Translations under genes and position numbers: made by a program
The notes under the pieces: model-generated
Seen by the model: the letters and a program-made list of their open reading frames with translations, nothing else
What the model was told of the DNA's origin: nothing
The model's database searches: none
Shown: positions 1 to 64,000 of the stretch, one piece after another
Position numbering within the stretch: the first letter of the stretch is position 1
How the letters are laid out: each line of letters begins with the position of its first letter
DNA from: an uncultured Gemmatimonadales bacterium
GTDB taxonomy: Bacteria; Gemmatimonadota; Gemmatimonadetes; Gemmatimonadales; GWC2-71-9
Reading direction: 5' to 3'
Length of the DNA: 64,000 nt
Assembly (NCBI GenBank): GCA_963821525.1
Contig: CAWGED010000004.1
Coordinates: 64,001 to 128,000 of the forward strand

Positions 1-1420
1 CGATCCGCCCATCGGGATCGAGCCGGGCGATGCCACCTCCCTGGTTCGTGGTGAACCAGAAGGACCCCTTCGAGTCCCAGTCCCCGAAGGTTGCCCGGAC
101 CTCCCGGGGAAGGGGAACCGCGTTTCCTCCGCCGGTGGGCACTCGAACGGCGTGATCGCCGGCGGCGGCGAATCCCGCGTCCCAACCGATGACCCAGCGA
201 CCGTCCGGGGAGATCTGCGGATTCAGCAGGAACTGGCTGCCTTCGATTTCGCTGGGAGCTGTGGCATCGACCCGCTGGAAGGCGAGGGCATTGCTTCCCT
301 TGCGGTTCTGGATCACGTAGACAACCGCCTCGCCATCTCGGGTGACCGCGAGCTGTCGGAACAACGATGCGACACCGGTCCCTCCCAGGTTCGGCACCAG
401 GATCGCGAGTCGAGAAGGCGGCAACGCCGTCTCCCGCCGGCCAATCCTCCGGCCAGCCACGAAGGTTGCCGCCACCAGGGCGAGCAGGAGAATCGCAGCC
501 GAAGCTGCATAAAGGCGGGAACGCCGGAGGGACCGGCTCGATGGCATCGCGCCGGGGACACTTTCCTCGCTCGCCAGCCTGCCCGCCGGCGCGCCGGTGA
601 TCGCCTGGGCAAACTCCGCCGCACTCCCGAAGCGGTCGGCGGGCAGCTTCTCCAGCGCGGTAAGCACCGCGTCTTCTACCTGCTGGGGAACCCGCTCGCG
701 AAGCCGGCGGATCGAGGCCGGCTTCTCGGTCATCACCTTGGCCACGATGGCCTGCGCGGTGGAACCGGTAAACGGCGGGTCGCCGGTCAGCATCTCGTAG
801 GTCACACAGCCCAGCGCATAGACATCGGAGCGGGCCGTGATCTCCCGCTCCCCCATCGACTGTTCGGGCGACATGTAGTGGGGGGTACCCAGGCTCAGTC
901 CCGTCTCGGTCATCCGGGTTCCGCCCGCGCTACTCACCGCCAGCGCGATCCCGAAGTCGGCCACCAGGGCGGTGCCATCGTGCAGCAGGATGTTCTCGGG
1001 CTTGATGTCGCGGTGGATGACGCCGTGCCGGTGGGCGTAGTCCAAGGCACTCGCAACCTCGGTTGCGATCCTGGTAGCCTCGGGAATCGGGAGCTGCTTC
1101 TCCCGCGTCAGCCGGTCCCGAAGGGACTCGCCCTCGACGAAAGGCATGACATAGTACGCCGAGCCCTGCACCTCACCGGAGTCGATAAGCCCGAGGATGT
1201 GGGGATGCTGCAGGACGGCGATGGTCTTGATCTCACGGAGAAAACGCTCGGTGCCGATCATCGCGGCGAGTTCGGACCGCAGAACCTTGATGGCGACTCT
1301 GCGGCCGTGTTTGAGGTCCTCGGCCAGATAGACCGTCGCCATTCCGCCTTGACCCAGCTCGCGCTCCAGCCGGTACCGGCTGCCGAGAGCCTCACTCAGC
1401 GATAACACGCCCTCCTTCAT
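1..1420 (-). CDS. Hanks-type Ser/Thr protein kinase with TM segment and C-terminal TolB/PD40-like propeller (runs off window start)
   Basis: My translation of the minus strand from ATG 1420: MKEGVLSLSEALGSRYRLERELGQGGMATVY...VAIKVL...HRDIKPENILL...VADFGIA...GTPHYMSPEQ, then a hydrophobic TM segment and PQISPDGRW. Not in the ORF track because no stop lies within the window. Confidence 0.93.
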   Translation of the reverse strand, partial: MKEGVLSLSEALGSRYRLERELGQGGMATVYLAEDLKHGRRVAIKVLRSELAAMIGTERFLREIKTIAVLQHPHILGLIDSGEVQGSAYYVMPFVEGESLRDRLTREKQLPIPEATRIATEVASALDYAHRHGVIHRDIKPENILLHDGTALVADFGIALAVSSAGGTRMTETGLSLGTPHYMSPEQSMGEREITARSDVYALGCVTYEMLTGDPPFTGSTAQAIVAKVMTEKPASIRRLRERVPQQVEDAVLTALEKLPADRFGSAAEFAQAITGAPAGRLASEESVPGAMPSSRSLRRSRLYAASAAILLLALVAATFVAGRRIGRRETALPPSRLAILVPNLGGTGVASLFRQLAVTRDGEAVVYVIQNRKGSNALAFQRVDATAPSEIEGSQFLLNPQISPDGRWVIGWDAGFAAAGDHAVRVPTGGGNAVPLPREVRATFGDWDSKGSFWFTTNQGGGIARLDPDGRI

Positions 1421-1757
1421 CGGGTTCTCCGAGTTCGGCGGGTGCTGGAATTGAAACTGGGGTGGCCCACTGCCAGTCGCCCGCAGGCGCAGCGGCAGTC
1501 GGCTTTGTCCCTTAACAATCCCCGGATTGCGCCTCGGGCGCCAGCCTGCCACCCCGCCTCGCCGAACGGTGTTTCCACCTGCATATTGGGCCGGGTTGGG
1601 CGATGACCTCGACGGACGGACCCGCAGGTTAGTTCCCCGATAGCTACACATTCTCAAGATCCGCATCCCGGGCCATGCCGCACGTCGAATCCCCGTCCAG
1701 CCGAAGGCCGCCTCGCTTCTTGTCGGGGATTGTCCCGCGAATTCGTTAGCTCCATCA

Positions 1758-4700
1758 ATGAATCTCGCCGCCGGTAATTGCCGATTTTTCGTCCTGCGCA
1801 CTCCGCTGCTCCCGGTCGAAACCCTACTCGACTGGAGCAGTGGGCTCAGCGCGCGGCTGAGCTACGACCGGGGTGAGTCCCTGGCGGCCGCACTCGCCAC
1901 CGATCGGGCCCTCCTCCGCAGTCGTCTCGCCAAACTCCTGGAACATCCCGAGATCCGGGAGGCGATCTTCGTTGCCTCGCCCAGTCTGGATGAAGCGCTC
2001 GAGCACTGGTTCCGGAACCCGGATAGTGAAAAGGGCCAGAGGGTCGAGTGGGGCCTGGTCCGCTACCTGTGCCGCATGGCCAGTCGGCCGACGCCATTTG
2101 GCCTCTTCGCGGGAATCTCACTTGGCCGGGTCGCGAAGCAGACCTGCCTGAAGATTGGAGGCCGCGAAGCGAACGAGCGGCACACCAGGCTCGACAACGA
2201 CTACTTGTTCGCACTGGTTCAGGCGTTGGCGAGCGATTCAACGCTCCGCGACGCCCTTCGATACCGTCCCAACGACAGCCTCTCTCCGGGCGCGGGGCGC
2301 TTCCGCTACGTCGAGGCCCGGGTCGATGGCACCCTGCGGACCTATCACCTCGTCAGCGCGGACGACACTCCAGAGCTCCGCTCGACCATCGCCAGGGCGG
2401 AGGACGGTGCCACTCGCGCCGAGCTGAGCGAAGCCCTGGTTGCTCACGATGTTGATCGCCTGGAAGCCGATAAGTACGTAGACGAGCTGATTTCGGCTCA
2501 ACTCCTCGTGCCGGACCTGGAGCTGCCTGTCACCGGTCCTGAACCGCTCCCCACCCTGATCCGGGAGCTGGAGGCGCACCCTTCGCAGGAGGCCACTCTT
2601 CAGACTCTCCGGTCAGTCGATGCGACGCTAGCAGAATTCGATCGATCCGGTGGAACTGCCCCCACCCGGTACCGTGAACTGGCCAGGTCGCTGGAGCCGC
2701 TTCCCGCAAAGGCCGAGCTGGCGACTCTTTTTCAGGTGGATCTGGTCAAGCGGGCGCCAGAGCTGACGATCGGAGACTCGGTAGTCCGGGAGATCGACCG
2801 GGCCATCGAGATCCTGCATCGCCTGGGAGGCCTTCGCGGCAGCGACCCTCTGGCCCGATTCCGGGAGGCTTTTCTCGAGCGGTACGAAGAGCGCGAGGTC
2901 CCGCTACTCGAAGCCCTGGACGACGAGGTCGGGCTGGGCGGCCTGATCGCCACCGGAGGTGATCCATCTCCACTGCTCCGGGGAATCGGCTTTCCCGAAT
3001 CGCCGGAGACGGACCACACCTGGGGAAACCGCGAACACCATCAACTGCTGCTCCTTGGAACCGCGTTGCAGGATGGCCGGGAAGAGATCCTGCTCGAGGC
3101 AAAGGACCTCGAACGGTTGGAGATCCCCGGCAAACACCCCCTGCCCCAATCTCTGGAACTGATGGCAAGCATCCTCGCCAAATCGGCCGCGGCGATCGAC
3201 CGTGGCGAATTCCGGCTGTGGGTCGACAGCACCAGCGGCCCTCCGGGAGCGCGCTATCTGGGCAGGTTCTGCCACGGAGATGATGCCCTCGCGAGGGAAG
3301 TGGACGCGTTGCTTCGCGCCGAAGAGCAACAGCATCCGGACGACCTGTATGCCGAGATCGTGCATCTTCCCGAAGGCCGGATGGGAAACATCCTCCTGCG
3401 GCCCCAGCTGCGGAGCCATGAGATCACCTATCTGGGACGGTCGGGAGCGCCCAGAGAGCAGCAAATCCCTGCCAGCGATCTGCTGCTCTCCCACAAGCAC
3501 CGGCAATTCGTTCTGCGCTCCGCCCGGTTGGGCCGGCGGATAATCCCTCGCCTTACTACAGCTCACGCCTACAACCGTGGCCTCGGCGTCTATCGATTCC
3601 TCTGCCTTCTGCAGTTCGAACATGTGGCCGACACACTGGCGTGGGGCTGGGGACCCCTGGCCAGCGCCCCGTTTCTACCGCGGGTGCGATCCGGTCGTCT
3701 CATACTTTGCCCCCGACGCTGGAACCTTTCTCAGAACGAGTGCAACCGGCTTGGCACGCTGACCGGGGAGGAACAGTTCCGGGCGGTCCAGGAATGGCGC
3801 ACCCAAAGGCGCCTGCCCCGGTGGATCGTCCTCGCCGATTACGACAATCGTCTCGCGGTAGACCTGGAAAACGTGCTCTCGGTGGAGGCCTTTACCCATG
3901 CCTTGAAGAAGCGGGACTCGGCAATGCTCGAGGAGACCTTGCTGGCTTCGGAGGACGAGCCGGTCGAAGGTCCCGATGGTCATTATGCCCATGAGATTGT
4001 CGTGCCCATCGCGCGGCCGGTAACGAGCGCGGTCAGGGTTCCCGAAGCGCGGAGACCGGCGACCGCTCCGCAGGTACAGCGCTCGTTTTCACCCGGCTCG
4101 GCATGGCTCTCCATAAAGCTCTACTGCGGCGAGTCCATCGCCGACGAGATCCTCACCGAGGTCATCGGGCCCCTCACCCATCAATTGCTGGAAGACGGCG
4201 CCGCCAAGGGCTGGTTCTTCATCCGCTATGGCGACCCGGCCCTCCATCTGCGCTGGCGTCTCGCGGGTGATCCAGCAGCCCTGTCCGCCACAGCCCGGCC
4301 CGCTGTCGAGGCGGCGGCGGCGCGCCTGCTCGACGAGGGGAAAATCTGGCGGGTGCAACTCGACACCTACCAGCGCGAAATCGAGCGATACGGCGGCCCC
4401 GAAGCGATTCTGCTGGCGGAGCGGCTCTTTCAGGCCGATAGCGACGCGGTCTTTCGGATCATGGAGCTGGTGGATCCTGGGGACGCTGGGCTGGATGAGA
4501 GATGGCGTCTTGCCGTGCGCGGAATGGACCAGCTCCTGGCCGATCTTGGCTTCGATCATCCCGGTCGGAGCGAGTACGCCAAGCGGTGGGTTGAGGAAGC
4601 ATTTGAAAACCCCGAAAGCAGCGCGGGATTGCGGCCCCAGCTCAGCGATCGCTTTCGGAAGGAGCGCGCGCGACTCGAATCGCTGCTCGATCGGACCCGG

Positions 4701-4982
4701 GACCCCGACAGCGATCTGGGTCCTGGACTCGCGATTCTCCATCAGCGCTCAGAAAGCCTCGCCCCAATAGGGGCGGAACTCCGGAGGCTGGAGCAGGAGG
4801 GGCGTCTCCGGGTGCCGGTGGATGAACTGGCCCAAAGCTTCGTTCACATGCACGTCAATCGGCTGCTTCGGTCCGCCCAGCGCCAGCATGAAGTGGTCCT
4901 TCACGATTTCCTGCATCGGCTTTACCAAGCCCAAGCCGCGCGGGCGGCCGCAAAACGGCCAGCGCCGGAGCCGGCGCAATGA
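1758..4982 (+). CDS. lanB: Class I lanthipeptide dehydratase (full-length: glutamylation + elimination domains)
   Basis: 1074 aa. Motifs FVLRTPLLP, SRPTPFGLFAG, FLPRVRSG, WLSIKLYCG, WFFIRYGDP-HLRWR, YQREIERYGG, HMHVNRL. Confidence 0.95.
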   Translation: MNLAAGNCRFFVLRTPLLPVETLLDWSSGLSARLSYDRGESLAAALATDRALLRSRLAKLLEHPEIREAIFVASPSLDEALEHWFRNPDSEKGQRVEWGLVRYLCRMASRPTPFGLFAGISLGRVAKQTCLKIGGREANERHTRLDNDYLFALVQALASDSTLRDALRYRPNDSLSPGAGRFRYVEARVDGTLRTYHLVSADDTPELRSTIARAEDGATRAELSEALVAHDVDRLEADKYVDELISAQLLVPDLELPVTGPEPLPTLIRELEAHPSQEATLQTLRSVDATLAEFDRSGGTAPTRYRELARSLEPLPAKAELATLFQVDLVKRAPELTIGDSVVREIDRAIEILHRLGGLRGSDPLARFREAFLERYEEREVPLLEALDDEVGLGGLIATGGDPSPLLRGIGFPESPETDHTWGNREHHQLLLLGTALQDGREEILLEAKDLERLEIPGKHPLPQSLELMASILAKSAAAIDRGEFRLWVDSTSGPPGARYLGRFCHGDDALAREVDALLRAEEQQHPDDLYAEIVHLPEGRMGNILLRPQLRSHEITYLGRSGAPREQQIPASDLLLSHKHRQFVLRSARLGRRIIPRLTTAHAYNRGLGVYRFLCLLQFEHVADTLAWGWGPLASAPFLPRVRSGRLILCPRRWNLSQNECNRLGTLTGEEQFRAVQEWRTQRRLPRWIVLADYDNRLAVDLENVLSVEAFTHALKKRDSAMLEETLLASEDEPVEGPDGHYAHEIVVPIARPVTSAVRVPEARRPATAPQVQRSFSPGSAWLSIKLYCGESIADEILTEVIGPLTHQLLEDGAAKGWFFIRYGDPALHLRWRLAGDPAALSATARPAVEAAAARLLDEGKIWRVQLDTYQREIERYGGPEAILLAERLFQADSDAVFRIMELVDPGDAGLDERWRLAVRGMDQLLADLGFDHPGRSEYAKRWVEEAFENPESSAGLRPQLSDRFRKERARLESLLDRTRDPDSDLGPGLAILHQRSESLAPIGAELRRLEQEGRLRVPVDELAQSFVHMHVNRLLRSAQRQHEVVLHDFLHRLYQAQAARAAAKRPAPEPAQ

Positions 4983-6310
4983 ACGCGGCGGGTGAATGGC
5001 AACCGCTCCTCGATGGTTCGCTTCGGGGCCAGGCGCTCGAGACAATCGGCGACATCGCGGAAGCTCTTAGACATCCGCCAGAGCCCACGCCAGCCGAGGG
5101 CAACACCAGCGAAACGACTCAGGCCCTCAAGCTTGGGCTCATGACCGGCCGGGCCGGATTGGCTGTGTTCTTTGCCTATCTGGCGGAAGCCGGCCTGCAC
5201 AAAGATGCGGAAGGGCTCGCCTGGGATTTTCTCGAGGAGTCCGAAGCCGGCCTGACGGAACACTGGATGGGCGCGTCACTGTGCGAGGGATTCACCGGTA
5301 TCGCCTGGGCTCACGCTCATCTGCACCAGGCACTGTCGCACGCGCGGGATCGCGGTGAGCTCAAGGAGCTCGATGAAGCGCTTCTCGCCTTGCTGCGCGA
5401 CTGGCCCAGCCCGGATCAGTACGAGCTCTTGTATGGGATGGTGGGCATCGGTGTGTATGCGCTCGAGAGGCTTCCCCGCCCTCGGGCTCGGACGATGCTG
5501 CGACTCATCGTCGAGCGGTTGGAAGAATCGGCCCAACCCATGAAGGACGGCATCGCGTGGAGCTCGCCAGAGAACCCAGCTGGCCCGAGCGGCGAATACA
5601 ACCTTGGCATGGCGCACGGGATTCCGGGCGTGATCGCGTTTCTGGCCCGCACGGCGGCTGCGCCGCTACAGCGCAGGAAGGCTCTCTCCCTCCTCGGGGG
5701 CGCAGTCAGCTGGCTCCGCGGCCAGCGTCTCACTCCTGAGGAGGGTGGTGGGTTTCCCGCCTCCATCACGCCCGGGGAGCTCCCCACTCCTACCCGACTC
5801 GCCTGGTGTTACGGCGACCCCGGCGTCACAACTGCGCTGCTGCCCGCAGCCAGGATGTTGGAGCTCCCCGAGCTTGAAAAGGAGGCGGTCCAGGTCGCAA
5901 TCAGCGCGGGCAAGCGCACGACAGAAGAGAGCGGGGTGGTGGATGCCGGGCTGTGTCACGGTGCCGCCGGCGTCGGACACCTCTACCACCGCCTCTACCG
6001 GGCCACCGGCGACTTGCGACTGAGAGCGATCGCTCGCCGATGGTTTGCTCATACTCTCGAACTCCGCCGGCCGGGGACGGGGGTCGCCGGGTTTGCCCCG
6101 GCAGACTCGCCGGAGAATCAGAAAGTGAACGCCGGAGAACGAATCGACGCCGGCGTCCTCTCGGGGACTGCAGGAATAGGGTTAGCCCTTCTTGCGGCCA
6201 CTACGCCGGTGCCGCCACTCTGGGACCGCCTGCTCCTGGCGGATCTCCCTTCGATGGCGGTGCGCGCGGGACGGAATCACTTGGCGGCTTTAGCGCCGGG
6301 ACGGCGATAG
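4979..6310 (+). CDS. lanC: Lanthionine cyclase
   Basis: GMAHGIPG, WCYGDPG and LCHGAAG Zn-ligand motifs; ATGA overlap with the lanB stop. Confidence 0.95.
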   Translation: MNAAGEWQPLLDGSLRGQALETIGDIAEALRHPPEPTPAEGNTSETTQALKLGLMTGRAGLAVFFAYLAEAGLHKDAEGLAWDFLEESEAGLTEHWMGASLCEGFTGIAWAHAHLHQALSHARDRGELKELDEALLALLRDWPSPDQYELLYGMVGIGVYALERLPRPRARTMLRLIVERLEESAQPMKDGIAWSSPENPAGPSGEYNLGMAHGIPGVIAFLARTAAAPLQRRKALSLLGGAVSWLRGQRLTPEEGGGFPASITPGELPTPTRLAWCYGDPGVTTALLPAARMLELPELEKEAVQVAISAGKRTTEESGVVDAGLCHGAAGVGHLYHRLYRATGDLRLRAIARRWFAHTLELRRPGTGVAGFAPADSPENQKVNAGERIDAGVLSGTAGIGLALLAATTPVPPLWDRLLLADLPSMAVRAGRNHLAALAPGRR

Positions 6311-6375
6311 ATGAGTACAGGCAGTGCTGCCGGCCTGGGCGCCCAGCCGAAACTCGAACCCAACTGGAGGAACCG

Positions 6376-6555
6376 ATGACCAGGAAGACCACGAAGGGCT
6401 CCAAGGCCCCCCCCCGGAAGTCCAAGCGGCTCAGTCTCAGCAAGAAGACCCTCAAGGACCTGAACGTTTCCGGCACCGGTCCCCAAGGTGGGATGGGGAT
6501 AAAGGTCCCGCTGAGCCATTGTACCACTTGTCCCGCCAGCTGTCGCAAGGGCTGA
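6376..6555 (+). CDS. lanA: Lanthipeptide precursor (59 aa), double-glycine leader
   Basis: GGAGG RBS. MTRKTTKGSKAPPRKSKRLSLSKKTLKDLNVSGTGPQGG|MGIKVPLSHCTTCPASCRKG. Leader has LxLxKx5L; core has 2 Ser, 2 Thr and 3 Cys. Confidence 0.9.
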   Translation: MTRKTTKGSKAPPRKSKRLSLSKKTLKDLNVSGTGPQGGMGIKVPLSHCTTCPASCRKG

Positions 6556-6564
6556 GGCTGTCAG

Positions 6565-6653
6565 GGAGGCGGTCCTAGTCGCAATCGCCGCGGGTGAGCG
6601 CACCACGAGGAGAGCGGCGTGGTGGATGCCGGGCTCTGTCACGGTGCCGGCGG
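6565..6653 (+). pseudogene. Degenerate duplicate fragment of lanC (CHG motif region)
   Basis: Aligns by eye to 5881-5970 (EAVxVAIxAGxRTT-EESGVVDAGLCHGA) with substitutions and a 1-nt deletion; no start codon. Confidence 0.85.
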
Positions 6654-6817
6654 GGCGACTCTCCGGGGGATGACGGCCAATCTGGCCGCCGTTGGAGCGG
6701 CTGTAGAGCTGGAGCAACAGTAGGAGTGGCCGTCTTCCGGACTCCACTTGCGGCCAGCGGTCCAGACCGCATACTACGTGAGCGGGCTCACCTTTTTCAA
6801 AGCTTGGCGCCACCACG

Positions 6818-7854
6818 ATGCAGGCTCTCTACGGGCGCCCGGTCTTCGTGGTCGAGGGCGACACGTTCTTCTGGGAAGACGTGGTGCTCGACGCGATCCG
6901 GCGCGGTAAATGGGCACAGCTGGAGCAGGAGGTTCGTGAAGGATTCGCCGCCTTGGAGGAGTTCGACTCCGCCGAGGACGACGAATTCGATGTGGCGGTA
7001 GACGAGGCTGCGCAGGAGTTCCGCTACGGTCGCGAGCTGGTCACCGCTCACGAGATGGAGGAGTGGCTCGCTGCGCGCGAGGTTAGTATTCGAGAGTGGA
7101 TGGACCACATCCGCCGTTCCGTTGCGCGGGCTCGCACCACCGAGGGATTGGCCGCCCTCGTAACACGCCATCCGATGGACCCGGATCAACTCGCCGAAGC
7201 GCTCCGGGTGGATCTCATTTGTTCCGGAGCAGGAGAGGAGCTCGCTGTCGCAGCTCGCACGACGCGCGGCCGCTGCAGCTGCCGCTGCGAGTTCAGCCAC
7301 ATCTGAATTGCCGTCTGAAGGCGGGCCGGTACCGACCAGTACTCCCTCCCGGACTCTCAGTCGAGCTGGCCCAGGAGCGGATCCACCTGCTGGCCCGGAT
7401 TGAAGAAGGCGCGGAGCAGTTCCGGAGAAGCTCGATCACGCCCGAGGCCATCCGGCGCGAGATCGGGCATCACCACACCGAATGGATCAGGATCGACTGC
7501 CGGGCTATCGCCTTCGATGATGAGGCTGGAGCCCGGGAAGGAGCCTTGTGTCTGAGGGAAGACGGGCTCCCGCTCGATGAGGTCGCCGCCGCGGCTCACG
7601 CGACAGTGTCCGAATCGCGCTTCTATCTCGACGATCTCGACCCCGAAGTCCGCCCGATGTTTCTGGCGGCGCGGCCGGTCGACCTGCTGGGACCCATCCT
7701 CTTCGAAGGAGCCCATACGCTGTTCCGCGTGACGGACAAGGTGATGCCCTCCGAGCAGGACCCGGAAATTCTGCGGCGGGCCGAAACGGGCGTTGAGGGG
7801 CGCCTCGTGGCCGCTCAGGCCCAGCAGCGAGTGAAGTGGCAGTTGGCCTGGTGA
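6818..7854 (+). CDS. SurA/PpiC (parvulin)-like peptide maturation/export accessory protein, frameshifted near 7260-7300
   Basis: Two overlapping ORFs (6818-7306 and 7096-7854) join into a SurA-N-like helical part (FRYGRELVTAHEMEEWL) and a PpiC-like part (AREGALCLREDGLPLDEVA...LLGPI). Lies directly upstream of the exporter. Confidence 0.65.
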
Positions 7855-7859
7855 CCGGA

Positions 7860-10800
7860 ATGGATACCGATTCCCTCGACGCGGTACTCCAGAGTCTCCC
7901 GGTGCTCGGCGGTCTTCCGCACGATGTGCGGGAAATCGTGGTCGCCAGTTTCGTCCCTGCCAGCTACACCTTTGGCCAGGCCATCGTCCAAGAAGGCGAT
8001 GCATCTGACGCGCTGTACGTACTGGTCTCCGGCCGGGTGCGGATGGTCAAGCGGGGAGAGAACGGAGACGAGATCTCCCTCGGCGCGCTCCGGCCCGGGG
8101 AGACCTTCGGCGAAGGCGGCTTCAGCGACCACACGGTCCATCCTGCCACCGTGCGAGCCAGCGGGGACGTGGAGGTGGTCCGCCTCGATCGATCGGTCTT
8201 CGACGCGCTCCTCCGGCGGCGGCCCGAGGTGCGCCAGTTTTTCGAGCTTCAGTCCCGCCTCCGCAACCTGCAGTTCTTCTTCCGGCAATTCACCGTCTTC
8301 GCGAAACTCCCGCCCGAAGCTCTGAACGACCTGCTCGCCAACCTGGAACCGATCGAGTATCGCAAGGGCGACGTGGTCATCCGCGAGGGGGATCCTCCCG
8401 GCCCGATGTACATCATCGAAGAGGGTCGCTGCCGGATCCACGTCGGAGTGGACGGCCGGCGCCGCAACGTCGCGTTCCTGAGGCGAGGGGAGTTCTTCGG
8501 CGAGTTGTCGGTGATCCGCGATGTGCCGCGGGATTCAACCGTCGAGGCGGTGACCCAGTGCCGCCTGCTGCGGCTCACCCGGGAGACATACCAGGAGCTC
8601 CTGGAGCAGCACCAGGCCTTCCGGGACGAGATCGAAGGGCGTGTCGCGCAGTACGATTTCATGCATACGGCGCAGATCCCGATCGACATGTTCCGGGAGA
8701 TGCTGCCAGCCGATGCGTCGGTGCTCAGCAAGGTGGGAGACGACCAGGTCGACCAGGACCTGACGCGCATGTGGGCGATCCCGCCTCGTCCCGAGCCCGC
8801 CCAGGCTGGAGCGGAACCCGCCCCCGCCCCCGAGCCGGAGGTAGCCCCCTTCGCCGACGATGAAGGGCGCTTCGTCAAGCGAAAGAAACGGATCCGCAAG
8901 TTCCCCCACGTCTTGCAGATCGACGAGATGGATTGTGGGGCGGCGAGCCTGGCGATCGTATGCCGGCACTACGGCAAGGCAGTGAGTCTCGCGCGGATTC
9001 GTCAGCTCAGCCACACCAGCCTCGATGGGACCAGTCTCCGGGCGATCTGCCAGTCCGCGACTGAACTGGGACTCGCTGCCCGGGCGGTGAAGGCCTCAGT
9101 CACCAACCTGGCCCAGATGCCGCTCCCCGCCATCGTGCATTGGGACGGTAATCACTGGGTGGTGCTGTACGATGTGGATGAGACCCACGTCAGGGTTTCC
9201 GACCCGTCCAGTGGCCGGCGCCGGCTCACTCGAGCGGACTTCGAGGCAAAATGGAGCGGCTACGCGGCACTGTTCGATTACACCACCGAGTTCGAGAAGA
9301 ACAAGGAGACCAAACTCGGGATCGCCTGGCTGCTCCCCTTTTTCAAGCCACACCGGGCCCTGCTCCTCCAAGCCGTCGGCCTGGCGCTCATCGTGAGTCT
9401 GCTCCAGATGGTCATCCCGGTCTTTACCCAGGTCATTGTGGACCGGGTCCTGGTCGAGCGCGATCTCAACCTGCTCAACATCCTGATCGCAGGAATGGGC
9501 GGGGTGATCGTCTTCACCCTGCTGGCCACGGTCATCCAGCGCTACCTCCTCAGCTTTGCCGCAGTCCGGGTCGACTCGGCAACGCTCGACTTCCTCACCC
9601 GGAGGCTGCTGAGCCTCCCGATGAACTACTTCAATACCCGGCGCACCGGGGACATCCAGCGCCGGCTACAGGGGATCTGGCTGGTCCGCGAGTTTCTGGT
9701 AGAGCACGGCGTAGCAGGGCTCACCGCCACCGCTCAGCTGTTGGCCTCGGTCGGCTTGATGCTGGTGTACAGCCCGCTGCTGACGCTGGTCTTCCTGTCC
9801 ACGGTGCCGCTGTTCGTCCTGCTGATGCGCTACTCCTCGAGCTGGCTTTTCCCGCTCTACTCCGAGCTGGAGGAATCGCACGGGAAGTACCAGTCCTTCC
9901 AGATCGATGCCATCAAGGGCATCGAGACGGTGAAATCCCTGGGCGCCGAGTCTGCCTTCCGGGACCTGATGCTGGCCCAATTCAACGGCGTCGCCCGCAA
10001 GCGATTCAAGGCGGATTTCACCCTGATGACCTACAACGGTTCCATCTACACGGTGACGCTGCTGTCCGTGGTGCTGTTCCTCATGGTGGGTGCCTACCAG
10101 GTGATGAACGGGCGGCTGTCGATCGGCGGGCTGGTGGCGTTCAACTCTCTGGTGGCGCTGGCCAATGCCCCGCTTCTCACCTTGCTCACCCTGTGGGACA
10201 ATCTTCAGCAGGCCACGGTCTACCTGAACCGGCTGGACGACATCTTCCAGCAGGAGCCGGAGCAGGGCGAGGATCGCTCGCGCCTCCTGCCGGTGAAGTC
10301 TCTCGAGGGGAGGATCAGTCTCCGCCACTTGGGCTTCCGCTATGGTGGTCCCGAGTCTCCCCCGATTCTGGATGACATCACCTTCGACGTTCCACCCAAC
10401 ACCATGGTGGCGATCGTCGGCCGCAGCGGATGTGGGAAGACCACCCTGATCAAATGTCTGGCCGGGCTGCTGGAGCCGACTGAGGGGACCATCCTCTACG
10501 ACGGGGTGGACCTCAAGTCCCTCAACTACCGGGATCTCCGGCGGAAGATCGGGTTCGTGCTGCAGGAGAATCACCTGTTCGACGACAGCATCGCCCGTAA
10601 CATCGGCTTTGGCGAGGAGGAGCCCGACTTCGACGACGTCATGTGGGCGGCCCAGACCGCTAACGCGCGGGAGTTTATCGAGCGGCTCCCGATGGGGTAT
10701 GACACCCGGATCGGGGAGTCGGGCATTGGCCTTTCGGGCGGGCAGAAGCAGCGCATCGCGATTGCGCGGGCCATCTACACCCGGCCTCCGGTCCTCATCT

Positions 10801-11039
10801 TCGACGAGGCTACCAGCGCGCTCGACGCCGAATCGGAACGCGCGGTAAAGGAGAACATCGATCAGCTGCTCGAGGGGCGCACCTCGTTCGTGATCGCCCA
10901 CCGGCTCAGCACCGTGCGCGATGCCGACGTGATCCTGGTGCTGGAGAAGGGCCGGCTGGTCGAGAGTGGCACCCATGATGATCTGATGAATCGCCAGGGG
11001 CTCTACTACTTCCTGGTCAGCCAGCAGTTGGGACTGTGA
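7860..11039 (+). CDS. Peptidase C39-containing ABC exporter (PCAT) with two N-terminal cNMP-binding domains
   Basis: Two CAP-like domains (IVQEGDASDALYVLVSG..GETFGE; VIREGDPPGPMYIIEEG..GEFFGE). C39 catalytic residues present (QIDEMDCGAA, HWDGNHWVV, VSDP). TM domain, Walker A GRSGCGKT, LSGGQKQR, DEATSALD. Alternative GTG start at 7836. Confidence 0.95.
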   Translation: MDTDSLDAVLQSLPVLGGLPHDVREIVVASFVPASYTFGQAIVQEGDASDALYVLVSGRVRMVKRGENGDEISLGALRPGETFGEGGFSDHTVHPATVRASGDVEVVRLDRSVFDALLRRRPEVRQFFELQSRLRNLQFFFRQFTVFAKLPPEALNDLLANLEPIEYRKGDVVIREGDPPGPMYIIEEGRCRIHVGVDGRRRNVAFLRRGEFFGELSVIRDVPRDSTVEAVTQCRLLRLTRETYQELLEQHQAFRDEIEGRVAQYDFMHTAQIPIDMFREMLPADASVLSKVGDDQVDQDLTRMWAIPPRPEPAQAGAEPAPAPEPEVAPFADDEGRFVKRKKRIRKFPHVLQIDEMDCGAASLAIVCRHYGKAVSLARIRQLSHTSLDGTSLRAICQSATELGLAARAVKASVTNLAQMPLPAIVHWDGNHWVVLYDVDETHVRVSDPSSGRRRLTRADFEAKWSGYAALFDYTTEFEKNKETKLGIAWLLPFFKPHRALLLQAVGLALIVSLLQMVIPVFTQVIVDRVLVERDLNLLNILIAGMGGVIVFTLLATVIQRYLLSFAAVRVDSATLDFLTRRLLSLPMNYFNTRRTGDIQRRLQGIWLVREFLVEHGVAGLTATAQLLASVGLMLVYSPLLTLVFLSTVPLFVLLMRYSSSWLFPLYSELEESHGKYQSFQIDAIKGIETVKSLGAESAFRDLMLAQFNGVARKRFKADFTLMTYNGSIYTVTLLSVVLFLMVGAYQVMNGRLSIGGLVAFNSLVALANAPLLTLLTLWDNLQQATVYLNRLDDIFQQEPEQGEDRSRLLPVKSLEGRISLRHLGFRYGGPESPPILDDITFDVPPNTMVAIVGRSGCGKTTLIKCLAGLLEPTEGTILYDGVDLKSLNYRDLRRKIGFVLQENHLFDDSIARNIGFGEEEPDFDDVMWAAQTANAREFIERLPMGYDTRIGESGIGLSGGQKQRIAIARAIYTRPPVLIFDEATSALDAESERAVKENIDQLLEGRTSFVIAHRLSTVRDADVILVLEKGRLVESGTHDDLMNRQGLYYFLVSQQLGL

Positions 11040-11049
11040 GTCAATTCAC

Positions 11050-11128
11050 GAATGGCAGAATGGAGGAATGGCGGAATGAGTCGTCAGCGCGCGCACCACC
11101 ATTCCGCCATTCCGCCATTCACTCATTC
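11050..11128. repeat. Inverted 8-nt tandem repeat hairpin (GGAATGGC)n / (CATTCCGC)n
   Basis: Seen directly between the ABC exporter and hlyD. Confidence 0.85.
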
Positions 11129-11141
11129 GACCATTTGAGAG

Positions 11142-12356
11142 ATGCCCGACGAATCCGCTCAACCCTACCTCGACACCACACCACCCCACTGGGTGGCGCG
11201 GGGGTTGGCGCACGTCATCATCGCCGCCTTTGCGCTGACTCTGGTAGCGGCGGTTCTGGTGAAGGTGCCCGAGACAGTCTCGGGACCTTTTACCCTGGTG
11301 CCGATCCGGGGAACCGATCCGGTACGGGCGGTGAAGAGCGGGGTGCTGGTCGAGGTGCGCGTCGCCGAAGGCGACAACGTGACCCGCGGCTCGACCCTCT
11401 TCCTCCTCCGCTCTGCCAGCATGAGCGATCGGGCGGCGGACCGGCTCACGCTCGAAAGCCAGTTGCGGGCTAATGAGCAGCGGCTGACCATCCTCAAGAG
11501 CCAGTATGACACCCGCAAGCGCTCGGATGAGGCAGAGGGGCGGCGGCTGCAGAACCGGATCCAGTTTCTCGAGGGGCTGATCACCTCCAAGAGCAAGCGC
11601 TTGGCCCTCACGAAGATGCTGGCAGATAGCTCCTCTTCCGGCGCCAAGCGGGGAGCAATCGGCCAACTCGAAGCGAGCAGGTTGGAGCTGGAATACAGCA
11701 CCCTCCAGGAAGAGGTTGACGGGGCGCGGAACGATCTCGCCGAGGCGAGATCCGACATTACCAGGCTGGAGGAGGACGGCAAGGCGAGGGACCTGGAATA
11801 CGAAGAGACCCGGCGAGGCCTTACCGAAGCCATCGAGGCCGGCCGGATCCGGGCCACGTCTCTCCAGCGGGATCTGGTCAATGCCACGGAGGGCGGCTTC
11901 TCGGTGATGGCCCCTTGCGACGGTGCGGTGCTGCGGTTGCACGTCAATGCGCCCGGGGCGGTGGTGCAGGAAGGGGACATTCTGAGCGAGATGGGTTGCG
12001 CCGGAGACCGCCTCCGGGGTGAGCTGCTCGTTCCGGAAGCCGGAGTTGCCCAGATTCGGCCGGGTCAGGGGGTCAAGCTCCGCTACGACGCCTTCCCCTA
12101 TCAGCGCTATGGCGTGCGGTTTGCCACCGTACGATGGCTGGGACCCGCCGGGTCGACCGCCCGGGACAGCGGAGAATTCCGCGCCCTGGTCGATCTGGCC
12201 GACGATTCCATCCGGGTCCACGGCCAGCTGCAGGCCTTGCTGCCCGGCATGGGTGGGCGCGCCGATATCGTGGTCGGCAGGCGATCCCTGATGAGCTACG
12301 CCTTCGAGCCGATTCGCGCCTTGCGGGAAAACTTCGCGGAGCCACCCCCTCGATGA
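11142..12356 (+). CDS. HlyD-family membrane fusion protein
   Basis: N-terminal TM, lipoyl-like half motifs (VEVRVAEGDNV; APCDGAV), coiled coil, GQGVKLRYDAFPYQRYG, LLPGMGGRADIVVGRRSL. Confidence 0.93.
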   Translation: MPDESAQPYLDTTPPHWVARGLAHVIIAAFALTLVAAVLVKVPETVSGPFTLVPIRGTDPVRAVKSGVLVEVRVAEGDNVTRGSTLFLLRSASMSDRAADRLTLESQLRANEQRLTILKSQYDTRKRSDEAEGRRLQNRIQFLEGLITSKSKRLALTKMLADSSSSGAKRGAIGQLEASRLELEYSTLQEEVDGARNDLAEARSDITRLEEDGKARDLEYEETRRGLTEAIEAGRIRATSLQRDLVNATEGGFSVMAPCDGAVLRLHVNAPGAVVQEGDILSEMGCAGDRLRGELLVPEAGVAQIRPGQGVKLRYDAFPYQRYGVRFATVRWLGPAGSTARDSGEFRALVDLADDSIRVHGQLQALLPGMGGRADIVVGRRSLMSYAFEPIRALRENFAEPPPR

Positions 12357-13372
12357 ATGAACCTGGCGTCAACGGTGAACGCCAACGGGAGTGGCACCAC
12401 ACGCTCGAGGATTTCCAGAGCGACGACGAGCCCATGGCCACCTGCCTCGGGCTCGCCCGGATCGCGGCCCGTACCGAGCTGCCGATCCTCATCCTGGGAG
12501 AGACCGGCACCGGGAAGACCCTGCTCGCCCGGGCCGTTCACAACTCCTCCCGCCGCTCAACCCATCCCTTCATCGCCTTCAACTCCGCCGCCCTGAGCGA
12601 TACCCTCCTCGACAGCCAGCTGTTCGGCCATGAGAAGGGAGCCTTCACCGGCGCGATTCGGAGGGTCAAGGGGAAGTTCGAGCTGGCGGATCACGGGACG
12701 CTGTTCCTCGACGAGATCGCGGACATGAGCCCGGCGGCACAGGCCAAGATCCTGCGCGCCGTCGAGTATGGCGAATTCGAACGCCTCGGCAGCGAGCAAC
12801 TGCTCCAGGCCGATGTGCGGCTTATCTCGGCGACTCACCTGCCGCTGGCCCGTTATCTGGAGACCGACCACTTTCGGAAGGACCTGTTCTACCGGATCAG
12901 CGGGATCACCCTCAGGCTCCCTTCGCTGCGGCAACGCCCCAACGATCTCCGCACCATCATGGCCGCCGCGATCGCCACGGCCAGCGCGGCGCTCAACAAG
13001 TCGATCGTTGGGCTGAGCCGGCCCGCCGCTGACCGGCTCCTGAGCTATGACTGGCCGGGGAACCTTCGGGAACTCCAGCGGGTGATTCACACCGCCGTCG
13101 CGATCACCGAGGGTGAAGTGATCCCACCGGAGGCGATCCTCCTGGGAACCTCGGTGGAAGCGGTCCACGCCGAAGAAACCAACGGCACGGGAGACCACCC
13201 GACGCCGAGTTCCGCGCTCATTGCCGCTCCTCCTTCGGACCTCTCCCTCCGGGCCGCCGAGTTGCGGCACATCCATGCAGTCCTGGATTCCTATCACGGC
13301 AACAAGCGCCGGGCGGCCCGGGCCCTCGGCCTCTCTCGCTCCACCCTGGATCGGAAGCTTCACGGGGAGTGA
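12353..13372 (+). CDS. Sigma54-dependent enhancer-binding activator lacking an N-terminal regulatory domain
   Basis: ATGA overlap with hlyD. GETGTGKT, SQLFGHEKGAFTGA, FLDEI, FRKDLFYR, WPGNLREL, Fis-type HTH (GNKRRAARALGLSRSTL). Confidence 0.93.
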   Translation: MNEPGVNGERQREWHHTLEDFQSDDEPMATCLGLARIAARTELPILILGETGTGKTLLARAVHNSSRRSTHPFIAFNSAALSDTLLDSQLFGHEKGAFTGAIRRVKGKFELADHGTLFLDEIADMSPAAQAKILRAVEYGEFERLGSEQLLQADVRLISATHLPLARYLETDHFRKDLFYRISGITLRLPSLRQRPNDLRTIMAAAIATASAALNKSIVGLSRPAADRLLSYDWPGNLRELQRVIHTAVAITEGEVIPPEAILLGTSVEAVHAEETNGTGDHPTPSSALIAAPPSDLSLRAAELRHIHAVLDSYHGNKRRAARALGLSRSTLDRKLHGE

Positions 13373-13375
13373 GCC

Positions 13376-13411
13376 AGTCTCGTCCTGGGACTACGGTGCC
13401 ATGCTGGGACC
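13376..13411 (+). promoter_or_regulatory. Candidate activator binding site (UAS), copy 1
   Basis: AGTCTC-N5-GGGACT imperfect palindrome plus a second TGGGAC half-site, ~100-130 bp upstream of the -24 element; conserved in copy 2. Confidence 0.55.
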
Positions 13412-13504
13412 AACATTGGTTTCAGATTGGGCCCCTCAGCGCAGTCGCTCTCCAGCCTGATTCGGGAACTCGTGCTGCAGACTCAACTTGCAGTTTGGTT
13501 CAGT

Positions 13505-13522
13505 TGCGGCACGCCACCTGCC
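13505..13522 (+). promoter_or_regulatory. Sigma54 -24/-12 promoter, copy 1
   Basis: TGCGGCACGCCACCTGC = GGCACG start with exact GG-N10-GC spacing. Confidence 0.75.
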
Positions 13523-13603
13523 TAAGAAGCGGTCCATCAGGCCGGAGCCGCCGGCCGCGATCAACTCTCTGCTTCAACATCGCAAGTTCACTCAGGAGGA
13601 TGT

Positions 13604-13720
13604 ATGGCTGCCAAGAAGAGCCTCAAGGTCAAGGACCTTCCCCGCAAGGCAATCGACTCGAAGAAGGCGGCCAATGTGAAGGGTGGATACACGAAGTTTA
13701 CCAAGCCTCGCACGCCGTGA
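13604..13720 (+). CDS. Double-glycine leader peptide A1 (38 aa)
   Basis: AGGAGG RBS; MAAKKSLKVKDLPRKAIDSKKAANVKGG|YTKFTKPRTP; synonymous changes relative to A2. Confidence 0.88.
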   Translation: MAAKKSLKVKDLPRKAIDSKKAANVKGGYTKFTKPRTP

Positions 13721-13777
13721 AGAGCGAATCGATTGAAGCGTAGTGACCGGACGTATTTTCCCCCTCGAGGAGGAAGT

Positions 13778-13894
13778 ATGACGAGCAAGGACAAAGAAGT
13801 TCGCGATCTGCCCGAGCGTAAGATCCCCGACAACAAGGCGGATCAGGTCAAGGGCGGCGCCATTGCCACGGCGAAACCCAAGAACTCGCTGTAA
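13778..13894 (+). CDS. Double-glycine leader peptide B1 (38 aa)
   Basis: GAGGAGG RBS; MTSKDKEVRDLPERKIPDNKADQVKGG|AIATAKPKNSL. Confidence 0.88.
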   Translation: MTSKDKEVRDLPERKIPDNKADQVKGGAIATAKPKNSL

Positions 13895-13904
13895 GGCAGC
13901 CCAT

Positions 13905-13944
13905 CCAGCGATCCCCGTTTGGCCACCCCGACGGGGATCGCCGG
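13905..13944 (+). other. Strong intergenic hairpin without U-tract
   Basis: GCGATCCCCGT...ACGGGGATCGC; same stem at 14953-14992. Confidence 0.75.
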
Positions 13945-13970
13945 CCCTCTGATCAAACAGGAACTGGCCC

Positions 13971-14108
13971 ATGACACCCCAGCAGGACCGTAAAGCCCAA
14001 AAGGATGAGAGAGCCGCCGATGAGGTGATTCGGCTGGAAGATCTCGCGCCGCGCGGGGACATCAAAGGCGGAGCCAAGCTTCGCTTCGGCGAAGCGGCGG
14101 CGAAGTAA
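13971..14108 (+). CDS. Double-glycine leader peptide C1 (45 aa)
   Basis: AGGA RBS; MTPQQDRKAQKDERAADEVIRLEDLAPRGDIKGG|AKLRFGEAAAK. Confidence 0.8.
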   Translation: MTPQQDRKAQKDERAADEVIRLEDLAPRGDIKGGAKLRFGEAAAK

Positions 14109-14160
14109 CCGCGCGGACACTCTTCGGGCGGTTGATCTTCCAGGGAAGGAACCTCAGCCA

Positions 14161-14256
14161 TCAGCGACTCGCGGTGAGTCGCGTGAGTGCCCGCGCGGCT
14201 GCCGCACGACGCAGTATCAGCAGGGAATCAGCCTTCTCCCACGCCCGCACTACCTC
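14161..14256 (-). pseudogene. Duplicated 3' fragment of the BTAD/TPR regulator
   Basis: Matches 15206-15300 (VVRAWEKADSLLI..RAxAARALTRLTASR*). Confidence 0.85.
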
Positions 14257-14412
14257 TCCCTTCGAAATTTCCCCGAATAGCTGATTGCGGTGCGGCGCCC
14301 AATAAATCCATCCTCAGGCTGAACCGACCGGCTGGCCCGTGGCCTCGTCCTCCCGCTCCACCCTCGACCGCAAGCTTCACGGGGATAACCGACGCGGAGT
14401 CCGGAGTCTTGC

Positions 14413-14449
14413 AGTCTCGTCCTGAGACTACGGGCCCGATGTTGGGACC
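14413..14449 (+). promoter_or_regulatory. Candidate activator binding site (UAS), copy 2
   Basis: Perfect AGTCTC-N5-GAGACT palindrome plus a TGGGAC half-site. Confidence 0.55.
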
Positions 14450-14547
14450 AGCGTTGGTTTCAGATTCGAACCGCCAGCTCCAACCGAGATCGGGCGCTCA
14501 GGACGGGAAGTGAGGATCACTGACTTGACTTGCGATTTCCTCTCCGG

Positions 14548-14565
14548 TGCGGCACGCGGTCTGCT
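14548..14565 (+). promoter_or_regulatory. Sigma54 -24/-12 promoter, copy 2
   Basis: TGCGGCACGCGGTCTGCT; GG-N10-GC retained while the spacer has diverged. Confidence 0.78.
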
Positions 14566-14647
14566 TTAGAAGCGGTCACAAGGCCGGAGCCGCCGGCCGA
14601 GAGCAACTCTCCCGCTCCAACCCGCAGTTCAAATTTCAGGAGGATGT

Positions 14648-14764
14648 ATGGCCGCCAAGAAGAGCCCCAAGGTTAAGGATCTGCCCCGGAAGGCGATTGA
14701 CCCCAAGAAGGCGGCCAACGTCAAGGGTGGATTGATCCAGCGGCAGAAGCCCCGCAAGCCGTAA
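14648..14764 (+). CDS. Double-glycine leader peptide A2 (38 aa)
   Basis: MAAKKSPKVKDLPRKAIDPKKAANVKGG|LIQRQKPRKP; AGGAGG RBS. Confidence 0.88.
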   Translation: MAAKKSPKVKDLPRKAIDPKKAANVKGGLIQRQKPRKP

Positions 14765-14824
14765 TAACTGAGCGACCGACTGTAGCGAAGTGACCGGACG
14801 TATTTTCCCCCTCGAGGAGGAAGT

Positions 14825-14941
14825 ATGACGAGCAAGGACAAGGAAGTTCGCGATCTGCCCGAGCGTAAGATCCCCAACACGAAGGCGGATCAGGTCAAGG
14901 GCGGCTCCGTTGCGACGACGCTGAAGAAGCCGACCCGGTAA
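14825..14941 (+). CDS. Double-glycine leader peptide B2 (38 aa)
   Basis: MTSKDKEVRDLPERKIPNTKADQVKGG|SVATTLKKPTR; GAGGAGG RBS. Confidence 0.88.
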   Translation: MTSKDKEVRDLPERKIPNTKADQVKGGSVATTLKKPTR

Positions 14942-15018
14942 GGCAAACCCTTCCAGCGATCCCCGTTGGCCACTTCCGACGGGGATCGCCGGCCCTCCGA
15001 TCAAGTAGGATCTGGCGT

Positions 15019-15180
15019 ATGACACCCCAGAACCGTAAACCCCAGAAGGAAGAGAAAGCCGCCGATGATGTCATTCGGCTGGAGGATCTCGCGCCTCGCG
15101 GGGACATAAAAGGCGGAGCCAAGCTTCGCTTCGGTGAATCGACAGCGAAAAAGCCGCGCGGTCGCTCCCTGGGAGGCTGA
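15019..15180 (+). CDS. Double-glycine leader peptide C2 (53 aa)
   Basis: MTPQNRKPQKEEKAADDVIRLEDLAPRGDIKGG|AKLRFGESTAKKPRGRSLGG. Confidence 0.8.
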   Translation: MTPQNRKPQKEEKAADDVIRLEDLAPRGDIKGGAKLRFGESTAKKPRGRSLGG

Positions 15181-15205
15181 TTTCCAGGGAGGGAAACCCG
15201 GCCGA

Positions 15206-18191
15206 TCAGCGACTCGCAGTGAGTCGCGTGAGCGCCCGCGCGGCACCCGCTCTCCGCGGTATCAATAGCGAATCAGCCTTCTCCCACGCCCGCACCACCT
15301 GGCGGTAATGCGCTGCCGCGCTGTCTCTTCCGCCGGCTGCTTCCCATGCCTCGCCCAGTCGTTCATGCAGGTCGGTCCGCGTCACATAGAGATTCCCGCC
15401 TTCGAAACTTCCGCGAATCGCCGCCTGCAGGATCGGAATTGCGTCCTTGGGCCGTTTGAGCCGCAACCAGATTGCTGCCAGCTCATAGTTGGTCCGGCTG
15501 AACCCGTCGCTCGGCGAGGTCATCGCCTTTTCGAACGCCTGAGCCGCCTCATATGAGAATCCCCGAGACGCGAGCAACAACCCACGGATGTGGTAGTGCA
15601 ACCGCGCATCCCGGGCAAAACCGCTCGCCTCGGCCAGAGTACGGACAGAATCGGCCAGGACGCTGAGCCGGATGGTATCACCCATCGCAGCAAGCGCGTC
15701 GGCCATGTGGGTCCAGGCCCAGACCCGGTTCCGGGCCAGCGCCGAAGGATCCTCAAACCCGGAAGTGGATTTCGCGATCGAATCGAAGAGGGCAGCCGAC
15801 GCCTGATACTGCCCGCGGTCGAACAGCACCTGGGCCTCGAGGTAGGCACTGGTCGGCGCGCTGCCGGGTGGAGTGGGCTCCGCAAGGTCCCGCCGGTAGC
15901 GGTCTGCTAAATCCAGCGCTTCGGTGTATCGCCCTTCCTGCCGCAGTACGTTGGCCAGCTGCCAGCCCGCTTCCAGCCGGGTCTTGGGCGGCCCGCTCTG
16001 CAGCTCCACCCGCATGATCTGCTCCGCCTCGCCATAGGCGCCGGTGAAGAGATGGATGGCCATGAGAGTGTGGGCAGACTGGAAGCCGTCCGACCCGAGT
16101 GAATCGGCCACATGGAGGGCCGCGAGCGAACTGTCGGCCCAACCGCGCTGGGCCAGGACATTGGCATAGTATCGCCAGGCCTGTGCGGAGCCGGGTTGGA
16201 GCCGGGTCCAGAGTCGCGCGACGCCAAGCGCTCCGGCGATCGAATCGGCCATCAGGTACGACTCGCTGAGCGCCACCAGGCCCTCGCAGGCCATACAGCG
16301 CGGGCTGCGCCCCACCAGACCGAGAGAGTCCCGCGCGATCACTTCGTTCAATGGCTCCCGGGCACCGGCCCAATCGAGAGCCAGCAGCGCACCCTGCCCC
16401 GTGTACAGATACCCTTCGAGCTCCGAGGGATAGCGGACGGTAAGCGTCTCAGCGATGGCACGAAGCGCCGGCGACGAGTTGGCCAGGGCCCAGCTCGCCC
16501 CGATGAGGAGGCGCTCCCGGTCGCTGGCGCCCGCAGACAGGCTCACCGCCCGGCGGAGCCTGCGGAAGTATTCCGTGCGAGTCCCGGCTGAACTGTTGGC
16601 GTAATAGAACTGCGCCATCGCAAACGCAGAATCCTCCTTAAGAGCCTTGGCGAAGAGCTGCTCGGCCTGAGGAAGATTGCTCGCGAAATAGGTTCGGAGT
16701 CCCTCCTCGTAATAGCGATACGCCGCCACCGACCGGGTGGAGACACTGGCCAGCGAGCCCTCTGGAGCGCTGGCACCCAGATCCTGCGCCAGCCGCCGTG
16801 TCCCGGTATCGGCCAGTGCAAAGAGATCGTTCCCCTGAACGGTGTACGCCTGCAGCACCGCGCCGCTTCCCAAGTCTACTCGGCGGAGATCGAGCCTTAG
16901 CTTGTCCGGGCCCACCTGATAGAGAGCGCCGTCCACCAGCTCATTCGCGCCGGCCTTTCGAGCCGCCTCGACGACGACAGCGGCCGTGTCTCCTCCCGTC
17001 GCGAGCTGGCGGAGCAGCTCGTACATCCGGGCGCTGCTTACCACCTGCACACCGCTGGCGCGGGCCAGGTTGGTCGCCAGCATGTCGGAGAGCGGCAATC
17101 CGGCGACCGGCTTTCCACCGGGCTTGGTGTAGTCGGTGATCCGGCCGACCGCGACCAGCGTCGAGGTGCCGGAGGAGGTCAGAGCACTTGCCCGATTCGC
17201 AGTGGCACCCCCTCCCGACGTCAGGCGGCGTCCCGCCAGCCATCCCACACCGAGCAGCACCGCGGCCACTACGGCGACCAGGCGGATACCATTTCTGCCC
17301 CGTGATCCGGCGACGCCGTATTGCGGGGACTTCGGGCCCCGTCGCCGAGCTGATTGCCGCCCACCCACTCGTATGCCTGGAACCGGTGACCGCTTCGCTG
17401 AGGAATTCAGTTGGTGATGTGGGTTCCGGAGGAGCGGGCGCGACTGGCGTGGCCACCGGCTTAAGTCCGGGATCGCTCCGGGCGACACGGCGCAGCTCCT
17501 CGGCTAAGGCGATCACTTCCCGGTCGGGTGGGAGATCAAGCTCCTGTTGCAGCAGGGCCTCGTAGACCTTCGCGTGCTGGAGTGCTGCGGCCTGATCACC
17601 CTGCGCCACGTGAGCCCGCATCAGGGCGACCGCGACCTTGGCATTGAGAGGATCCAGTCCCGCGAGCTTCTTGAACCAGCCTACAGCGGCACGATGGTCG
17701 CCCGCCGCGGTTGCGCGCTGGCCCAGCTGTTCGAGCAGGTCGCCGTATTCCCGAACCAGGGTCTGCCGTTCCTGCTCGCTCCAGCGCTCGAACTCCTCGG
17801 CGCCGGGGAGATGGAACCCGTCGAGGAAGGGGCCACGGTACAACTCGACCGCGCGCTCCAGCGCCCCGGCGGCCAGCGCCGCCCGGAATTCCACCACATC
17901 AGCAGAAATGATTTCGGGATTCAGCCGGAGGTCTTTGACCCCGAGAAAGGCCTCCTCGGAGCCGAGGTCCTGACGCAAGGCGTAGAGGGCCTGGGTCAGG
18001 GCGCGCCGGGCCCGCTCTTCGTCGGCGTCGGGCCAGAGGAAACCGATGATTTTGTCCCGGGTCAGTCCCCTCTCACCCGCCACACCCAGCATCGCCAGCA
18101 GGGCAAGACGGCGTGGCTGGGCCGCCGCCCCAGCCATCGGGCGTCCAGCCTGCGTGACGTAAAGTGCACCTAAGACATTGATGTAAAGCAA
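15206..18191 (-). CDS. Membrane-anchored SARP/BTAD transcriptional regulator with TolB-N-like and TPR extracytoplasmic region; frameshift near 17290
   Basis: N-terminal wHTH-BTAD (QPRRLALLAML, LYRGPFLDGF, EEFERW) in ORF 16941-18191; TM segment IRLVAVVAAVLLGVGWL and helical repeats in ORF 15206-17488. Confidence 0.85.
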
Positions 18192-18328
18192 GTTATGTCA
18201 GGTGACTTTCGAGTGATTTTTCCGCGTCCTGGGCGGGACTTCGCCGTGAGGGCGCTCTTTATACTAGGCCCCGTTGAAGCTGCCGGCAATGAACGGCAAA
18301 CGCGCAACCCAGCGAAGGAGAGGCTCCA

Positions 18329-19285
18329 ATGAAGTCCGTGATTCTGCCGCCCCTGACGGTCTTGACGATGGCAACAGTCGCGCGAATCGAAGGTCCTTCC
18401 TTCACCGCAGCGGTGAGCGGATCGGTCCAGACCGTTCTCTCCGGCAATGCGGTCTTCGGTCCGGTCCGGGGCCAGGCCAACATCCCGGGATCCTTTTCGC
18501 TGACGCTTGGCGCCTATAGCGACAACGGCGCGGTGGTGTTCAGCCGGGTCGCCACGGGACAGCCGAAGCTGGGGACCTATCGGGTGACGGCCTTCACCGG
18601 CGGGCCGGAAAAGGATGACGAGTTCCACGCCCTGGTATCGCTGGGCTCGGCCGGCAATCCGGTGGGAGCGTTCCGGGGAATGAGCGGTACGGTCACGATC
18701 ACTCAGTCATCCCCCGACCGGATCGTGGGACGCTATGAGCTGCACGCCGTCGGGTTCATGGCGACGGACATGAATGATGAAGAGCGGGAGATCACGGTGC
18801 GCGGCTCCTTTGCGGCCAGAGCGAGCTCGCTTCCCTCGACCTTCCGCGCCGCGATCCGTGGTGCAGTGGGGATTGCGGTCAACGGCGAGTCGGAATTCGG
18901 GACGGCCTGGTCGAGTGAAGGGAACCGGTTCTCGCTGACGATGGGAACCAATACCGAGGCGTCGCTTGTGCTCTCGCGTAACATCGTGGCTCGTCCCGGC
19001 ACCGGGGTCTATCACATCACCCCGGAAACCATCAGAGATGACGGGGCATTTCACGGAGTAGTGGTTACCGGCGAACTCAGCCATCCGACCGGTGTGTTCC
19101 GGATCAAGAGCGGCACGATCACGGTCACTTCCTCCTCGGTGGAGCGGATCTCCGGAAGCTTTGAGATGCAGGCGGAAGGTTTTCTGGCGGAAGACATGGA
19201 TGACGAAACGCGCACGGTGACGGTCTCTGGCACCTTCAGTGCCACGCCAAGCGCGCCAATAGCACCTCTAACCCTGAGGCAGTAG
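18329..19285 (+). CDS. Hypothetical, probably exported, protein with two tandem beta-rich domains
   Basis: Internal duplication (FSLTLG...SGTVTITQSSPDRIVG..GFMATDMNDE vs FSLTMG...SGTITVTSSSVERISG..GFLAEDMDDE). Confidence 0.8.
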   Translation: MKSVILPPLTVLTMATVARIEGPSFTAAVSGSVQTVLSGNAVFGPVRGQANIPGSFSLTLGAYSDNGAVVFSRVATGQPKLGTYRVTAFTGGPEKDDEFHALVSLGSAGNPVGAFRGMSGTVTITQSSPDRIVGRYELHAVGFMATDMNDEEREITVRGSFAARASSLPSTFRAAIRGAVGIAVNGESEFGTAWSSEGNRFSLTMGTNTEASLVLSRNIVARPGTGVYHITPETIRDDGAFHGVVVTGELSHPTGVFRIKSGTITVTSSSVERISGSFEMQAEGFLAEDMDDETRTVTVSGTFSATPSAPIAPLTLRQ

Positions 19286-19294
19286 GAGTTGAGC

Positions 19295-19390
19295 ATGCAG
19301 ACATTCAACCGAGTCCGGTCGCTGTTCGCCTGGTGGCGGGCGCTACGGACCATGAACCAGATCCTGGGATCGAGCACCTTGGGACGGTAG
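19295..19390 (+). CDS. Small ORF (31 aa)
   Basis: TAGGAG stop/RBS fusion; MQTFNRVRSLFAWWRALRTMNQILGSSTLGR. Confidence 0.45.
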   Translation: MQTFNRVRSLFAWWRALRTMNQILGSSTLGR

Positions 19391-19397
19391 GAGCATC

Positions 19398-19508
19398 ATG
19401 CAGAACAATGAACGCGTCTCGCATCTGGGCGACGAGCGGACTACAAGGCCAGTGGAACGGACCAGCGGCAGACTGGCACCCACGGTCTACCTGAGGACGG
19501 AGAAGTAG
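19398..19508 (+). CDS. Small ORF (36 aa)
   Basis: TAGGAG stop/RBS fusion; MQNNERVSHLGDERTTRPVERTSGRLAPTVYLRTEK. Confidence 0.4.
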   Translation: MQNNERVSHLGDERTTRPVERTSGRLAPTVYLRTEK

Positions 19509-19512
19509 GACG

Positions 19513-19992
19513 ATGCGCCTCGAGTATCTCGCGGACCGGCCGGAATTCATCCTGCCGGTGGCAACCTGGATCTATCAGGAGTGGCCGGAAGAGTTCGCGA
19601 CCGTCGGGTTGGATGCGTGGCTGGCCGAGTTCAGGGGCACGCTCATGCGGGATGGAATCCCTACGACCTTCGTGGCGAGCGAGGGCCCCGGACTGCTGGG
19701 GACCGCGAGCCTGATCGCCTCGGATCTTCCCGAACGCCCCGCTCTGTCACCGTGGCTGGCCTCGGTGTACGTGTTGCCCAGGTATCGCAAGGCCGGAATC
19801 GCCACCGCGCTGATCGGGAGAGTCCTCGCACAAGCGAGCTGGCTGGGGATGGAGCAGGTCTATCTCCAGACCGAGAGCGCGGTCGAATTCTACCAGCGCC
19901 ACGGCTGGGTCGAGCGCGAGCAGCTGGAACTCAATGGCCGTGTGGTCACAGTGATGTCGAAAAACCTCGGCCTTGCCAGGAGAACGGCGTGA
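19513..19992 (+). CDS. GNAT family N-acetyltransferase
   Basis: PWLASVYVLPRYRKAGIATALI; FYQRHGW. Confidence 0.9.
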   Translation: MRLEYLADRPEFILPVATWIYQEWPEEFATVGLDAWLAEFRGTLMRDGIPTTFVASEGPGLLGTASLIASDLPERPALSPWLASVYVLPRYRKAGIATALIGRVLAQASWLGMEQVYLQTESAVEFYQRHGWVEREQLELNGRVVTVMSKNLGLARRTA

Positions 19993-20471
19993 CTCCCGAT
20001 CCAGTACGACTGATCCGCGTTTCCTGGCACCAGATCTCCACCCGACGCGAGCTGACCGCGGTGATGTTCTACGGCCGGCTTTTCGAGCTCGAGCCGGATC
20101 TGCGGGAAATGTTCCGCGATACCGATCTCCACCGGCAGCGCGCCAAGTTCATCGCGATGGTCGACCTCCTGGTGCGGTTTGCGGACCAGCCCGATGATCT
20201 GATCCGCGAAGCGGCACAGCTGGGACGCCGGCATGCCACTCTGAATCTGAGCAGCCGGAATTACGAAGTGGCAGGAGAGGCCTTGCTGTGGACTCTCGAG
20301 CGTTCGCTGGGGCTCGATTTCACTCCTGCGACGCGCGCCGCGTGGACTGAGCTGTATGCGCTGGTCGCCTCCGTGATGCGCCGGGTCTCGGGCCGGATTT
20401 CGGGCGCCACAGTGACGGTGCCCCATCTTCCGCCGAATGAGGGCTCAGGTAGCTTTCCCGGATGCACATAA
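19989..20471 (+). CDS. Single-domain globin (Vgb/flavohemoglobin-N-like)
   Basis: GTG start; FYGRLFELEPDLREMF, LGRRH, YEVAGEALLWTL, AAW. Confidence 0.88.
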   Translation: MTPDPVRLIRVSWHQISTRRELTAVMFYGRLFELEPDLREMFRDTDLHRQRAKFIAMVDLLVRFADQPDDLIREAAQLGRRHATLNLSSRNYEVAGEALLWTLERSLGLDFTPATRAAWTELYALVASVMRRVSGRISGATVTVPHLPPNEGSGSFPGCT

Positions 20472-22492
20472 TCGAACGCCTCTGCCCCGCGCTGTTCCTT
20501 CTCGTTCCACAATTCGCCACTCCACTCACCGGTCAACAGACCGGCGGCCGGCCCGTCACGATCGAGGACCAGTTCGCGATCAAGGACGTAAGCGACCCCC
20601 GGATTTCTCCGGACGGCAAGTGGGTAGCCTACGTGGTCAGCCAGAAGGACCTGGAGGAAGATCTCAACCAGAGCGATGTCTGGATGACCAGCTGGGACGG
20701 CGCCACCACCGTCCAGCTGACTCACACCAAGAAGGAAAGTGAGAGCGATCCCGGCTGGAGTCCCGACGGGAAGTACCTGGCATTCCTTTCCGACAGAGAA
20801 GACGAGAACGAGGCCTCACAACTCTGGCTGCTCAACACCGCAGGCGGAGAGGCGGAGCGGCTCACCGACGGCAAGAACGGCATCGAGAGCTTTGCCTGGG
20901 CCCCGGACGGCAAGCGGATGGTGTTCGTCATCGAAGATGGTGACTCGGTCGAAGTCGGCGGGACCGACACCACGCACAAGGAGACTCCAAAGCCGATCGT
21001 CGTCGACCGGTACTATTTCAAGGAGGACTACACCGGTTACCTGGGCCGCAAGCGGGCTCACCTGTACCTCTTTGATGTCGCGACCAGGATCACCACCCAG
21101 CTCACCTCGGGCGATCACAATGAATCGCTGCCATCGTGGTCTCCCGACGGGAAGTCGATCGCTTTCGTCAGCAAAGGAGCGGAAGACTGGGACCGGAACG
21201 ACAACTACGATGTTTACGTGGTGGACGCGACTCCCGGCGCCACGCCGCGGCAGCTGACCACCTTCGAAGGGCCCGACGCGGAACCTGACTGGGAGAGCCC
21301 GCCGGCCTGGAGTCCGGACGGGAAACAGATCGCCTACCTGCAGGGCGGGCCACTCAAGCTGATCTACTACGCGGGGCACAAAGTCGCGGTCATTCCCGCG
21401 GCGGGCGGCACTCCGAAGATTTTAACGGGCACTCTCGATCGGAACACCGATCTCCTCCGGTGGTCGGCGGACGGGAATACCCTGCTCTTCCTGGTGGAGG
21501 ACGACAGGACCCAGTACCTGGCCAGCATGCCTGCGGCCGGCGGATCCATCAAGAAGCTCCTGAGCGGCCGGAGTGCCGTGACCGAATATTCCGCCGCCGA
21601 CAACGGGCGGACCGCGGTTCTCTGGGAAGATCCCTCCAAGCCCGCCGAGATCTACGCTGTGGAGGACGGGAAGACTCGGCAGCTGTCGCATCAGAACGAT
21701 TCGCTGCTTGCCACGCTCAAGATGGGCAAGACCGAGGAGATCTCGGTCAAGAGCAAGGATGGAACGACCATCAATGGCTTCATTGTGCTGCCGCCGGACT
21801 ACGAACCGGGCAAGAAGTATCCGACGATTCTGCGCTTACACGGCGGTCCGGTGGGGCAGTTTCCGCTCGACTTCAATTTCATGTTCCAGGTTTTCGCGGC
21901 GAATGGTTATGTGGTAGTCGCGACCAATCCCCGCGGCAGCTCAGGACGCGGCGAGAAGTTCAGCTTGGTGATCTACGCCGACTGGGGCAACAAGGACGTG
22001 GAGGACGTTCTGGCAGGAGTGAACTACACCGTCGCCAAGGGGATTTCCGACCCCGACCACCTCGGCGTCGGTGGATGGAGCTATGGCGGCATTCTGACCA
22101 ACTACGTGATCGCCTCGGACACCCGGTTCAAGGCGGCGGTAAGCGGCGCCGGTAGCTCGGACATATTCGCCGGTTACGGGACAGACATGTACGTGCGGGA
22201 GTATGACACCGAGCTGGGTCCCCCATGGAAGAGCACCGAGGTATATCTCAAGCTGTCCTATCCCTTCCTGCACGCCGACCGGATCAAGACCCCAACACTC
22301 TTCCTTGGCGGGCAGAAGGACTTCAACGTGCCGTTGCTCAACTCGGAGCAGATGTACCAGGCATTGCGTACACTGGGAGTTCCCACCCAGCTGATCATCT
22401 ACCCCAACCAGTACCACGGCATCTCCAAGCCGAGCTATGTGAAGGATCGGTTGGAGCGGTATGTGGCGTGGTATGACGAGTATTTGAAGTAG
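20462..22492 (+). CDS. S9 family (acylaminoacyl/dipeptidyl) peptidase, secreted
   Basis: PD40 WSPDG repeats; GWSYGG nucleophile motif; DFNVP; YHG. Confidence 0.93.
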   Translation: MHIIERLCPALFLLVPQFATPLTGQQTGGRPVTIEDQFAIKDVSDPRISPDGKWVAYVVSQKDLEEDLNQSDVWMTSWDGATTVQLTHTKKESESDPGWSPDGKYLAFLSDREDENEASQLWLLNTAGGEAERLTDGKNGIESFAWAPDGKRMVFVIEDGDSVEVGGTDTTHKETPKPIVVDRYYFKEDYTGYLGRKRAHLYLFDVATRITTQLTSGDHNESLPSWSPDGKSIAFVSKGAEDWDRNDNYDVYVVDATPGATPRQLTTFEGPDAEPDWESPPAWSPDGKQIAYLQGGPLKLIYYAGHKVAVIPAAGGTPKILTGTLDRNTDLLRWSADGNTLLFLVEDDRTQYLASMPAAGGSIKKLLSGRSAVTEYSAADNGRTAVLWEDPSKPAEIYAVEDGKTRQLSHQNDSLLATLKMGKTEEISVKSKDGTTINGFIVLPPDYEPGKKYPTILRLHGGPVGQFPLDFNFMFQVFAANGYVVVATNPRGSSGRGEKFSLVIYADWGNKDVEDVLAGVNYTVAKGISDPDHLGVGGWSYGGILTNYVIASDTRFKAAVSGAGSSDIFAGYGTDMYVREYDTELGPPWKSTEVYLKLSYPFLHADRIKTPTLFLGGQKDFNVPLLNSEQMYQALRTLGVPTQLIIYPNQYHGISKPSYVKDRLERYVAWYDEYLK

Positions 22493-22544
22493 CCGATAGT
22501 CATGGTCGTGGGTCGTGAGTCGTCGCGTCCTGAGCCTTCGCCGA

Positions 22545-24198
22545 ATGGCCTCGACTCCAGACCATCGACCATCGACCGCCCTCTTCGAAGCGCAGACCCG
22601 CGACAAATGGCAACGCCAGTCCGCGACCCGGATTCTAGGCAAGATCGGCCTGCCCGCCCCGCTCAAGGACCTCGCCTCACGGCGATGGGACGTGATCATC
22701 GTGGGCGGCGGGCACAACGGGCTTACCTGCGCTTTCTATCTCGCCCGGGCGGGCAAGAAGGTGCTGGTGCTCGAGGCGCGGGAGCGGATCGGAGGCGCCT
22801 GTACACTGGAAGAAACCTGGCCCGGTTTCCGAGTCTCTCCCTGCGCATACGTCGTGGGCTTGTTGCATCCTCTGGTCATCGAAGAATTGGAACTGCCTCG
22901 ACGGGGATACCGCTGGACCCCGGCGATGGGCGGCTATTTCGTCCCGTTCGACGACGGCACGAGTCTCCAGCTGTGGGACGATGAGGCCAAGGCGGACGAG
23001 GAGCTGAAGCGTTTCAGCCCCAGGGATGTCGAAGGGCGGCACGCCATGCACGCCCTGATGCACCGGGTGTGCGACGCGATTCGTCCGCTGGGAGATCGGG
23101 ACGTGTGGATCGGTCGAGCGCCGACCCGGGAGCAGCTCGAGGAACGACTGGGACATGACCCCGACGCGATCGGCCTCCTGTTTGAATGGTCCATGGCCGA
23201 GCTGATGGAGCGGTATCTGACCGACGAGCGGATGCAGATCGCGTACATGGGTCAGGGCGTGGTAGGGACCTTTGCGAGCCCCTACGACCCAGGCACTGCA
23301 TCCATCTACTTCCATCACTACTGCGGCCGGCTCGATGGTGGCGAACCCGGTGGCTGGGGCTACGTCACCGGTGGAATGGGGACGGTCTCGTTCCTGATCC
23401 ACGACGCCGCGATCGAGGCAGGGGCGGTGGTTGCAGCGGGAGTACCGGTGAGCCGGATAGTCCCCGGCGAAGGGGTCGAGCTGGCCGGCGGCGATCGGAT
23501 TCAGGCGCCAGTGGTGGTTTCCAACGCGGATCCCATCGTGACCTCCCGCCTGCTGGGAGACTCCGCCGATGCCGGCTGGCGCACGGCGGGTCGAAGCGGT
23601 GCCGATGCGGAGCTGCACGGTGAAGGTGAATGCGGCACTCGCCGAGCTGCCCAACTTCAAGGCGAGGCCCGGTACCCGGATGCCGCACCACCTGGCGACG
23701 ATCAACACCCCACTAACCAAAGCCGAGTGGAAGGAGTGCTACGCCGACGCGGTTGCCGGGCGACTCCCGAAACGGTTGTGGACCGAGATCTACCTGCAGA
23801 CGGCGTATGATCCGAGTGTGGCGCCTCCGGGCCGTCACATCATGAGCGTCTTCTCGCAGTACGTGCCCCACACGTTCGCGCAGGGCGATTGGGACACCCA
23901 TCGTGCGGCGGCGGGAAAGCTGGTGATCGATTCGATCGGCCGCTTCTGCAGCAATATCCCCGACGCGATCCTCGACATGGAAACCCTGGGCCCACCCGAC
24001 GTGGAGGCCAAGGTGGGGCTAACGGGGGGACACATCTTCCAGGGCGAGTGCCTGCCGCCGTACATGTGGAGCAATCGTCTCGAATACCGCACGCCGATGA
24101 AGGGCGTATACCTCTGCGGCGCCTGCACCCATCCCGGCGGAAGCGTGATCGGGATCAACGGGCGGAACGCGGCGATGGAGGTGTTGGGGAAGCTGTAG
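22545..24198 (+). CDS. Phytoene-dehydrogenase-like FAD oxidoreductase, frameshift near 23585
   Basis: IIVGGGHNGL; YLCGACTHPGGSVIGINGRNAA. Confidence 0.85.
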
Positions 24199-24255
24199 AC
24201 GGGAGACGGGAGACGGGAGACGGGAGACGGGAGTCGGGAGACGGGAGACGGGAAT
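24197..24255. repeat. Heptamer tandem repeat (AGACGGG)n
   Basis: Seen directly. Confidence 0.9.
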
Positions 24256-24450
24256 CACAGAGGCACAGAGAGCACAGAGGTCTCAGGCCGACTCGACAAT
24301 ATCTAGTTTGCTATCACGAGCGCACGAAGAACACAAAGAAACACAAAGAGTGGAAGCGCAGAGACGCAGAGAACACAGAGGAAGGATTATTGAACGGGGC
24401 CACGATCCTTCGGTTGAAACATTGAATGACGGAGAGGCACAGAGAAGGCT

Positions 24451-25380
24451 ATGAACCCTGAGACCGCGTGCGGACCCTCTGCGCCCTCTGCGTCTCTGTG
24501 TTGTGTTTTTCTACCAGGAGAGTCCGCACTGGGGCAGAAGGCCCCGCCGGACTCGACGTTCGTCGTCCTGCTGGGCACCGGAAACCCCTATCCCGATCCC
24601 AACGCGCAGGGCCCCGCCACCGCTGTAGTACTGGGGACGCGCGTCTTCCTCATCGACGCCGGACCGGGCGTCATGCGACAAATGCGGGCAGCGAACCTCA
24701 CGATTCGCGGACCCGAGGCCGTCTTCTTCACCCATCTGCACAGCGATCACACCCTGGGCTATCCCGATCTGATCTTCACCTCCTGGGTAATGGGCCGGAC
24801 CGCACCGCTCGAATCGTACGGACCTCCCGGACTCCGGGCGATGACCGATCACCTCACCGCGGCGTACGCGGAAGACATCCAGGTCCGCGAACAGGGTCTC
24901 GAACACCAGACCCCGGGTGCTTGGAAGGTCAACGTCCACGAGATCAAACCCGGCGTGATCTACAAGAAAGATGGCGTCACCGTCACCGCCATCTCAGTTC
25001 CCCATGGGAGCTGGAAGACCGCTTTCGGCTATCGGATCGACACACCCGACCGCTCGGTGGTGATCTCGGGGGACACCCGGCCGAGTAAAGAGCTGGAAAA
25101 GGCGGCGAAGGGAGTCGATGTTCTGGTACACGAGGTCTACCCCGAAGCGAAGATCAAGCCCGAGGAGCGTCTTGGCGGCAGCGACTGGCCCAAGTACATG
25201 CGCTCCTTCCATACCTCCGACAAGGAACTTGGGGCTCTCGCCGCCCGTAGTGGACCTCGCCTTCTCATTCTCTATCACATCGTGCGCATGGGCGGTACCG
25301 ACGACGAATTGCTCGCCGGAGTACGGGCGGGTGGGTTCAAGGGGCGGGTGGTGGTAGGGAAGGATTTGGGGAAGTACTAA
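24451..25380 (+). CDS. MBL-fold hydrolase (RNase Z/AtsA-like)
   Basis: LLGTGNP; THLHSDH; ISGDTRP. Confidence 0.88.
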   Translation: MNPETACGPSAPSASLCCVFLPGESALGQKAPPDSTFVVLLGTGNPYPDPNAQGPATAVVLGTRVFLIDAGPGVMRQMRAANLTIRGPEAVFFTHLHSDHTLGYPDLIFTSWVMGRTAPLESYGPPGLRAMTDHLTAAYAEDIQVREQGLEHQTPGAWKVNVHEIKPGVIYKKDGVTVTAISVPHGSWKTAFGYRIDTPDRSVVISGDTRPSKELEKAAKGVDVLVHEVYPEAKIKPEERLGGSDWPKYMRSFHTSDKELGALAARSGPRLLILYHIVRMGGTDDELLAGVRAGGFKGRVVVGKDLGKY

Positions 25381-25474
25381 GGCGGGAGGGCGGGAAGGGC
25401 GGTCAGGGCGGTCAGCAACAAAGAAGTGAATCTCGGTACTAGGAACTCGGTACTCCCCACACCCAGGCCTAAGA

Positions 25475-28400
25475 ATGCACTCGATCCGTCGGCTCCGGAC
25501 TTTGCTTCTCATTCTCGCCTTGCCGGCCCTCGAACTCCATGCGCAGGGCACACAGCCTGTTGCGCCATCCCACGGCGAGCGCCACCTCGATCGCCTTTGC
25601 CTACGCCGGCGACATCTGGGTTACCTCGCGCGAAGGCGGCGATGCGCGACGGCTCACCAGCTTCCCCGGTGAGGAGTACTACCCGGAGCTCTCGCCCGAC
25701 GGAAAACTGGTCGCGTTCACCGGACAGTACGGCGGCAACGTCGATGTCTATGTGGTGCCCATCGAAGGGGGAGAGCCGAGGCGTCTCACCTGGCATCCCG
25801 GGCCCGACGTGACTCGTGGCTGGACGCCGGACGGGAAGCGCATCGTTTTCGCTTCGGGTCGCAACAGCGCCCCACGCACCTACAACGTGAAGCTGTGGAC
25901 CGTGCCGGTTGAAGGCGGGTGGCCCGAGCCGTTGCCGATGCCACGGGCGTCGACCGGGCAATTCTCCCCCGACAGCAAGTCGTTCACCTACCGGGTGGTG
26001 AGCCCCTGGGATGTAGAATGGCGGAACTACCGCGGTGGCCAGGCTCAGCCGATCCGGGTGGTGAACCTGACCGACCTTTCCATGACCAAGCTGCCGTGGG
26101 AGGGGAGCAATGACACCGATCCGGTCTGGCTGGGCAACACGATCTATTTCCTCTCCGATCGGGACTACGCCGCCAACCTCTACTCCTATGATCCCGGCAC
26201 CAAGCAGGTCACCCAGCTCACCCACTACAAGGATTTCGACGCCAAGCATCTGAACGCGGGTGGCGGTGTCCTGGTCTACGAACAGGGCGGATACATCCAC
26301 CTGTTCGATCCCGCGGGCAAGTCCGACAAGCAGCTCGTCATCAATGTGCGGGGCGACCTGCCCTGGGCTCTCCCCCAGTGGGAGGACGTGAGCCAGAGTC
26401 TGACCAATCCGTCGCTCTCTCCGACCGGAGCCCGCGCCCTGTTCGAAGCCCGCGGCGAGGTGTTCACCATTCCGGTCGAGAAAGGCGACTGGCGCAACCT
26501 GACCCGGTCGCCCGGAGTGGCCGATCGGAACCCGGTGTGGTCTCCCGACGGAAAATCGATCGCGTGGTTCTCCGACCAGAGCGGCGAGTACAAGCTCATG
26601 CTCGGAACCCAGGATGGACTCGGCAAGCCGCGGGAGATCACGATCGCCAACCCGACGTTCTTCTTCACCCCCACCTGGTCGCCCGACGGGAAGTATCTCG
26701 CCTTCACCGACGAAGGGCTCAACCTGAGCATGGTGGAGGTGGCAACCGGCAAGCTGACGCGGATCGACACCGATCGGTTCGCCCATCCCGACCGGACGGT
26801 GAATCCCGTCTGGTCTCCCGACAGCAAGTGGGTGGCTTACGCCAAGCGTCTCACCAGCCAGTTCCATGTGATCATGGTGTATTCGCTGAAGGACGGGAAA
26901 ACCCGGCAGCTCACCGACGGGCTCTCCGATGCGGTGTACCCCGCCTGGGATCGTGAGGGAAAGCTCCTCTACTTCCTCGCCAGCACCGATTTCGCGCTCA
27001 ACAGTGGCTGGCTGGACTTGAGCTCCTACGACCGGCCCGTCAGCCGGGGCGTCTATTTCGCGGTGTTACGGGCCGATCAGCCCTCGCCGCTGTTGCCCCA
27101 GAGTGATGAGGAGACTGCGAAGGACACGACCGCCAAGCCCGACTCAGCTTCCAAGAAACCGGAGAAGAAGTCGACGAAGGAAACCAAGCCCAAAGCGGCT
27201 GCCGATTCCGCCAAGGCCGACTCTGCAGTCAACGTGCGGATCGACTTCGACGGGATCTCCCAGCGCATCCTTTCGCTCGGCGTGCCAGTCCGGCAATACA
27301 AGAGCATCGTGGCCGCGGCCGATAGTGCGGTGTTCTACGCCGAGTCGCTCGCCAACGAGCCGGGTGTGACCTTGAATCGCTACGACTTCAAGAAGCGCGA
27401 GGCGGCTCCCTGGCAAAAAGGTGTCCTGGCCTATTCGCTCTCGGCCAACGGGAAGAAGCTGCTCTTTCAGACCGGCGAAGGCTGGACCGTCGCGGGCACC
27501 GAAGGACTGCCGGCCGAGACCAAGGCGAAGAAGCTGAACACGGCGGTGCGGATGCGGCTCGATCCCCCGGCGGAATGGCACCAGATCTTCCGTGAGGCGT
27601 GGCGCTACGAGCGGGATTTCTTCTATGTGAAGAACCACCACGGCGCCGACTGGGATTCGGTCTACAAGATGTATGAGCCCTGGGTGGCCGATGTCGGTCA
27701 CCGGTCCGATCTCACTCACCTGCTCGACATCCTGGGTGGTGAGTTGTCGGTGGGGCACTCGTTCACCGGCGGCGGCGATACGCCCGAGATACCGCGGGTC
27801 TCGATCGGCCTGCTCGGCGCCGATCTGGTCCCCGACAACGGTCGGTATCGGATCGCGCACATCTACACTGGAGAGAACTGGAACCCGGACCTGCGGGCGC
27901 CACTCAGCGAGCCCGGCGTCAAGGTGTCCGAGGGTGATTACCTCCTCGAGGTCAACGGTGTAGAGCTGAAAGTACCCACCGAGCCATACAGCCTCTTCGA
28001 AGGCACCGCGGGACGGCAAACGGTGATCCGGGTGAACAGCAAGCCGGTGATGGAGGGCTCGCGACTCGTTACCGTGGTGCCGGTGGAAAACGAGATCGCT
28101 TTGCGGTCGCGCGCCTGGGTCGAGAGAAATCGCCGGCTGGTGGATTCGCTCTCAGGCGGCAAGCTTGCCTACGTCTGGATCCCCAATACCGCCGACGACG
28201 GCTTCATTTATTTCAACCGCTACTATTTCGCCCAGCAGGACCGGCTCGGCGCGGTGGTAGATGAGCGGTTCAATGAAGGCGGCTATATCGCGGACTACGT
28301 GGTAGACCTGCTGGCCCGTAAGCTTCGGGGATACTTCAACAACCCGGTTGCGGACCACTACCCCTTCATGACCCCTGCGGCTGGAATTCCGGGTCCCAAG

Positions 28401-28778
28401 GTGATGCTGGTCAACGAAATGTCAGGCTCCGGCGGCGACATGCTGCCCTACATGTTCCGGCAGATGAAGCTGGGTCCGCTGGTGGGGATGAAGACCTGGG
28501 GCGGCCTGGTCGGCATCTGGGATGTGCCGCCCCTGATGGATGGCGGCTTCATCACGGCTCCACGCGGCGGGTTCTACAATCTCGAGGGCCAATGGGACGT
28601 CGAGAACAAGGGCGTGGCACCGGACATCGAAGTCGAGGAGACTCCGCTCACCGCCAAGGACGGGCGCGATCCCCAGCTCGAGCGAGCAGTGGCCGAGGCA
28701 ATGAGCCGCCTTGCAGCTGACGCGCCGAAGATTCTTCCGGAGCCGCCGCCGCCGGTGCGGGTGCGGAGGCCGAACTAG
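25475..28778 (+). CDS. Tricorn protease homolog (S41), frameshift near 25550
   Basis: Signal peptide in ORF 25475; propeller repeats, PDZ, SGSGGD, KTWGGLVG. Confidence 0.92.
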
Positions 28779-28779
28779 C

Positions 28780-28890
28780 AGGGAGTAGGGAGTGGGGAGT
28801 AGCGCCACGTGCCCCACTTCTTCCCTACTTCCTGCCACCTACTCCCTTCGTCCTGCCCCACTCCCTACCCCCTACTCCCTACTCCCTATG
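28780..28890. repeat. Inverted heptamer repeat (GGGAGTA)n/(TACTCCC)n
   Basis: Seen directly. Confidence 0.8.
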
Positions 28891-29214
28891 TCCCACCACT
28901 TCACCCTTTCCGAAGGTCTGGCCAGAATGCCCGGCCCATACAAGGACCAATACGACGTGCTGCTTCGGCATGGCACCATGATGGTGGGGTTGTATGCGCC
29001 CCGAGGGATTGACGACCAGACCCCGCACACCCGCGACGAACTCTATTTCGTCATGGCTGGAACTGGCTGGTTCGTAAACGGGCCGGATCGCCATCGTTTC
29101 GCTCCGGGCGACGTCCTTTTCGTGCCGGCTGGAGTAGAACATCGCTTCGAGGAATTCAGCGACGACCTCGCCCTTTGGGTGGTCTTCTATGGACCGGAGG
29201 GCGGGGAGAAATAG
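28888..29214 (+). CDS. Cupin domain protein
   Basis: QTPHTRDELY; GDVLFVPAGVEHRF. Confidence 0.9.
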   Translation: MSHHFTLSEGLARMPGPYKDQYDVLLRHGTMMVGLYAPRGIDDQTPHTRDELYFVMAGTGWFVNGPDRHRFAPGDVLFVPAGVEHRFEEFSDDLALWVVFYGPEGGEK

Positions 29215-29301
29215 AACAGCGGAGACGAACCGACGAACCGACGAACGACGAACCGACCGCCGGAGTTTGACCCTGCCAATACCCAACGGCAGATTAGCTG
29301 C

Positions 29302-30471
29302 ATGTCCTCACCCAACTCCCCGCTCGAACCCACTCTGCTACGCGAGTACTACTTCTCCCCGGAGATCTTCGGCCAGGAGAAGGAAAGAATCTTCTTCGGA
29401 CAATGGATGTGCGTGGGTCGGGAGGAGGAAGTCCCCAATCCCGGAGATTATCTCCTGCTCGACGTCGTGGGAGAGAGCGTCATCCTGGTACGCACCCGGG
29501 AAGGAAAGCTGGCGGCCCACTACAACGTCTGCCGTCACCGCGGATCACAGCTGGTGCTGGGAGTGGATCCCAAGCCCCGCCGCTGGGCCGAGAAGGCGAC
29601 GGGCGACAAGCCGACCTTCGGCCCTTCCGGCAGCTTCACCAGCGGAATCAAGTGTCCCTACCACTCGTGGACCTACGAGCTGTCCGGAGCGCTCCGGACC
29701 GCGCCATTCCTCGACGAAGGCTCCGGATTTCACAAAGACCAGCTCCCGCTCTACCCGGTAGAAGTGGATGTGTGGGGTGGCTTCGTGTTCCTGAGACTGG
29801 GTACCGCGCATTCGGGAGGGAAGAGTCCGGAGTCCCTCGCGTCGCAACTGGGCGGCGCGGTCGATCGGATCAAACGCTACCCGCTGGCGGAGCTGCGCAT
29901 CGCCCGGCGGATCGGATACGAGGTGGAGGCGAACTGGAAAGTCATTCTCGAGAACTACAACGAGTGTTATCACTGCGGCGGCGTGCACCCCGAGCTGTGC
30001 AAAGTGGTCCCGGCATTCAAGCAGAAAGGCGGGATGGATCTCGATTGGGACCGCGGGGTTCCGCACCGGGAGGGAGCCTGGACCTTCACGATGAGCGGGA
30101 CGACGAATCGCAAGCCATTCGCCGGCCTCAACGAAGACGAGCAGACCCGCCACAAGGGTGAGCTGCTGTATCCCAACTTCTTGCTGAGCCTCTCGGCTGA
30201 GCACGCGGCGGCCTTTACGCTGTGGCCGACCTCGCCCAACCACACCACCATTCTTTGTGATTTTCTGTTTCATCCCTCGGAAATCGCGCAGTCCGATTTC
30301 AATCCCAACGATGCGGTGGAGTTCTGGGACATCACCAACCGGCAGGACTGGGTGATCTGTGAATCGGTGCAGCGAGGGATGGCTTCCCGGGTCTTTCGCC
30401 AGGGATTTTACGCTCCCATGGAGAGCATGAGCCTGGATATTCGGAGGTATATAGGAGAAAGGCTGGAATAG
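29302..30471 (+). CDS. Rieske non-heme iron oxygenase alpha subunit (choline/glycine-betaine type)
   Basis: NVCRHRG...CPYHSWTY; ENYNECYHC..VHP. Confidence 0.92.
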   Translation: MSSPNSPLEPTLLREYYFSPEIFGQEKERIFFGQWMCVGREEEVPNPGDYLLLDVVGESVILVRTREGKLAAHYNVCRHRGSQLVLGVDPKPRRWAEKATGDKPTFGPSGSFTSGIKCPYHSWTYELSGALRTAPFLDEGSGFHKDQLPLYPVEVDVWGGFVFLRLGTAHSGGKSPESLASQLGGAVDRIKRYPLAELRIARRIGYEVEANWKVILENYNECYHCGGVHPELCKVVPAFKQKGGMDLDWDRGVPHREGAWTFTMSGTTNRKPFAGLNEDEQTRHKGELLYPNFLLSLSAEHAAAFTLWPTSPNHTTILCDFLFHPSEIAQSDFNPNDAVEFWDITNRQDWVICESVQRGMASRVFRQGFYAPMESMSLDIRRYIGERLE

Positions 30472-30686
30472 TCCCCTAGCTCCGGTTCATCCTGCTCACT
30501 TTGACGGCGATTGGCGGGTCGCCTTCCAGCCTGGTACCGATCGCCTTGTTATGGGTCATCGGTGGAAGCATTGTGTTTGCGGCCCTACCGCAAAAGGCCT
30601 AAGCACTTAGGACTATCTCGCGCATCGCGGCTCGGCTGCTACATTCTCCAGTACATACCTCAGGCCGTCTTCCATCAGGATAGTCC

Positions 30687-31565
30687 ATGGCCACGTACGC
30701 TCGATTTCGGCCACCGCTACCCGCGGTGCTTTTTGTCGGTTCCGTTCTGCTCTCCTGCGCCTCCACGGCCAAACAGCCGGCGATCACCCCGACGCCGACC
30801 AATACTGAGTTGCCGGGAAAGTTCGTCTGGCGCGACTTGATCACCACCAACCCCGATGCCGCCACCAAGTTCTACGGTGGGCTGCTGGGATGGGAATTCA
30901 AGGACGCCGGGAAAGAGGCAAAGCACTACATCGTCATTTCGCAGAACGGGCGGCCGATTGGAGGGATCCTCGACAGCCGGGGCAAGAAGGCTGAAAAGGT
31001 TCAGTCCATGTGGGTATCATCTCTCTCGGTGAAGGACGTGAACGCGGCCGTCGCGGCGGTGAATGCGGCTGGCGGCAAGGTCCTTTGGGGACCCAAGACG
31101 CTGGGTGCCCGCGGTACCGTGGTCCTGGTGGCCGACCCCGAGAAGGCGCCGCTCGCACTGATGCGGGCGCCGGGAGGAGATCCGGCAGACGACCAACCGG
31201 TGATCAACGGCTGGCTCTGGACCGAGCTGTGGAGCCGCCAGCCGGACAGCGCGGTGCAGTTCTACTCCCGGCTCGCGCCATACCAATCCCGGCCAAGTGA
31301 GAATCTCGACCGGCCCTATTTCGTGCTGGACACCGATGGGCAGCCGCGCGCCGGAATAATGAAGCTGTTCGCGAAGGACGTGCGGCCGTTGTGGGTGCCG
31401 TATGTCCGTGTTGCCGACGTGGCGGCGGCACTGAAACAAGTCGAGGCACTCGGCGGCCACGTCATCGTGTCGCCCTCGGCGAACCTCCGCAATGGAACGG
31501 TGGCCTTGATCCAGGATCCGACCGGCGCAGTTATCGCGCTGCAATACTGGGAGCCCAAGTCATGA
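30687..31565 (+). CDS. VOC/glyoxalase family lipoprotein (two domains)
   Basis: Lipobox LLSC; GKFVWRDL; FYGGLLGW; WVPYVRV. Confidence 0.85.
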   Translation: MATYARFRPPLPAVLFVGSVLLSCASTAKQPAITPTPTNTELPGKFVWRDLITTNPDAATKFYGGLLGWEFKDAGKEAKHYIVISQNGRPIGGILDSRGKKAEKVQSMWVSSLSVKDVNAAVAAVNAAGGKVLWGPKTLGARGTVVLVADPEKAPLALMRAPGGDPADDQPVINGWLWTELWSRQPDSAVQFYSRLAPYQSRPSENLDRPYFVLDTDGQPRAGIMKLFAKDVRPLWVPYVRVADVAAALKQVEALGGHVIVSPSANLRNGTVALIQDPTGAVIALQYWEPKS

Positions 31566-31741
31566 AACGTTCTCGAGCAATGATTCTGGCCGCAACGCTG
31601 GCGCTGCTCGCCGTCTCCGCCTGCGCCAGCGGCAATGTCGGTACCAGTTGGGGGGTATCGGTGGGGTACGGGGGCGGGTACCCAGGCGGCTACGGGTACC
31701 CGGTCACGGGTGTCTCCGTAGGGATGTATGGACGGCCATAA
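31562..31741 (+). CDS. Small Gly/Tyr-rich lipoprotein (59 aa)
   Basis: MKRSRAMILAATLALLAVSAC lipobox; overlaps the upstream stop. Confidence 0.65.
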   Translation: MKRSRAMILAATLALLAVSACASGNVGTSWGVSVGYGGGYPGGYGYPVTGVSVGMYGRP

Positions 31742-32081
31742 GCTGCTGTTGCTTCTCCTGCTCGGCGCCTGCGCCGGTGGCGGCGACAATACTCAGACCG
31801 CGAAGGCCGCTGATTCAGCGGCCGACACGGCTTCGGAAACCGTGACCATCACACCACCTGCCACGACAGTTGATTCGACGGTGGACTGGTCCCGGCTCCA
31901 GGAGCTGCTGCGGTATGAGACGAGCAAGGTCACGATGGTGATGGAAGGCCCCGGCAGCAAGGCCTCGGTGCGCATGAAAGACGGCAGACTCTATCACGCG
32001 ACCGAGCCCAGTTCCGGTGCCATCATTCGCCTGGTCCACGAAATCGACAAGACCGGCACAATCATGGTAGTCGCCGAATGA
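31728..32081 (+). CDS. Hypothetical lipoprotein
   Basis: LLLLLGAC lipobox. Confidence 0.7.
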   Translation: MDGHKLLLLLLLGACAGGGDNTQTAKAADSAADTASETVTITPPATTVDSTVDWSRLQELLRYETSKVTMVMEGPGSKASVRMKDGRLYHATEPSSGAIIRLVHEIDKTGTIMVVAE

Positions 32082-32084
32082 AGG

Positions 32085-32483
32085 GTGCCAGCGTACGTGC
32101 GGTTCTTGCGGGCGCCGGCGTTGCCGCCCTCCTCGGCTCTGGCCGCTGGATTTCTGCTCTGGCCGAAGCTTATCGCGAGCGGCGTGTTGAATCTCGAGCA
32201 GTTCAATCATCGGGTGTTCTACATTCTGGCTGGCGCGCTTCCCGCTCTTCTGGGCGGCTACATCGCTGGACGGATGGCGCCCGACCGGCCGGTCGCGCAC
32301 GGAATGGCGGTCGGGATTCTGCTCCTGATTCCCCTGCTGGTAGCCCTGCCTGCGGTGCTCAGGGCCTACCACCAGGTTCCCCAATCGCCTTTGCCCATCT
32401 TGCTGGCCTGGGTCATGCGGCCGGTCGCCGGAGCGGCAGGGGCCTACCTGACCGGACGGGTCGAGACAGCTCCACCTTCATGA
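32085..32483 (+). CDS. Hypothetical membrane protein
   Basis: Several hydrophobic segments; start uncertain. Confidence 0.6.
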   Translation: MPAYVRFLRAPALPPSSALAAGFLLWPKLIASGVLNLEQFNHRVFYILAGALPALLGGYIAGRMAPDRPVAHGMAVGILLLIPLLVALPAVLRAYHQVPQSPLPILLAWVMRPVAGAAGAYLTGRVETAPPS

Positions 32484-33646
32484 AGCGCGATTACGAGTTC
32501 ATCGTGCTCGGTCTCGGCGGCCTGGGCTCCGGCGCGGCCTATTGGCTCTCGCGTGCCGCAGGGGCCGATGTGCTCGGCATCGAACAGTTCGAGCTGGGAC
32601 ATTCCAGAGGAGAGTCGCAGGACCACTCGCGCATCATCCGCCTCTCCTATCACACGCCGGGCTACGTCGAACTTGCCAAACGAGCCTACGCCTGCTGGGC
32701 CCAGGTCGAGCAGGACGGAAAAGAGCGCTGTGTGCTCAAGACCGGGGGACTCGACCTTGGCCCCGCCGGTGCCGCGATCTCCCTCGACACCTATCGATCG
32801 AGCATGCGGTCTGCCGGAGTGCCATTCGAAGATCTGGATGCGGCCGAGATACGGTATCGCTGGCCGCAGTGGAGCATCCCCGAATCGGTTCAGGGCATCT
32901 TTCAGCAGGACGGCGGTATCGCGATGGCGGCGCGGGCCAACGCGCAGCATCAACGACTGGCGCGGGAACATGGCGCGGCCCTCATGGAGCGGAGTGCCGT
33001 CACCGGAGTCCGCTCGGTCGGTGGCGAGGTGGAAGTCGTCGCGGCTGGAACCGCGTATCGCTGCCGCAGACTCGTGGTCGCAGCGGGGCCCTGGTCCAAC
33101 ACGGTGCTCGAATGGCTGGGCAGCTCACTCCCGCTCGAGATCACTCAGGAGCAGGTCATCTACTACTCGACTCCGCACCTGAAGGAGTTCGATCCTGCGC
33201 GATTCCCGGTCTGGATCTGGATGGACGATCCCTGCTACTATGGGTTCCCGGTCATGGGTGAAGCTGCGACCAAGGTCGCCCAGGATGCGGGAGGCCGGCC
33301 GGTGACCGCGGAGACGAGATCCTTCGACCCCGATCCCGACAACTTTGCTCGAGTGGATGCCTTCACCAGGAAGTACCTGCCGAAGGCGCATGGTCCGGTG
33401 TTGTACGTGAAGACCTGTCTCTACACTCTCACGCCCGATCGCGATTTCGTGATTGACGAGGTGCCGGGCCATGAGGGCATCTTCGTGGCAATTGGGGCGG
33501 GTCACGCTTTCAAGTTCGCATCCGTGATCGGAAGAATCCTGAGCGAGCTCGCCATCTCGGGTCAGTCCGAGAGCGACATCGGCCCGTTCTCGATCGAGCG
33601 GCCGATTCTGCGGGAGAAGGAACCGGCCAGGAGCTACATGGTGTGA
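32480..33646 (+). CDS. solA: N-methyl-L-tryptophan/monomeric sarcosine oxidase family
   Basis: IVLGLGGLGS; SQDHSRIIR; CLYTLTPDRDF; GHAFKFA. Confidence 0.85.
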   Translation: MKRDYEFIVLGLGGLGSGAAYWLSRAAGADVLGIEQFELGHSRGESQDHSRIIRLSYHTPGYVELAKRAYACWAQVEQDGKERCVLKTGGLDLGPAGAAISLDTYRSSMRSAGVPFEDLDAAEIRYRWPQWSIPESVQGIFQQDGGIAMAARANAQHQRLAREHGAALMERSAVTGVRSVGGEVEVVAAGTAYRCRRLVVAAGPWSNTVLEWLGSSLPLEITQEQVIYYSTPHLKEFDPARFPVWIWMDDPCYYGFPVMGEAATKVAQDAGGRPVTAETRSFDPDPDNFARVDAFTRKYLPKAHGPVLYVKTCLYTLTPDRDFVIDEVPGHEGIFVAIGAGHAFKFASVIGRILSELAISGQSESDIGPFSIERPILREKEPARSYMV

Positions 33647-34594
33647 GCGAATCAGCCGCGAAGCCCACCAACTCGTTCAGGCCCGGCGTCATCGCCCTGG
33701 CCGTGGCGCTGGGGTACGTCCTGCTTTGCGGGCTGTACATCGAGTGGTCCACCAGCCTTGCCGCTCGGTGGGCCGGCTCGGTAGATGAATTGGCGGCCTA
33801 CGAAATCGCGAAGGGGCTCACATTCGTCGCGGTGACCGGGATCCTTTTTTACCTGGTCACCTTCCTGCTGCTCAAGCGCATCGCCGCGCCAGGAGGACCG
33901 GCTGCGGCACAACGAATCCACTCTGGTGGCGGCGGACCGCAAGGCGATGGCGGGAGTCTTCGCGGGAGCGGTGGCGCACGACATCGGCAATACACTGACG
34001 GTCGCGAACTCCGCGATTGGCTGGCTCGAGGATGCCTCGATGACCGCGGAGGAGCGCGCGGCAGCGGTGTCGGATCTCAAGCGGGCGTCGCAGGAGCTGG
34101 CCCAGCTTTCCCGCCGCCTCGTGGCGCTCCAGGGCGGGACCCGGACCCCTTTCCCGCCCCAGGTCGGCCCGCTGGCGCCGGTGATCAAGGAATCGGTCCG
34201 CTTTGCTCAGGCTCATTCCAAGGTCCGCAGCTGCAAGTTCACCTACGCCCTGGACGAAACTGCCCGCGCTACCTTCGCGCCCATTACCGTGGGACGCATC
34301 CTGTTGAATCTGATTCTCAACGGTGCCGACGCCACGAATGGCAATGGAAAGATCCACATCCGGCTCTGGCAGAGTGACGGGCGGGTCCATCTGGAGGTGC
34401 ATGACAATGGGCCCGGTATCCCACCCGACATGCGCGACAAAGTCTTCGAGCCGCTTTACACCTCCAAGCCCGATGGAACCGGCCTCGGCCTCGTTTCGGT
34501 AAAGACGGCGGTCACGGATGAGCTTCGGGGTGAGATCTCCGTCATCGACTCGCCCTTCGGCGGGGCCTGTTTCCGGATCAGCCTTCCACGCTGA
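33643..34594 (+). CDS. Sensor histidine kinase, frameshift near 33890
   Basis: 2 TM segments; VAHDIGN; NLILNG; DNGPGIP; GTGLGL. Confidence 0.85.
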
Positions 34595-34608
34595 GATATC
34601 ATTCCCTC

Positions 34609-35445
34609 ATGATGAGACGCCGCGATTTCTGCCGCACCACTCTGGCGGCCGCCGGAGCCTTGGCTTTCCCTGGCCTGATGCCCCGCATTCGGACCGGCGC
34701 CGGCGAACTGGACAGAATCGGGATTCAGCTCTATTCGCTGCGCGACCTCTTCCAGGTCGACATGGTCAAGACGCTGCGACAGCTCAACGCGATCGGCTAC
34801 GATGAAGTGGAGCTCGCCAGCTTCGGCCAGCGCACCGCCACCGAAGTCCGGGCCGCGCTCGACAAGACCCACCTGAGCGCCCCGTCCGCCCACGTGTCGC
34901 TCCAGGCCCTCCGGGAAAACCTGAGCCTGGTGCTGGGGAACGCCAAGATTCTCGAAGTGAAGTACATCGTCTGTCCCTGGATCGACGAGGAGTTCCGCAA
35001 TCCCGCCGGATATCGCCAGGTGGCCGCGATGCTCAACCAGGCCGGGAACGTGGCCCGGCGCGCCGGACATCTGATCGCCTACCACAACCAGGACTACGAA
35101 TTCGCCGAGGTAAATGGAGAGCGGGGTTACGACATCCTGCTGGAAGAGCTCGATCCCGAGGTGGTGAAGATGGAGATGGATATCTACTGGATCACCAAAG
35201 GCGGCGGCGACCCGCTGGCCTACTTCAAGAAGTACCCGGGCCGGTTCCACATGCTGCATTTGAAGGACATGGCAACCGACGGAAGCATGACCGGTGTGGG
35301 AACCGGGAAGATCGACTGGAAGCCCATCCTCGCAGCGTCGGGCAAGGCGGGAGTGCGTCACTACTTCGCCGAGCTGGATGATCCGGTCAACCCGATCAGC
35401 TTCGCCCGGGCGAGCTACGATTTTCTCAGAGAGATAAAGTGGTAA
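34609..35445 (+). CDS. Tat-exported sugar-phosphate isomerase/epimerase (TIM barrel)
   Basis: RRRDF Tat motif; IGIQLYSLR; YHNQDYEF; HLKD. Confidence 0.88.
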   Translation: MMRRRDFCRTTLAAAGALAFPGLMPRIRTGAGELDRIGIQLYSLRDLFQVDMVKTLRQLNAIGYDEVELASFGQRTATEVRAALDKTHLSAPSAHVSLQALRENLSLVLGNAKILEVKYIVCPWIDEEFRNPAGYRQVAAMLNQAGNVARRAGHLIAYHNQDYEFAEVNGERGYDILLEELDPEVVKMEMDIYWITKGGGDPLAYFKKYPGRFHMLHLKDMATDGSMTGVGTGKIDWKPILAASGKAGVRHYFAELDDPVNPISFARASYDFLREIKW

Positions 35446-35610
35446 GGACGTGAGAGGTGAGAGGTGAGAGGTGAGACGTGAGACGTGAGACGTGAGAAGG
35501 TGAAAGAGCGTGAGAAGTAAGAAGTGAGAAGTCAGAAGGAAATGCATGAGGTTCAGCCGGTTCAGCCAACACCCGTCTCACGTCTCACGCTGTCCCGTTC
35601 CCTGTTCCCG
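35446..35610. repeat. Heptamer repeats (GTGAGAG/GTGAGAC)n with inverted TCTCACG
   Basis: Seen directly between convergent genes. Confidence 0.85.
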
Positions 35611-35627
35611 CGTTCCCGCTTTTGGCT

Positions 35628-37677
35628 CTAGTTCCTGAGACTGAACGCCACCACGTAATCCCCAAACGTCGTTCCCAGGTCGCCGTGACCGCCCGCGGCG
35701 ATCAGCACATACTGCCTGCCATTGGCGGCGAAAGTCATGGGCGTCGCTTGACCTCCGGCGGGTAGCTTCCCCTTCCACAGCTCGGATCCGGTTTCCAGAT
35801 CGTACGCGCGCAGGTAGTTGTCCATCGCGGCGCCGATGAAGACCAAGCCGCCCGATGTTACCATCGAGCCCCCCATGTTGGGCGAGCCCCAGCGACCGGC
35901 CCAGGGTAACCACTTGAACTCGGGTATCCGGCCCAGCGGTACCTGCCAGCTTTGCTCTCCGGTGGCCAGATCGATCGCCAGCAGACTCCCCCATGGTGGC
36001 CGGTTGCATGGCAATCCCTTGGGCGAAGCCAGCATGCCGCGACTCATCCGGAACGGGGTCCCGATCTGGTTGCCGCTGCTGTCGCCGGGGGCGCGCTGCT
36101 CGAGCTTCACCCAGAGCGGGATACGAATCAGGTTGGTCACCAGTAAATGCTGCTGGGGAGACCAGCTCATTCCTCCCCAGGTCGTACCGCCCGCATAGCC
36201 GGGATACATCACGGTGCCTTGCAGGCTGGGCGGGGTGAAGAGCGGTCCGCTGCGCATCCGGTCGAACTCCGCGAGACACGCCTTCTTCTCACCCGGAGTC
36301 ACTCCCCAGACATCGCTGCGTTCGAGAGGAGCAGGAAACAGCGGCTTGGGTAATACCGGAAATGGCTGTGTCGGCGAAGCCTGCTCCCCAGGCACATCGC
36401 TGGCGGGGACCGGACGCTCCTCGACCGGAAAGAGCGGAGCGCCCGTGGCTCGGTCGAGAATGAAGATGTGCCCCATCTTGGTCGCGACCGCGACGGCAGG
36501 GACCTCGCGTCCATCTCGCGGAACCGTGATGAGCGAAGGCTGCGAGCCGACGTCGAAGTCCCACAGGTCGTGATGAACCACCTGGAAACTCCAGCGAACC
36601 TTGCCGGTCTTTGCGTCGAGGGCGACGACCGAATTGGTGTACCGGTTGTCGCCCGGCCTGAGGCCGGCGAAGAAGTCCGGCGCGGCTGAGCCGGTGGGGA
36701 CGAACACGAGACCCATGCTGGTGTCGGCCGAGATCGGCGCCCATGCGTTGCCGGCACCGGTCGTCGCGGCGGCTTCCTTCGACCAATGTTGATATTCGGG
36801 ATCCGCCGGGCTCCGGGGAATCGGATCGAAGCTCCACAGCTCGCGGCCGGTGCGCGCGTCGTAGCCCCGCACCGCGCCGTGCTCCATGTCCAGGCGCCGG
36901 TTGTCGCCGATAGAGGAACCGACGACGACGACGTCTCCCACGACCGCGGGTGGCGAGGTGACACCATACTGCCCCTCCTGCACTCGGCCGACCCCGACAT
37001 CGAGTCGAACCGTCCCCTGATCACCGAAGTCATCGCAGGGCTGGCCGGTCGCGGCGTCGAGCGCGATGAGGCGTGCGTCAACGGTGCCGAAGAAGATGCG
37101 GCTGTGGCAGGATTGCTGATTGCTTGATTGCCGATTGCTGATTGGGACTGGAAGAGGAACCAGCACATTCGGCAATTGTCAATCGGCAATCGTCCATCCA
37201 GTACGCCACTCCCCGGGAGACGAACCCCTCATTCCGCTCCAGATCGAGCTTGAGCTTGGGATCGTAACGCCACAATTCGCGCCCAGTGCTCGGCTCCAGC
37301 GCAATGACCCGGTTCAGCGGGGTGCTGAGGTAGAGCCGGTCCTCGGCGAGAATCGGAGTCGCCTCGAACTTGCTCTCGCCCGTGTGACAGCGGCCGCAGC
37401 CGCTCTTGGGTCCCTCGCTGTGATCGTCGTGGCTCGCATCCCCGGTCCGATAGGTCCACGCCACCTCGAGCCGCCCAATGTTGCCTCTGGTGATCTGACC
37501 GAGAGGGGAGTAACGCGAGCCACCCGGATCACCGCCATAGCTGCTCCACGGCGCGCCGCTGCCCAGCTCGCCGTCGGGTCCGCGGCGTCCGCTGCGCAAG
37601 GCAAGGAGTGCCACCGCTGAACCAGCGAGGGCGACCAACGCAAGCGACCTCCAGGGATGATCGAATCGAATCCGCAT
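35628..37677 (-). CDS. PQQ-dependent glucose/quinate dehydrogenase family; internal repeat insertion and frameshift near 37125
   Basis: WSSYGGDPGGSRYSPL; QVVHHDLWDFD; PCNRPPWG; GGQATPMTF. Confidence 0.9.
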
Positions 37678-37779
37678 CGGCCTGCTCGTCCGAAGGAGAC
37701 GATCACACGGTGCAAGGATCTGGTGTCGGAATCCAACGTTTGGTGATGGGCGGGTTCGTTGTGGTGACCAGCGGGAGCT

Positions 37780-38547
37780 TCAGGGTTGCTCACCCAGCGT
37801 GCCGGGCATTCGGTCGCGGAAGCGCCGGCTCAAAGTCAGGCGGGCTCCGCTCTCCAGCACGACGAGTTGATCGCCGTGGGACCAGGGTTCGAGATACCGG
37901 ATGCGATCCAGATTGACGATCACGGTGCGGTGAATCCGGGCGAAGCGGGCCGGGTCGAGTCGGGTCTCCACGAGTTTCAGCGTGCCGCGGACCAGGTGGA
38001 CAGCATCTTTGCCGTGCAGCTTGAGATAATTGCCCGCCGCCTCGATCCACTCGATCTCCTGAAGAGGCACCAGCCGGGAGCGGTCCCCTTCCTTAACGAG
38101 AAAGCGCTCCAGCCGCGGGCGGGAGCCGGCCTGCTCCAACGCCCGGTCGAGCCGCTCGGCCAAATCCTGGGCACGTCCGCTACTGAGCTGATGCCGAGCC
38201 CGCTCGATCGCCAGGTCGAACCGGTCCGGCGCGACGGGTTTGAGCAGGTAGTCGAGGGCGCCTCGTTCAAAGGCCTGGACCGCATAGTGATCGAAGGCAG
38301 TCACGAAGATGACGTAGGGCAGTGGTTCCTGACTGACAGCGGCCAGCACCTCGAACCCATCCAGCTCCGGCATCTGGATATCGAGCAACAGGAGGTCGGG
38401 GTTCGCGGTGTCGATGACCCGGACTGCCTCACTCCCGTCTCCGGCTTCCCCTACCAACTCCAGGGCTGGATGCCGGGCGAGAAACCCGCGGAGCTTGTCG
38501 CGGGCGAGCGGTTCGTCATCCACGATCACGGTTCGAATCGTCGTCAT
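37780..38547 (-). CDS. LytTR family response regulator
   Basis: IVDDEPLAR; DYLLKP; FARIHR. Confidence 0.93.
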   Translation of the reverse strand: MTTIRTVIVDDEPLARDKLRGFLARHPALELVGEAGDGSEAVRVIDTANPDLLLLDIQMPELDGFEVLAAVSQEPLPYVIFVTAFDHYAVQAFERGALDYLLKPVAPDRFDLAIERARHQLSSGRAQDLAERLDRALEQAGSRPRLERFLVKEGDRSRLVPLQEIEWIEAAGNYLKLHGKDAVHLVRGTLKLVETRLDPARFARIHRTVIVNLDRIRYLEPWSHGDQLVVLESGARLTLSRRFRDRMPGTLGEQP

Positions 38548-39645
38548 CGTCCGTTGTTTACTCCGATCGGCCGGGCAGGCAATTCAATCGTTGCCGCGAG
38601 CCCACCCTCCGGGCGATTGCTGAGCGAGAAACTCCCTGCTTCCCCGTAGAGCACGCGCAGTCGCTCCGAGGTATTGGAGAGCCCTACTCCGTTCTGTCCT
38701 GCCCCGGTTGGATCGCTCAGGCCCGGACCGTCATCCACGACCGAGAGCCGGAGCCGGTCACCCGATCGGAAGGCGGTGATCATCACTTCGGCCGGACCCG
38801 CTCGTTTCGCGGCGCCATGACGGAGCGCATTCTCCACCAGAGGCTGCAGAATGAGCCGGGGCACCGCGAGGTTGAGCGTTTCTCGCCTGGATCTCCTGCC
38901 GGATGGTGAGCCGCCCTCCGAAACGGAGCTGCATCGAGCTCGAGATACCAGCCCAGCCATTCGAGCTCGCTGTGCAAAGGCGCCTCGGGGTCCGGAGTGC
39001 GCGCAAAGGTGAGGCGCAACAGATCCGAGAGCCTGCCCAGCATGCGATCGGCCGCCTCCGGGTCGCGATACATCAGCGAGGAGATGGCGTTCAGGGTATT
39101 GAACAGGAAGTGCGGCTGGAGTTGCGCTTCGAGCCGCTCCAGGCGGGCCCGGTTGAGCTCTGCGGCGAGCTGAGCGGATTCGAGTTCGCGTCGCCTGGAC
39201 CTCTGATAGTACCGCCAGGCGTGGAGCACACCGATCAGGAAGGCCACATTGGGGCCGTTGATCGCAAACTCCATCGGGTACCGGTAGCGCATGATACCGT
39301 AGTCGTAGGGACCGAGGCCGGCGCAGGGGGAAGAGCACCAGGCGGCTGCCCCACATGAGCGTCGTGTGGACCAGGTCGGCAACGATCGACCAGCAAGGCA
39401 TAGGCTGGAAGCCGGCGGTACCAGTTCTCCCGTTCCAGGGGCCAGCGGTTCACCATCCAGACCAGCACGAGGAAGACCAGCGCCATCGCATAAGCACCGG
39501 TCAGCTCCTCGATCAGCCGCGCCTGGTAGGGGTGGTCGTGGCCGCGCGCCAGATCGTCGAGGTGGACATAGGCGAACTTCGACAGGCCGGCGAAGGTAAA
39601 AACTCCGAAGACCACGAGAAAGAACAACCAGCGGCGTCTGTTCAT
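38544..39645 (-). CDS. LytS/YehU-type sensor histidine kinase, several frameshifts
   Basis: AQLQPHFLFNTLNAIS; LQPLVENALRHG; GVGLSNT, spread over three frames. Confidence 0.85.
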
Positions 39646-39732
39646 GATCGCGAATGTGGGGAGCGGGCGCGCGATGCGCCATGGCCAGTGGGCCGAGTGG
39701 GATCGGGGTGGTGACGAGCGGGATCGGAGGGA

Positions 39733-39850
39733 ATTCAGATTGAAGATTTCAGATTGAAGATTGACCGAATGGGCGCAGCAGTCGGACATTCCGGTGGGCC
39801 CAGAAAATGCCCTCACAAATCTTCAATCTGAAATCTTCAATCTTCAATCA
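39733..39850. repeat. Inverted heptamer-period repeat (AGATTGA/AGATTTC vs AATCTTC/AATCTGA)
   Basis: Seen directly; same family at 45500-45617. Confidence 0.85.
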
Positions 39851-41542
39851 CCGGACACCCCGGGACGACACCTACGACGTGTGCATCGTCGGCTCGGGCG
39901 CCGGCGGGGGCATGGCGGCCACATGCTGACCCGGGCCGGCGCCAAGGTCATCATGCTGGAAGCCGGCGCCGATGTGGGACAACACCAAAGACTCGGCGAT
40001 GCTCAAGTGGGCCTACGAGTCGCCGCGCCGGGGCATGAGCACCAAGACAGCGCTCCTTCGGCGAGTTCGACGCCGGATTGGGCGGCTGGGAATTGCCGGG
40101 TGAGCCCTTTACCAGGGCGGAGGGGACAGACTTCAAGTGGTTCCGGCTCCGGATGCTCGGCGGTCGCACCAATCATTGGGGACGCATCTCGCTCCGCTTC
40201 GGCCCCGATGACTTTCGCCGCCGGAGCATCGACGGCCTGGGTGATGACTGGCCGATCACCTATGACGATCTCAAGCCGTGGTACGACGAGGTAGATCGCC
40301 TGATCGGCTTGTTCGGCAGCGCCGAGGGCCTTCCCAACCATCCCGATGGCATCTTCCTCCCGCCACCGCGCCCCCGCTGTTATGAGCTCCTGGTCAAGCG
40401 TGCCTCCGATAAGCTGAAGATCCCCTGCATTCCCGCGCGGCTTTCTATCCTGACTCGCCCCCTCAACGGGCGATCGGGCTGCCACTACTGCGGCCAGTGC
40501 AGCCGCGGGTGTGCGGTGAATGCGAATTTCACCTCGCCGAACGTGCTGATCCTGCCTGCACTCGCGACCGGGCGAGCTGAAGCTGGTGACGGGCGCCATG
40601 GCGCGAGAGGTAACGCTCGATCGGAACGGGCGGGCGGACGGTGTGCTCTATATCAACAAGGCGGATGGAAGCGAGCAGCGAGTCCGTGCCAAGGTGATCG
40701 TCCTCGCCGCCAGCGCCTGCGAGAGCGCGCGCATCCTGCTCAACTCGAAATCGTCCAGCTTTCCCCAGGGGCTGGCCAACGGCAGCGGGGTGGTTGGGAA
40801 ATATCTCACCGACACCACGGGGACCGACGTCTCGGGCTTCATTCCGGCGATGGTGGACCATGTCCCCCACAACGAGGACGGCGTCGGAGGGGCTCACCTT
40901 TACATGCCGTGGTGGCTCGATAACAAAGGCCTCGATTTTCCCCGCGGATACCACATCGAGATCTGGGGTGGCCTGGGTGCCCCCGCATACGGATTCATGG
41001 ATGGGATCCAGGACTACCCCTCGGGCGGAGGTTACGGAAAGCGGCTCAAGGACGACTACCGGAAATACTACGGCGCCACGATCGGCTTCTCGGGCCGGGG
41101 AGAACAGATCCCCAATGAAGATTGCTATTGCGAGCTGGACCCGGAGGTAGTGGACCGCTGGGGCATCCCGGTACTCCGCTTTCACTGGAAGTGGGCCGAT
41201 TACGAGCTGAACCAGGTGAAGCACATGCAGGAGACTTTCCGCGCCCTGATCGCCGAGATGGGCGGTCAGGTCCAGTCTCAGATGCCCTCCAAGGAAAAAG
41301 GCTACGGCATCGCCATCGGCGGATCGATCATCCACGAGCTCGGCACGGTGCGGATGGGGAAAGACCCCGCCAGGTCGGCGCTCAATTCCTACTGCCAGGC
41401 GCACGAAGTGAAGAACCTCTTCGTCACCGACGGTGGGTCGTTCGTCTCTCAAGCTGACAAGAACCCAACCTGGACCATCCTGGCGCTGTCCATGCGTGCC
41501 AGCGACTACATCGTCAGGGAGAGGAAAGCGGGGAGGCTGTAG
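39807..41542 (+). CDS. GMC oxidoreductase (gluconate/glucoside dehydrogenase flavoprotein), several frameshifts
   Basis: TYDVCIVGSGAGGGMAA; LGGRTNHWGR; CHYCGQCSRGC; IHELGTVRMG; KNPTWTILAL. Confidence 0.88.
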
Positions 41543-41615
41543 GGAATGGCGGAATGGCGGAATGGCGGAATTGGTGAATGGGTGAACGGTGAACAGGGAA
41601 CCGGAACGGAGCCGT

Positions 41616-42206
41616 ATGGATGACCTGAGTCGTCGGGAAGCGGTTCAATTGATGGTCGGGATTCCTCTGCTAATAACGGGGGTCTCCCCAGAGACGATCC
41701 GTCGCGCTGCGGCGTTCGCCAGGACCGCACTGGCCGCACCAGCGCAAGCGGCTCCCGTGTTCTTCACGGCGCACGAGTGGCAAACCGTCAGAATCCTGGT
41801 CGATCTCATCATCCCCAGGGATGATCGCTCGGGAAGCGCCACCGATGCCGGCGTGCCCGAGTTCATGGACTTCATTCTGAACGATCAAGCCGACATGCAG
41901 GACCCGATGCGCGGGGGCCTGGCCTGGCTCGACAACGAGTGCCGGGACCGTTTTGGAAAGGCCTTCGTGGACTGCGGCGATGCCCAGCATGCGGCCGTGC
42001 TCGACGACATCGCCTGGCCGGCGAAAGCCCGCCCCGAGCTGAGCAACGGCGTCGAGTTCTTCAATCGAATGCGAGACCTGACTGCCTCCGGGTTCTTCTC
42101 CAGCAAGATGGGCGTCGAGGACCTGAAATACCTCGGGAACACGGTGGTGGCTGAGTGGAACGGCTGTCCACCGGCGGCGCTGGCCCGGCTCGGAGTGAAG
42201 TACTAG
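41616..42206 (+). CDS. Gluconate 2-dehydrogenase subunit 3 family (Tat)
   Basis: LSRREA; IIPRDDRSGSATDAGVPEFMD; GFFSSKMG. Confidence 0.88.
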   Translation: MDDLSRREAVQLMVGIPLLITGVSPETIRRAAAFARTALAAPAQAAPVFFTAHEWQTVRILVDLIIPRDDRSGSATDAGVPEFMDFILNDQADMQDPMRGGLAWLDNECRDRFGKAFVDCGDAQHAAVLDDIAWPAKARPELSNGVEFFNRMRDLTASGFFSSKMGVEDLKYLGNTVVAEWNGCPPAALARLGVKY

Positions 42207-42271
42207 ACCCTCACCGCCACCGCAGTCCGCCGCCCCTACCGAGAGCTGCGGAGCAACGAGAGATTCAAGCA

Positions 42272-43507
42272 ATGCCTCCACTCGGAATCGGCTTCATCGG
42301 GAGCGGATTCAACGCTCGCTTTCACATGCTCGCCTTCCAGGGCGTGCGCGACGCGAACGTGCTTGGCGTCTGGAGCCCCAACGCTAAGCACGCCGCCGAA
42401 GGCGCTGCTACCGCACGGCGTCTCGACATCGGCCAGGCTCGGCCCTACGCGTCCATCGGCGAGATGGTAGCCGATCCTGCCATCGATGCGATCTGGCTTT
42501 GCGGCGCCAACCACGCCCGGATCGAGAATATCGAGGAGATGGTTGATCCCATCATGCGGGGGCAGGCCGAATTACGCGGCGTCGCATGTGAAAAACCGCT
42601 GGCTCGCAACGTCGCCGAGGCCAAGCGGGTGACCGAGCTGGTGAAACGGGCGGGCCTGGCACACGGCTACCTCGAAAACCAGGTCTTCGCCCCTCCGGTG
42701 GAGCAAGGCAAGGCACTGCTTTGGGGGCGCGGCGCCTCGACCACCGGGAGACCCTATCTCGCTCGTGCGGCCGAGGAGCACAGCGGCCCCCACACCCCAT
42801 GGTTCTGGCAGGGCAAGCTGCAGGGCGGCGGCGTCCTGAACGACATGATGTGTCACTCGGCGCTGGTGGTGCACTTCCTGCTGACCAAGCCAGGCTCCCC
42901 TTTGAGCACGGTCAAGCCGGTGAGCATCACCGGTCACATCGCGAGCCTCAAGTGGACTCGGCCGGAATACGCCAAGCGGCTGCGGAAGGCGATGGGCAAA
43001 GAGGTGGACTACACCAGGCAGCCCGCGGAAGACTTCGCCAGCGTCACCATTGCGTTCGAAGCCGAGGATGGGAACAAAATCCTCGGTGAAGCCACCACCT
43101 CATGGAGCTTCGTGGGTCCCGGCCTCAGGCTCTCCGCCGAGTTGCTCGGACCCGAGTACTCGATGTCGTGGAACAGCCTCGATGCCGGCCTCAAGGTTTT
43201 CTTCAGTCGCGAAGTGAAGGGCAAAGCCGGCGAAGACCTGGTCGAAAAGCAGAACGCCGAGACCGGGCAGATGCCGGTAGTGGCGAATGAAGCCTCACTC
43301 TACGGCTACGAGGCGGAGAATCGCCATTTCGTCCGGGTCTTTCAGGGGAAGGAGTCTCCCCGTCTCACCTTCGATGATGGTCTGCAGGTTGCCCGCCTGC
43401 TGATGGCAGCATACATGAGCGCCGAACAGGGACGCACGGTGAACTTCCCTCCCCGTGGGCTGGACTCCTTCGTGCCTGCGGTCGCGCGAGGAACCTGGCG
43501 CCCATGA
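42272..43507 (+). CDS. Gfo/Idh/MocA oxidoreductase
   Basis: IGFIGSGF; ACEKPLA; GGGVLNDMMCH. Confidence 0.9.
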   Translation: MPPLGIGFIGSGFNARFHMLAFQGVRDANVLGVWSPNAKHAAEGAATARRLDIGQARPYASIGEMVADPAIDAIWLCGANHARIENIEEMVDPIMRGQAELRGVACEKPLARNVAEAKRVTELVKRAGLAHGYLENQVFAPPVEQGKALLWGRGASTTGRPYLARAAEEHSGPHTPWFWQGKLQGGGVLNDMMCHSALVVHFLLTKPGSPLSTVKPVSITGHIASLKWTRPEYAKRLRKAMGKEVDYTRQPAEDFASVTIAFEAEDGNKILGEATTSWSFVGPGLRLSAELLGPEYSMSWNSLDAGLKVFFSREVKGKAGEDLVEKQNAETGQMPVVANEASLYGYEAENRHFVRVFQGKESPRLTFDDGLQVARLLMAAYMSAEQGRTVNFPPRGLDSFVPAVARGTWRP

Positions 43508-45495
43508 AGAGCCTTTGGAACGACAAAGAAGCCTCTGGATCTGAAGGGGATCCGCTCCGGCTCCGGGTCTACACTTCGCGGCTTCTCGGGCGGGAGCCTT
43601 CGCTCGTCCTTCACGGCGGCGGCAACACCTCCGTAAAGACAACCGCGACGACCCTCTTCGGCGATCGGGAGGACCTGCTCTACATCAAGGGGAGCGGGTG
43701 GGATCTCGCGACGATCGAGGCAGCGGGATTCGCGCCGGTGCGGCTGCAGGTGCTGACCCGGATGGCCGAACTGCCTCGGCTCACCGATACGGAGATGGTG
43801 CGAGCCCAGCGGGCCGCGATGACCGACCCCGGTGCTCCGACGCCATCGGTCGAAGCGATCCTTCACGCCATCATCCCGTTCACCTTCGTGGATCACACCC
43901 ACGCCGACGCCGTTGTCGCGATAAGCAATACACCGGGAGGAGAAGCACGAATCCGCGAGGTCTACCAGGATCGCGTGCTGGTAGTGCCCTATGTCATGCC
44001 CGGATTCGTGCTGGCGCGAAAGGTGTTCGAGCTGAGTCGGGGACTGGACTGGTCGCGCTACGAAGGAATGGTCCTGCTGCATCACGGCGATTTTCAGCTG
44101 GGGCAACGATGCCCGCACCAGCTACGAGCGGATGATCGAGCTGGTGACCACGGCGGAAGACTATCTCCAGAAGAAGAAGGCGTGGACCGCCGTCCGTCGA
44201 GTCACCTCCTCCACCGCTCATGGCGTCAACGGCGTGGAGCTGGAACTCGCCCGGCTTCGTCGGGAAGCGTCACTTCTGCGCGGTGCTCCGATGATCGCGA
44301 CCCTCGACGACAGCGCCGAGGCTGCGGGATTTGCCGGACAGCCGGAGGTGGCTTCGATCGCATCGCGTGGTCCTCTCACTCCCGATCACGTCATCCGGAC
44401 CAAGCCTACGCCCTTGGTCTTGAACGGCGGCAAGTTCAGGTTCGGTCGAAGCCTTCGCCGCGGGATACCGCGAGTACTTCGCCCGCCACGCGACGCCGGA
44501 AGTGAAGCCGCTCGACCCGGCACCCCGCTGGGTGGTGTGGCCGGGCGTGGGCAACCGTGGCACTCGGTCCTAGTGCCAAGGATGCCGCGATTGCCGCAGA
44601 CATCGTGCGCCACACCGGGCGCGCGATCCAATGGGCCGAGGCCTTGGGAGGTTGGAGGGCGCTGCCGGAGGAAGACTTGTTCGAGGTGGAGTACTGGGAG
44701 CTGGAACAGGCCAAGCTCAAGGCCGCCGGTGCTTCTCCGCCGTTCCAGGGGAAGATTGCGCTGGTGACGGGTGCCGCGAGCGGTATCGGGCTCGCCACCG
44801 CCGAGATGCTTCACCGGCAGGGCGCGGCCGTGACGGGGCTCGATATCAACCCGGCAGTAACCAGGGTGCTCCAGAAGCCCGGGATGCTGGGGCTGACCTG
44901 CGATGTAACCGATGGCGGCGCGCTCAAGGAAGCGGTCGAGACCGCGATCCGCCAATTCGGAGGTCTCGACATCGTGGTCAGCAACGCGGGCATTTTCTCT
45001 CCCAGCGAGCGGCTGGAGGAGTTGAGCGACGCGAACTGGGAGCAGAGCCTCACACTCAATCTCACCAGCCACCGGATGCTTCTCGAGCTGGTGATTCCCT
45101 ATCTCCGGCTGGGCTTCGATCCGACCATCATCGTCAACGCATCGAAGAACGTTCCCGCTCCGGGGCCGGGTGCCGGCGCCTACTCGGTGGCCAAGGCCGG
45201 TCTGACTCAGCTGGCCCGCGTCGCGGCACTCGAGCTCGCGAAGGATGGAATCCGGGTCAACATCCTGCACCCTCACGCCGTCTTCGACACCGCGGCCTGG
45301 ACCCAGGAGGTCCTCGAGGCTCGGGCGAAGAACTACGGGATGACGGTCGATCAGTACAAGCGCAACAACCTGCTCGGCGTCGAGGTGACCTCGCAGGATG
45401 TCGCCGCACTGGTCTGCGCCATGGCCGGCCCCGCCTTCGCCAAGACGACCGGGGCACAGGTGCCGGTGGACGGGGGTAGTGATCGGGTGATTTGA
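43504..45495 (+). CDS. Bifunctional class II aldolase / short-chain dehydrogenase, frameshifted
   Basis: HGGGNTSVK, PSVEAILH, HTHAD, TPDHVIRTK, then TGAASGIG, YSVAK. Confidence 0.88.
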
Positions 45496-45499
45496 AGCC

Positions 45500-45617
45500 A
45501 TTGAAGATTTCAGATTTCAGATTGCAGATTGAAGGCGGGACCTCGACCATGGCGTGGAACCACCGACTGCCTGGCGTGAAGCTGTCAAATCATCAATCTG
45601 AAATCTTCAATCTGAAC
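45500..45617. repeat. Inverted heptamer-period repeat between convergent genes
   Basis: TTGAAGATTTCAGATTTCAGATTG ... CAATCTGAAATCTTCAATCTGAA. Confidence 0.85.
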
Positions 45618-45622
45618 ATTCC

Positions 45623-47288
45623 TCAGGCTACTGCCAACGCCCGCTCCACCAGATCCCTCGCCTCCTCCACCATCCGTCCGAGGTGGTGATCGTCCTTGAA
45701 GCTTTCCGCGTAAATCTTGTAGATGTCCTCGGTTCCCGAGGGCCGCACCGCAAACCAGCCGTGCCGCGTCGTGACCTTGAGCCCGTCGATCGGGGCGCCA
45801 TTGCCCGGTGCGGTCGTGAGGCGAGTTTCGATCGGGTCGCCCGCGATGAACGAGGCACTCACCGAGCTCGCCGTGAGTTTCTTGAAGCCCGCCTTCTGCG
45901 CCGGAGTGCAGGGCGTGTCGATCCTCGTATAGGCCGGCTCGCCATACATCGCGGTCAGGTCGCGATAGTGCTCGCCTGGATCCTTCCCGGTGGTCGCGGT
46001 GATCTCGGCGGCGAGAAGCCCCAGCAACAGTCCGTCCTTGTCGGTGGTCCAGACTAACCCCGATTTCTTCAGGAAGCTTGCCCCCGCGCTCTCTTCACCA
46101 CCGAAACAGCAGCTTCCGTCGAAGAGCCCCGGGGTAAACCATTTGAACCCGACCGGCACCTCGTAGAGTCGTCTTCCGAGCACCATTCACCACCCGATCC
46201 ACCAGAGCGCTGGTCACCACCGTCTTCCCTACGACGGCCTGAGTCCCCCATCCTGGACGGGACCCGAGGAGATAACGAATCGCGACGGCGAGGTAGTGGT
46301 TCGGATTGAGCAGCCCCGCCGAGCGGGTCACGATCCCGTGGCGGTCCGCGTCCGGATCGGTGGCAAAGGCGACATCGAACCGATCCTTGAGCCGCACCAG
46401 GCCGGCCATGGCCCAGGGACTCGAGCAGTCCATCCGGATTTTCCCGTCGTGATCCACGGTCATGAACTTGAATGTGGGATCGATCTGGGTGTTGGTGACG
46501 GTCAGATCGAGTCCATACTGCTCGGCAATCGGTCCCCAGTAGCCGAGCGACGATCCGCCCAGCGGATCGACTCCGATTCTGATGCCGGCGGCACCGATCG
46601 CCTCGAGATCGATCGCGTTGGCAAGATCGGCGACGTAGGTCGCGACCAGATCGCCATGCCGGGTAGTCCGAGCCGTTCGTGCCTTCTCGTACGGCACTCG
46701 TTTCACGCCGCGGTTTTCGTCGCGCAGCAGCGCATTGGCCCGTTCCTGGATCCACTTGGTGATCGTGGTGTCCGCCGGCCCTCCATTGGGCGGATTGTAT
46801 TTGATGCCCCCATCGGCTGGTGGATTGTGGGACGGGGTGATCACGATGCCGTCCGCGAGACGCACCGCCTCACTGCTCGTGTGCCCCCCGGCCCGGGAGG
46901 CGTTCCATGCCAGGATCGCGCGGGAGATCACCGGGGTAGGAGTGAACCCGTCGCGCCGCTGCATGACTACTTCAATGTGGTTTGCGGCGAGAACCTCGAG
47001 CGCGGTGCGCTCGGTAGGAGTCGAAATCGCATGGGTATCCTTGCCGAGAAAGAGCGGCCCGGCGATACCTCGCCCGGTGCGATACTCACAAATCGCCTGG
47101 GTGATGGCGAGGACGTGTGCTTCGGTGAATGTGCCCTCGAACGGGGATCCGCGGTGACCGCTCGTCCCGAAGCTGACCCGCTGGGCCGGATCTTCGGGAT
47201 TGGGCTGCCGCTCGTAGTAGTCACGCTCCAGCCGCGCCACGTCGATCAGCAGTTGTGGTGGAGCGGGCTGGCCGGCGAGTGGATGCAT
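45623..47288 (-). CDS. pgm: Phosphoglucomutase, frameshift near 46180
   Basis: [36 protein letters not shown]. Confidence 0.93.
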
Positions 47289-47364
47289 GGTCTCCGTAAC
47301 CGATTCGGGAACTGGCGCCGCGCGCTTGCGGCGCTCCCTACCTCATGATAACATGCTCACTCGG

Positions 47365-47488
47365 GACTCAGCCGGGTCGCTGGCTCAGGTGGAGCCTGGG
47401 TCGCCTTGTCGAGGGAGGCAGTAGCCTCCGAGTCGAAGGCACGAATGAGCTGTCCGCCTCCGCGGAGAGTTTCGTTCGGGCCTTTTTT
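47365..47488 (+). ncRNA. Candidate cis-regulatory leader RNA, copy A (with terminator)
   Basis: CCTTGTCGAG-GGAGGC/GCCTCC-GAGTCGAAGGC...GCCTTTTTT. Confidence 0.7.
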
Positions 47489-47526
47489 CATTTCCGGCTA
47501 TTCCGTCGCACCAATCAGGGGGTCGA

Positions 47527-50502
47527 ATGGACGATGCACTGAAGCCACAATCGCACGGCTTCGATGCTGATGCCTTGGTACCCGACAGCCGAGCCCGGTG
47601 GGCGGGTCGAGTAGCGGGTTGGCTGCTCCTCCTCCTGGGCGCGACCGGAGCTCTCGGTCTCCTTCCAGGACTGCAATTTCTCAAGCAACCGGTCACCGGC
47701 TTCTCCCCGCTTTCGCTAGTCACCGGCCTGAGCCTTTGCGCCCTCGGCGCGGGCCTTGGTGGCGCTGGTCAGCGGCAAGCGGACGGCTGGCGCTCTGGGC
47801 GCCGCCGGGGCCGTGCTCGTCGCCGCACTGGCAGTCACTCAATATCTCCTCGGGGTCGATCTCGGGATCAATCCCGTCGCAGGCGGAGCGCGGCGGCGAG
47901 CGGGTTGAGCTCGTCGGTTCGGGTGTCGATCGCCAGCGCGATGCTCCTCGGACTGGCAGGCGCCGGCCTTATCACTCTCGCTTCACCGATCTCCCCGCAT
48001 CGCGGGAGACTCTTCGCCGGTGGATTCGGTTGTGTGGTGGTGGCCTTCGCCCTCGGCATTCTGCTTACAACAGGCATCTGGAATCTCGAGCAACAGGCGG
48101 GGCTTCTGGCCGGCTCCTCATTTCAGACGCTGATCGGCTCGCTGATCGGAGGCTCCTGCCTGGTGTTCATCGCCTGGAGCGCCGATCCCACCGCAGCACG
48201 CTCGGCGTATTGGCTACCGGTATCGGTGGGCGCGGGATGCCTCGTCACCGCGATCTTCCTCTGGCGCGCCCTCATCATCTACGAAGACGATCGGGTCCGC
48301 GGCCAGGCGACGATCGCGGCGCGAACCGCGAGGCGAGAGATCTATGGCCAGGTCCAGACCGGCACCCGGCTCCTGAGCCGCATTGCACGGTTCAGCTCGC
48401 CTCCCCGGCCCCAGTCGCCCAACTGGTCAAGCAGCATGGTGGCGATCACTCGCGATATCGACGGGCTCCTCGCAATCGCGTGGACCGATTCGACCGCGAA
48501 GGTCACCTACGTAGCACCTCCCACCGCCGATGCCGACACGTTGCGCTCCCAATTGCAGCGGGGACTGGAGGCGGCACTCGGTGGAACCCCGCCGGCATCT
48601 TGGCATTCCGCCACGATGTATTTCGGCATCGGGCCCGAGGGACAGACCTTCGCGGCTGCCGTACCTATCTGTGTACCCGCCGGCTGCAGCGGCTATGTGC
48701 TTGGCGTCTTCGACGCCGCGAGCCTGCTGGAGCCGGTGTTGGACAACCCAGGTGAGGGATACGCCTTTACCATCCTGACGTCGAGGGGCGCGAGCCTCCT
48801 CACCTCGCGCGAGCCGCCTGCCGGTGCCCGGAATCTCATGGACCGGTCCTCATTCAAGCTCGGCGATCTCAACTGGCAGCTTCAGGTCGGCGCCACACGA
48901 GAGACACTGCAGCGGCTCCGTTCGAAGCTTCCCGATCTGCTTCTGCTGGCAGGCCTGCTGGTCACCGCTCTCCTGCCGCTCACCGTGCGGCTGGCCCAGA
49001 TGACCTGGTCGCGCGCCCGCCTGGTGGAAAGAGTTCGCCTCAATCTCGCCCTGGAAACGGCAACCGACGGAATCTGGGAGTGGGACGTGCCGAGCGGTGC
49101 CGCGATCCGGAGTGCGACACTCTGGCGCCATCTGGGGTATGGCCCGACCGAGTTTCCGGCCAAGATCGACAGCTGGATGTCTCTCATTAACCCGGACGAT
49201 CGCGCCGCGGTGCAGGCGGCGATGGCGGCGCACCTCGCGGGCAAGACCGAAAGCTTCGAAGCGGAATACCGGATCCGGGACCATCTCGGCGGCTGGCATT
49301 GGGTCATCGATCGAGGCAGGGTCGTCGAACGAGCGCCCAGTGGCGTGCCGCTTCGGGTGCTGGGTATCAGCGCCGACGTTACCGAGCGGAAACGGACCGA
49401 CGAGGCGCTCGAGGCAAGCGAGCGGAGGTTCAGGGCCTGCTTCGACAGCGCTTACCAGCTGCAGAAGCTGCTCGACCTCGATGGGCGAGTGCTGGAGGCG
49501 AATCGCACCGCGCTGGACTTCTCCCGTACGACGATCGAGCAGTTGCGCGGCGTGCCGCTCTGGGATACCGAGATCTGGCTGAACAGTCCCACCAGCCGCG
49601 AAGCCTTGCGCGCCGCATTCGCCGAGGCGTGCAAAGGGAAGACAGTGAGGCAGGAGATGGAGCTGGACGCCGGCGAGGGACGCCACGCCATCATCGATTT
49701 TTCGCTGACCCCGATCATGGATACGGAAGGCAGGGTGGTTCAGCTCCTCGCCGAGGGGAGAGACATCACGGCCAGCAGGCAGGCCGAAGACCAGCTGCGC
49801 GAGGTCGAGTCGCTCTCGACCATGGGCCGGCTCGCGGCGCGCGTCGCGCACGAGATCAATAATCCGTTGGCCGGCATTCAGAATTCTTTCCTTCTCATCA
49901 AGGACGCGGTCCCCGAGGATCACCCGCATCACAGTTACGTGGGCGCCATCGAGCGAGAGATCGGCCGGATTGCCGGGGTAACCCGCCAGCTGTATGAGAC
50001 CTACCGCCCTGACTCCGACGGCGCGCGTGAGACATCCATACCGAACCTGGTTGGCGACGCGGTGGCGCTCCTCGGCCAGGTCAACCGCGATGCGCGGGTA
50101 ACGATCAAGGTGGACTTGCAGCGGGCACCCCACGTCGTACAGCTTCCCGATGCCCTGCTCCGCCAGGCGGTCTACAATCTGGTGCAGAACGCGGTAGAGG
50201 CATCCCCAAAGGGGGGAACGGTTTGGGTCACCGCGGCAGGAGAGGATGGCGTCTTCGAGCTGCGGGTCAAAGACAACGGACCCGGCATCCCGCAGGAGAT
50301 TCGAGAGCGAATTTTCGAGCCGTTTTTCACGACCAAGCCATCCAGCACCAGGACCGGTGGCATGGGTCTCGGTCTCTCGCTGGTCCGCCGCTCGGTCCAC
50401 GCGCTGGGCGGTCAGGTAGAAATTATTGACGTTCCTGGAGGCGGCACGGAGTTCGTGGTCCGGTTGCCCCTCGGGACCCGACATGCAGGAGCAATCTCAT
50501 GA
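47527..50502 (+). CDS. Membrane PAS-PAS sensor histidine kinase (probable local frameshifts ~47760-47900)
   Basis: TM segments, periplasmic domain, DGIWEWD PAS, second [24 protein letters not shown]. Confidence 0.9.
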
Positions 50503-51230
50503 CGATGCGCGGCAGGATCCTCCTTGCCGACGATGAAGAGACCTTCCTCAGTTCTACTGCGGATCTTCTTCGAAAAGAAGGCTTCGAGTGCGATACGGTC
50601 CAGGATGGCGTGAGCGCACTGGCTCGGGCGTCGGAGAATAACTACGACCTCCTGGTCACCGATCTGGAGATGCCCGGGAACGCCGATCTCTCCCTGATCC
50701 GGCAGATCACGTCCGCGAGAGGTGGCCTGCCCGTGATGGTTATTACCGGAGTCCCGTCGCTCCGCTCGGCTATGGCCTGCGTGGAACTGCCGGTCGCGGC
50801 CTACCTGGTCAAGCCGGTGGTTTTTTCCGACTTGCTGCCGCGGATCCAAACCGCGGTCACCCGGTTCCGTTCCTATCAGGCCATGCAGAGCGCGGAGCAG
50901 CGGTTGCAGGAATGGCGCAAGGAGCTGAAGACCCTGTCCGGGCCGGAAGGCAACTCGGCGTCCCCCACGGCGGGAATCGATGTGTTCCTGTCGCTTACGC
51001 TGCGAAACGTGATGGGATCGCTTACCGACCTGGAGCAGCTGGGACGCGCCCTGGCGGGTCAGCCGGTAGGACAGCACCCATGTCAGCTGCTGAATTGTCC
51101 CCGGGGAGCCCAGCTCCAGGAGGCGGTTCGGGAGACGATTCGGGTCCTTGAGGAGACTAAAAACGCCTTCAAGTCCAAAGCACTCGGGGAGTTGCGCCAG
51201 AGATTGGAGCTGCTGCTCGAGCACAATTGA
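50499..51230 (+). CDS. Response regulator with unrecognised helical output domain
   Basis: LLADDE, VTDLEMPG, ITG, YLVKP; I recognise no HTH in the C-terminus. Confidence 0.88.
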   Translation: MTMRGRILLADDEETFLSSTADLLRKEGFECDTVQDGVSALARASENNYDLLVTDLEMPGNADLSLIRQITSARGGLPVMVITGVPSLRSAMACVELPVAAYLVKPVVFSDLLPRIQTAVTRFRSYQAMQSAEQRLQEWRKELKTLSGPEGNSASPTAGIDVFLSLTLRNVMGSLTDLEQLGRALAGQPVGQHPCQLLNCPRGAQLQEAVRETIRVLEETKNAFKSKALGELRQRLELLLEHN

Positions 51231-51327
51231 GGTTTAGGTCTGTTGTCTAAAGGCTTAGATCTACCTGTGACAATGGTCACTTGCGCGAATAGGGCAATTT
51301 TCTTAACATAGGCCCGCAGCCAAAATC

Positions 51328-51429
51328 GGCGGGGATTGGAATCCTGCCACCTTGTCGGATGAGGCCTCGGCCTCATCAGTCGAAGGCGCGAACGACCCTC
51401 CTCGAGAGGTCGCCGCGCCTTTTGTGTTT
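51328..51429 (+). ncRNA. Candidate leader RNA, copy B
   Basis: hairpin-A-CCTTGTCG-GATGAGGC/GCCTCATC-AGTCGAAGGCGCG...CGCGCCTTTTGTGTTT. Confidence 0.7.
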
Positions 51430-51517
51430 CCCGGCTGCTGCAGTCATAGATCGTATTACCGGTCACCACGCTCGGCCGGGCCTGACCCCGGCCGAGTGCG
51501 GTAACCATCAGCGGAAG

Positions 51518-51611
51518 CCTTGTCGAGCGGAGCGAAAGAGGCTTTGCGAGTCGAAGGCGCGGGATGACCGCTCTCCATGGGGAGATGCGCGAATCCGCGC
51601 CTTCGTTCGTT
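51518..51611 (+). ncRNA. Candidate leader RNA, copy C (tandem with B)
   Basis: CCTTGTCGA-GCGGAGC/GCTTTGC-GAGTCGAAGGCGCGG...CCGCGCCTTCGTT. Confidence 0.68.
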
Positions 51612-51652
51612 CCGGTACCCGCGAGGCACGAAGCAGTAAGGGTTGGGGTTCG

Positions 51653-51862
51653 ATGAATCTGGATACGGTAGAAGGGCAGTGGACACGCCTGAGAGGAAAG
51701 ATCCTTGAGCAATGGGGTCGGCTGACCGCGGACGAGATTTCGATTGTCGCGGGCCGGCGTGACCAGCTCATCGGCATGCTCCAGCGGCGCTACGGAGTGG
51801 CGCGGGCGGAGCTGGAGCGCCAAGTGGAGGATTTCGAACGCAGGGTTCTGGCCGGCCGCTGA
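51653..51862 (+). CDS. csbD: CsbD/YjbJ family stress protein
   Basis: MNLDTVEGQWTRLRGKILEQWGRLTADE...GRRDQLIGMLQRRYG. Confidence 0.88.
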   Translation: MNLDTVEGQWTRLRGKILEQWGRLTADEISIVAGRRDQLIGMLQRRYGVARAELERQVEDFERRVLAGR

Positions 51863-51888
51863 GTCCGCGAGCCGCAAGAGGAGGGACT

Positions 51889-52104
51889 ATGCTGCGTTGG
51901 GCGATGGGTCTGCTCGTGGTCGCGCTGGTGACGACGATGTTCGGCGCAGGCGGGATCTTTTTCGCGACCGAGGCGTTGCGAACGCTGTTCTACCTCTTTG
52001 TTGTCGTCCTCCTGGCAACCATTCTGCCAGTGCTCGTTTCCGATCGCCGTAACATGGATGAATACCGCAGAGACCGCCGCACACGTGCCGCGAGTCGCGC
52101 CTGA
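51889..52104 (+). CDS. DUF1328 (YtjA)-like small membrane protein
   Basis: MLRWAMGLLVVALV..FGAGGI...LFYLFVVVLL. Confidence 0.75.
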   Translation: MLRWAMGLLVVALVTTMFGAGGIFFATEALRTLFYLFVVVLLATILPVLVSDRRNMDEYRRDRRTRAASRA

Positions 52105-52140
52105 GCGGTGGCATGCTCTGAGATCTCATAGGAGAGAGAA

Positions 52141-52807
52141 ATGCCGCTCGTTTCGATGAAGGACCTGCTCCTGTTCGCCTTGAAGGATCTGCACAGCGCG
52201 GAGACACAGTTGGCGAGGACTCTGCCCGCCATGATCAAAGGCTCGGGCGCTCCGAGCCTGCGTCGCGCGCTGAATCATCACCTTCGGCGGACCGAGGAGC
52301 ACGTGGACCGTTTGCAGGTCATCTGCGAGGCCCTCGAAACCTTCCCCGGCGGCCAGCGCTGCCGCGGCATGGAAGGGATGATCGAGGAAGTACGCACCGT
52401 CCTTCGCTCCATCGGAACCCAAAGCGTGGTTGATGCCGCCATCATCGCCGTGGCCCAGCGCATCTCCCATTACGAGATTGCCGCTTACGCAGTGCGCCAG
52501 GACCTATGCCGCCATGCTCGGACTGGACGACATCGCCGATCTGCTGGCGATGAGTCTCCAGGAAGAGGAAGCGGTGGAGACCGAGCTCACAGATATCGCG
52601 AACGAAGAAGTGAATGATCGGGCCCTCGTTGGGATGACGGAGTCAGAGCACTTGAGCCCGCTCGAAAACTTTCTGGACCCCGCAGGACGCCTGCCACATC
52701 GAAGGGAATCGGCACCGAAACCGGTGCCGGTTTCCCTCCCACCTCGATCGGGAGAGATGAGCAGGAATGGTGTGACAGTTGCCACATCCGGTCCAGGGAC
52801 ATGCTGA
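52141..52807 (+). CDS. DUF892/YciF ferritin-like protein, frameshift near 52495
   Basis: LKDLHSAETQL; CRGMEGMIEE; AQRISHYEIAAY; SLQEEEAV. Confidence 0.85.
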
Positions 52808-52830
52808 TAGGTTGACTTTACGGATCGATA

Positions 52831-52932
52831 GGACGGGCTGACGGTTGTCCGTCCACCTTGTCGGATGGGGTTGAGCCCCATCAGGTGAAGGCGCGCTGAG
52901 CTGAAATTCAGGCTCTCGCGCCTTCGCTGCTT
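52831..52932 (+). ncRNA. Candidate leader RNA, copy D
   Basis: GGACGGGC/GTCCGTCC-A-CCTTGTCG-GATGGGG/CCCCATC-AGGTGAAGGCGCG...CGCGCCTT. Confidence 0.68.
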
Positions 52933-52975
52933 CCGGTCTCGATGGCGCACTCTGGCATCGCGAGTGGAGGATTGA

Positions 52976-53593
52976 ATGTCGATCAAACGTCTACTTCGCG
53001 TCCTCGCATTCGGCCTCATGCTCGCCGGACTCGCGACGATTATTCCGTCCCGGGTCCACGCTCAGAATAGTCATGAAAGCAGCACCAGTCTGGGCGTCTG
53101 GGCCGCGATGTCCGCGCCGCTGGGCTCGGATCGCAGTGCAAGCTTGATCGGTACCAGCATCAACCGGCGCAACAGTTTTGCCGGCGGTGCCCGGCTCACG
53201 TTCTGGGGCACCAATATCCTGGGTGTTGAGGCAGTCGCCGGATTGACGCCGGCCAAAGTGGTGGCCGGAGCCAACATTAACGAGACCCGCAGCCTCGACG
53301 TCTTCGCCGGTGGGGTCAAGCTGATGGTCGGGTTGAGTCCCAGCATGTCGCCGGTAGGATTTCACGTGGGCGCGGGTCCCGCGATCGTACGTCGCGGTCA
53401 CTACGGCCTCGACCAATCGACTAGTAAGACGAACTTGGGCGGCCTCTTTGGAGCGGGCTTCAGGTTCCCTATTAACCAGACACTTGGGTTCCGGCTGGAC
53501 GTGGAAGACTACGTATACAACGCTTCGATCGAAGGCAAAGGGAAAACCCAAAATGATCTTATCACTTCGGCCGGCCTGACAATCAAATTCTGA
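52976..53593 (+). CDS. Outer-membrane beta-barrel (OmpA/OmpW-like, 8-stranded)
   Basis: Signal peptide, alternating beta strands, C-terminal Phe. Confidence 0.8.
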   Translation: MSIKRLLRVLAFGLMLAGLATIIPSRVHAQNSHESSTSLGVWAAMSAPLGSDRSASLIGTSINRRNSFAGGARLTFWGTNILGVEAVAGLTPAKVVAGANINETRSLDVFAGGVKLMVGLSPSMSPVGFHVGAGPAIVRRGHYGLDQSTSKTNLGGLFGAGFRFPINQTLGFRLDVEDYVYNASIEGKGKTQNDLITSAGLTIKF

Positions 53594-53670
53594 TCAGCCC
53601 ACCGTCCGAAGTGAAAGGGTCCAGCGCCTCCCCGGTGCTGGGCCCTTGCTTCACGTACAGCGGTCGATGG

Positions 53671-54929
<1,259 letters not shown>

Positions 54930-55051
54930 GGAGGTAGGGAGTAGGTGGTGGGGTAGTGGGTGGATGGGGGGTCCAGGTGGTCGGTGGGGAGCAGAGGGAT
55001 CGGAGAGTCGCAGTTCCCTACCCACTCCCTACACCCTACAACCCACGCCAA

Positions 55052-55753
55052 TCACTGCAGCCCCCTCACCTTTATCCCCCGATACGCCACCCGATCGCCG
55101 TGGTCCTGGATCGCGATATGACCGCGGGTCGCGCGACCGTAACCTGGCCACTGCGCGAACTTGCTCGCCTTGACCTTCGCCTCCCAGTCGGGACTTCCCA
55201 GCTCGTACTCCACCGCCTTGGTCCCATTGAGCCAGTGCTCCACATGGTTTCCGTTCACGACTATCCGGACGGAGTTCCATTCGCCGACTGGCTTGAGGAG
55301 ACCAGCGGGTGAGGGGTAGAGCCCGAAACAGGAGCCGGCCGCGGTCAGTCGAGACTGGCCATCCTTGTGGCCGGCGTCGTCCAGCACCTGCATCTCGGGA
55401 CCGGTTTCGTAGGTAGCGTCGGCGTCCTCGGTGACCCGGTACATGATCCCGCTGTTGCCGCCCGGAGCGATCTTCCACTGCAGCGCGAGCTCGAAGTTGC
55501 CGAACTCGTCGTTGGTGATCAGGTCACCGCCTTCCCCGACTCGAGTGATCGCGCCGTCGACAACCTTCCAGCCGTCCGGTACACTGGTCTTCTTGAACCC
55601 GCGCCATCCATTCGTGGTCGAGCCATCGAACAGGAGTCGCCAGCCCTCCTGTTTCTCTTTCTCGGTCAGCATGTTGGGATTCTCCTGCGCACTGGCGAGC
55701 GTAGCAGGGAGCGACAGAGCAAACACAAGCAGTAATGAAGAGGCGGCGCGCAT
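55052..55753 (-). CDS. DUF1080 (3-keto-disaccharide hydrolase-like) protein
   Basis: GWRLLFDG; GGNSGI; EMQVLD; HIAIQDHG. Confidence 0.9.
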   Translation of the reverse strand: MRAASSLLLVFALSLPATLASAQENPNMLTEKEKQEGWRLLFDGSTTNGWRGFKKTSVPDGWKVVDGAITRVGEGGDLITNDEFGNFELALQWKIAPGGNSGIMYRVTEDADATYETGPEMQVLDDAGHKDGQSRLTAAGSCFGLYPSPAGLLKPVGEWNSVRIVVNGNHVEHWLNGTKAVEYELGSPDWEAKVKASKFAQWPGYGRATRGHIAIQDHGDRVAYRGIKVRGLQ

Positions 55754-55761
55754 GGCGAGAA

Positions 55762-56178
55762 TCAGAGCTGGAGGGGAGTACGTTCATGAGGAGACAATTT
55801 GAACACCAAGCCATAGATGATCCCGCTTGCTATCCAGGCAAACGGAAAGGCTAGCAAGAGCTGCCCCCCGAAGGGACCAAGGACCAGACCTCCGATCCAC
55901 ACGAGGATCGGTGCGAGCACAGCGGCGAACAATCTGCGGCGACGAGCGTCCTTGCCTCGGCCGAGTAGGTGAATGGCCCAGCCGAGGAGCAAGACCGTCG
56001 GCAGGGCGATCAGAAGAAGCCCCGGTGCCTCGAACACCCCCCAAGCGCCCGCCTGATACCGAAGCTCGGCAGGATTGAACCCCCACATGCCCCTGACGGC
56101 GCCCTCTACCAGGCCGAGCACGCAGGTGAGCGGCAGGAAGATGGCCAGGTAGCGGAGGAGGTTGGTGAGGAAGAGCAT
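55762..56178 (-). CDS. Hypothetical membrane protein
   Basis: About 4 hydrophobic segments from MLFLTNLL. Confidence 0.6.
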   Translation of the reverse strand: MLFLTNLLRYLAIFLPLTCVLGLVEGAVRGMWGFNPAELRYQAGAWGVFEAPGLLLIALPTVLLLGWAIHLLGRGKDARRRRLFAAVLAPILVWIGGLVLGPFGGQLLLAFPFAWIASGIIYGLVFKLSPHERTPLQL

Positions 56179-56346
56179 GGAGGTGTCAGGTGTCGGTGGA
56201 GAAAGGATACGTTTCAGCCGCCCACTCCGATAGTAAGTCTTGCTGGACGAGAACCCTGAGGCGAGGTAGGTTCGCTGTCGCCAGGTTCTCATTGTCGCTT
56301 GGAAGCCCCGTTCCCTGTTTCCCTGTACCCCGTTCCCGCGTTTCTC

Positions 56347-56736
56347 ATGCCTCGCCCAATTCACTTCGAGATTCACGCTGACAATCCGTCACGCGCCGTG
56401 AAGTTCTACGAAAGCCTCCTCGGCTGGCAGTTTACCAAGTGGGAAGGCCCGATGGAGTATTGGCTCATCAAGACCGGAAGCGAAGGTACACCGGGCATTG
56501 ATGGCGGCCTCGTGAAGCGCATGGGGTCGCCCCCGGCGGAAGCCGCTGCCGTGAACGCCTATGTCTGCACCGTAGACACTGACTCGGTGGATCAGACCAT
56601 CGAGAAGCTGACGGTTCTCGGCGGTAAGGTGGCGCTCCCCAAGATGGCTGTTCCCGGAGTGGGCTGGCTCGCGTATGGAAAGGACACGGAGGGCAACATC
56701 CTCGGATTCATGCAGGCCGATCCGCTCGCCAAATAG
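56347..56736 (+). CDS. VOC/glyoxalase family protein
   Basis: IHFEIHAD; GIDGGL; DTEGNILG. Confidence 0.9.
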   Translation: MPRPIHFEIHADNPSRAVKFYESLLGWQFTKWEGPMEYWLIKTGSEGTPGIDGGLVKRMGSPPAEAAAVNAYVCTVDTDSVDQTIEKLTVLGGKVALPKMAVPGVGWLAYGKDTEGNILGFMQADPLAK

Positions 56737-56742
56737 GAGGCC

Positions 56743-57225
56743 ATGAGCCGAGCGCTGCTGGCCCTCCTGTTTCTTCTTCCAGCAGGCCTTGCCGCCCAGG
56801 CAAGAAAGAGCGCCTTCTTTTTCGAGTTCGGCGGCGCCGGCGGCTATGGCTCAGCCAACCTCGAGTTGGGCCTGAGCCAGCGGCTGCGGGTGCGAGGCGG
56901 AGCCGGCCTGATGTGGATCTGGCCCACCTTTCCGGTCACCGCATCGGTGCTGGTGGGACATGGCGCGCACCTCCTCGAAGTCGGAGGCGGTGCCACGTTC
57001 ATCGTCACTCCCGACGAGGGGTCTGGCGAAGACACACCACCCAATGATTTCATCGAGCACATTTTCTTCGCGGAGGGGCAAGGTACTCTCACCATGGCGA
57101 CGGGGATCGTGGGCTACCGCTGGCAGCCGGCGCATGGAGCAATGCTGCGCGCCGTGGTTACTCCGCTGTACTACGACGGAACCGTCCAGTTCTGGGGAGG
57201 GCTGTCCCTCGGATTCTCCTTCTGA
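56743..57225 (+). CDS. Hypothetical exported beta-barrel-like protein
   Basis: Signal peptide; C-terminal GLSLGFSF. Confidence 0.7.
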   Translation: MSRALLALLFLLPAGLAAQARKSAFFFEFGGAGGYGSANLELGLSQRLRVRGGAGLMWIWPTFPVTASVLVGHGAHLLEVGGGATFIVTPDEGSGEDTPPNDFIEHIFFAEGQGTLTMATGIVGYRWQPAHGAMLRAVVTPLYYDGTVQFWGGLSLGFSF

Positions 57226-57302
57226 AACCATCGCGTTTGTCACCCGGCCAGTCGCCACCTACCTTACGACCGGTTCCAATCCGATTCCTCAAACGCGGTT
57301 CC

Positions 57303-58715
57303 ATGATTCGCATCCGACGTACTGCCGCACTGTGGCTCGCCATTCTTCTGATTCCAATTTCGGCTCCCGCGCAATCGAGCCCATTCGACTACACCGCCCT
57401 GCGGGACGAAGCAGTTCAGCTCCTTTCCCAGTACCTGACGATCAACACCAGCAACCCGCCCGGCAACGAGCTGGCCACCGCGAGCTGGTTGAAGGAGGTG
57501 CTGGCCCGGGAGGGAATCCAAGGCCAGATCCTCGATACGGCGGAGCTGGGACCCGGTCGGGCCAATTTCTACGCCCGCCTCAAGGGCAACGGAAAGAAGA
57601 AGCCGATCGCCCTGGTACATCACATGGATGTGGTTCCGGTGACCGACAGCCAGTGGACGGTACCCGCCTTTCAAGGCTTGGTGAAGGACGGATACGTGTA
57701 TGGCCGCGGCGCGATCGACATGAAGGGCCACGGCATCATCCAGCTCATGGCCCTGATAGCGATCAAACGCTCCGGGATGCAGCTCGACCGGGACGTCGTC
57801 TACATCGCCAACGCGGATGAAGAGGTGAACGGCGATGGTGCCATCATCTTCGTCAAGCGGCACCCGGACCTGCTGCAGGATGTGGAATACCTGCTCACCG
57901 AAGGGGCGGACACGAGAGTAGAAGGCGGCAAGGTTCGCTGGTTCGGCATCGACGTGGGGGAGAAGCGTCCCCTCTGGACTCGGCTCGTGGTGGAAGGAAA
58001 GACTTCCCACGGCTCGGTGCCGATGGGGGATCAGAATCCGGTGCCAAGACTGGCGAGGGCGATCGAGCGAGTTTCGGCCTGGCAGACACCCCTCCGACTC
58101 ACTCCGGCGGTGGAGCGGTTCTTCAAGGCGCTCGCCACGATCGAGACCAGCCCCGAAGGCCGGAAGTATCTGGCCGATCCACACACAGCGCTCAGGTCAC
58201 CGGCCGGGCGGGCGTGGCTCCTGAGTGAGCCGGAGCGCAACGCTCTGTTGCGCAACACGATCTCACCGACCGTTCTGGTGGGTAGCAACAAGACCAATAC
58301 CATTCCCCAGCGGGCCACGGCCGACCTCGATATCCGGTTGCTTCCCGATGAGGATCCCGTTGCCTTTACGAAGGAATTGCGCCGGATCATCGCTGACACC
58401 AGTGTCAAGCTGGAGGAGATCGCACCGATTCCTCCCCGTTATGACGCGCCGCTCGACACCGAGCTGTTCAATGCAATCGAGCACGTCGCTGGAGAGGTGC
58501 TGCCCGGGATCCCGATCGCGACCCCGGTGAGCCCCGGCGCCAGCGACCGGCCGAGTTACGCCCAGGCCGGCATTATTACCTATGGGCTCGATCCGTATCT
58601 GATTCCTATTGAAGAGAACCGCTACGAGGTGCACGGAAACGACGAGCGGTTGTCGATAGACAACGTGGGTTGGGGAGTGAAGTTCTACCTGTTGCTCTTA
58701 TCCGGGATGCGATAG
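57303..58715 (+). CDS. M20/M25/M40 metallopeptidase
   Basis: HHMDVVP; GRGAIDMKG; ADEE; HGNDER. Confidence 0.92.
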   Translation: MIRIRRTAALWLAILLIPISAPAQSSPFDYTALRDEAVQLLSQYLTINTSNPPGNELATASWLKEVLAREGIQGQILDTAELGPGRANFYARLKGNGKKKPIALVHHMDVVPVTDSQWTVPAFQGLVKDGYVYGRGAIDMKGHGIIQLMALIAIKRSGMQLDRDVVYIANADEEVNGDGAIIFVKRHPDLLQDVEYLLTEGADTRVEGGKVRWFGIDVGEKRPLWTRLVVEGKTSHGSVPMGDQNPVPRLARAIERVSAWQTPLRLTPAVERFFKALATIETSPEGRKYLADPHTALRSPAGRAWLLSEPERNALLRNTISPTVLVGSNKTNTIPQRATADLDIRLLPDEDPVAFTKELRRIIADTSVKLEEIAPIPPRYDAPLDTELFNAIEHVAGEVLPGIPIATPVSPGASDRPSYAQAGIITYGLDPYLIPIEENRYEVHGNDERLSIDNVGWGVKFYLLLLSGMR

Positions 58716-58717
58716 CC

Positions 58718-59650
58718 ATGGCGGAAGGACTGCACTTTCACACGCTCGACGTCTTCACCGATCGTCCCTTCGGCGGGAATCAGCTCGCTGTGTTCCCCGA
58801 GGCTCCCGAACTGGCCAAGGACGAAATGCAGCGGATCGCGGCCGAGTTCAACCTGTCCGAGACGGTCTTCGTACGACCGGCGCGAGATCCGCGAAATACC
58901 CGCCACCTCCGCATCTTTACTCCTGCGGAGGAGCTGCCGTTTGCCGGGCACCCGACGATCGGCACCGCACACCTGCTCGCCGCGCTTCGGGCCTTCCCGC
59001 TCAAAGGCGATAGAACGAACATAGTCCTGGAAGAGGAAGCGGGACCGGTTCAGGTCACCATCACGCAGCGAAAGGGGAAGCTGCCCTTCGTGGAGCTGGC
59101 GGCACCGGCACTTCCCACTTTCGGCCCGCCACCTCCGCACGCGTCGGAGCTGGCTGCAGTGCTCAATCTCGAGCCCGGAGACCTCCTGGATGGCGCCGAC
59201 GCGCCGCAGGCCTGCTCGTGCGGCGTTCCTTACCTTTTCGTTCCAGTGCGGGATCGGACGGTCCTCGCCCGGGTTCAGGTCGATGGGGGCGCCTGGCGAG
59301 CGGTCCTGGCTCACTACTGGGCACCGGCGGTCTACGTCTTCTGCCGGGACCCGGAGCTGAAAGGATCTACGCTGCGTGCCCGGATGTTCGGCCCCGGCCT
59401 GGGAATCGTCGAAGATCCCGCCACCGGTTCCGCCGCGGCGGCGATAGCGGGCTACCTCGCTTCGCGGGAGTCCACACGGGAAGGCACGCTGCGCTGGCGA
59501 ATCGAGCAGGGCTTCGAAATGGGCAGGCCCAGCCTGCTCGACGTCGAGGCCGATATTCGGCAGGGGAAGGTGAAGCAGGTGAGGGTGGGAGGCACCGCGG
59601 TGCGGATCAGCGACGGAGAGCTTCGGCCGCTGCCTACTAGCTCTCGTTAA
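58718..59650 (+). CDS. PhzF family isomerase
   Basis: FGGNQLAV; ELPFAGHPT; EDPATGSA. Confidence 0.92.
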   Translation: MAEGLHFHTLDVFTDRPFGGNQLAVFPEAPELAKDEMQRIAAEFNLSETVFVRPARDPRNTRHLRIFTPAEELPFAGHPTIGTAHLLAALRAFPLKGDRTNIVLEEEAGPVQVTITQRKGKLPFVELAAPALPTFGPPPPHASELAAVLNLEPGDLLDGADAPQACSCGVPYLFVPVRDRTVLARVQVDGGAWRAVLAHYWAPAVYVFCRDPELKGSTLRARMFGPGLGIVEDPATGSAAAAIAGYLASRESTREGTLRWRIEQGFEMGRPSLLDVEADIRQGKVKQVRVGGTAVRISDGELRPLPTSSR

Positions 59651-59657
59651 GGCCGGT

Positions 59658-60200
59658 ATGCGGGCTCGCCTAGTTCTCATAGCGGGTCTTCTCGGCTGTG
59701 CCAGTCCGGACCTGGGCCCACCTGCTCCCCACGTCCTTCCGCCCACGCTCGATCTGGGGAGTGAGGGCCGGTACACTATCGGCGAACAGGCACCGTTCAA
59801 CAGGCTGTACCGGATGGGATCACCCGCGGACACGTTCGCGCTCCATGGAGTTCTCGATACGCGGGGCTCATCTACATGGCCCATCCTGGACGCGCTGATT
59901 CGGTAATGAGTATTCAGGTCAGCGTGGCAAAGTCCGGAGAGCTGCGGTGTATATCTGTGGAGTTCGGACCGAAGCTGGGCTACCGCTACATGCGGGACTA
60001 CTACCAATCTCTCTATGGTCCTCCCATCAACGAGCGGAGAGACCAATTCGGTTGGTTCGCTCTATGGGGCGACGCCTATCTTGCTTTTGGAGTTGCCGCG
60101 GGACCCTTCTCCTACGACAAGGGACCCGTCGTCCTCGCTCTCGGTGAACGGGACCCGGACAGGATTTGCACTCACGTGACTATCACGGCAAGTGCTAAGG
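59658..60200 (+). CDS. Hypothetical lipoprotein, probably split by frameshift; end uncertain
   Basis: LLGC lipobox ORF 59658-59906 with apparent continuation in the frame of ORF 59876. Confidence 0.4.
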
Positions 60201-60836
60201 ATGGAAATCCTCGCCCCCGAGATCTCTCGCTACCTCGATTCGCTGGTCCCGCCTCGCGACCCCGAGCTCCAAGCCATGGAAGCCGCGGCGGCCAAGACCA
60301 ACTTCCCGATCATCGGCCCGGCGGCTGGCTACTTCTGCTATCTGGTAACCCGTCTCTCCGGCGCCCGCAGCGTCTTCGAACTGGGCAGCGGCTTCGGTTA
60401 CTCGACCGCGTGGTTTGCCCGGGGAGTGAAGGAAAACGGAGGCGGGGTTGTGCATCACACAGTGTGGGACGCCGAGCTCTCCGATCGCGCCCGGGGGCAT
60501 CTCACGGCACTCGGCCTCGACGACCTGGTCCAATACCACACCGCCGAGGCTGTCGCCACGCTGCGGGAAACGCCGGGACCGTTCGATCTCATCTTCAACG
60601 ACATCGACAAGGCCGGGTACCCCGCGTCCCTTCCCGTCATCTACTCCAAGCTCCGTCCCGGCGGAGTCCTGATCGTGGACAACCTGCTCTGGAGCGCAAA
60701 GGTGCTCGATCAGAGTGACCGCTCCGCAGACACCGAGGGCGTCCGGGAGTTTACCCGGCTGGTCATGAACGACCCGCACTGGACAGCCAGCATCGTCCCG
60801 ATCCGGGACGGGGTGCTCTTCGCGACGAGACGGTAG
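60201..60836 (+). CDS. Class I SAM-dependent O-methyltransferase
   Basis: FELGSGFGYS; FDLIFNDIDK; LIVDNLLW. Confidence 0.9.
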   Translation: MEILAPEISRYLDSLVPPRDPELQAMEAAAAKTNFPIIGPAAGYFCYLVTRLSGARSVFELGSGFGYSTAWFARGVKENGGGVVHHTVWDAELSDRARGHLTALGLDDLVQYHTAEAVATLRETPGPFDLIFNDIDKAGYPASLPVIYSKLRPGGVLIVDNLLWSAKVLDQSDRSADTEGVREFTRLVMNDPHWTASIVPIRDGVLFATRR

Positions 60837-60918
60837 AGTCCTGAACCCGGCGGAGGCCACGCCCCGTACGGTGGCCCATCACCTCCCCTTCAGGTCTCGT
60901 CCTCCTCAAGGTGTCCCC

Positions 60919-62580
60919 ATGCGCGTCTCACTCGCCTGTGCGCTCCTGCTCCTGGCTGCCAATACCGCGGTGGCCCAGATGGCCAGTCGGGCAGCCACCT
61001 CCAGCGACATCACCGCCAAGGATCTGCGAGTCAGGCTCTTCCTCCTGGCCGACGACTCGATGGGAGGACGGGAGCCGGGATCCATCGGGAATTTCAAGGC
61101 CGCCGAATACATCGCGAGCGAGTTCAAGCGACTTGGCTTGAAGCCCGGTGGTGAAGGCGGCACCTACTTCCAGCAGGTGCCCTTCGTGCGCGAGCAACTC
61201 GACGACCAGGCGTCGCTCGAAGGAGCCGGAGTGAAGATGCTGGCGGGACGGGACTTCATCCCCGCTCTGTGGATTCCTTCCCGCACTGGGCCACTGGCCG
61301 GCGCGGGCACGATCTATGGCGGCAACGCGGCTGATTCGACGACCTGGATCGACAGCTCTACCGCTGCAGGCCACCTGGTGGTGCTTGACTCGAGGCCAGG
61401 GCCAAAGGGCCGCGAATACGTCAAGATTCTGATTCCCGCGCGGAGCACGCGTTGGCAGGGGGCCGCAGCGCTCGCCTTTGCCGAGCTGGACCTGCTCGAT
61501 GTCGGGGTCCGTCAGATGGTGACCGACGGTCGGGTGAGTGTCGATGCGCAAGCCGAGACGTCCGGGCCTCCGGTCCTGATAATCACGCCGGAAGCGGCGC
61601 AGACGCTCTTCAGTTCTCCGTTGGAGGGCCTGTCGCCGGGCGCGGCCGGAAAGGCGGTACAGGGGAACGTCACGGCCAAGCGGGCGCCCACCGCGTATCC
61701 CGCCCGCAACGTGATCGCCATTATTCCCGGGAGCGATCCCAAGCTGCGTGGGGAGTACGTCTCGCTCACGGCGCACAACGATCACGTCGGCTTCGGGCAT
61801 GATCCGGTGGACCACGATTCGATCCGCGCCTTCAACCGCGTCGTGCGGCCCTTGGGGGCCGACAGTCCGGTTCGTGACGCGACCCCCGAGGAGATGGGCA
61901 AGATCCGCATCATCCTCGACAGCCTGCGGGCGATTCATAAGCCACGGGCCGATTCAATCCGCAATGGCGCCGACGACGACGGCACCGGCACCGTCTCCAT
62001 CCTCGAGCTCGCCGAGTCGTTCGCGAAAGGAAAGCATCGGCCGAAGCGCTCGCTGATTTTCATCTCCCACACTGGAGAGGAGTACGGCCTGGTAGGCTCG
62101 GCCTGGTTCACCGATCACCCGACGGTTTCCCGCGACTCGATCGTGGCCGAGATCGATCAGGACATGATCGGTCGGGGTGACAGCAGCGATCTACCCGGGG
62201 GCGGCCCCTCTTACCTCGAGGTTGTAGGCGCTCGCCGGCTTTCCACCGAGTTTGGGGATATGCTCGAAGCGGCTAATGCAGCCCAGCGGCCGCCTTTCGT
62301 GTTCAGCTACACCTACGACGCGCCGGGGCATCCCTCGCAGTACTACTGCCGGGCCGATCACTACAACTACGCGCGCTACGGGATCCCCAGCGTGGTCTTC
62401 TCCCGGGGAGAGCATCTCGACTATCATCAAGTCACCGACGAACCCCAGTACATCGACTACGACAACCTCGCCCGGGTGACCCGGATGGTACACGACGCGG
62501 CCCTTCGGGTTGCCAGCGCGGACCATCGCCCCGCTCTCGACAAGCCCAAGGGAGACCCCAAGGCGCCCTGCGTCCAATGA
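60919..62580 (+). CDS. M28 family peptidase
   Basis: AHNDH; NGADDDGTG; GEEYGL; DYHQVTD. Confidence 0.92.
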   Translation: MRVSLACALLLLAANTAVAQMASRAATSSDITAKDLRVRLFLLADDSMGGREPGSIGNFKAAEYIASEFKRLGLKPGGEGGTYFQQVPFVREQLDDQASLEGAGVKMLAGRDFIPALWIPSRTGPLAGAGTIYGGNAADSTTWIDSSTAAGHLVVLDSRPGPKGREYVKILIPARSTRWQGAAALAFAELDLLDVGVRQMVTDGRVSVDAQAETSGPPVLIITPEAAQTLFSSPLEGLSPGAAGKAVQGNVTAKRAPTAYPARNVIAIIPGSDPKLRGEYVSLTAHNDHVGFGHDPVDHDSIRAFNRVVRPLGADSPVRDATPEEMGKIRIILDSLRAIHKPRADSIRNGADDDGTGTVSILELAESFAKGKHRPKRSLIFISHTGEEYGLVGSAWFTDHPTVSRDSIVAEIDQDMIGRGDSSDLPGGGPSYLEVVGARRLSTEFGDMLEAANAAQRPPFVFSYTYDAPGHPSQYYCRADHYNYARYGIPSVVFSRGEHLDYHQVTDEPQYIDYDNLARVTRMVHDAALRVASADHRPALDKPKGDPKAPCVQ

Positions 62581-62595
62581 GGCGCGGTAACGTTC

Positions 62596-63021
62596 ATGAG
62601 CGATGTCATCCCCTTCACTCTGAAGGTTTCGGGCAAGGATCAATTCCGTGGCGTGAACGCCATCAGTACCTCCTACCGCTTTCATGGACGGTTGAGGTTC
62701 GATGGCGTATCGCTCTGGATCGAATGGACCGGCACCTACCGGGTCCAGGAGGTCGGGGCCCTGACCGTACGAGACGATGTGGCCCCGCTTCCCAACGAGT
62801 CTTTGATGGTTCCCCTCGCACGAGTGCTGAACGTGAGATTCCGTCGCGGCTGGCTGCGGCCTCGACTCGAACTATTGGGGCGGGACCTGGCGGTCTTTGA
62901 AACCGTGCCGGGTGAGGAGGAGGGAATCGCAAGACTATGGCTGGCACGCCAGGATCGCGAGATCGCGGCAAGCCTGGCAAGCGCAGTGAATCGGGCGATC
63001 GCTGAACTCTCCAACGCCTGA
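62596..63021 (+). CDS. Hypothetical protein
   Basis: ORF in operon context; no family recognised. Confidence 0.65.
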   Translation: MSDVIPFTLKVSGKDQFRGVNAISTSYRFHGRLRFDGVSLWIEWTGTYRVQEVGALTVRDDVAPLPNESLMVPLARVLNVRFRRGWLRPRLELLGRDLAVFETVPGEEEGIARLWLARQDREIAASLASAVNRAIAELSNA

Positions 63022-63105
63022 ACAAGCCCATCTTGGTGTGTGCTTGCCGGTGGGCTTCCCAACCGGCACTTTATTGCGAGTAATACCCGCCCAAATGGAG
63101 GATGT

Positions 63106-63606
63106 ATGCTCGCGGCACTCGGCTTGGCCTTAGTCCTGTCCGCCCCACCCGCCTTACCCGCCTCGTTCGCTCGGTCCGGTCCCTGCGATCTCCTCGATCG
63201 CGCGACGGCGAGTCAGCTGCTCGGCAAACCCATCGCCAGCATGGAACCATCGGGCCCCGAGCCCGACGAGGACAGCGGTGGGATGCGCAGCGTCTGCGTC
63301 TACCAGGCTGGGACCAGCATGCTGATGGTTATCCAGGAGACGTTCAAGAGCGCCGCGGCTGCAAGTGACCTCACCACCCAGGAGCTGGTAGGCGAGCGGT
63401 ACGGTGGCAATGAAGCCGTCACGGTGGAGGAAGCCAGCGGGCTGGGAGACCGAGGCTTCTGGATCCACAGCCCTACTGCCGCCGAGTACGTAGTTCTGAA
63501 AGGGGCTAAGGTTCTGGCACTCCTGCTGGGCGGGACCACAAGGGCACCCAACTCATACCAGGAATCTTTGCGGGCGGTGACGGCGGGGCTGCTGGCGAAG
63601 CTCTAG
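63106..63606 (+). CDS. Hypothetical exported protein (Cys pair)
   Basis: GGAGG RBS; signal peptide; PCDLL...CVY; GLGDRGF. Confidence 0.7.
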   Translation: MLAALGLALVLSAPPALPASFARSGPCDLLDRATASQLLGKPIASMEPSGPEPDEDSGGMRSVCVYQAGTSMLMVIQETFKSAAAASDLTTQELVGERYGGNEAVTVEEASGLGDRGFWIHSPTAAEYVVLKGAKVLALLLGGTTRAPNSYQESLRAVTAGLLAKL

Positions 63607-63687
63607 GTCGATCGCGGCTGCTGATTGATTTCAGGTTGAAGATTTGGACACGATTAATTGCAAAATTGGTAATTGCAAATTTCAAAT

Positions 63688-64000
63688 TTGAATCGCCCAC
63701 TCGTTGTCGCTGCGGCGACCGGCCTGCTCTCCTGCGGGGGCAGCGCGCCAACCATGGCGCGGCCGGTTGACTACATCCCGCCCACGGTAACTCTGACCTC
63801 GCCCGTGTCCGGCACCGCGTCCGGCAACGTGACGATCACGGCCAACGCGCACGACGATCAGCGCATGGGGAGCGTGAAGTTCTTCGTGGACGGCCAGGCC
63901 TACGGCCCCTTGGATCAGGCGGCGCCCTTTACGACTCAGTGGAGTTCCAATGCCGGAGGGACGTATACTTTCGGCGCCACGGCCTATGACAAGGCCGGTA
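63688..64000 (+). CDS. Lipoprotein with bacterial Ig-like domain (partial)
   Basis: TTG start, GLLSC lipobox; PPTVTLTSP...VKFFVDG...ATAYDKAG. Confidence 0.7.
   Translation, partial: MNRPLVVAAATGLLSCGGSAPTMARPVDYIPPTVTLTSPVSGTASGNVTITANAHDDQRMGSVKFFVDGQAYGPLDQAAPFTTQWSSNAGGTYTFGATAYDKAG

Follow-up and report, generated by a model that had tools for sequence, protein, structure and literature searches.

Leader conservation and core replacement in tandemly encoded double-glycine precursor peptides of an uncultured Gemmatimonadales bacterium

The window, by which we mean the whole 64,000-nucleotide stretch of DNA analyzed, carries a putative export module followed by two small-peptide gene cassettes. 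The module runs in the order parvulin-fold protein, cNMP-C39 ABC transporter, HlyD and sigma-54 activator, all on the plus strand. Its first gene (6818-7854) encodes a SurA/PrsA-like parvulin-fold protein related to TIGR04500; it has a frame break near 7250 in this assembly and is intact (343 amino acids) in the homologous locus L063. The peptidase-containing ABC transporter (7860-11039) has two cNMP domains, a C39 domain with Cys/His/Asp motifs and ABC domains. It is followed by an HlyD-type adaptor (11142-12356) and by a sigma-54 activator (12353-13372) composed of AAA+ and Fis-type HTH domains only, without a sensor domain. Upstream of the module, on the same strand, lie accessory class I lanthipeptide genes (1758-6555): LanB at 1758-4982, LanC at 4979-6310 and a Cys-containing LanA at 6376-6555. 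Downstream of the cassettes, on the minus strand, is a SARP/BTAD-TM-TPR regulator (15206-18191), which is split into two overlapping frames here, with the break near 17300, and is a single ORF of about 1000 amino acids in L063 and L065.

Two genes of the cassette, A and B, encode 38-residue double-glycine precursors. The tandemly repeated cassette is about 1045 bp long, and each of its two units, which lie side by side, contains in order a promoter, A, B and a third gene, C. In unit 1 (plus strand), A1 (13604-13720) has a strong ribosome-binding site, a 28-amino-acid leader ending in KGG (13604-13687) and the 10-amino-acid core YTKFTKPRTP (13688-13717). B1 (13778-13894) has a 27-amino-acid leader (13778-13858) and the 11-amino-acid core AIATAKPKNSL (13859-13891), and C1 (13971-14108) has a longer leader ending in IKGG and a conserved core starting with AKLRFGE. 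In unit 2 (plus strand), A2 (14648-14764) has the core LIQRQKPRKP (14732-14761), which is devoid of Ser, Thr and Cys, B2 (14825-14941) has the core SVATTLKKPTR (14906-14938), and the core of C2 (15019-15180) is again conserved. A conserved hairpin in the interval between B1 and C1 (13908-13941, plus strand; z -2.57, 2 of 200 shuffles equally good) might act as an attenuator or stabilize the mRNA; the interval between B2 and C2 has one as well (14956-14989, plus strand; z -3.26, 0 of 200 shuffles equally good). None of the six window precursors matched Pfam or NCBIfam, and for one of 10 homolog proteins there was a match to EntF with an E value of 0.13, below the cut-off.

The repeat units are bounded by 3′-end remnants of both flanking genes. 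A remnant of the downstream TPR gene (14161-14290, minus strand), also seen in G004, closes unit 1, and a remnant of the sigma-54 activator gene (14350-14385, plus strand) opens unit 2. Tandem cassettes were also found in G004, L067 and L073, and single cassettes in G001, G003, L063, L064, L065 and L068. Unit 1 resembled the cassette of L062, and unit 2, in the part upstream of the A core, resembled the lone cassette of L063-L065. Because the two units resemble different single-cassette loci, A1 and A2 are better regarded as representatives of two allelic lineages, brought together in tandem, than as products of a recent duplication. The source names of the homologs were Gemmatimonadetes, Gemmatimonadota and Gemmatimonadales, and the sequencing runs that contained window DNA were soil and rhizosphere metagenomes. 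The activator gene was present in 25 of 401 genomes of the family (5 of 78 genera), and the parvulin-like gene in 17 of 301 genomes of the phylum, G499 among them.

A sequence-only reading of the two cassettes had counted 26 of 28 identical leader residues and 4 of 10 identical core residues between A1 and A2, and 25 of 27 and 3 of 11 between B1 and B2. Codon alignment reproduced both sets of counts exactly (Fisher p = 0.0017 for A and p = 0.00013 for B). The five third-position changes named there were all found, and the A leaders differ by 10 synonymous changes; the description of many such changes does not extend to the B leaders, which differ by 1.5. Divergence had been said to start right after GG. 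This holds at the protein level, at which entropy was 0 at positions -2 and -1 and rose at +1 to 2.7 bits for A (33 sequences) and 1.5 bits for B (32 sequences), with the reservation that some leader positions also vary, by up to 1.8 bits.

A conserved leader with a variable core is the textbook pattern for double-glycine peptides, and the leader/core observation alone would be ordinary. What the present locus adds is direct sequence evidence for how the diversity spreads, together with an internal control that does not vary. The leaders of C1 and C2, a pair that the sequence-only reading leaves unmentioned, also end in KGG, yet 9 of the first 11 core residues are identical, and the dN/dS of the C core was 0.09 by pooled pairwise counting. 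Since C keeps its core, the variable-core pattern is not general in the cassette.

For separate estimates of leader and core dN/dS, we drew on 14 genus-level loci; once four frameshifted genes had been set aside, these supplied nucleotide sequences for 11 A, 10 B and 11 C genes. Pooled pairwise counting, in which the sequences are related, the pairs non-independent and the core alignments gapped, gave 0.11 (A) and 0.22 (B) for the leaders and 1.07 (A; jackknife 0.99-1.11) and 1.03 (B; jackknife 0.92-1.18) for the cores. In a second genus, the leader and core values were 0.10 and 1.06 in one set and 0.11 and 1.63 in the other (6 sequences each). Pairwise GY94 estimates, rough values from a composite likelihood, were 0.03-0.12 for the leaders and 0.5 for the cores (0.25-1.0 within two likelihood units). 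Purifying selection on the leader and a faster core were thus seen in all four A/B sets, which refutes uniform rates across the two parts. The earlier proposal that these are real coding sequences is borne out by leader dN/dS of 0.03-0.22, by RNA-library contigs that cover the cassettes, and by the B cores, all nine of which have a length divisible by three and a stop at a fixed anchor.

Whether the cores are under selection for change is a separate matter. The whole-core values of 1.03-1.07 obtained by counting are also those expected from saturation, and positive selection in the form of a core dN/dS above 1 is not formally established. Indirect signs are on the side of selection for change. 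Nucleotide divergence was 0.39 and 0.37 in the cores against 0.13-0.20 in flanking non-coding segments (9 units), segments that are themselves constrained. Synonymous divergence in the cores was near background, at 0.82 and 1.31 times that of the activator gene. In the first three gap-free codons after GG, the diversity of positions 1 and 2 was 0.63 in A, against 0.48 at third positions, and 0.47 in B, against 0.47; the A value of 0.63 also exceeds the 0.35 at third positions of the A leader. These comparisons of sequences favor selection for change, and the diversifying selection suggested by the sequence-only reading is probable, although in the genus set no estimate puts the whole-core dN/dS clearly above 1: counting yields about 1 and the codon model about 0.5.

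Comparison of nearly identical strains revealed how new cores arrive. L063 and L064 have 8 differences in about 10 kb and then 63 in the last 380 nucleotides, where they start with the first B-core base. Between L065 and L072 there are none in about 2 kb, followed by dense differences that again begin at this base. The differences between window unit 1 and L062 likewise begin at the first B-core base, so the breakpoint lay on the first core base in all three near-identical pairs examined. As near-identical strains diverge from the first base after the GG of the B gene, whole cores have been replaced by recombination. Replacement also involves A: window unit 2 and L072 differ in the A core and the following spacer and are identical over 14810-14987, which includes the whole B gene, and in L067 the leaders differ between the two units, which nevertheless share the core end and the spacer. 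Core replacement at the cleavage junction is the new element of this work; replacement of the core as a whole block had been overlooked in the initial reading of the sequence.

Synonymous divergence in the B leader was 0.30 times that of the activator gene, compared with 0.99 times for the A leader. Such abnormal conservation of the B leader is as expected of a homology arm, a role in which it appears to serve. RNA folding of the B leader, checked for a structured-RNA cause of the conservation, gave z values of -1.5 to -1.9, which are unconvincing; an RNA-level constraint may still contribute. The unusually homogeneous B leader also accounts for part of the leader/core contrast in B. Core types are occasionally shared by A and B. 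The core ATSLPRKPSR was found behind an A leader (P0083) and behind a B leader (L067). In A and B cores with 7-9 residues in common, most of the shared codons differ synonymously (6 of 7 and 6 of 9), so the shared core types are old or convergent. A ComEC gene is present in the genome.

The sharp boundary at GG and the very high number of alleles could also be produced by a programmed diversifier that rewrites the cores, either a diversity-generating retroelement or conversion from silent cassettes. We searched the genome (81% complete) for a reverse transcriptase and found none. Of 39 substitutions between close core alleles, 13 involve the base A, with no adenine bias, and no silent core copies occur elsewhere in the genome. 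This explanation, already largely refuted by these results, is hardly credible, and we rejected it.

To describe the cores themselves, we collected 29 A and 27 B distinct genus-level cores from protein searches (61 + 77 matches), cluster members and loci, and removed 7 entries that looked frameshifted before counting. All 56 cores were 8-12 residues long with a net charge of +2 to +4. They contained one acidic residue in 586 and no Cys. The dipeptide Lys-Pro occurred in 52 of the 56 cores, compared with a maximum of 32 in 5000 shuffles, although the search profiles contained cores and may have enriched matches that carry it. In 1000 neutral simulation runs at a comparable divergence (d = 0.2), the lowest number of acidic residues was 5 and the highest number of cores with Lys-Pro was 41; with d = 0.1 these extremes were 2 and 52. 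The tight length, the charge, the absence of Cys and the Lys-Pro content across the 56 cores reject the view that they are neutral tails. Among 138 family-wide cores, with none dropped, 3.0% of residues were acidic and 0.3% were Cys, and 15 cores were pentapeptides; the three Cys-containing cores each looked frameshifted or like a read-through.

Might the cores be further substrates of the adjacent lanthipeptide enzymes, to be dehydrated or cross-linked by them? LanB and LanC lie 7-12 kb upstream of A and B, many A and B cores are rich in Thr and Ser, and the LanA leader has LxDL...GG in common with the A and B leaders. Set against this, Cys is absent from all 56 cores and Ser and Thr are both absent from 10 of them, A2 included. 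LanB occurs in just 4 of the 26 genomes that carry the module, so that 22 keep the module without it, and there is no LanBC beside the module in L063, L064 and G004. LanBC also has a LanA of its own. We regard this possibility as very improbable; LanBC as the maturation route of A and B was ruled out by the Cys-free cores and the co-occurrence in 4 of 26 genomes.

The strict limits on composition raise a more serious alternative, in which the cores are cationic, Pro-rich cargo with a physical role, such as in a matrix, in adhesion or in binding of polyanions or minerals. Charge, length and Lys-Pro would then be fixed by selection while the order of residues drifts, and recombination would only reassort the products. 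The core dN/dS not exceeding 1, the charge of +2 to +4 with tight length in 56 of 56 cores and the failure to find a receptor or immunity gene in the locus all fit this explanation, and there is a precedent in the EbfG proteins with a GG motif, which enable cyanobacterial biofilms (PMC4997328). Recombination from divergent strains together with selection on composition could indeed yield much of the observed pattern. It fits less well with core divergence two to three times that of the adjacent non-coding DNA, with identical cores that persist across up to 6 leader variants, or with B breakpoints at the first base of the core in all three near-identical pairs examined; and the mature parts of EbfG, as given in the portion of that source consulted, are 6-7 kDa rather than 1 kDa. 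We therefore consider it possible, on the unlikely side.

Several features suggest that the cores leave the cell. The C39 domain matched PF03412 (E = 3e-37), its catalytic Cys, His and Asp motifs could be located, and it was the only C39 domain found in the genome (81% complete). Of 151 distinct precursors, selected with a pattern that required G at -2, all had G there and 99% had G at -1; position -4 was V or I and position -12 was I, V, L or M in every one of them, and position -7 was Ala, not Leu, in 95%. GG leaders are described as hydrophobic at -4, -7 and -12 (PMC6363468). The A and B leaders also share the motif [VI]xDLP at -20 to -16. Cleavage after GG, as proposed from the sequence of the cassettes, is borne out as an inference by the residues at -4 and -12 and by the C39 motifs, and the cores would then be exported by the adjacent C39-ABC transporter. 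For the parvulin-like homolog from L063, alignment-based prediction gave a model with a pLDDT of 95.8, the parvulin domain of which matched 3gpk (Z 10.3, rmsd 2.5, 94 aligned residues); the model resembles SurA/PrsA-type proteins. TIGR04500 matched 99 of 121 parvulin-like homologs and gave 17 bits for the window fragment, with a cut-off of 180. This protein probably chaperones the Pro-rich cargo.

The length and conservation of the leader invite another explanation, that the leader is the active product, which stays inside and controls the activator or the transporter, while the core is a disposable export tag. The leader makes up 27-28 of the 38 residues and is strongly conserved far past the -12 recognition zone, the activator has no sensor domain, and a model of this kind was proposed for HetC (PMC10986499). 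The accelerated change and repeated replacement of the core would remain unexplained, and a motif as distal as -18 can help a transporter to select its substrates, as it does for RtgAB, which recognizes a motif 18 residues before the cut (PMC7018657). We think this explanation quite improbable.

The cassettes are preceded by sigma-54 promoter-like sites on the plus strand at 13507-13521 (cassette 1) and 14550-14564 (cassette 2), which follow what we take to be the -24/-12 consensus. A strict -24/-12 pattern, tuned after the sites at A1 and A2 had been seen, had 12 matches in the 4.33-Mb genome, two of them just upstream of A1 and A2. Of 22 family loci, 14 have a strict or relaxed site 69-99 nucleotides ahead of the first precursor, and 8 have none nearby. 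A scan with the generic sigma-54 consensus and two mismatches was uninformative (19 matches, with 22.5 expected), which leaves the weight on the stricter pattern and on conservation across loci; a scan for sigma-70 promoters and terminators gave nothing exceeding chance, and Rfam gave a single chance-level match (E = 0.78). When contigs were scanned with the activator, the 80 loci obtained were of the generic NtrC type (35-50% identity) and were left out of the analysis. RNA-library contigs from three studies matched the cassettes at 98-99% (for example, 536 nucleotides with 4 differences, 226 with 1 and 311 with 2). They hint at transcription of the cassettes, from runs that were selected with window DNA and contigs that carry neither strand nor level. 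The HlyD and TPR genes were almost uncovered in the three RNA runs, where low coverage carries no proof. The sites and the domain content of the activator suggest that A, B and C form an operon that the sensor-less sigma-54 activator would drive from the -24/-12 sites.

A dedicated activator without a sensor domain might be read as part of a classical pherotype system, in which the core is a quorum-sensing signal and a matching receptor feeds back on the activator, in the manner of ComC/ComD or BlpC/BlpH. The GG leader, the short unmodified core, the discrete recurring alleles and the change of alleles by recombination are all in line with this, and such a pattern is described for streptococci (PMC7595303). 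The only candidate receptor nearby, the SARP-TM-TPR regulator, does not vary with the cores. Strains that differ in their cores have copies of it that are 95-96% identical, a remnant of 98 codons is all that is left of it in G001, and unrelated genes take its place in other genera; it was rejected as the receptor. Comparison of the locus, rather than of whole genomes, revealed no receptor that co-varies with the peptide, and no ORF between or after A, B and C in the locus tracks the cores as an immunity gene might, of the kind that lies beside class II microcins and other unmodified bacteriocins. Moreover, four different variable cores occur in one genome, and the 56 cores in one genus-level set stand against 6 comC alleles in pneumococcus in the cited account (PMC7595303). 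Pherotypes of this type appear improbable here, and the locus contains no matching receptor and no immunity gene that would back the label of specificity variants given to the cores in the sequence-only reading.

The reading that we prefer, with a probability of roughly 0.5, is that A and B yield unmodified, cationic peptides that the cell exports and on which frequency-dependent selection acts when strains interact; their target or receptor would not be linked to the locus. Export combined with recombinational shuffling of the cores is the part that we hold likely; given these, we lean somewhat toward interaction-driven diversifying selection. The sensor-less activator would switch on the A-B-C operon, and the adjacent C39-ABC transporter with HlyD would, from what is known of these families, cut after GG and export cores of 8-12 residues, with the parvulin-fold protein probably acting as chaperone of the Pro-rich cargo. 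From the gene content, a tailoring enzyme is unnecessary. The cores are kept short, cationic and Lys-Pro-containing and otherwise vary enormously; new ones arise by substitutions and in-frame indels and are passed on by homologous recombination, from strain to strain, from one tandem copy to the other and, now and then, from A to B or back. The conserved leader and the downstream spacer act as homology arms, as observed for strain pairs. The two window cassettes are probably distinct allelic lineages placed side by side, which doubles the peptide repertoire. The driver would most likely be frequency-dependent selection on extracellular peptides in competition or recognition among neighboring strains, and C, with its fixed core, would be the better candidate for a signal shared by the whole species.

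A more specific elaboration of this reading, which we put forward as doubtful, is a combinatorial identity code in uncultured soil Gemmatimonadota. It would consist of a pool of more than fifty alleles of 10-residue Lys-Pro peptides, swaps at the GG junction with the leader as an arm, stacked foreign cassettes that widen the set of each strain, an unlinked, non-cognate target through which the peptides are read or withstood, and an invariant C that signals species-wide to the sensor-less sigma-54 activator. If the cores act in an allele-specific manner without a linked receptor or immunity gene, this would be a new mode of strain-level interaction.

Known systems share parts of this arrangement. 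Closest in gene content are the cyanobacterial bacteriocin clusters of groups I, II and VI (Wang et al. 2011; PMC3140520), which, in the part of that study relevant here, have in common with the present locus a long-type transporter with cNMP and C39-ABC domains, HlyD, a rotamase/SurA protein and arrays of GG precursors. The HetP-type leader motif KIxDLxYLEx10GG has DL at -18/-17, as in A and B, while its YLE is absent here. Unlike the clusters as described there, the Gemmatimonadales locus has two cNMP domains, a dedicated sensor-less sigma-54 activator and cationic, Cys-free cores of 8-12 residues, and it belongs to a different phylum. We found no description of the A/B/C peptide family in the open-access literature; supplements such as Table S3 of PMC3140520 could list similar leaders.

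The streptococcal GG-peptide loci ComC/BlpC (PMC7595303) and rtg (PMC7018657) share the conserved leader, the variable mature peptide, the exchange of alleles by recombination and strain-variable peptide arrays, as far as the cited portions describe them. In pherotype systems, each peptide allele is paired with a receptor allele (PMC7595303). Unlike the streptococcal GG loci, the Gemmatimonadales locus has neither a histidine-kinase or Rgg receptor nor immunity-like ORFs; it has far more alleles and type I export of the Gram-negative kind. Prochlorosins also combine a conserved GG leader with hypervariable cores, which indels and gene transfer have shaped, but as characterized in the cited passages they have long Nif11 leaders, cores with Cys, Ser and Thr, and LanM (PMC10783134), whereas the A and B cores are much shorter and cannot be modified by cyclization.

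EbfG1-4 and PteB of Synechococcus elongatus resemble our locus in that an operon of several small GG proteins lies next to a C39 exporter (PMC4997328). In the sections of that paper concerned, an antibiotic function is not shown for EbfG1-4, as it is not for A and B, and allele swapping, which was found for the A and B cores, is not described. HetC of Nostoc, like the present transporter, has a cNMP domain and an active C39 peptidase in one protein (PMC10986499), and by analogy this likeness suggests that nucleotide (ppGpp) might gate the transporter; in the excerpt cited, HetC has neither an adjacent HlyD nor a known substrate. Against this background, A and B represent an undescribed family of very short, unmodified, cationic GG peptides in a poorly cultured soil phylum, and their variable, swapped cores suggest that neighbors use them to compete with or recognize one another. 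The cargo of long-type cNMP-C39 exporters thereby becomes testable with cheap peptides and a standard heterologous transporter.

The HlyD and sigma-54 activator genes showed mosaic patches of raised divergence between strains that were otherwise nearly identical (window 11993-13193 compared with locus L062 of a relative; 8306-8706 of locus L065 compared with L068). Recombination thus occurs often throughout the locus. In sequencing run X6, a contig joint led from window position 14332 back to 13078, that is, 1255 nt backwards, which suggests that some strain has a longer tandem unit taking in more of the activator gene. An additional A core allele was present in run X15, as a loose end at 14734.

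The LanBCA block was present in the window, in the related genomes G002 and G003 and in loci L065 and L073, and absent from L063, L064 and genome G004; it is an accessory insertion. A class I lanthipeptide precursor with an LxLSKKTLKDL...GG leader and three Cys lies at 6376-6555 in the window, at 14620 and 14964 in L031, and at 7427 and 7772 in L034. In G002 and G003 this precursor is followed by two additional ones, both Cys/Pro-rich.

A long inverted repeat, imperfect and built of GAATG/CATTC units, lies between the gene for the transporter and that for HlyD (11046-11140) and differs from strain to strain. The reading frame is broken at ~7250 in the parvulin-like gene and at ~17300 in the SARP-TM-TPR gene, whereas each gene is a single ORF in L063 and L065. 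The two breaks are possibly long-read assembly errors.

Away from the locus, the genome holding the window has five orphan GG-leader peptide genes, at C3:30105(-), C5:586646 and 586882(-), C16:142(+) and C18:12008(-). Because a single C39 transporter and a single LanBC were found in this genome, these may act in trans on the five peptides. The C16 and C18 genes encode one and the same Cys-containing peptide; the C3 peptide matched NF047798 weakly (E 0.0045, below the cut-off). Further sigma-54-like sites, at C5:1144094(+) and C8:181763(+), were located upstream of a gene of pilin type and of one for a small secreted protein; co-regulation is possible.

The 90% cluster of B1 also included P0009, an unrelated 559-aa membrane protein, whose membership is a database clustering artefact. 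Genus g8 (L037, L163) has a Cys-rich 360-aa gene after the cassette, and in L037 the parvulin-like gene and the transporter are separated by two other GG peptides with longer Gln/Met-containing cores (14009 and 14294). B-type cores in genus g18 (L035, L046, L047, L048, L057) are reduced to pentapeptides with R[KR] at the start and, frequently, an acidic residue at the end, unlike the Lys-Pro cores of the window's genus.

Follow-up and report, generated by a model that had tools for sequence, protein, structure and literature searches.

We have found a previously undescribed family of leader RNAs, with 11 copies in this Gemmatimonadota genome, four of which (A–D) are situated within the window (the whole 64,000-nt stretch of DNA analysed). 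Judging from sequence, we consider it likely that a kinase-activated, RNA-binding antiterminator has its binding site in this RNA, and that the RNA-binding part is the C-terminal domain (CTD) of the response regulator encoded next to it. This signalling protein probably binds the RNA, allowing stress genes to be transcribed. The best reading is that the system works like ANTAR/EutV and BglG RAT while being built of different parts. A broader proposal, held with a little less assurance and still regarded as probable, is that the CTD represents a second RNA-binding output family of response regulators, unrelated to ANTAR: a modular helical domain that would recognize one conserved irregular hairpin and switch genes on by antitermination across five lineages or more. 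The regulon it would run in soil Gemmatimonadales is of a general-stress type, comprises up to 13 leaders and would be controlled via termination, not via an alternative sigma factor.

The features are listed below by window position.

47326–47354, + strand: sigma70-like promoter for leader A, TTGCGG-17-TAACAT (custom promoter scan)
47382–47402, + strand: copy A, 5′ hairpin P0, ending 1 nt before CCTT
47404–47439, + strand: copy A core, conserved antiterminator hairpin in the predicted fold (P1 CCUU/AAGG, irregular loop, variable P2)
47436–47492, + strand: copy A, predicted intrinsic terminator with U tail, gating the kinase–regulator operon
47527–50502, + strand: membrane PAS-PAS histidine kinase (HisKA, HATPase_c), whose stop overlaps the regulator start
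50499–51230, + strand: response regulator with canonical receiver (D55), long helix and undescribed helical CTD; candidate antiterminator
about 50862–51227, + strand: CTD of the regulator, motifs CxxxxCPR and KxxFKSKxLxxLR
51266–51309, + strand: CRP/FNR-like site (51266–51281) directly before the sigma70-like promoter for B and C, putative function
51328–51348, + strand: copy B, P0 hairpin
51350–51386, + strand: copy B core, antiterminator hairpin
51383–51430, + strand: copy B, predicted terminator with U tail
51518–51557, + strand: copy C core, antiterminator hairpin in tandem with B, without adjacent P0
51554–51612, + strand: copy C, predicted terminator, weaker tail
51653–51862, + strand: CsbD-like stress protein, first target behind B and C (PF05532, over cut-off)
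51889–52104, + strand: small membrane protein, DUF1328/UPF0391-like (PRK13682 models, below cut-off)
52141–52807, + strand: ferritin-like DUF892 (YciF-type) protein, interrupted by a one-base frameshift near 52491
52771–52786, + strand: CRP/FNR-like site ahead of leader D
52831–52854, + strand: copy D, P0 hairpin
52856–52891, + strand: copy D core, antiterminator hairpin
52888–52933, + strand: copy D, predicted terminator, weakest tail
52976–53593, + strand: outer-membrane beta-barrel protein, target behind D (PF13505)

The four copies are located where the first-pass annotation had placed them, all on the + strand. As it described, A, B and D have an extra hairpin that ends 1 nt before CCTT and C has none, and the U tails of C and D are indeed the weaker ones (6 and 5 U among 10 nt). 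The octamer said to be invariant is so in the four window copies; across the family it varies (CCTTGGCG, CCTGGTCG, CCTTGACG and others were seen). By itself, CCTTGTCG is modestly enriched (8 in the window vs 2.5 expected). The full descriptor has 11 matches in the genome and none in the reversed genome, and a covariance model trained on the 11 genome copies recovers exactly those 11. Fold stability of the four copy regions beats 200 of 200 shuffles (z from −3.7 to −5.5). Copies B and C are tandem attenuators; no promoter-like site belonging to C itself turned up in the promoter scan of the leaders.

Rfam gave no match in the window at the gathering threshold and, at relaxed E-values, weak unrelated matches only (this region and 20 other loci), in agreement with the earlier statement that the RNA could not be matched to a known riboswitch class. 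Full-text literature searches, and term look-ups in the main text of the motif-discovery papers PMC5737381, PMC8632094 and PMC11109978, yielded no description of it.

The architecture of a copy is a 5′ hairpin followed by a ∼36-nt irregular hairpin (CCUU-GNCG / variable stem / AGNYG-AAGG), whose AAGG doubles as the base of a predicted intrinsic terminator. The competition between terminator and antiterminator suggested from the first reading gains computational backing from covariation, with compensatory changes in both forms. In 76 diverse copies, two-sided changes occur at 7 of 7 pairs of P2 and at 5 of 8 pairs of the terminator stem; the alignment was gathered with a filter requiring both hairpins, which inflates pairing percentages. 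The core of P1 and loop is near-invariant, with a G·A mismatch in 76/76 copies; the apical loops of P2 vary in length and sequence, and conservation is concentrated in the lower stem and internal loop. In variants P1 and terminator change jointly: GCUCG/CGAGC (L310), CCUC/GAGG (L319) and CCCU/AGGG (L012). Three variant-like matches were dropped (L042 and L123, without a P2 stem, and L062, without a stem). The terminator belongs to the minimum free energy fold in 70 of 71 copies, with a median lead of 6 kcal/mol, and a folding model favours P1 on the nascent RNA in 58 of 71. Shared AAGG, covariation and folding energies together indicate, computationally, that the RNA site and the intrinsic terminator are mutually exclusive.

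The regulator has conserved receiver residues (D11/D12, D55, T83 and K105), indicating a phosphorylatable receiver, and 52 of 60 loci have a kinase gene immediately upstream of it. The first-pass annotation had not linked this gene to the RNA. Pfam and NCBIfam recognize only the receiver domain. The CTD is basic and is predicted, with middling model confidence (pTM 0.44), to be all-helical; its most conserved residues are basic (K221, K225, K227 and R233, 93–100% K/R in 102 sequences). It occurs in receiver-linked, PAS-linked and stand-alone forms and makes up about 600 clusters at 50% identity, several hundred of them currently unnamed or auto-labelled ‘DNA-binding’. No family for it was found in Pfam, NCBIfam, PDB sequences, Foldseek or VIA-align (best Z 7.6), and none of the structural relatives from fold searches with the pTM 0.44 model is known to bind RNA. 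A protein atlas search returned one lead (0.77), an unnamed Verrucomicrobiota cluster. The homodimer prediction for the regulator scored 0.40 against a mark of 0.42.

The proposed mechanism is as follows. Transcription would start a few tens of bases upstream of the RNA. By default, the AAGGC strand would pair with downstream GCCUU, the predicted intrinsic terminator would form and RNA polymerase would stop. Once the cognate kinase has phosphorylated D55, the CTD would bind the nascent irregular hairpin and keep AAGG inside; with AAGG sequestered, the terminator could not close and the genes would be read. One regulator would serve all 11 leaders, those of its own kinase–regulator operon and those of general-stress-type genes, and copy A would confer positive feedback on the operon.

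The link between RNA and CTD is seen in their co-occurrence. Among 571 genomes of four phyla, both were found in 26, the CTD only in 8, the RNA only in 1 and neither in 536. The respective counts are 16/2/1/131 in Gemmatimonadota, 6/2/0/113 in Nitrospirota, 1/1/0/148 in Planctomycetota and 3/3/0/144 in Verrucomicrobiota; the four centre genomes of these samples were picked for having the RNA, and Fisher tests overstate the association since kin are not independent. Many copies adjoin the regulator gene, so cassette co-transfer accounts for part of the co-occurrence. Among 41 relatives, an identical set of 8 genomes has RNA and CTD. Exceptions include G104, G167 and G494, where the CTD is present and the RNA was not found, and G269 (97% complete), where two RNA copies are present and the CTD was not found. 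A pattern scan of the genome collection gave at least 122 matches, most of which, among the matches listed, are chance ones without hairpins; five genomes with chance pattern matches have no CTD.

A blind test used 80 metagenomic loci selected on protein alone. With a descriptor derived from earlier matches only, the RNA was found in 52 of the 80 (about three of them spurious; 2 matches in reversed sequence). The covariance model found it in 53, of which 45 are in sense orientation within 350 nt after the gene. The other 27 loci, several with 2.5–5 kb of downstream DNA, had no match of at least 30 bits. Behind the gene of each of three proteins made of the CTD without a receiver (88–117 aa) lies a variant RNA with terminator, no more than about 30 nt away; thus, the RNA tracks the CTD and not the receiver. 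The system was seen in Gemmatimonadota, Nitrospirota, Verrucomicrobiota, Planctomycetota and delta-proteobacterial records.

The first-pass annotation had offered ‘a riboswitch or protein-dependent attenuator’, a choice that the data support and in which they favour the attenuator. Transcriptional riboswitches whose aptamers are small or whose regulons consist of signalling genes, such as the cyclic-dinucleotide classes, share with the present RNA a 5′ leader position, a conserved internal loop, a competing terminator and multiple copies per genome. We think it unlikely that the RNA is a second-messenger riboswitch for a small molecule that the kinase–regulator pair makes, degrades or otherwise controls in level, even though such an arrangement would also link RNA to protein and the conserved nucleotides do lie in an internal loop beside the expression platform. 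The targets are stress proteins, kinases, chemoreceptors, HD-GYP proteins, GvpA, NuoE-like proteins, sigma54 activators and iron uptake. The presence of chemoreceptors, HD-GYP proteins and further signalling genes among them would suit a riboswitch, as cyclic-dinucleotide riboswitches control similar signalling genes. Targets vary with lineage, however: stress genes here (CsbD twice, DUF892 twice, DUF4397 and a PAS kinase/KaiC locus behind the 11 leaders), and chemoreceptors, gas vesicles or iron uptake elsewhere. Such lineage-specific, unrelated targets argue against a metabolite riboswitch; no shared metabolite or ion theme emerged among them, and a second-messenger theme is compatible with them. 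Unlike transcriptional riboswitches, the RNA has no Rfam family, no common metabolic theme and a tight tie to one protein domain. The conserved core amounts to a single hairpin of ∼36 nt in which about 15 bases are fixed. The CTD, which goes down to 88 aa and is predicted all-helical, resembles no enzyme; its invariant residues are basic and its two cysteines are missing from the stand-alone forms. The RNA comes directly behind the CTD gene even for stand-alone forms.

The antiterminator reading also has to be weighed against the improbable case that the CTD acts at promoters, binding DNA or RNA polymerase, with the terminator overridden by a host factor or by put-like processive antitermination (P0 plus hairpin). 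The put RNA of phage HK022 has a two-hairpin layout with one base between the hairpins. P0 and the core hairpin are likewise one base apart, and P0 was found in 61 of 75 copies. Sigma70-like sites precede 7 of the 11 genome copies (0.25 in shuffles); the promoter for B and C has TTGCGC at 51281 and TAACAT at 51304. A stricter stock scan for promoters and terminators listed neither the leader promoters, that of leader A included, nor the long bulged terminators. CRP/FNR-like sites, such as the one at 51266–51281, are located upstream of 6 of 11 Gemmatimonadota copies vs 2.65 in shuffles, whereas outside Gemmatimonadota they are not enriched (18/38 vs 14.9). Promoter type differs by lineage, sigma70-like here and sigma28-like in 23 of 38 copies of other lineages, and the RNA is the sole element seen in common. 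Moreover, the CTD has no match to an HTH or CsoR family; hhalign against this genome's CsoR gave a probability of 0.3% for CsoR/RcnR (PF02583-like) kinship.

Sequence cannot tell the direction of control, and in the folding model most nascent transcripts form P1 unaided. A protein that binds the RNA and promotes termination, or whose unphosphorylated form is the active one, is in our view very unlikely, although two soil RNA contigs span terminator D (from contigs, neither ends nor strand nor levels can be read). The antiterminator fold alone has the conserved surface and the terminator is the default fold, so that a binder would be required for blocking the terminator and not for forming it. 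That the RNA is a REP-like or mobile repeat carried by chance in a cassette with the regulator gene is highly improbable and largely refuted: the copies are clustered (4 of 11 within 5.5 kb) and patchy across taxa, but their stem sequence varies freely with pairing kept, they are in sense orientation 5′ of genes just behind promoter-like sites, which is not REP-like, and 7 of 11 are on other contigs, distant from the regulator.

Antitermination by the CTD resembles ANTAR systems (EutW/EutV of Enterococcus faecalis, PdtaS/PdtaR, AmiR, NasR), which, in passages of PMC3369931 and PMC12591593, likewise combine a kinase with a receiver bearing a long helix, a leader site overlapping an intrinsic terminator and a multi-site regulon with tandem attenuators. 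The ANTAR output is also modular, like the CTD with its receiver, PAS and stand-alone forms. The regulator model aligns to EutV (6ww6/6wsh) over residues 1–150 with Z of 19.5/18.5, and the alignment ends before the CTD. The ANTAR domain (PF03861) neither matched the regulator nor appears among the families listed for 30 CTD members; hhalign of the CTD profile against one ANTAR domain gave a probability of 0.3% (E 0.18), and fold searches with the middling-confidence CTD model listed no ANTAR chain (best Z 7.6, to generic hairpins). The ANTAR site described in parts of PMC3369931 consists of two short hairpins with conserved six-base loops, in contrast to the single hairpin with free apical loop and stem found here.

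Nearest in shape is the RAT of BglG/SacY/LicT, according to a section of PMC12591593 a protein-stabilised stem-loop of ∼30 nt partly overlapping a terminator, as the irregular hairpin does here. RAT was not matched in the Rfam search, however, and the partner has neither a CAT nor a PRD domain; CAT is beta-stranded and the CTD predicted all-helical, and control is by the PTS there and by a histidine kinase here. The antiterminating response regulators reviewed in passages of PMC12591593 and PMC12471899 all carry an ANTAR domain. The CTD, if the proposal is true, would be a new output type for two-component signalling and form the second domain–RNA pair, unrelated to ANTAR. Several hundred protein clusters would gain a function, with regulons readable straight from sequence, and stress-gene control in Gemmatimonadota would have its first concrete mechanism. 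Parts this small (a 36-nt hairpin and a domain of ∼90–120 aa) could yield an orthogonal genetic switch.

RNA contigs from soil cover 51342–53575 in 4 of 4 runs compared (24 runs were listed). The frameshift near 52491 that splits the DUF892 gene is absent from the relatives' RNA contigs.

The four leader-RNA copies that the first-pass annotation had located in the window were verified in its sequence at their coordinates, and none of the 200 shuffles folds as well as the four regions do. That the RNA belongs to no recognized class also held, with no relevant Rfam match at strict or relaxed settings. The copies and the partner protein are as follows:

47404-47439, + strand: core of leader-RNA copy A
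50499-51230: response regulator; canonical receiver, long helix and ~120-residue helical C-terminal domain (CTD)
51350-51386, + strand: core of copy B
51518-51557, + strand: core of copy C
52856-52891, + strand: core of copy D

Taken by itself, the octamer shows weak enrichment (8 in the window versus 2.5 expected). Matches to the complete descriptor number 11 in the 4.3-Mb genome and zero in its reversed sequence. Named Gemmatimonadales records (L103-L105) contain a near-identical locus, which places the window in Gemmatimonadota. No description of the RNA family was found in full-text literature searches or in the main text of motif-discovery surveys. The leader RNA is a real family without previous description, strongly linked to a likewise undescribed protein domain.

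Copies A-D have the same order of elements: an optional 5′ hairpin (P0), one base, CCUU-G(U/G)CG, a variable stem (P2), AG-N-(C/U)-G-AAGG and a long stem that starts with that same AAGG and closes on GCCUU and a U-rich tail. Pairing of CCUU with AAGG (stem P1) gives the alternative, antiterminator form. We aligned 76 copies from this genome, its relatives, named genomes and metagenomic loci. In the terminator form, two-sided changes were seen at 7/7 P2 pairs and 5/8 terminator pairs, with a covariation score of 0.50 versus 0.23 in shuffles and ≤0.15 in slid controls. In the antiterminator form CCUU/AAGG is near-invariant (70-76 of 76 copies per pair), G8 faces a pairing pyrimidine in 70/76, C11-G38 is kept in 73/76 and G12·A37 is mismatched in 76/76; pairing percentages in this alignment are biased upward, as the collecting filter demanded P2 and a terminator. 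Conservation of both pairs and mismatch argues that the conserved object is one irregular hairpin (~36 nt) with a free tip. Rare variants alter P1 and the terminator jointly (GCUCG/CGAGC in L310, CCUC/GAGG in L319 and CCCU/AGGG in L012). By folding energies the terminator lies within the lowest-energy fold of 70/71 copies, with a median advantage of 6 kcal/mol over the forced antiterminator, and a folding model favours P1 on the nascent RNA in 58/71. P0 was found in 61/75 copies (~22 in shuffles). At two loci (L035:26-108 and L167:2331-2657) two RNA copies stand back to back on opposite strands with a common short promoter region.

The same response regulator adjoins the RNA in motif-selected loci of Nitrospira (L080), Phycisphaerales (L072) and other Gemmatimonadota, and a histidine kinase lies directly 5′ of it in 52/60 loci. 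Its receiver conserves D55, T83 and K105. The CTD, present once in this genome, has no match in Pfam, NCBIfam or PDB sequences and no clear fold relative in structure-model searches; 600 relatives exist among 50%-identity representatives. Conservation across 102 full-length sequences is highest at C195, C200-P-R and the basic helix-loop-helix K221-x-x-F-K-S-K-x-L-x-x-L-R233.

The CTD was found in 8/41 relatives, and true RNA copies in those same eight; matches in the other 10 pattern-positive relatives were rejected, having no P2 or no terminator. A CTD profile and an RNA covariance model were run on the same genome samples; counts (both/CTD only/RNA only/neither) were 16/2/1/131 in Gemmatimonadota, 6/2/0/113 in Nitrospirota, 1/1/0/148 in Planctomycetota and 3/3/0/144 in Verrucomicrobiota. 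They sum to 26/8/1/536 of 571 genomes, 4 of the 26 being centre genomes picked for having the RNA. Four of the eight CTD-only genomes (G227, G312, G557 and G559) hold a variant RNA directly behind the gene (14-27 bits), and G097 has, by eye, an apparent decayed copy; closer inspection of G104, G167 and G494 found no RNA. In G269 there are two RNA copies, and the CTD was not found.

For a blind test, 80 metagenomic loci were picked by protein alone as the best of 347. A descriptor made before the loci were seen finds the RNA in 52 of the 80 (about three spurious), versus 2 matches in reversed sequence. The RNA model scores 53 loci at ≥30 bits, 45 of them in sense and ≤350 nt behind the gene; its training set had included 35 of these loci. 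Seven of the 27 negative loci end within 260 nt of the gene; others have kilobases of DNA and still no copy. Physical linkage could inflate co-occurrence in the 41 relatives and the four-phylum samples. Against a mere cassette, 7/11 copies in this genome sit on other contigs than the regulator, and a single regulator goes with 13 copies in G011 and with 12 in G245.

Three proteins contain nothing but the CTD (frames of 88-117 aa; for L320, hhalign gives 97% and E 1e-10). Within about 30 nt behind each of their genes stand a variant RNA and its terminator, and beyond these a periplasmic binding protein in L326 (L325 being similar) or, in L320, a porin belonging to a feoB locus; the RNA thus goes with the CTD rather than with the receiver. 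Fusions of PAS to the CTD were seen as well (P0216, P0217 and P0387). The stand-alone CTDs (L326:1315-1641, L325 and L320:1369-1635) precede iron-uptake-type genes, and two of them are also without the cysteine motif; an AT-rich, Fur-box-like stretch was seen by eye upstream in L326. Three loci (L192:3687-4739, L181:597-1967 and L240:5607-6417) have RNA both 5′ and 3′ of a regulator gene or fragment, and L192 has two regulator paralogues in tandem, which suggests cascades.

Computation establishes a conserved hairpin, a mutually exclusive terminator, a 5′-leader position, linkage to the CTD and an intact phosphorylation site. The first-pass annotation had proposed a riboswitch or a protein-dependent attenuator; the evidence favours the attenuator, most likely as part of a protein-RNA antitermination pair that is new but follows a known logic. 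Transcription would terminate by default; the kinase would activate the regulator, whose basic CTD helices would keep AAGG out of the terminator by binding the internal loop and the lower stem. Copy A would then give positive feedback on the kinase-regulator operon, and tandem copies B and C would tighten control. We consider this scheme probable. A riboswitch survives as a rival in one form, an improbable one, in which a second messenger is sensed and the same protein serves it. Equally improbable is that the CTD binds DNA or polymerase and the terminator is passed by another route. Control in the opposite direction is less likely still, and an inert repeat hardly credible.

The proposed system resembles EutW/EutV and other ANTAR systems in its combination of receiver, long helix, RNA output and overlapping terminator (PMC3369931, PMC12591593). 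EutV aligns to the regulator structure model over residues 1-150 only; ANTAR membership was not supported, as family and profile searches of the CTD gave no ANTAR domain, and the RNA is without the dual hexaloop hairpins of ANTAR RNA. In shape it is closer to the RAT of BglG/SacY, whose CAT domain is absent from the partner protein here and to which Rfam gave no match.

Downstream genes, tabulated in this genome and other lineages, are unrelated in metabolite, and no single one linking them was found. Copy A precedes the PAS kinase-regulator operon, B and C CsbD/DUF1328-like/DUF892 genes, and D a beta-barrel protein. Behind the remaining copies lie a second CsbD accompanied by a low-affinity iron permease, another DUF892, DUF4397, a PAS kinase adjoining KaiC, one peptidase-like gene and two small ORFs without assigned name. 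DUF892/YciF is a general-stress-type gene. So is CsbD (PMC11109978). In other lineages, where 65 of 103 guessed ORFs were scanned, the first genes 3′ of the RNA include chemoreceptors, HD-GYP proteins, GvpA, NuoE-like ferredoxins, sigma54 activators, LuxR regulators, kinases and porins.

Contigs from 4/4 soil and rhizosphere RNA runs compared cover parts of 51342-53575, two spanning terminator D; they derive from near relatives and are uninformative on transcript ends or levels. The DUF892 gene is split at ~52491 by one extra base, absent from contigs of two RNA runs and probably an assembly error. Further ORFs of this genome look frameshifted too, among them genes in L003 and L004 and the region encoding the N-terminus of the kinase (about 47760-47930). 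On contig C12 a non-cyanobacterial KaiC gene (L003:6705-8333) lies 3′ of the PAS hybrid kinase with an RNA copy upstream. On contig C5 three tandem paralogous, secreted-looking proteins of ~175 aa (L001:2723-4554) lie 3′ of the csbD/iron-permease genes; the one scanned has no Pfam match, and in L278 a relative lies behind an RNA copy.

Promoter-like sites, called with consensus words, occur shortly 5′ of the leaders. Sigma70-like sites precede 7/11 copies in this genome (0.25 in shuffles) and 10/26 other Gemmatimonadota copies (0.5). Sigma28-like sites precede 23/38 copies of other lineages (0.9), e.g. in L190, L204, L240, L246, L252 and L080, 40-90 nt before the RNA; outside Gemmatimonadota such leaders are often 5′ of chemoreceptor, gas-vesicle or signalling genes. 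CRP/FNR-like sites within 3 mismatches accompany 6/11 copies of this genome versus 2.65 in shuffles. Four such palindromes (window 51266-51281 and 52771-52786; C19:325594 and C5:983590 on other contigs of this genome) lie ~41-42 bases before the inferred leader start, a possible second input at initiation.
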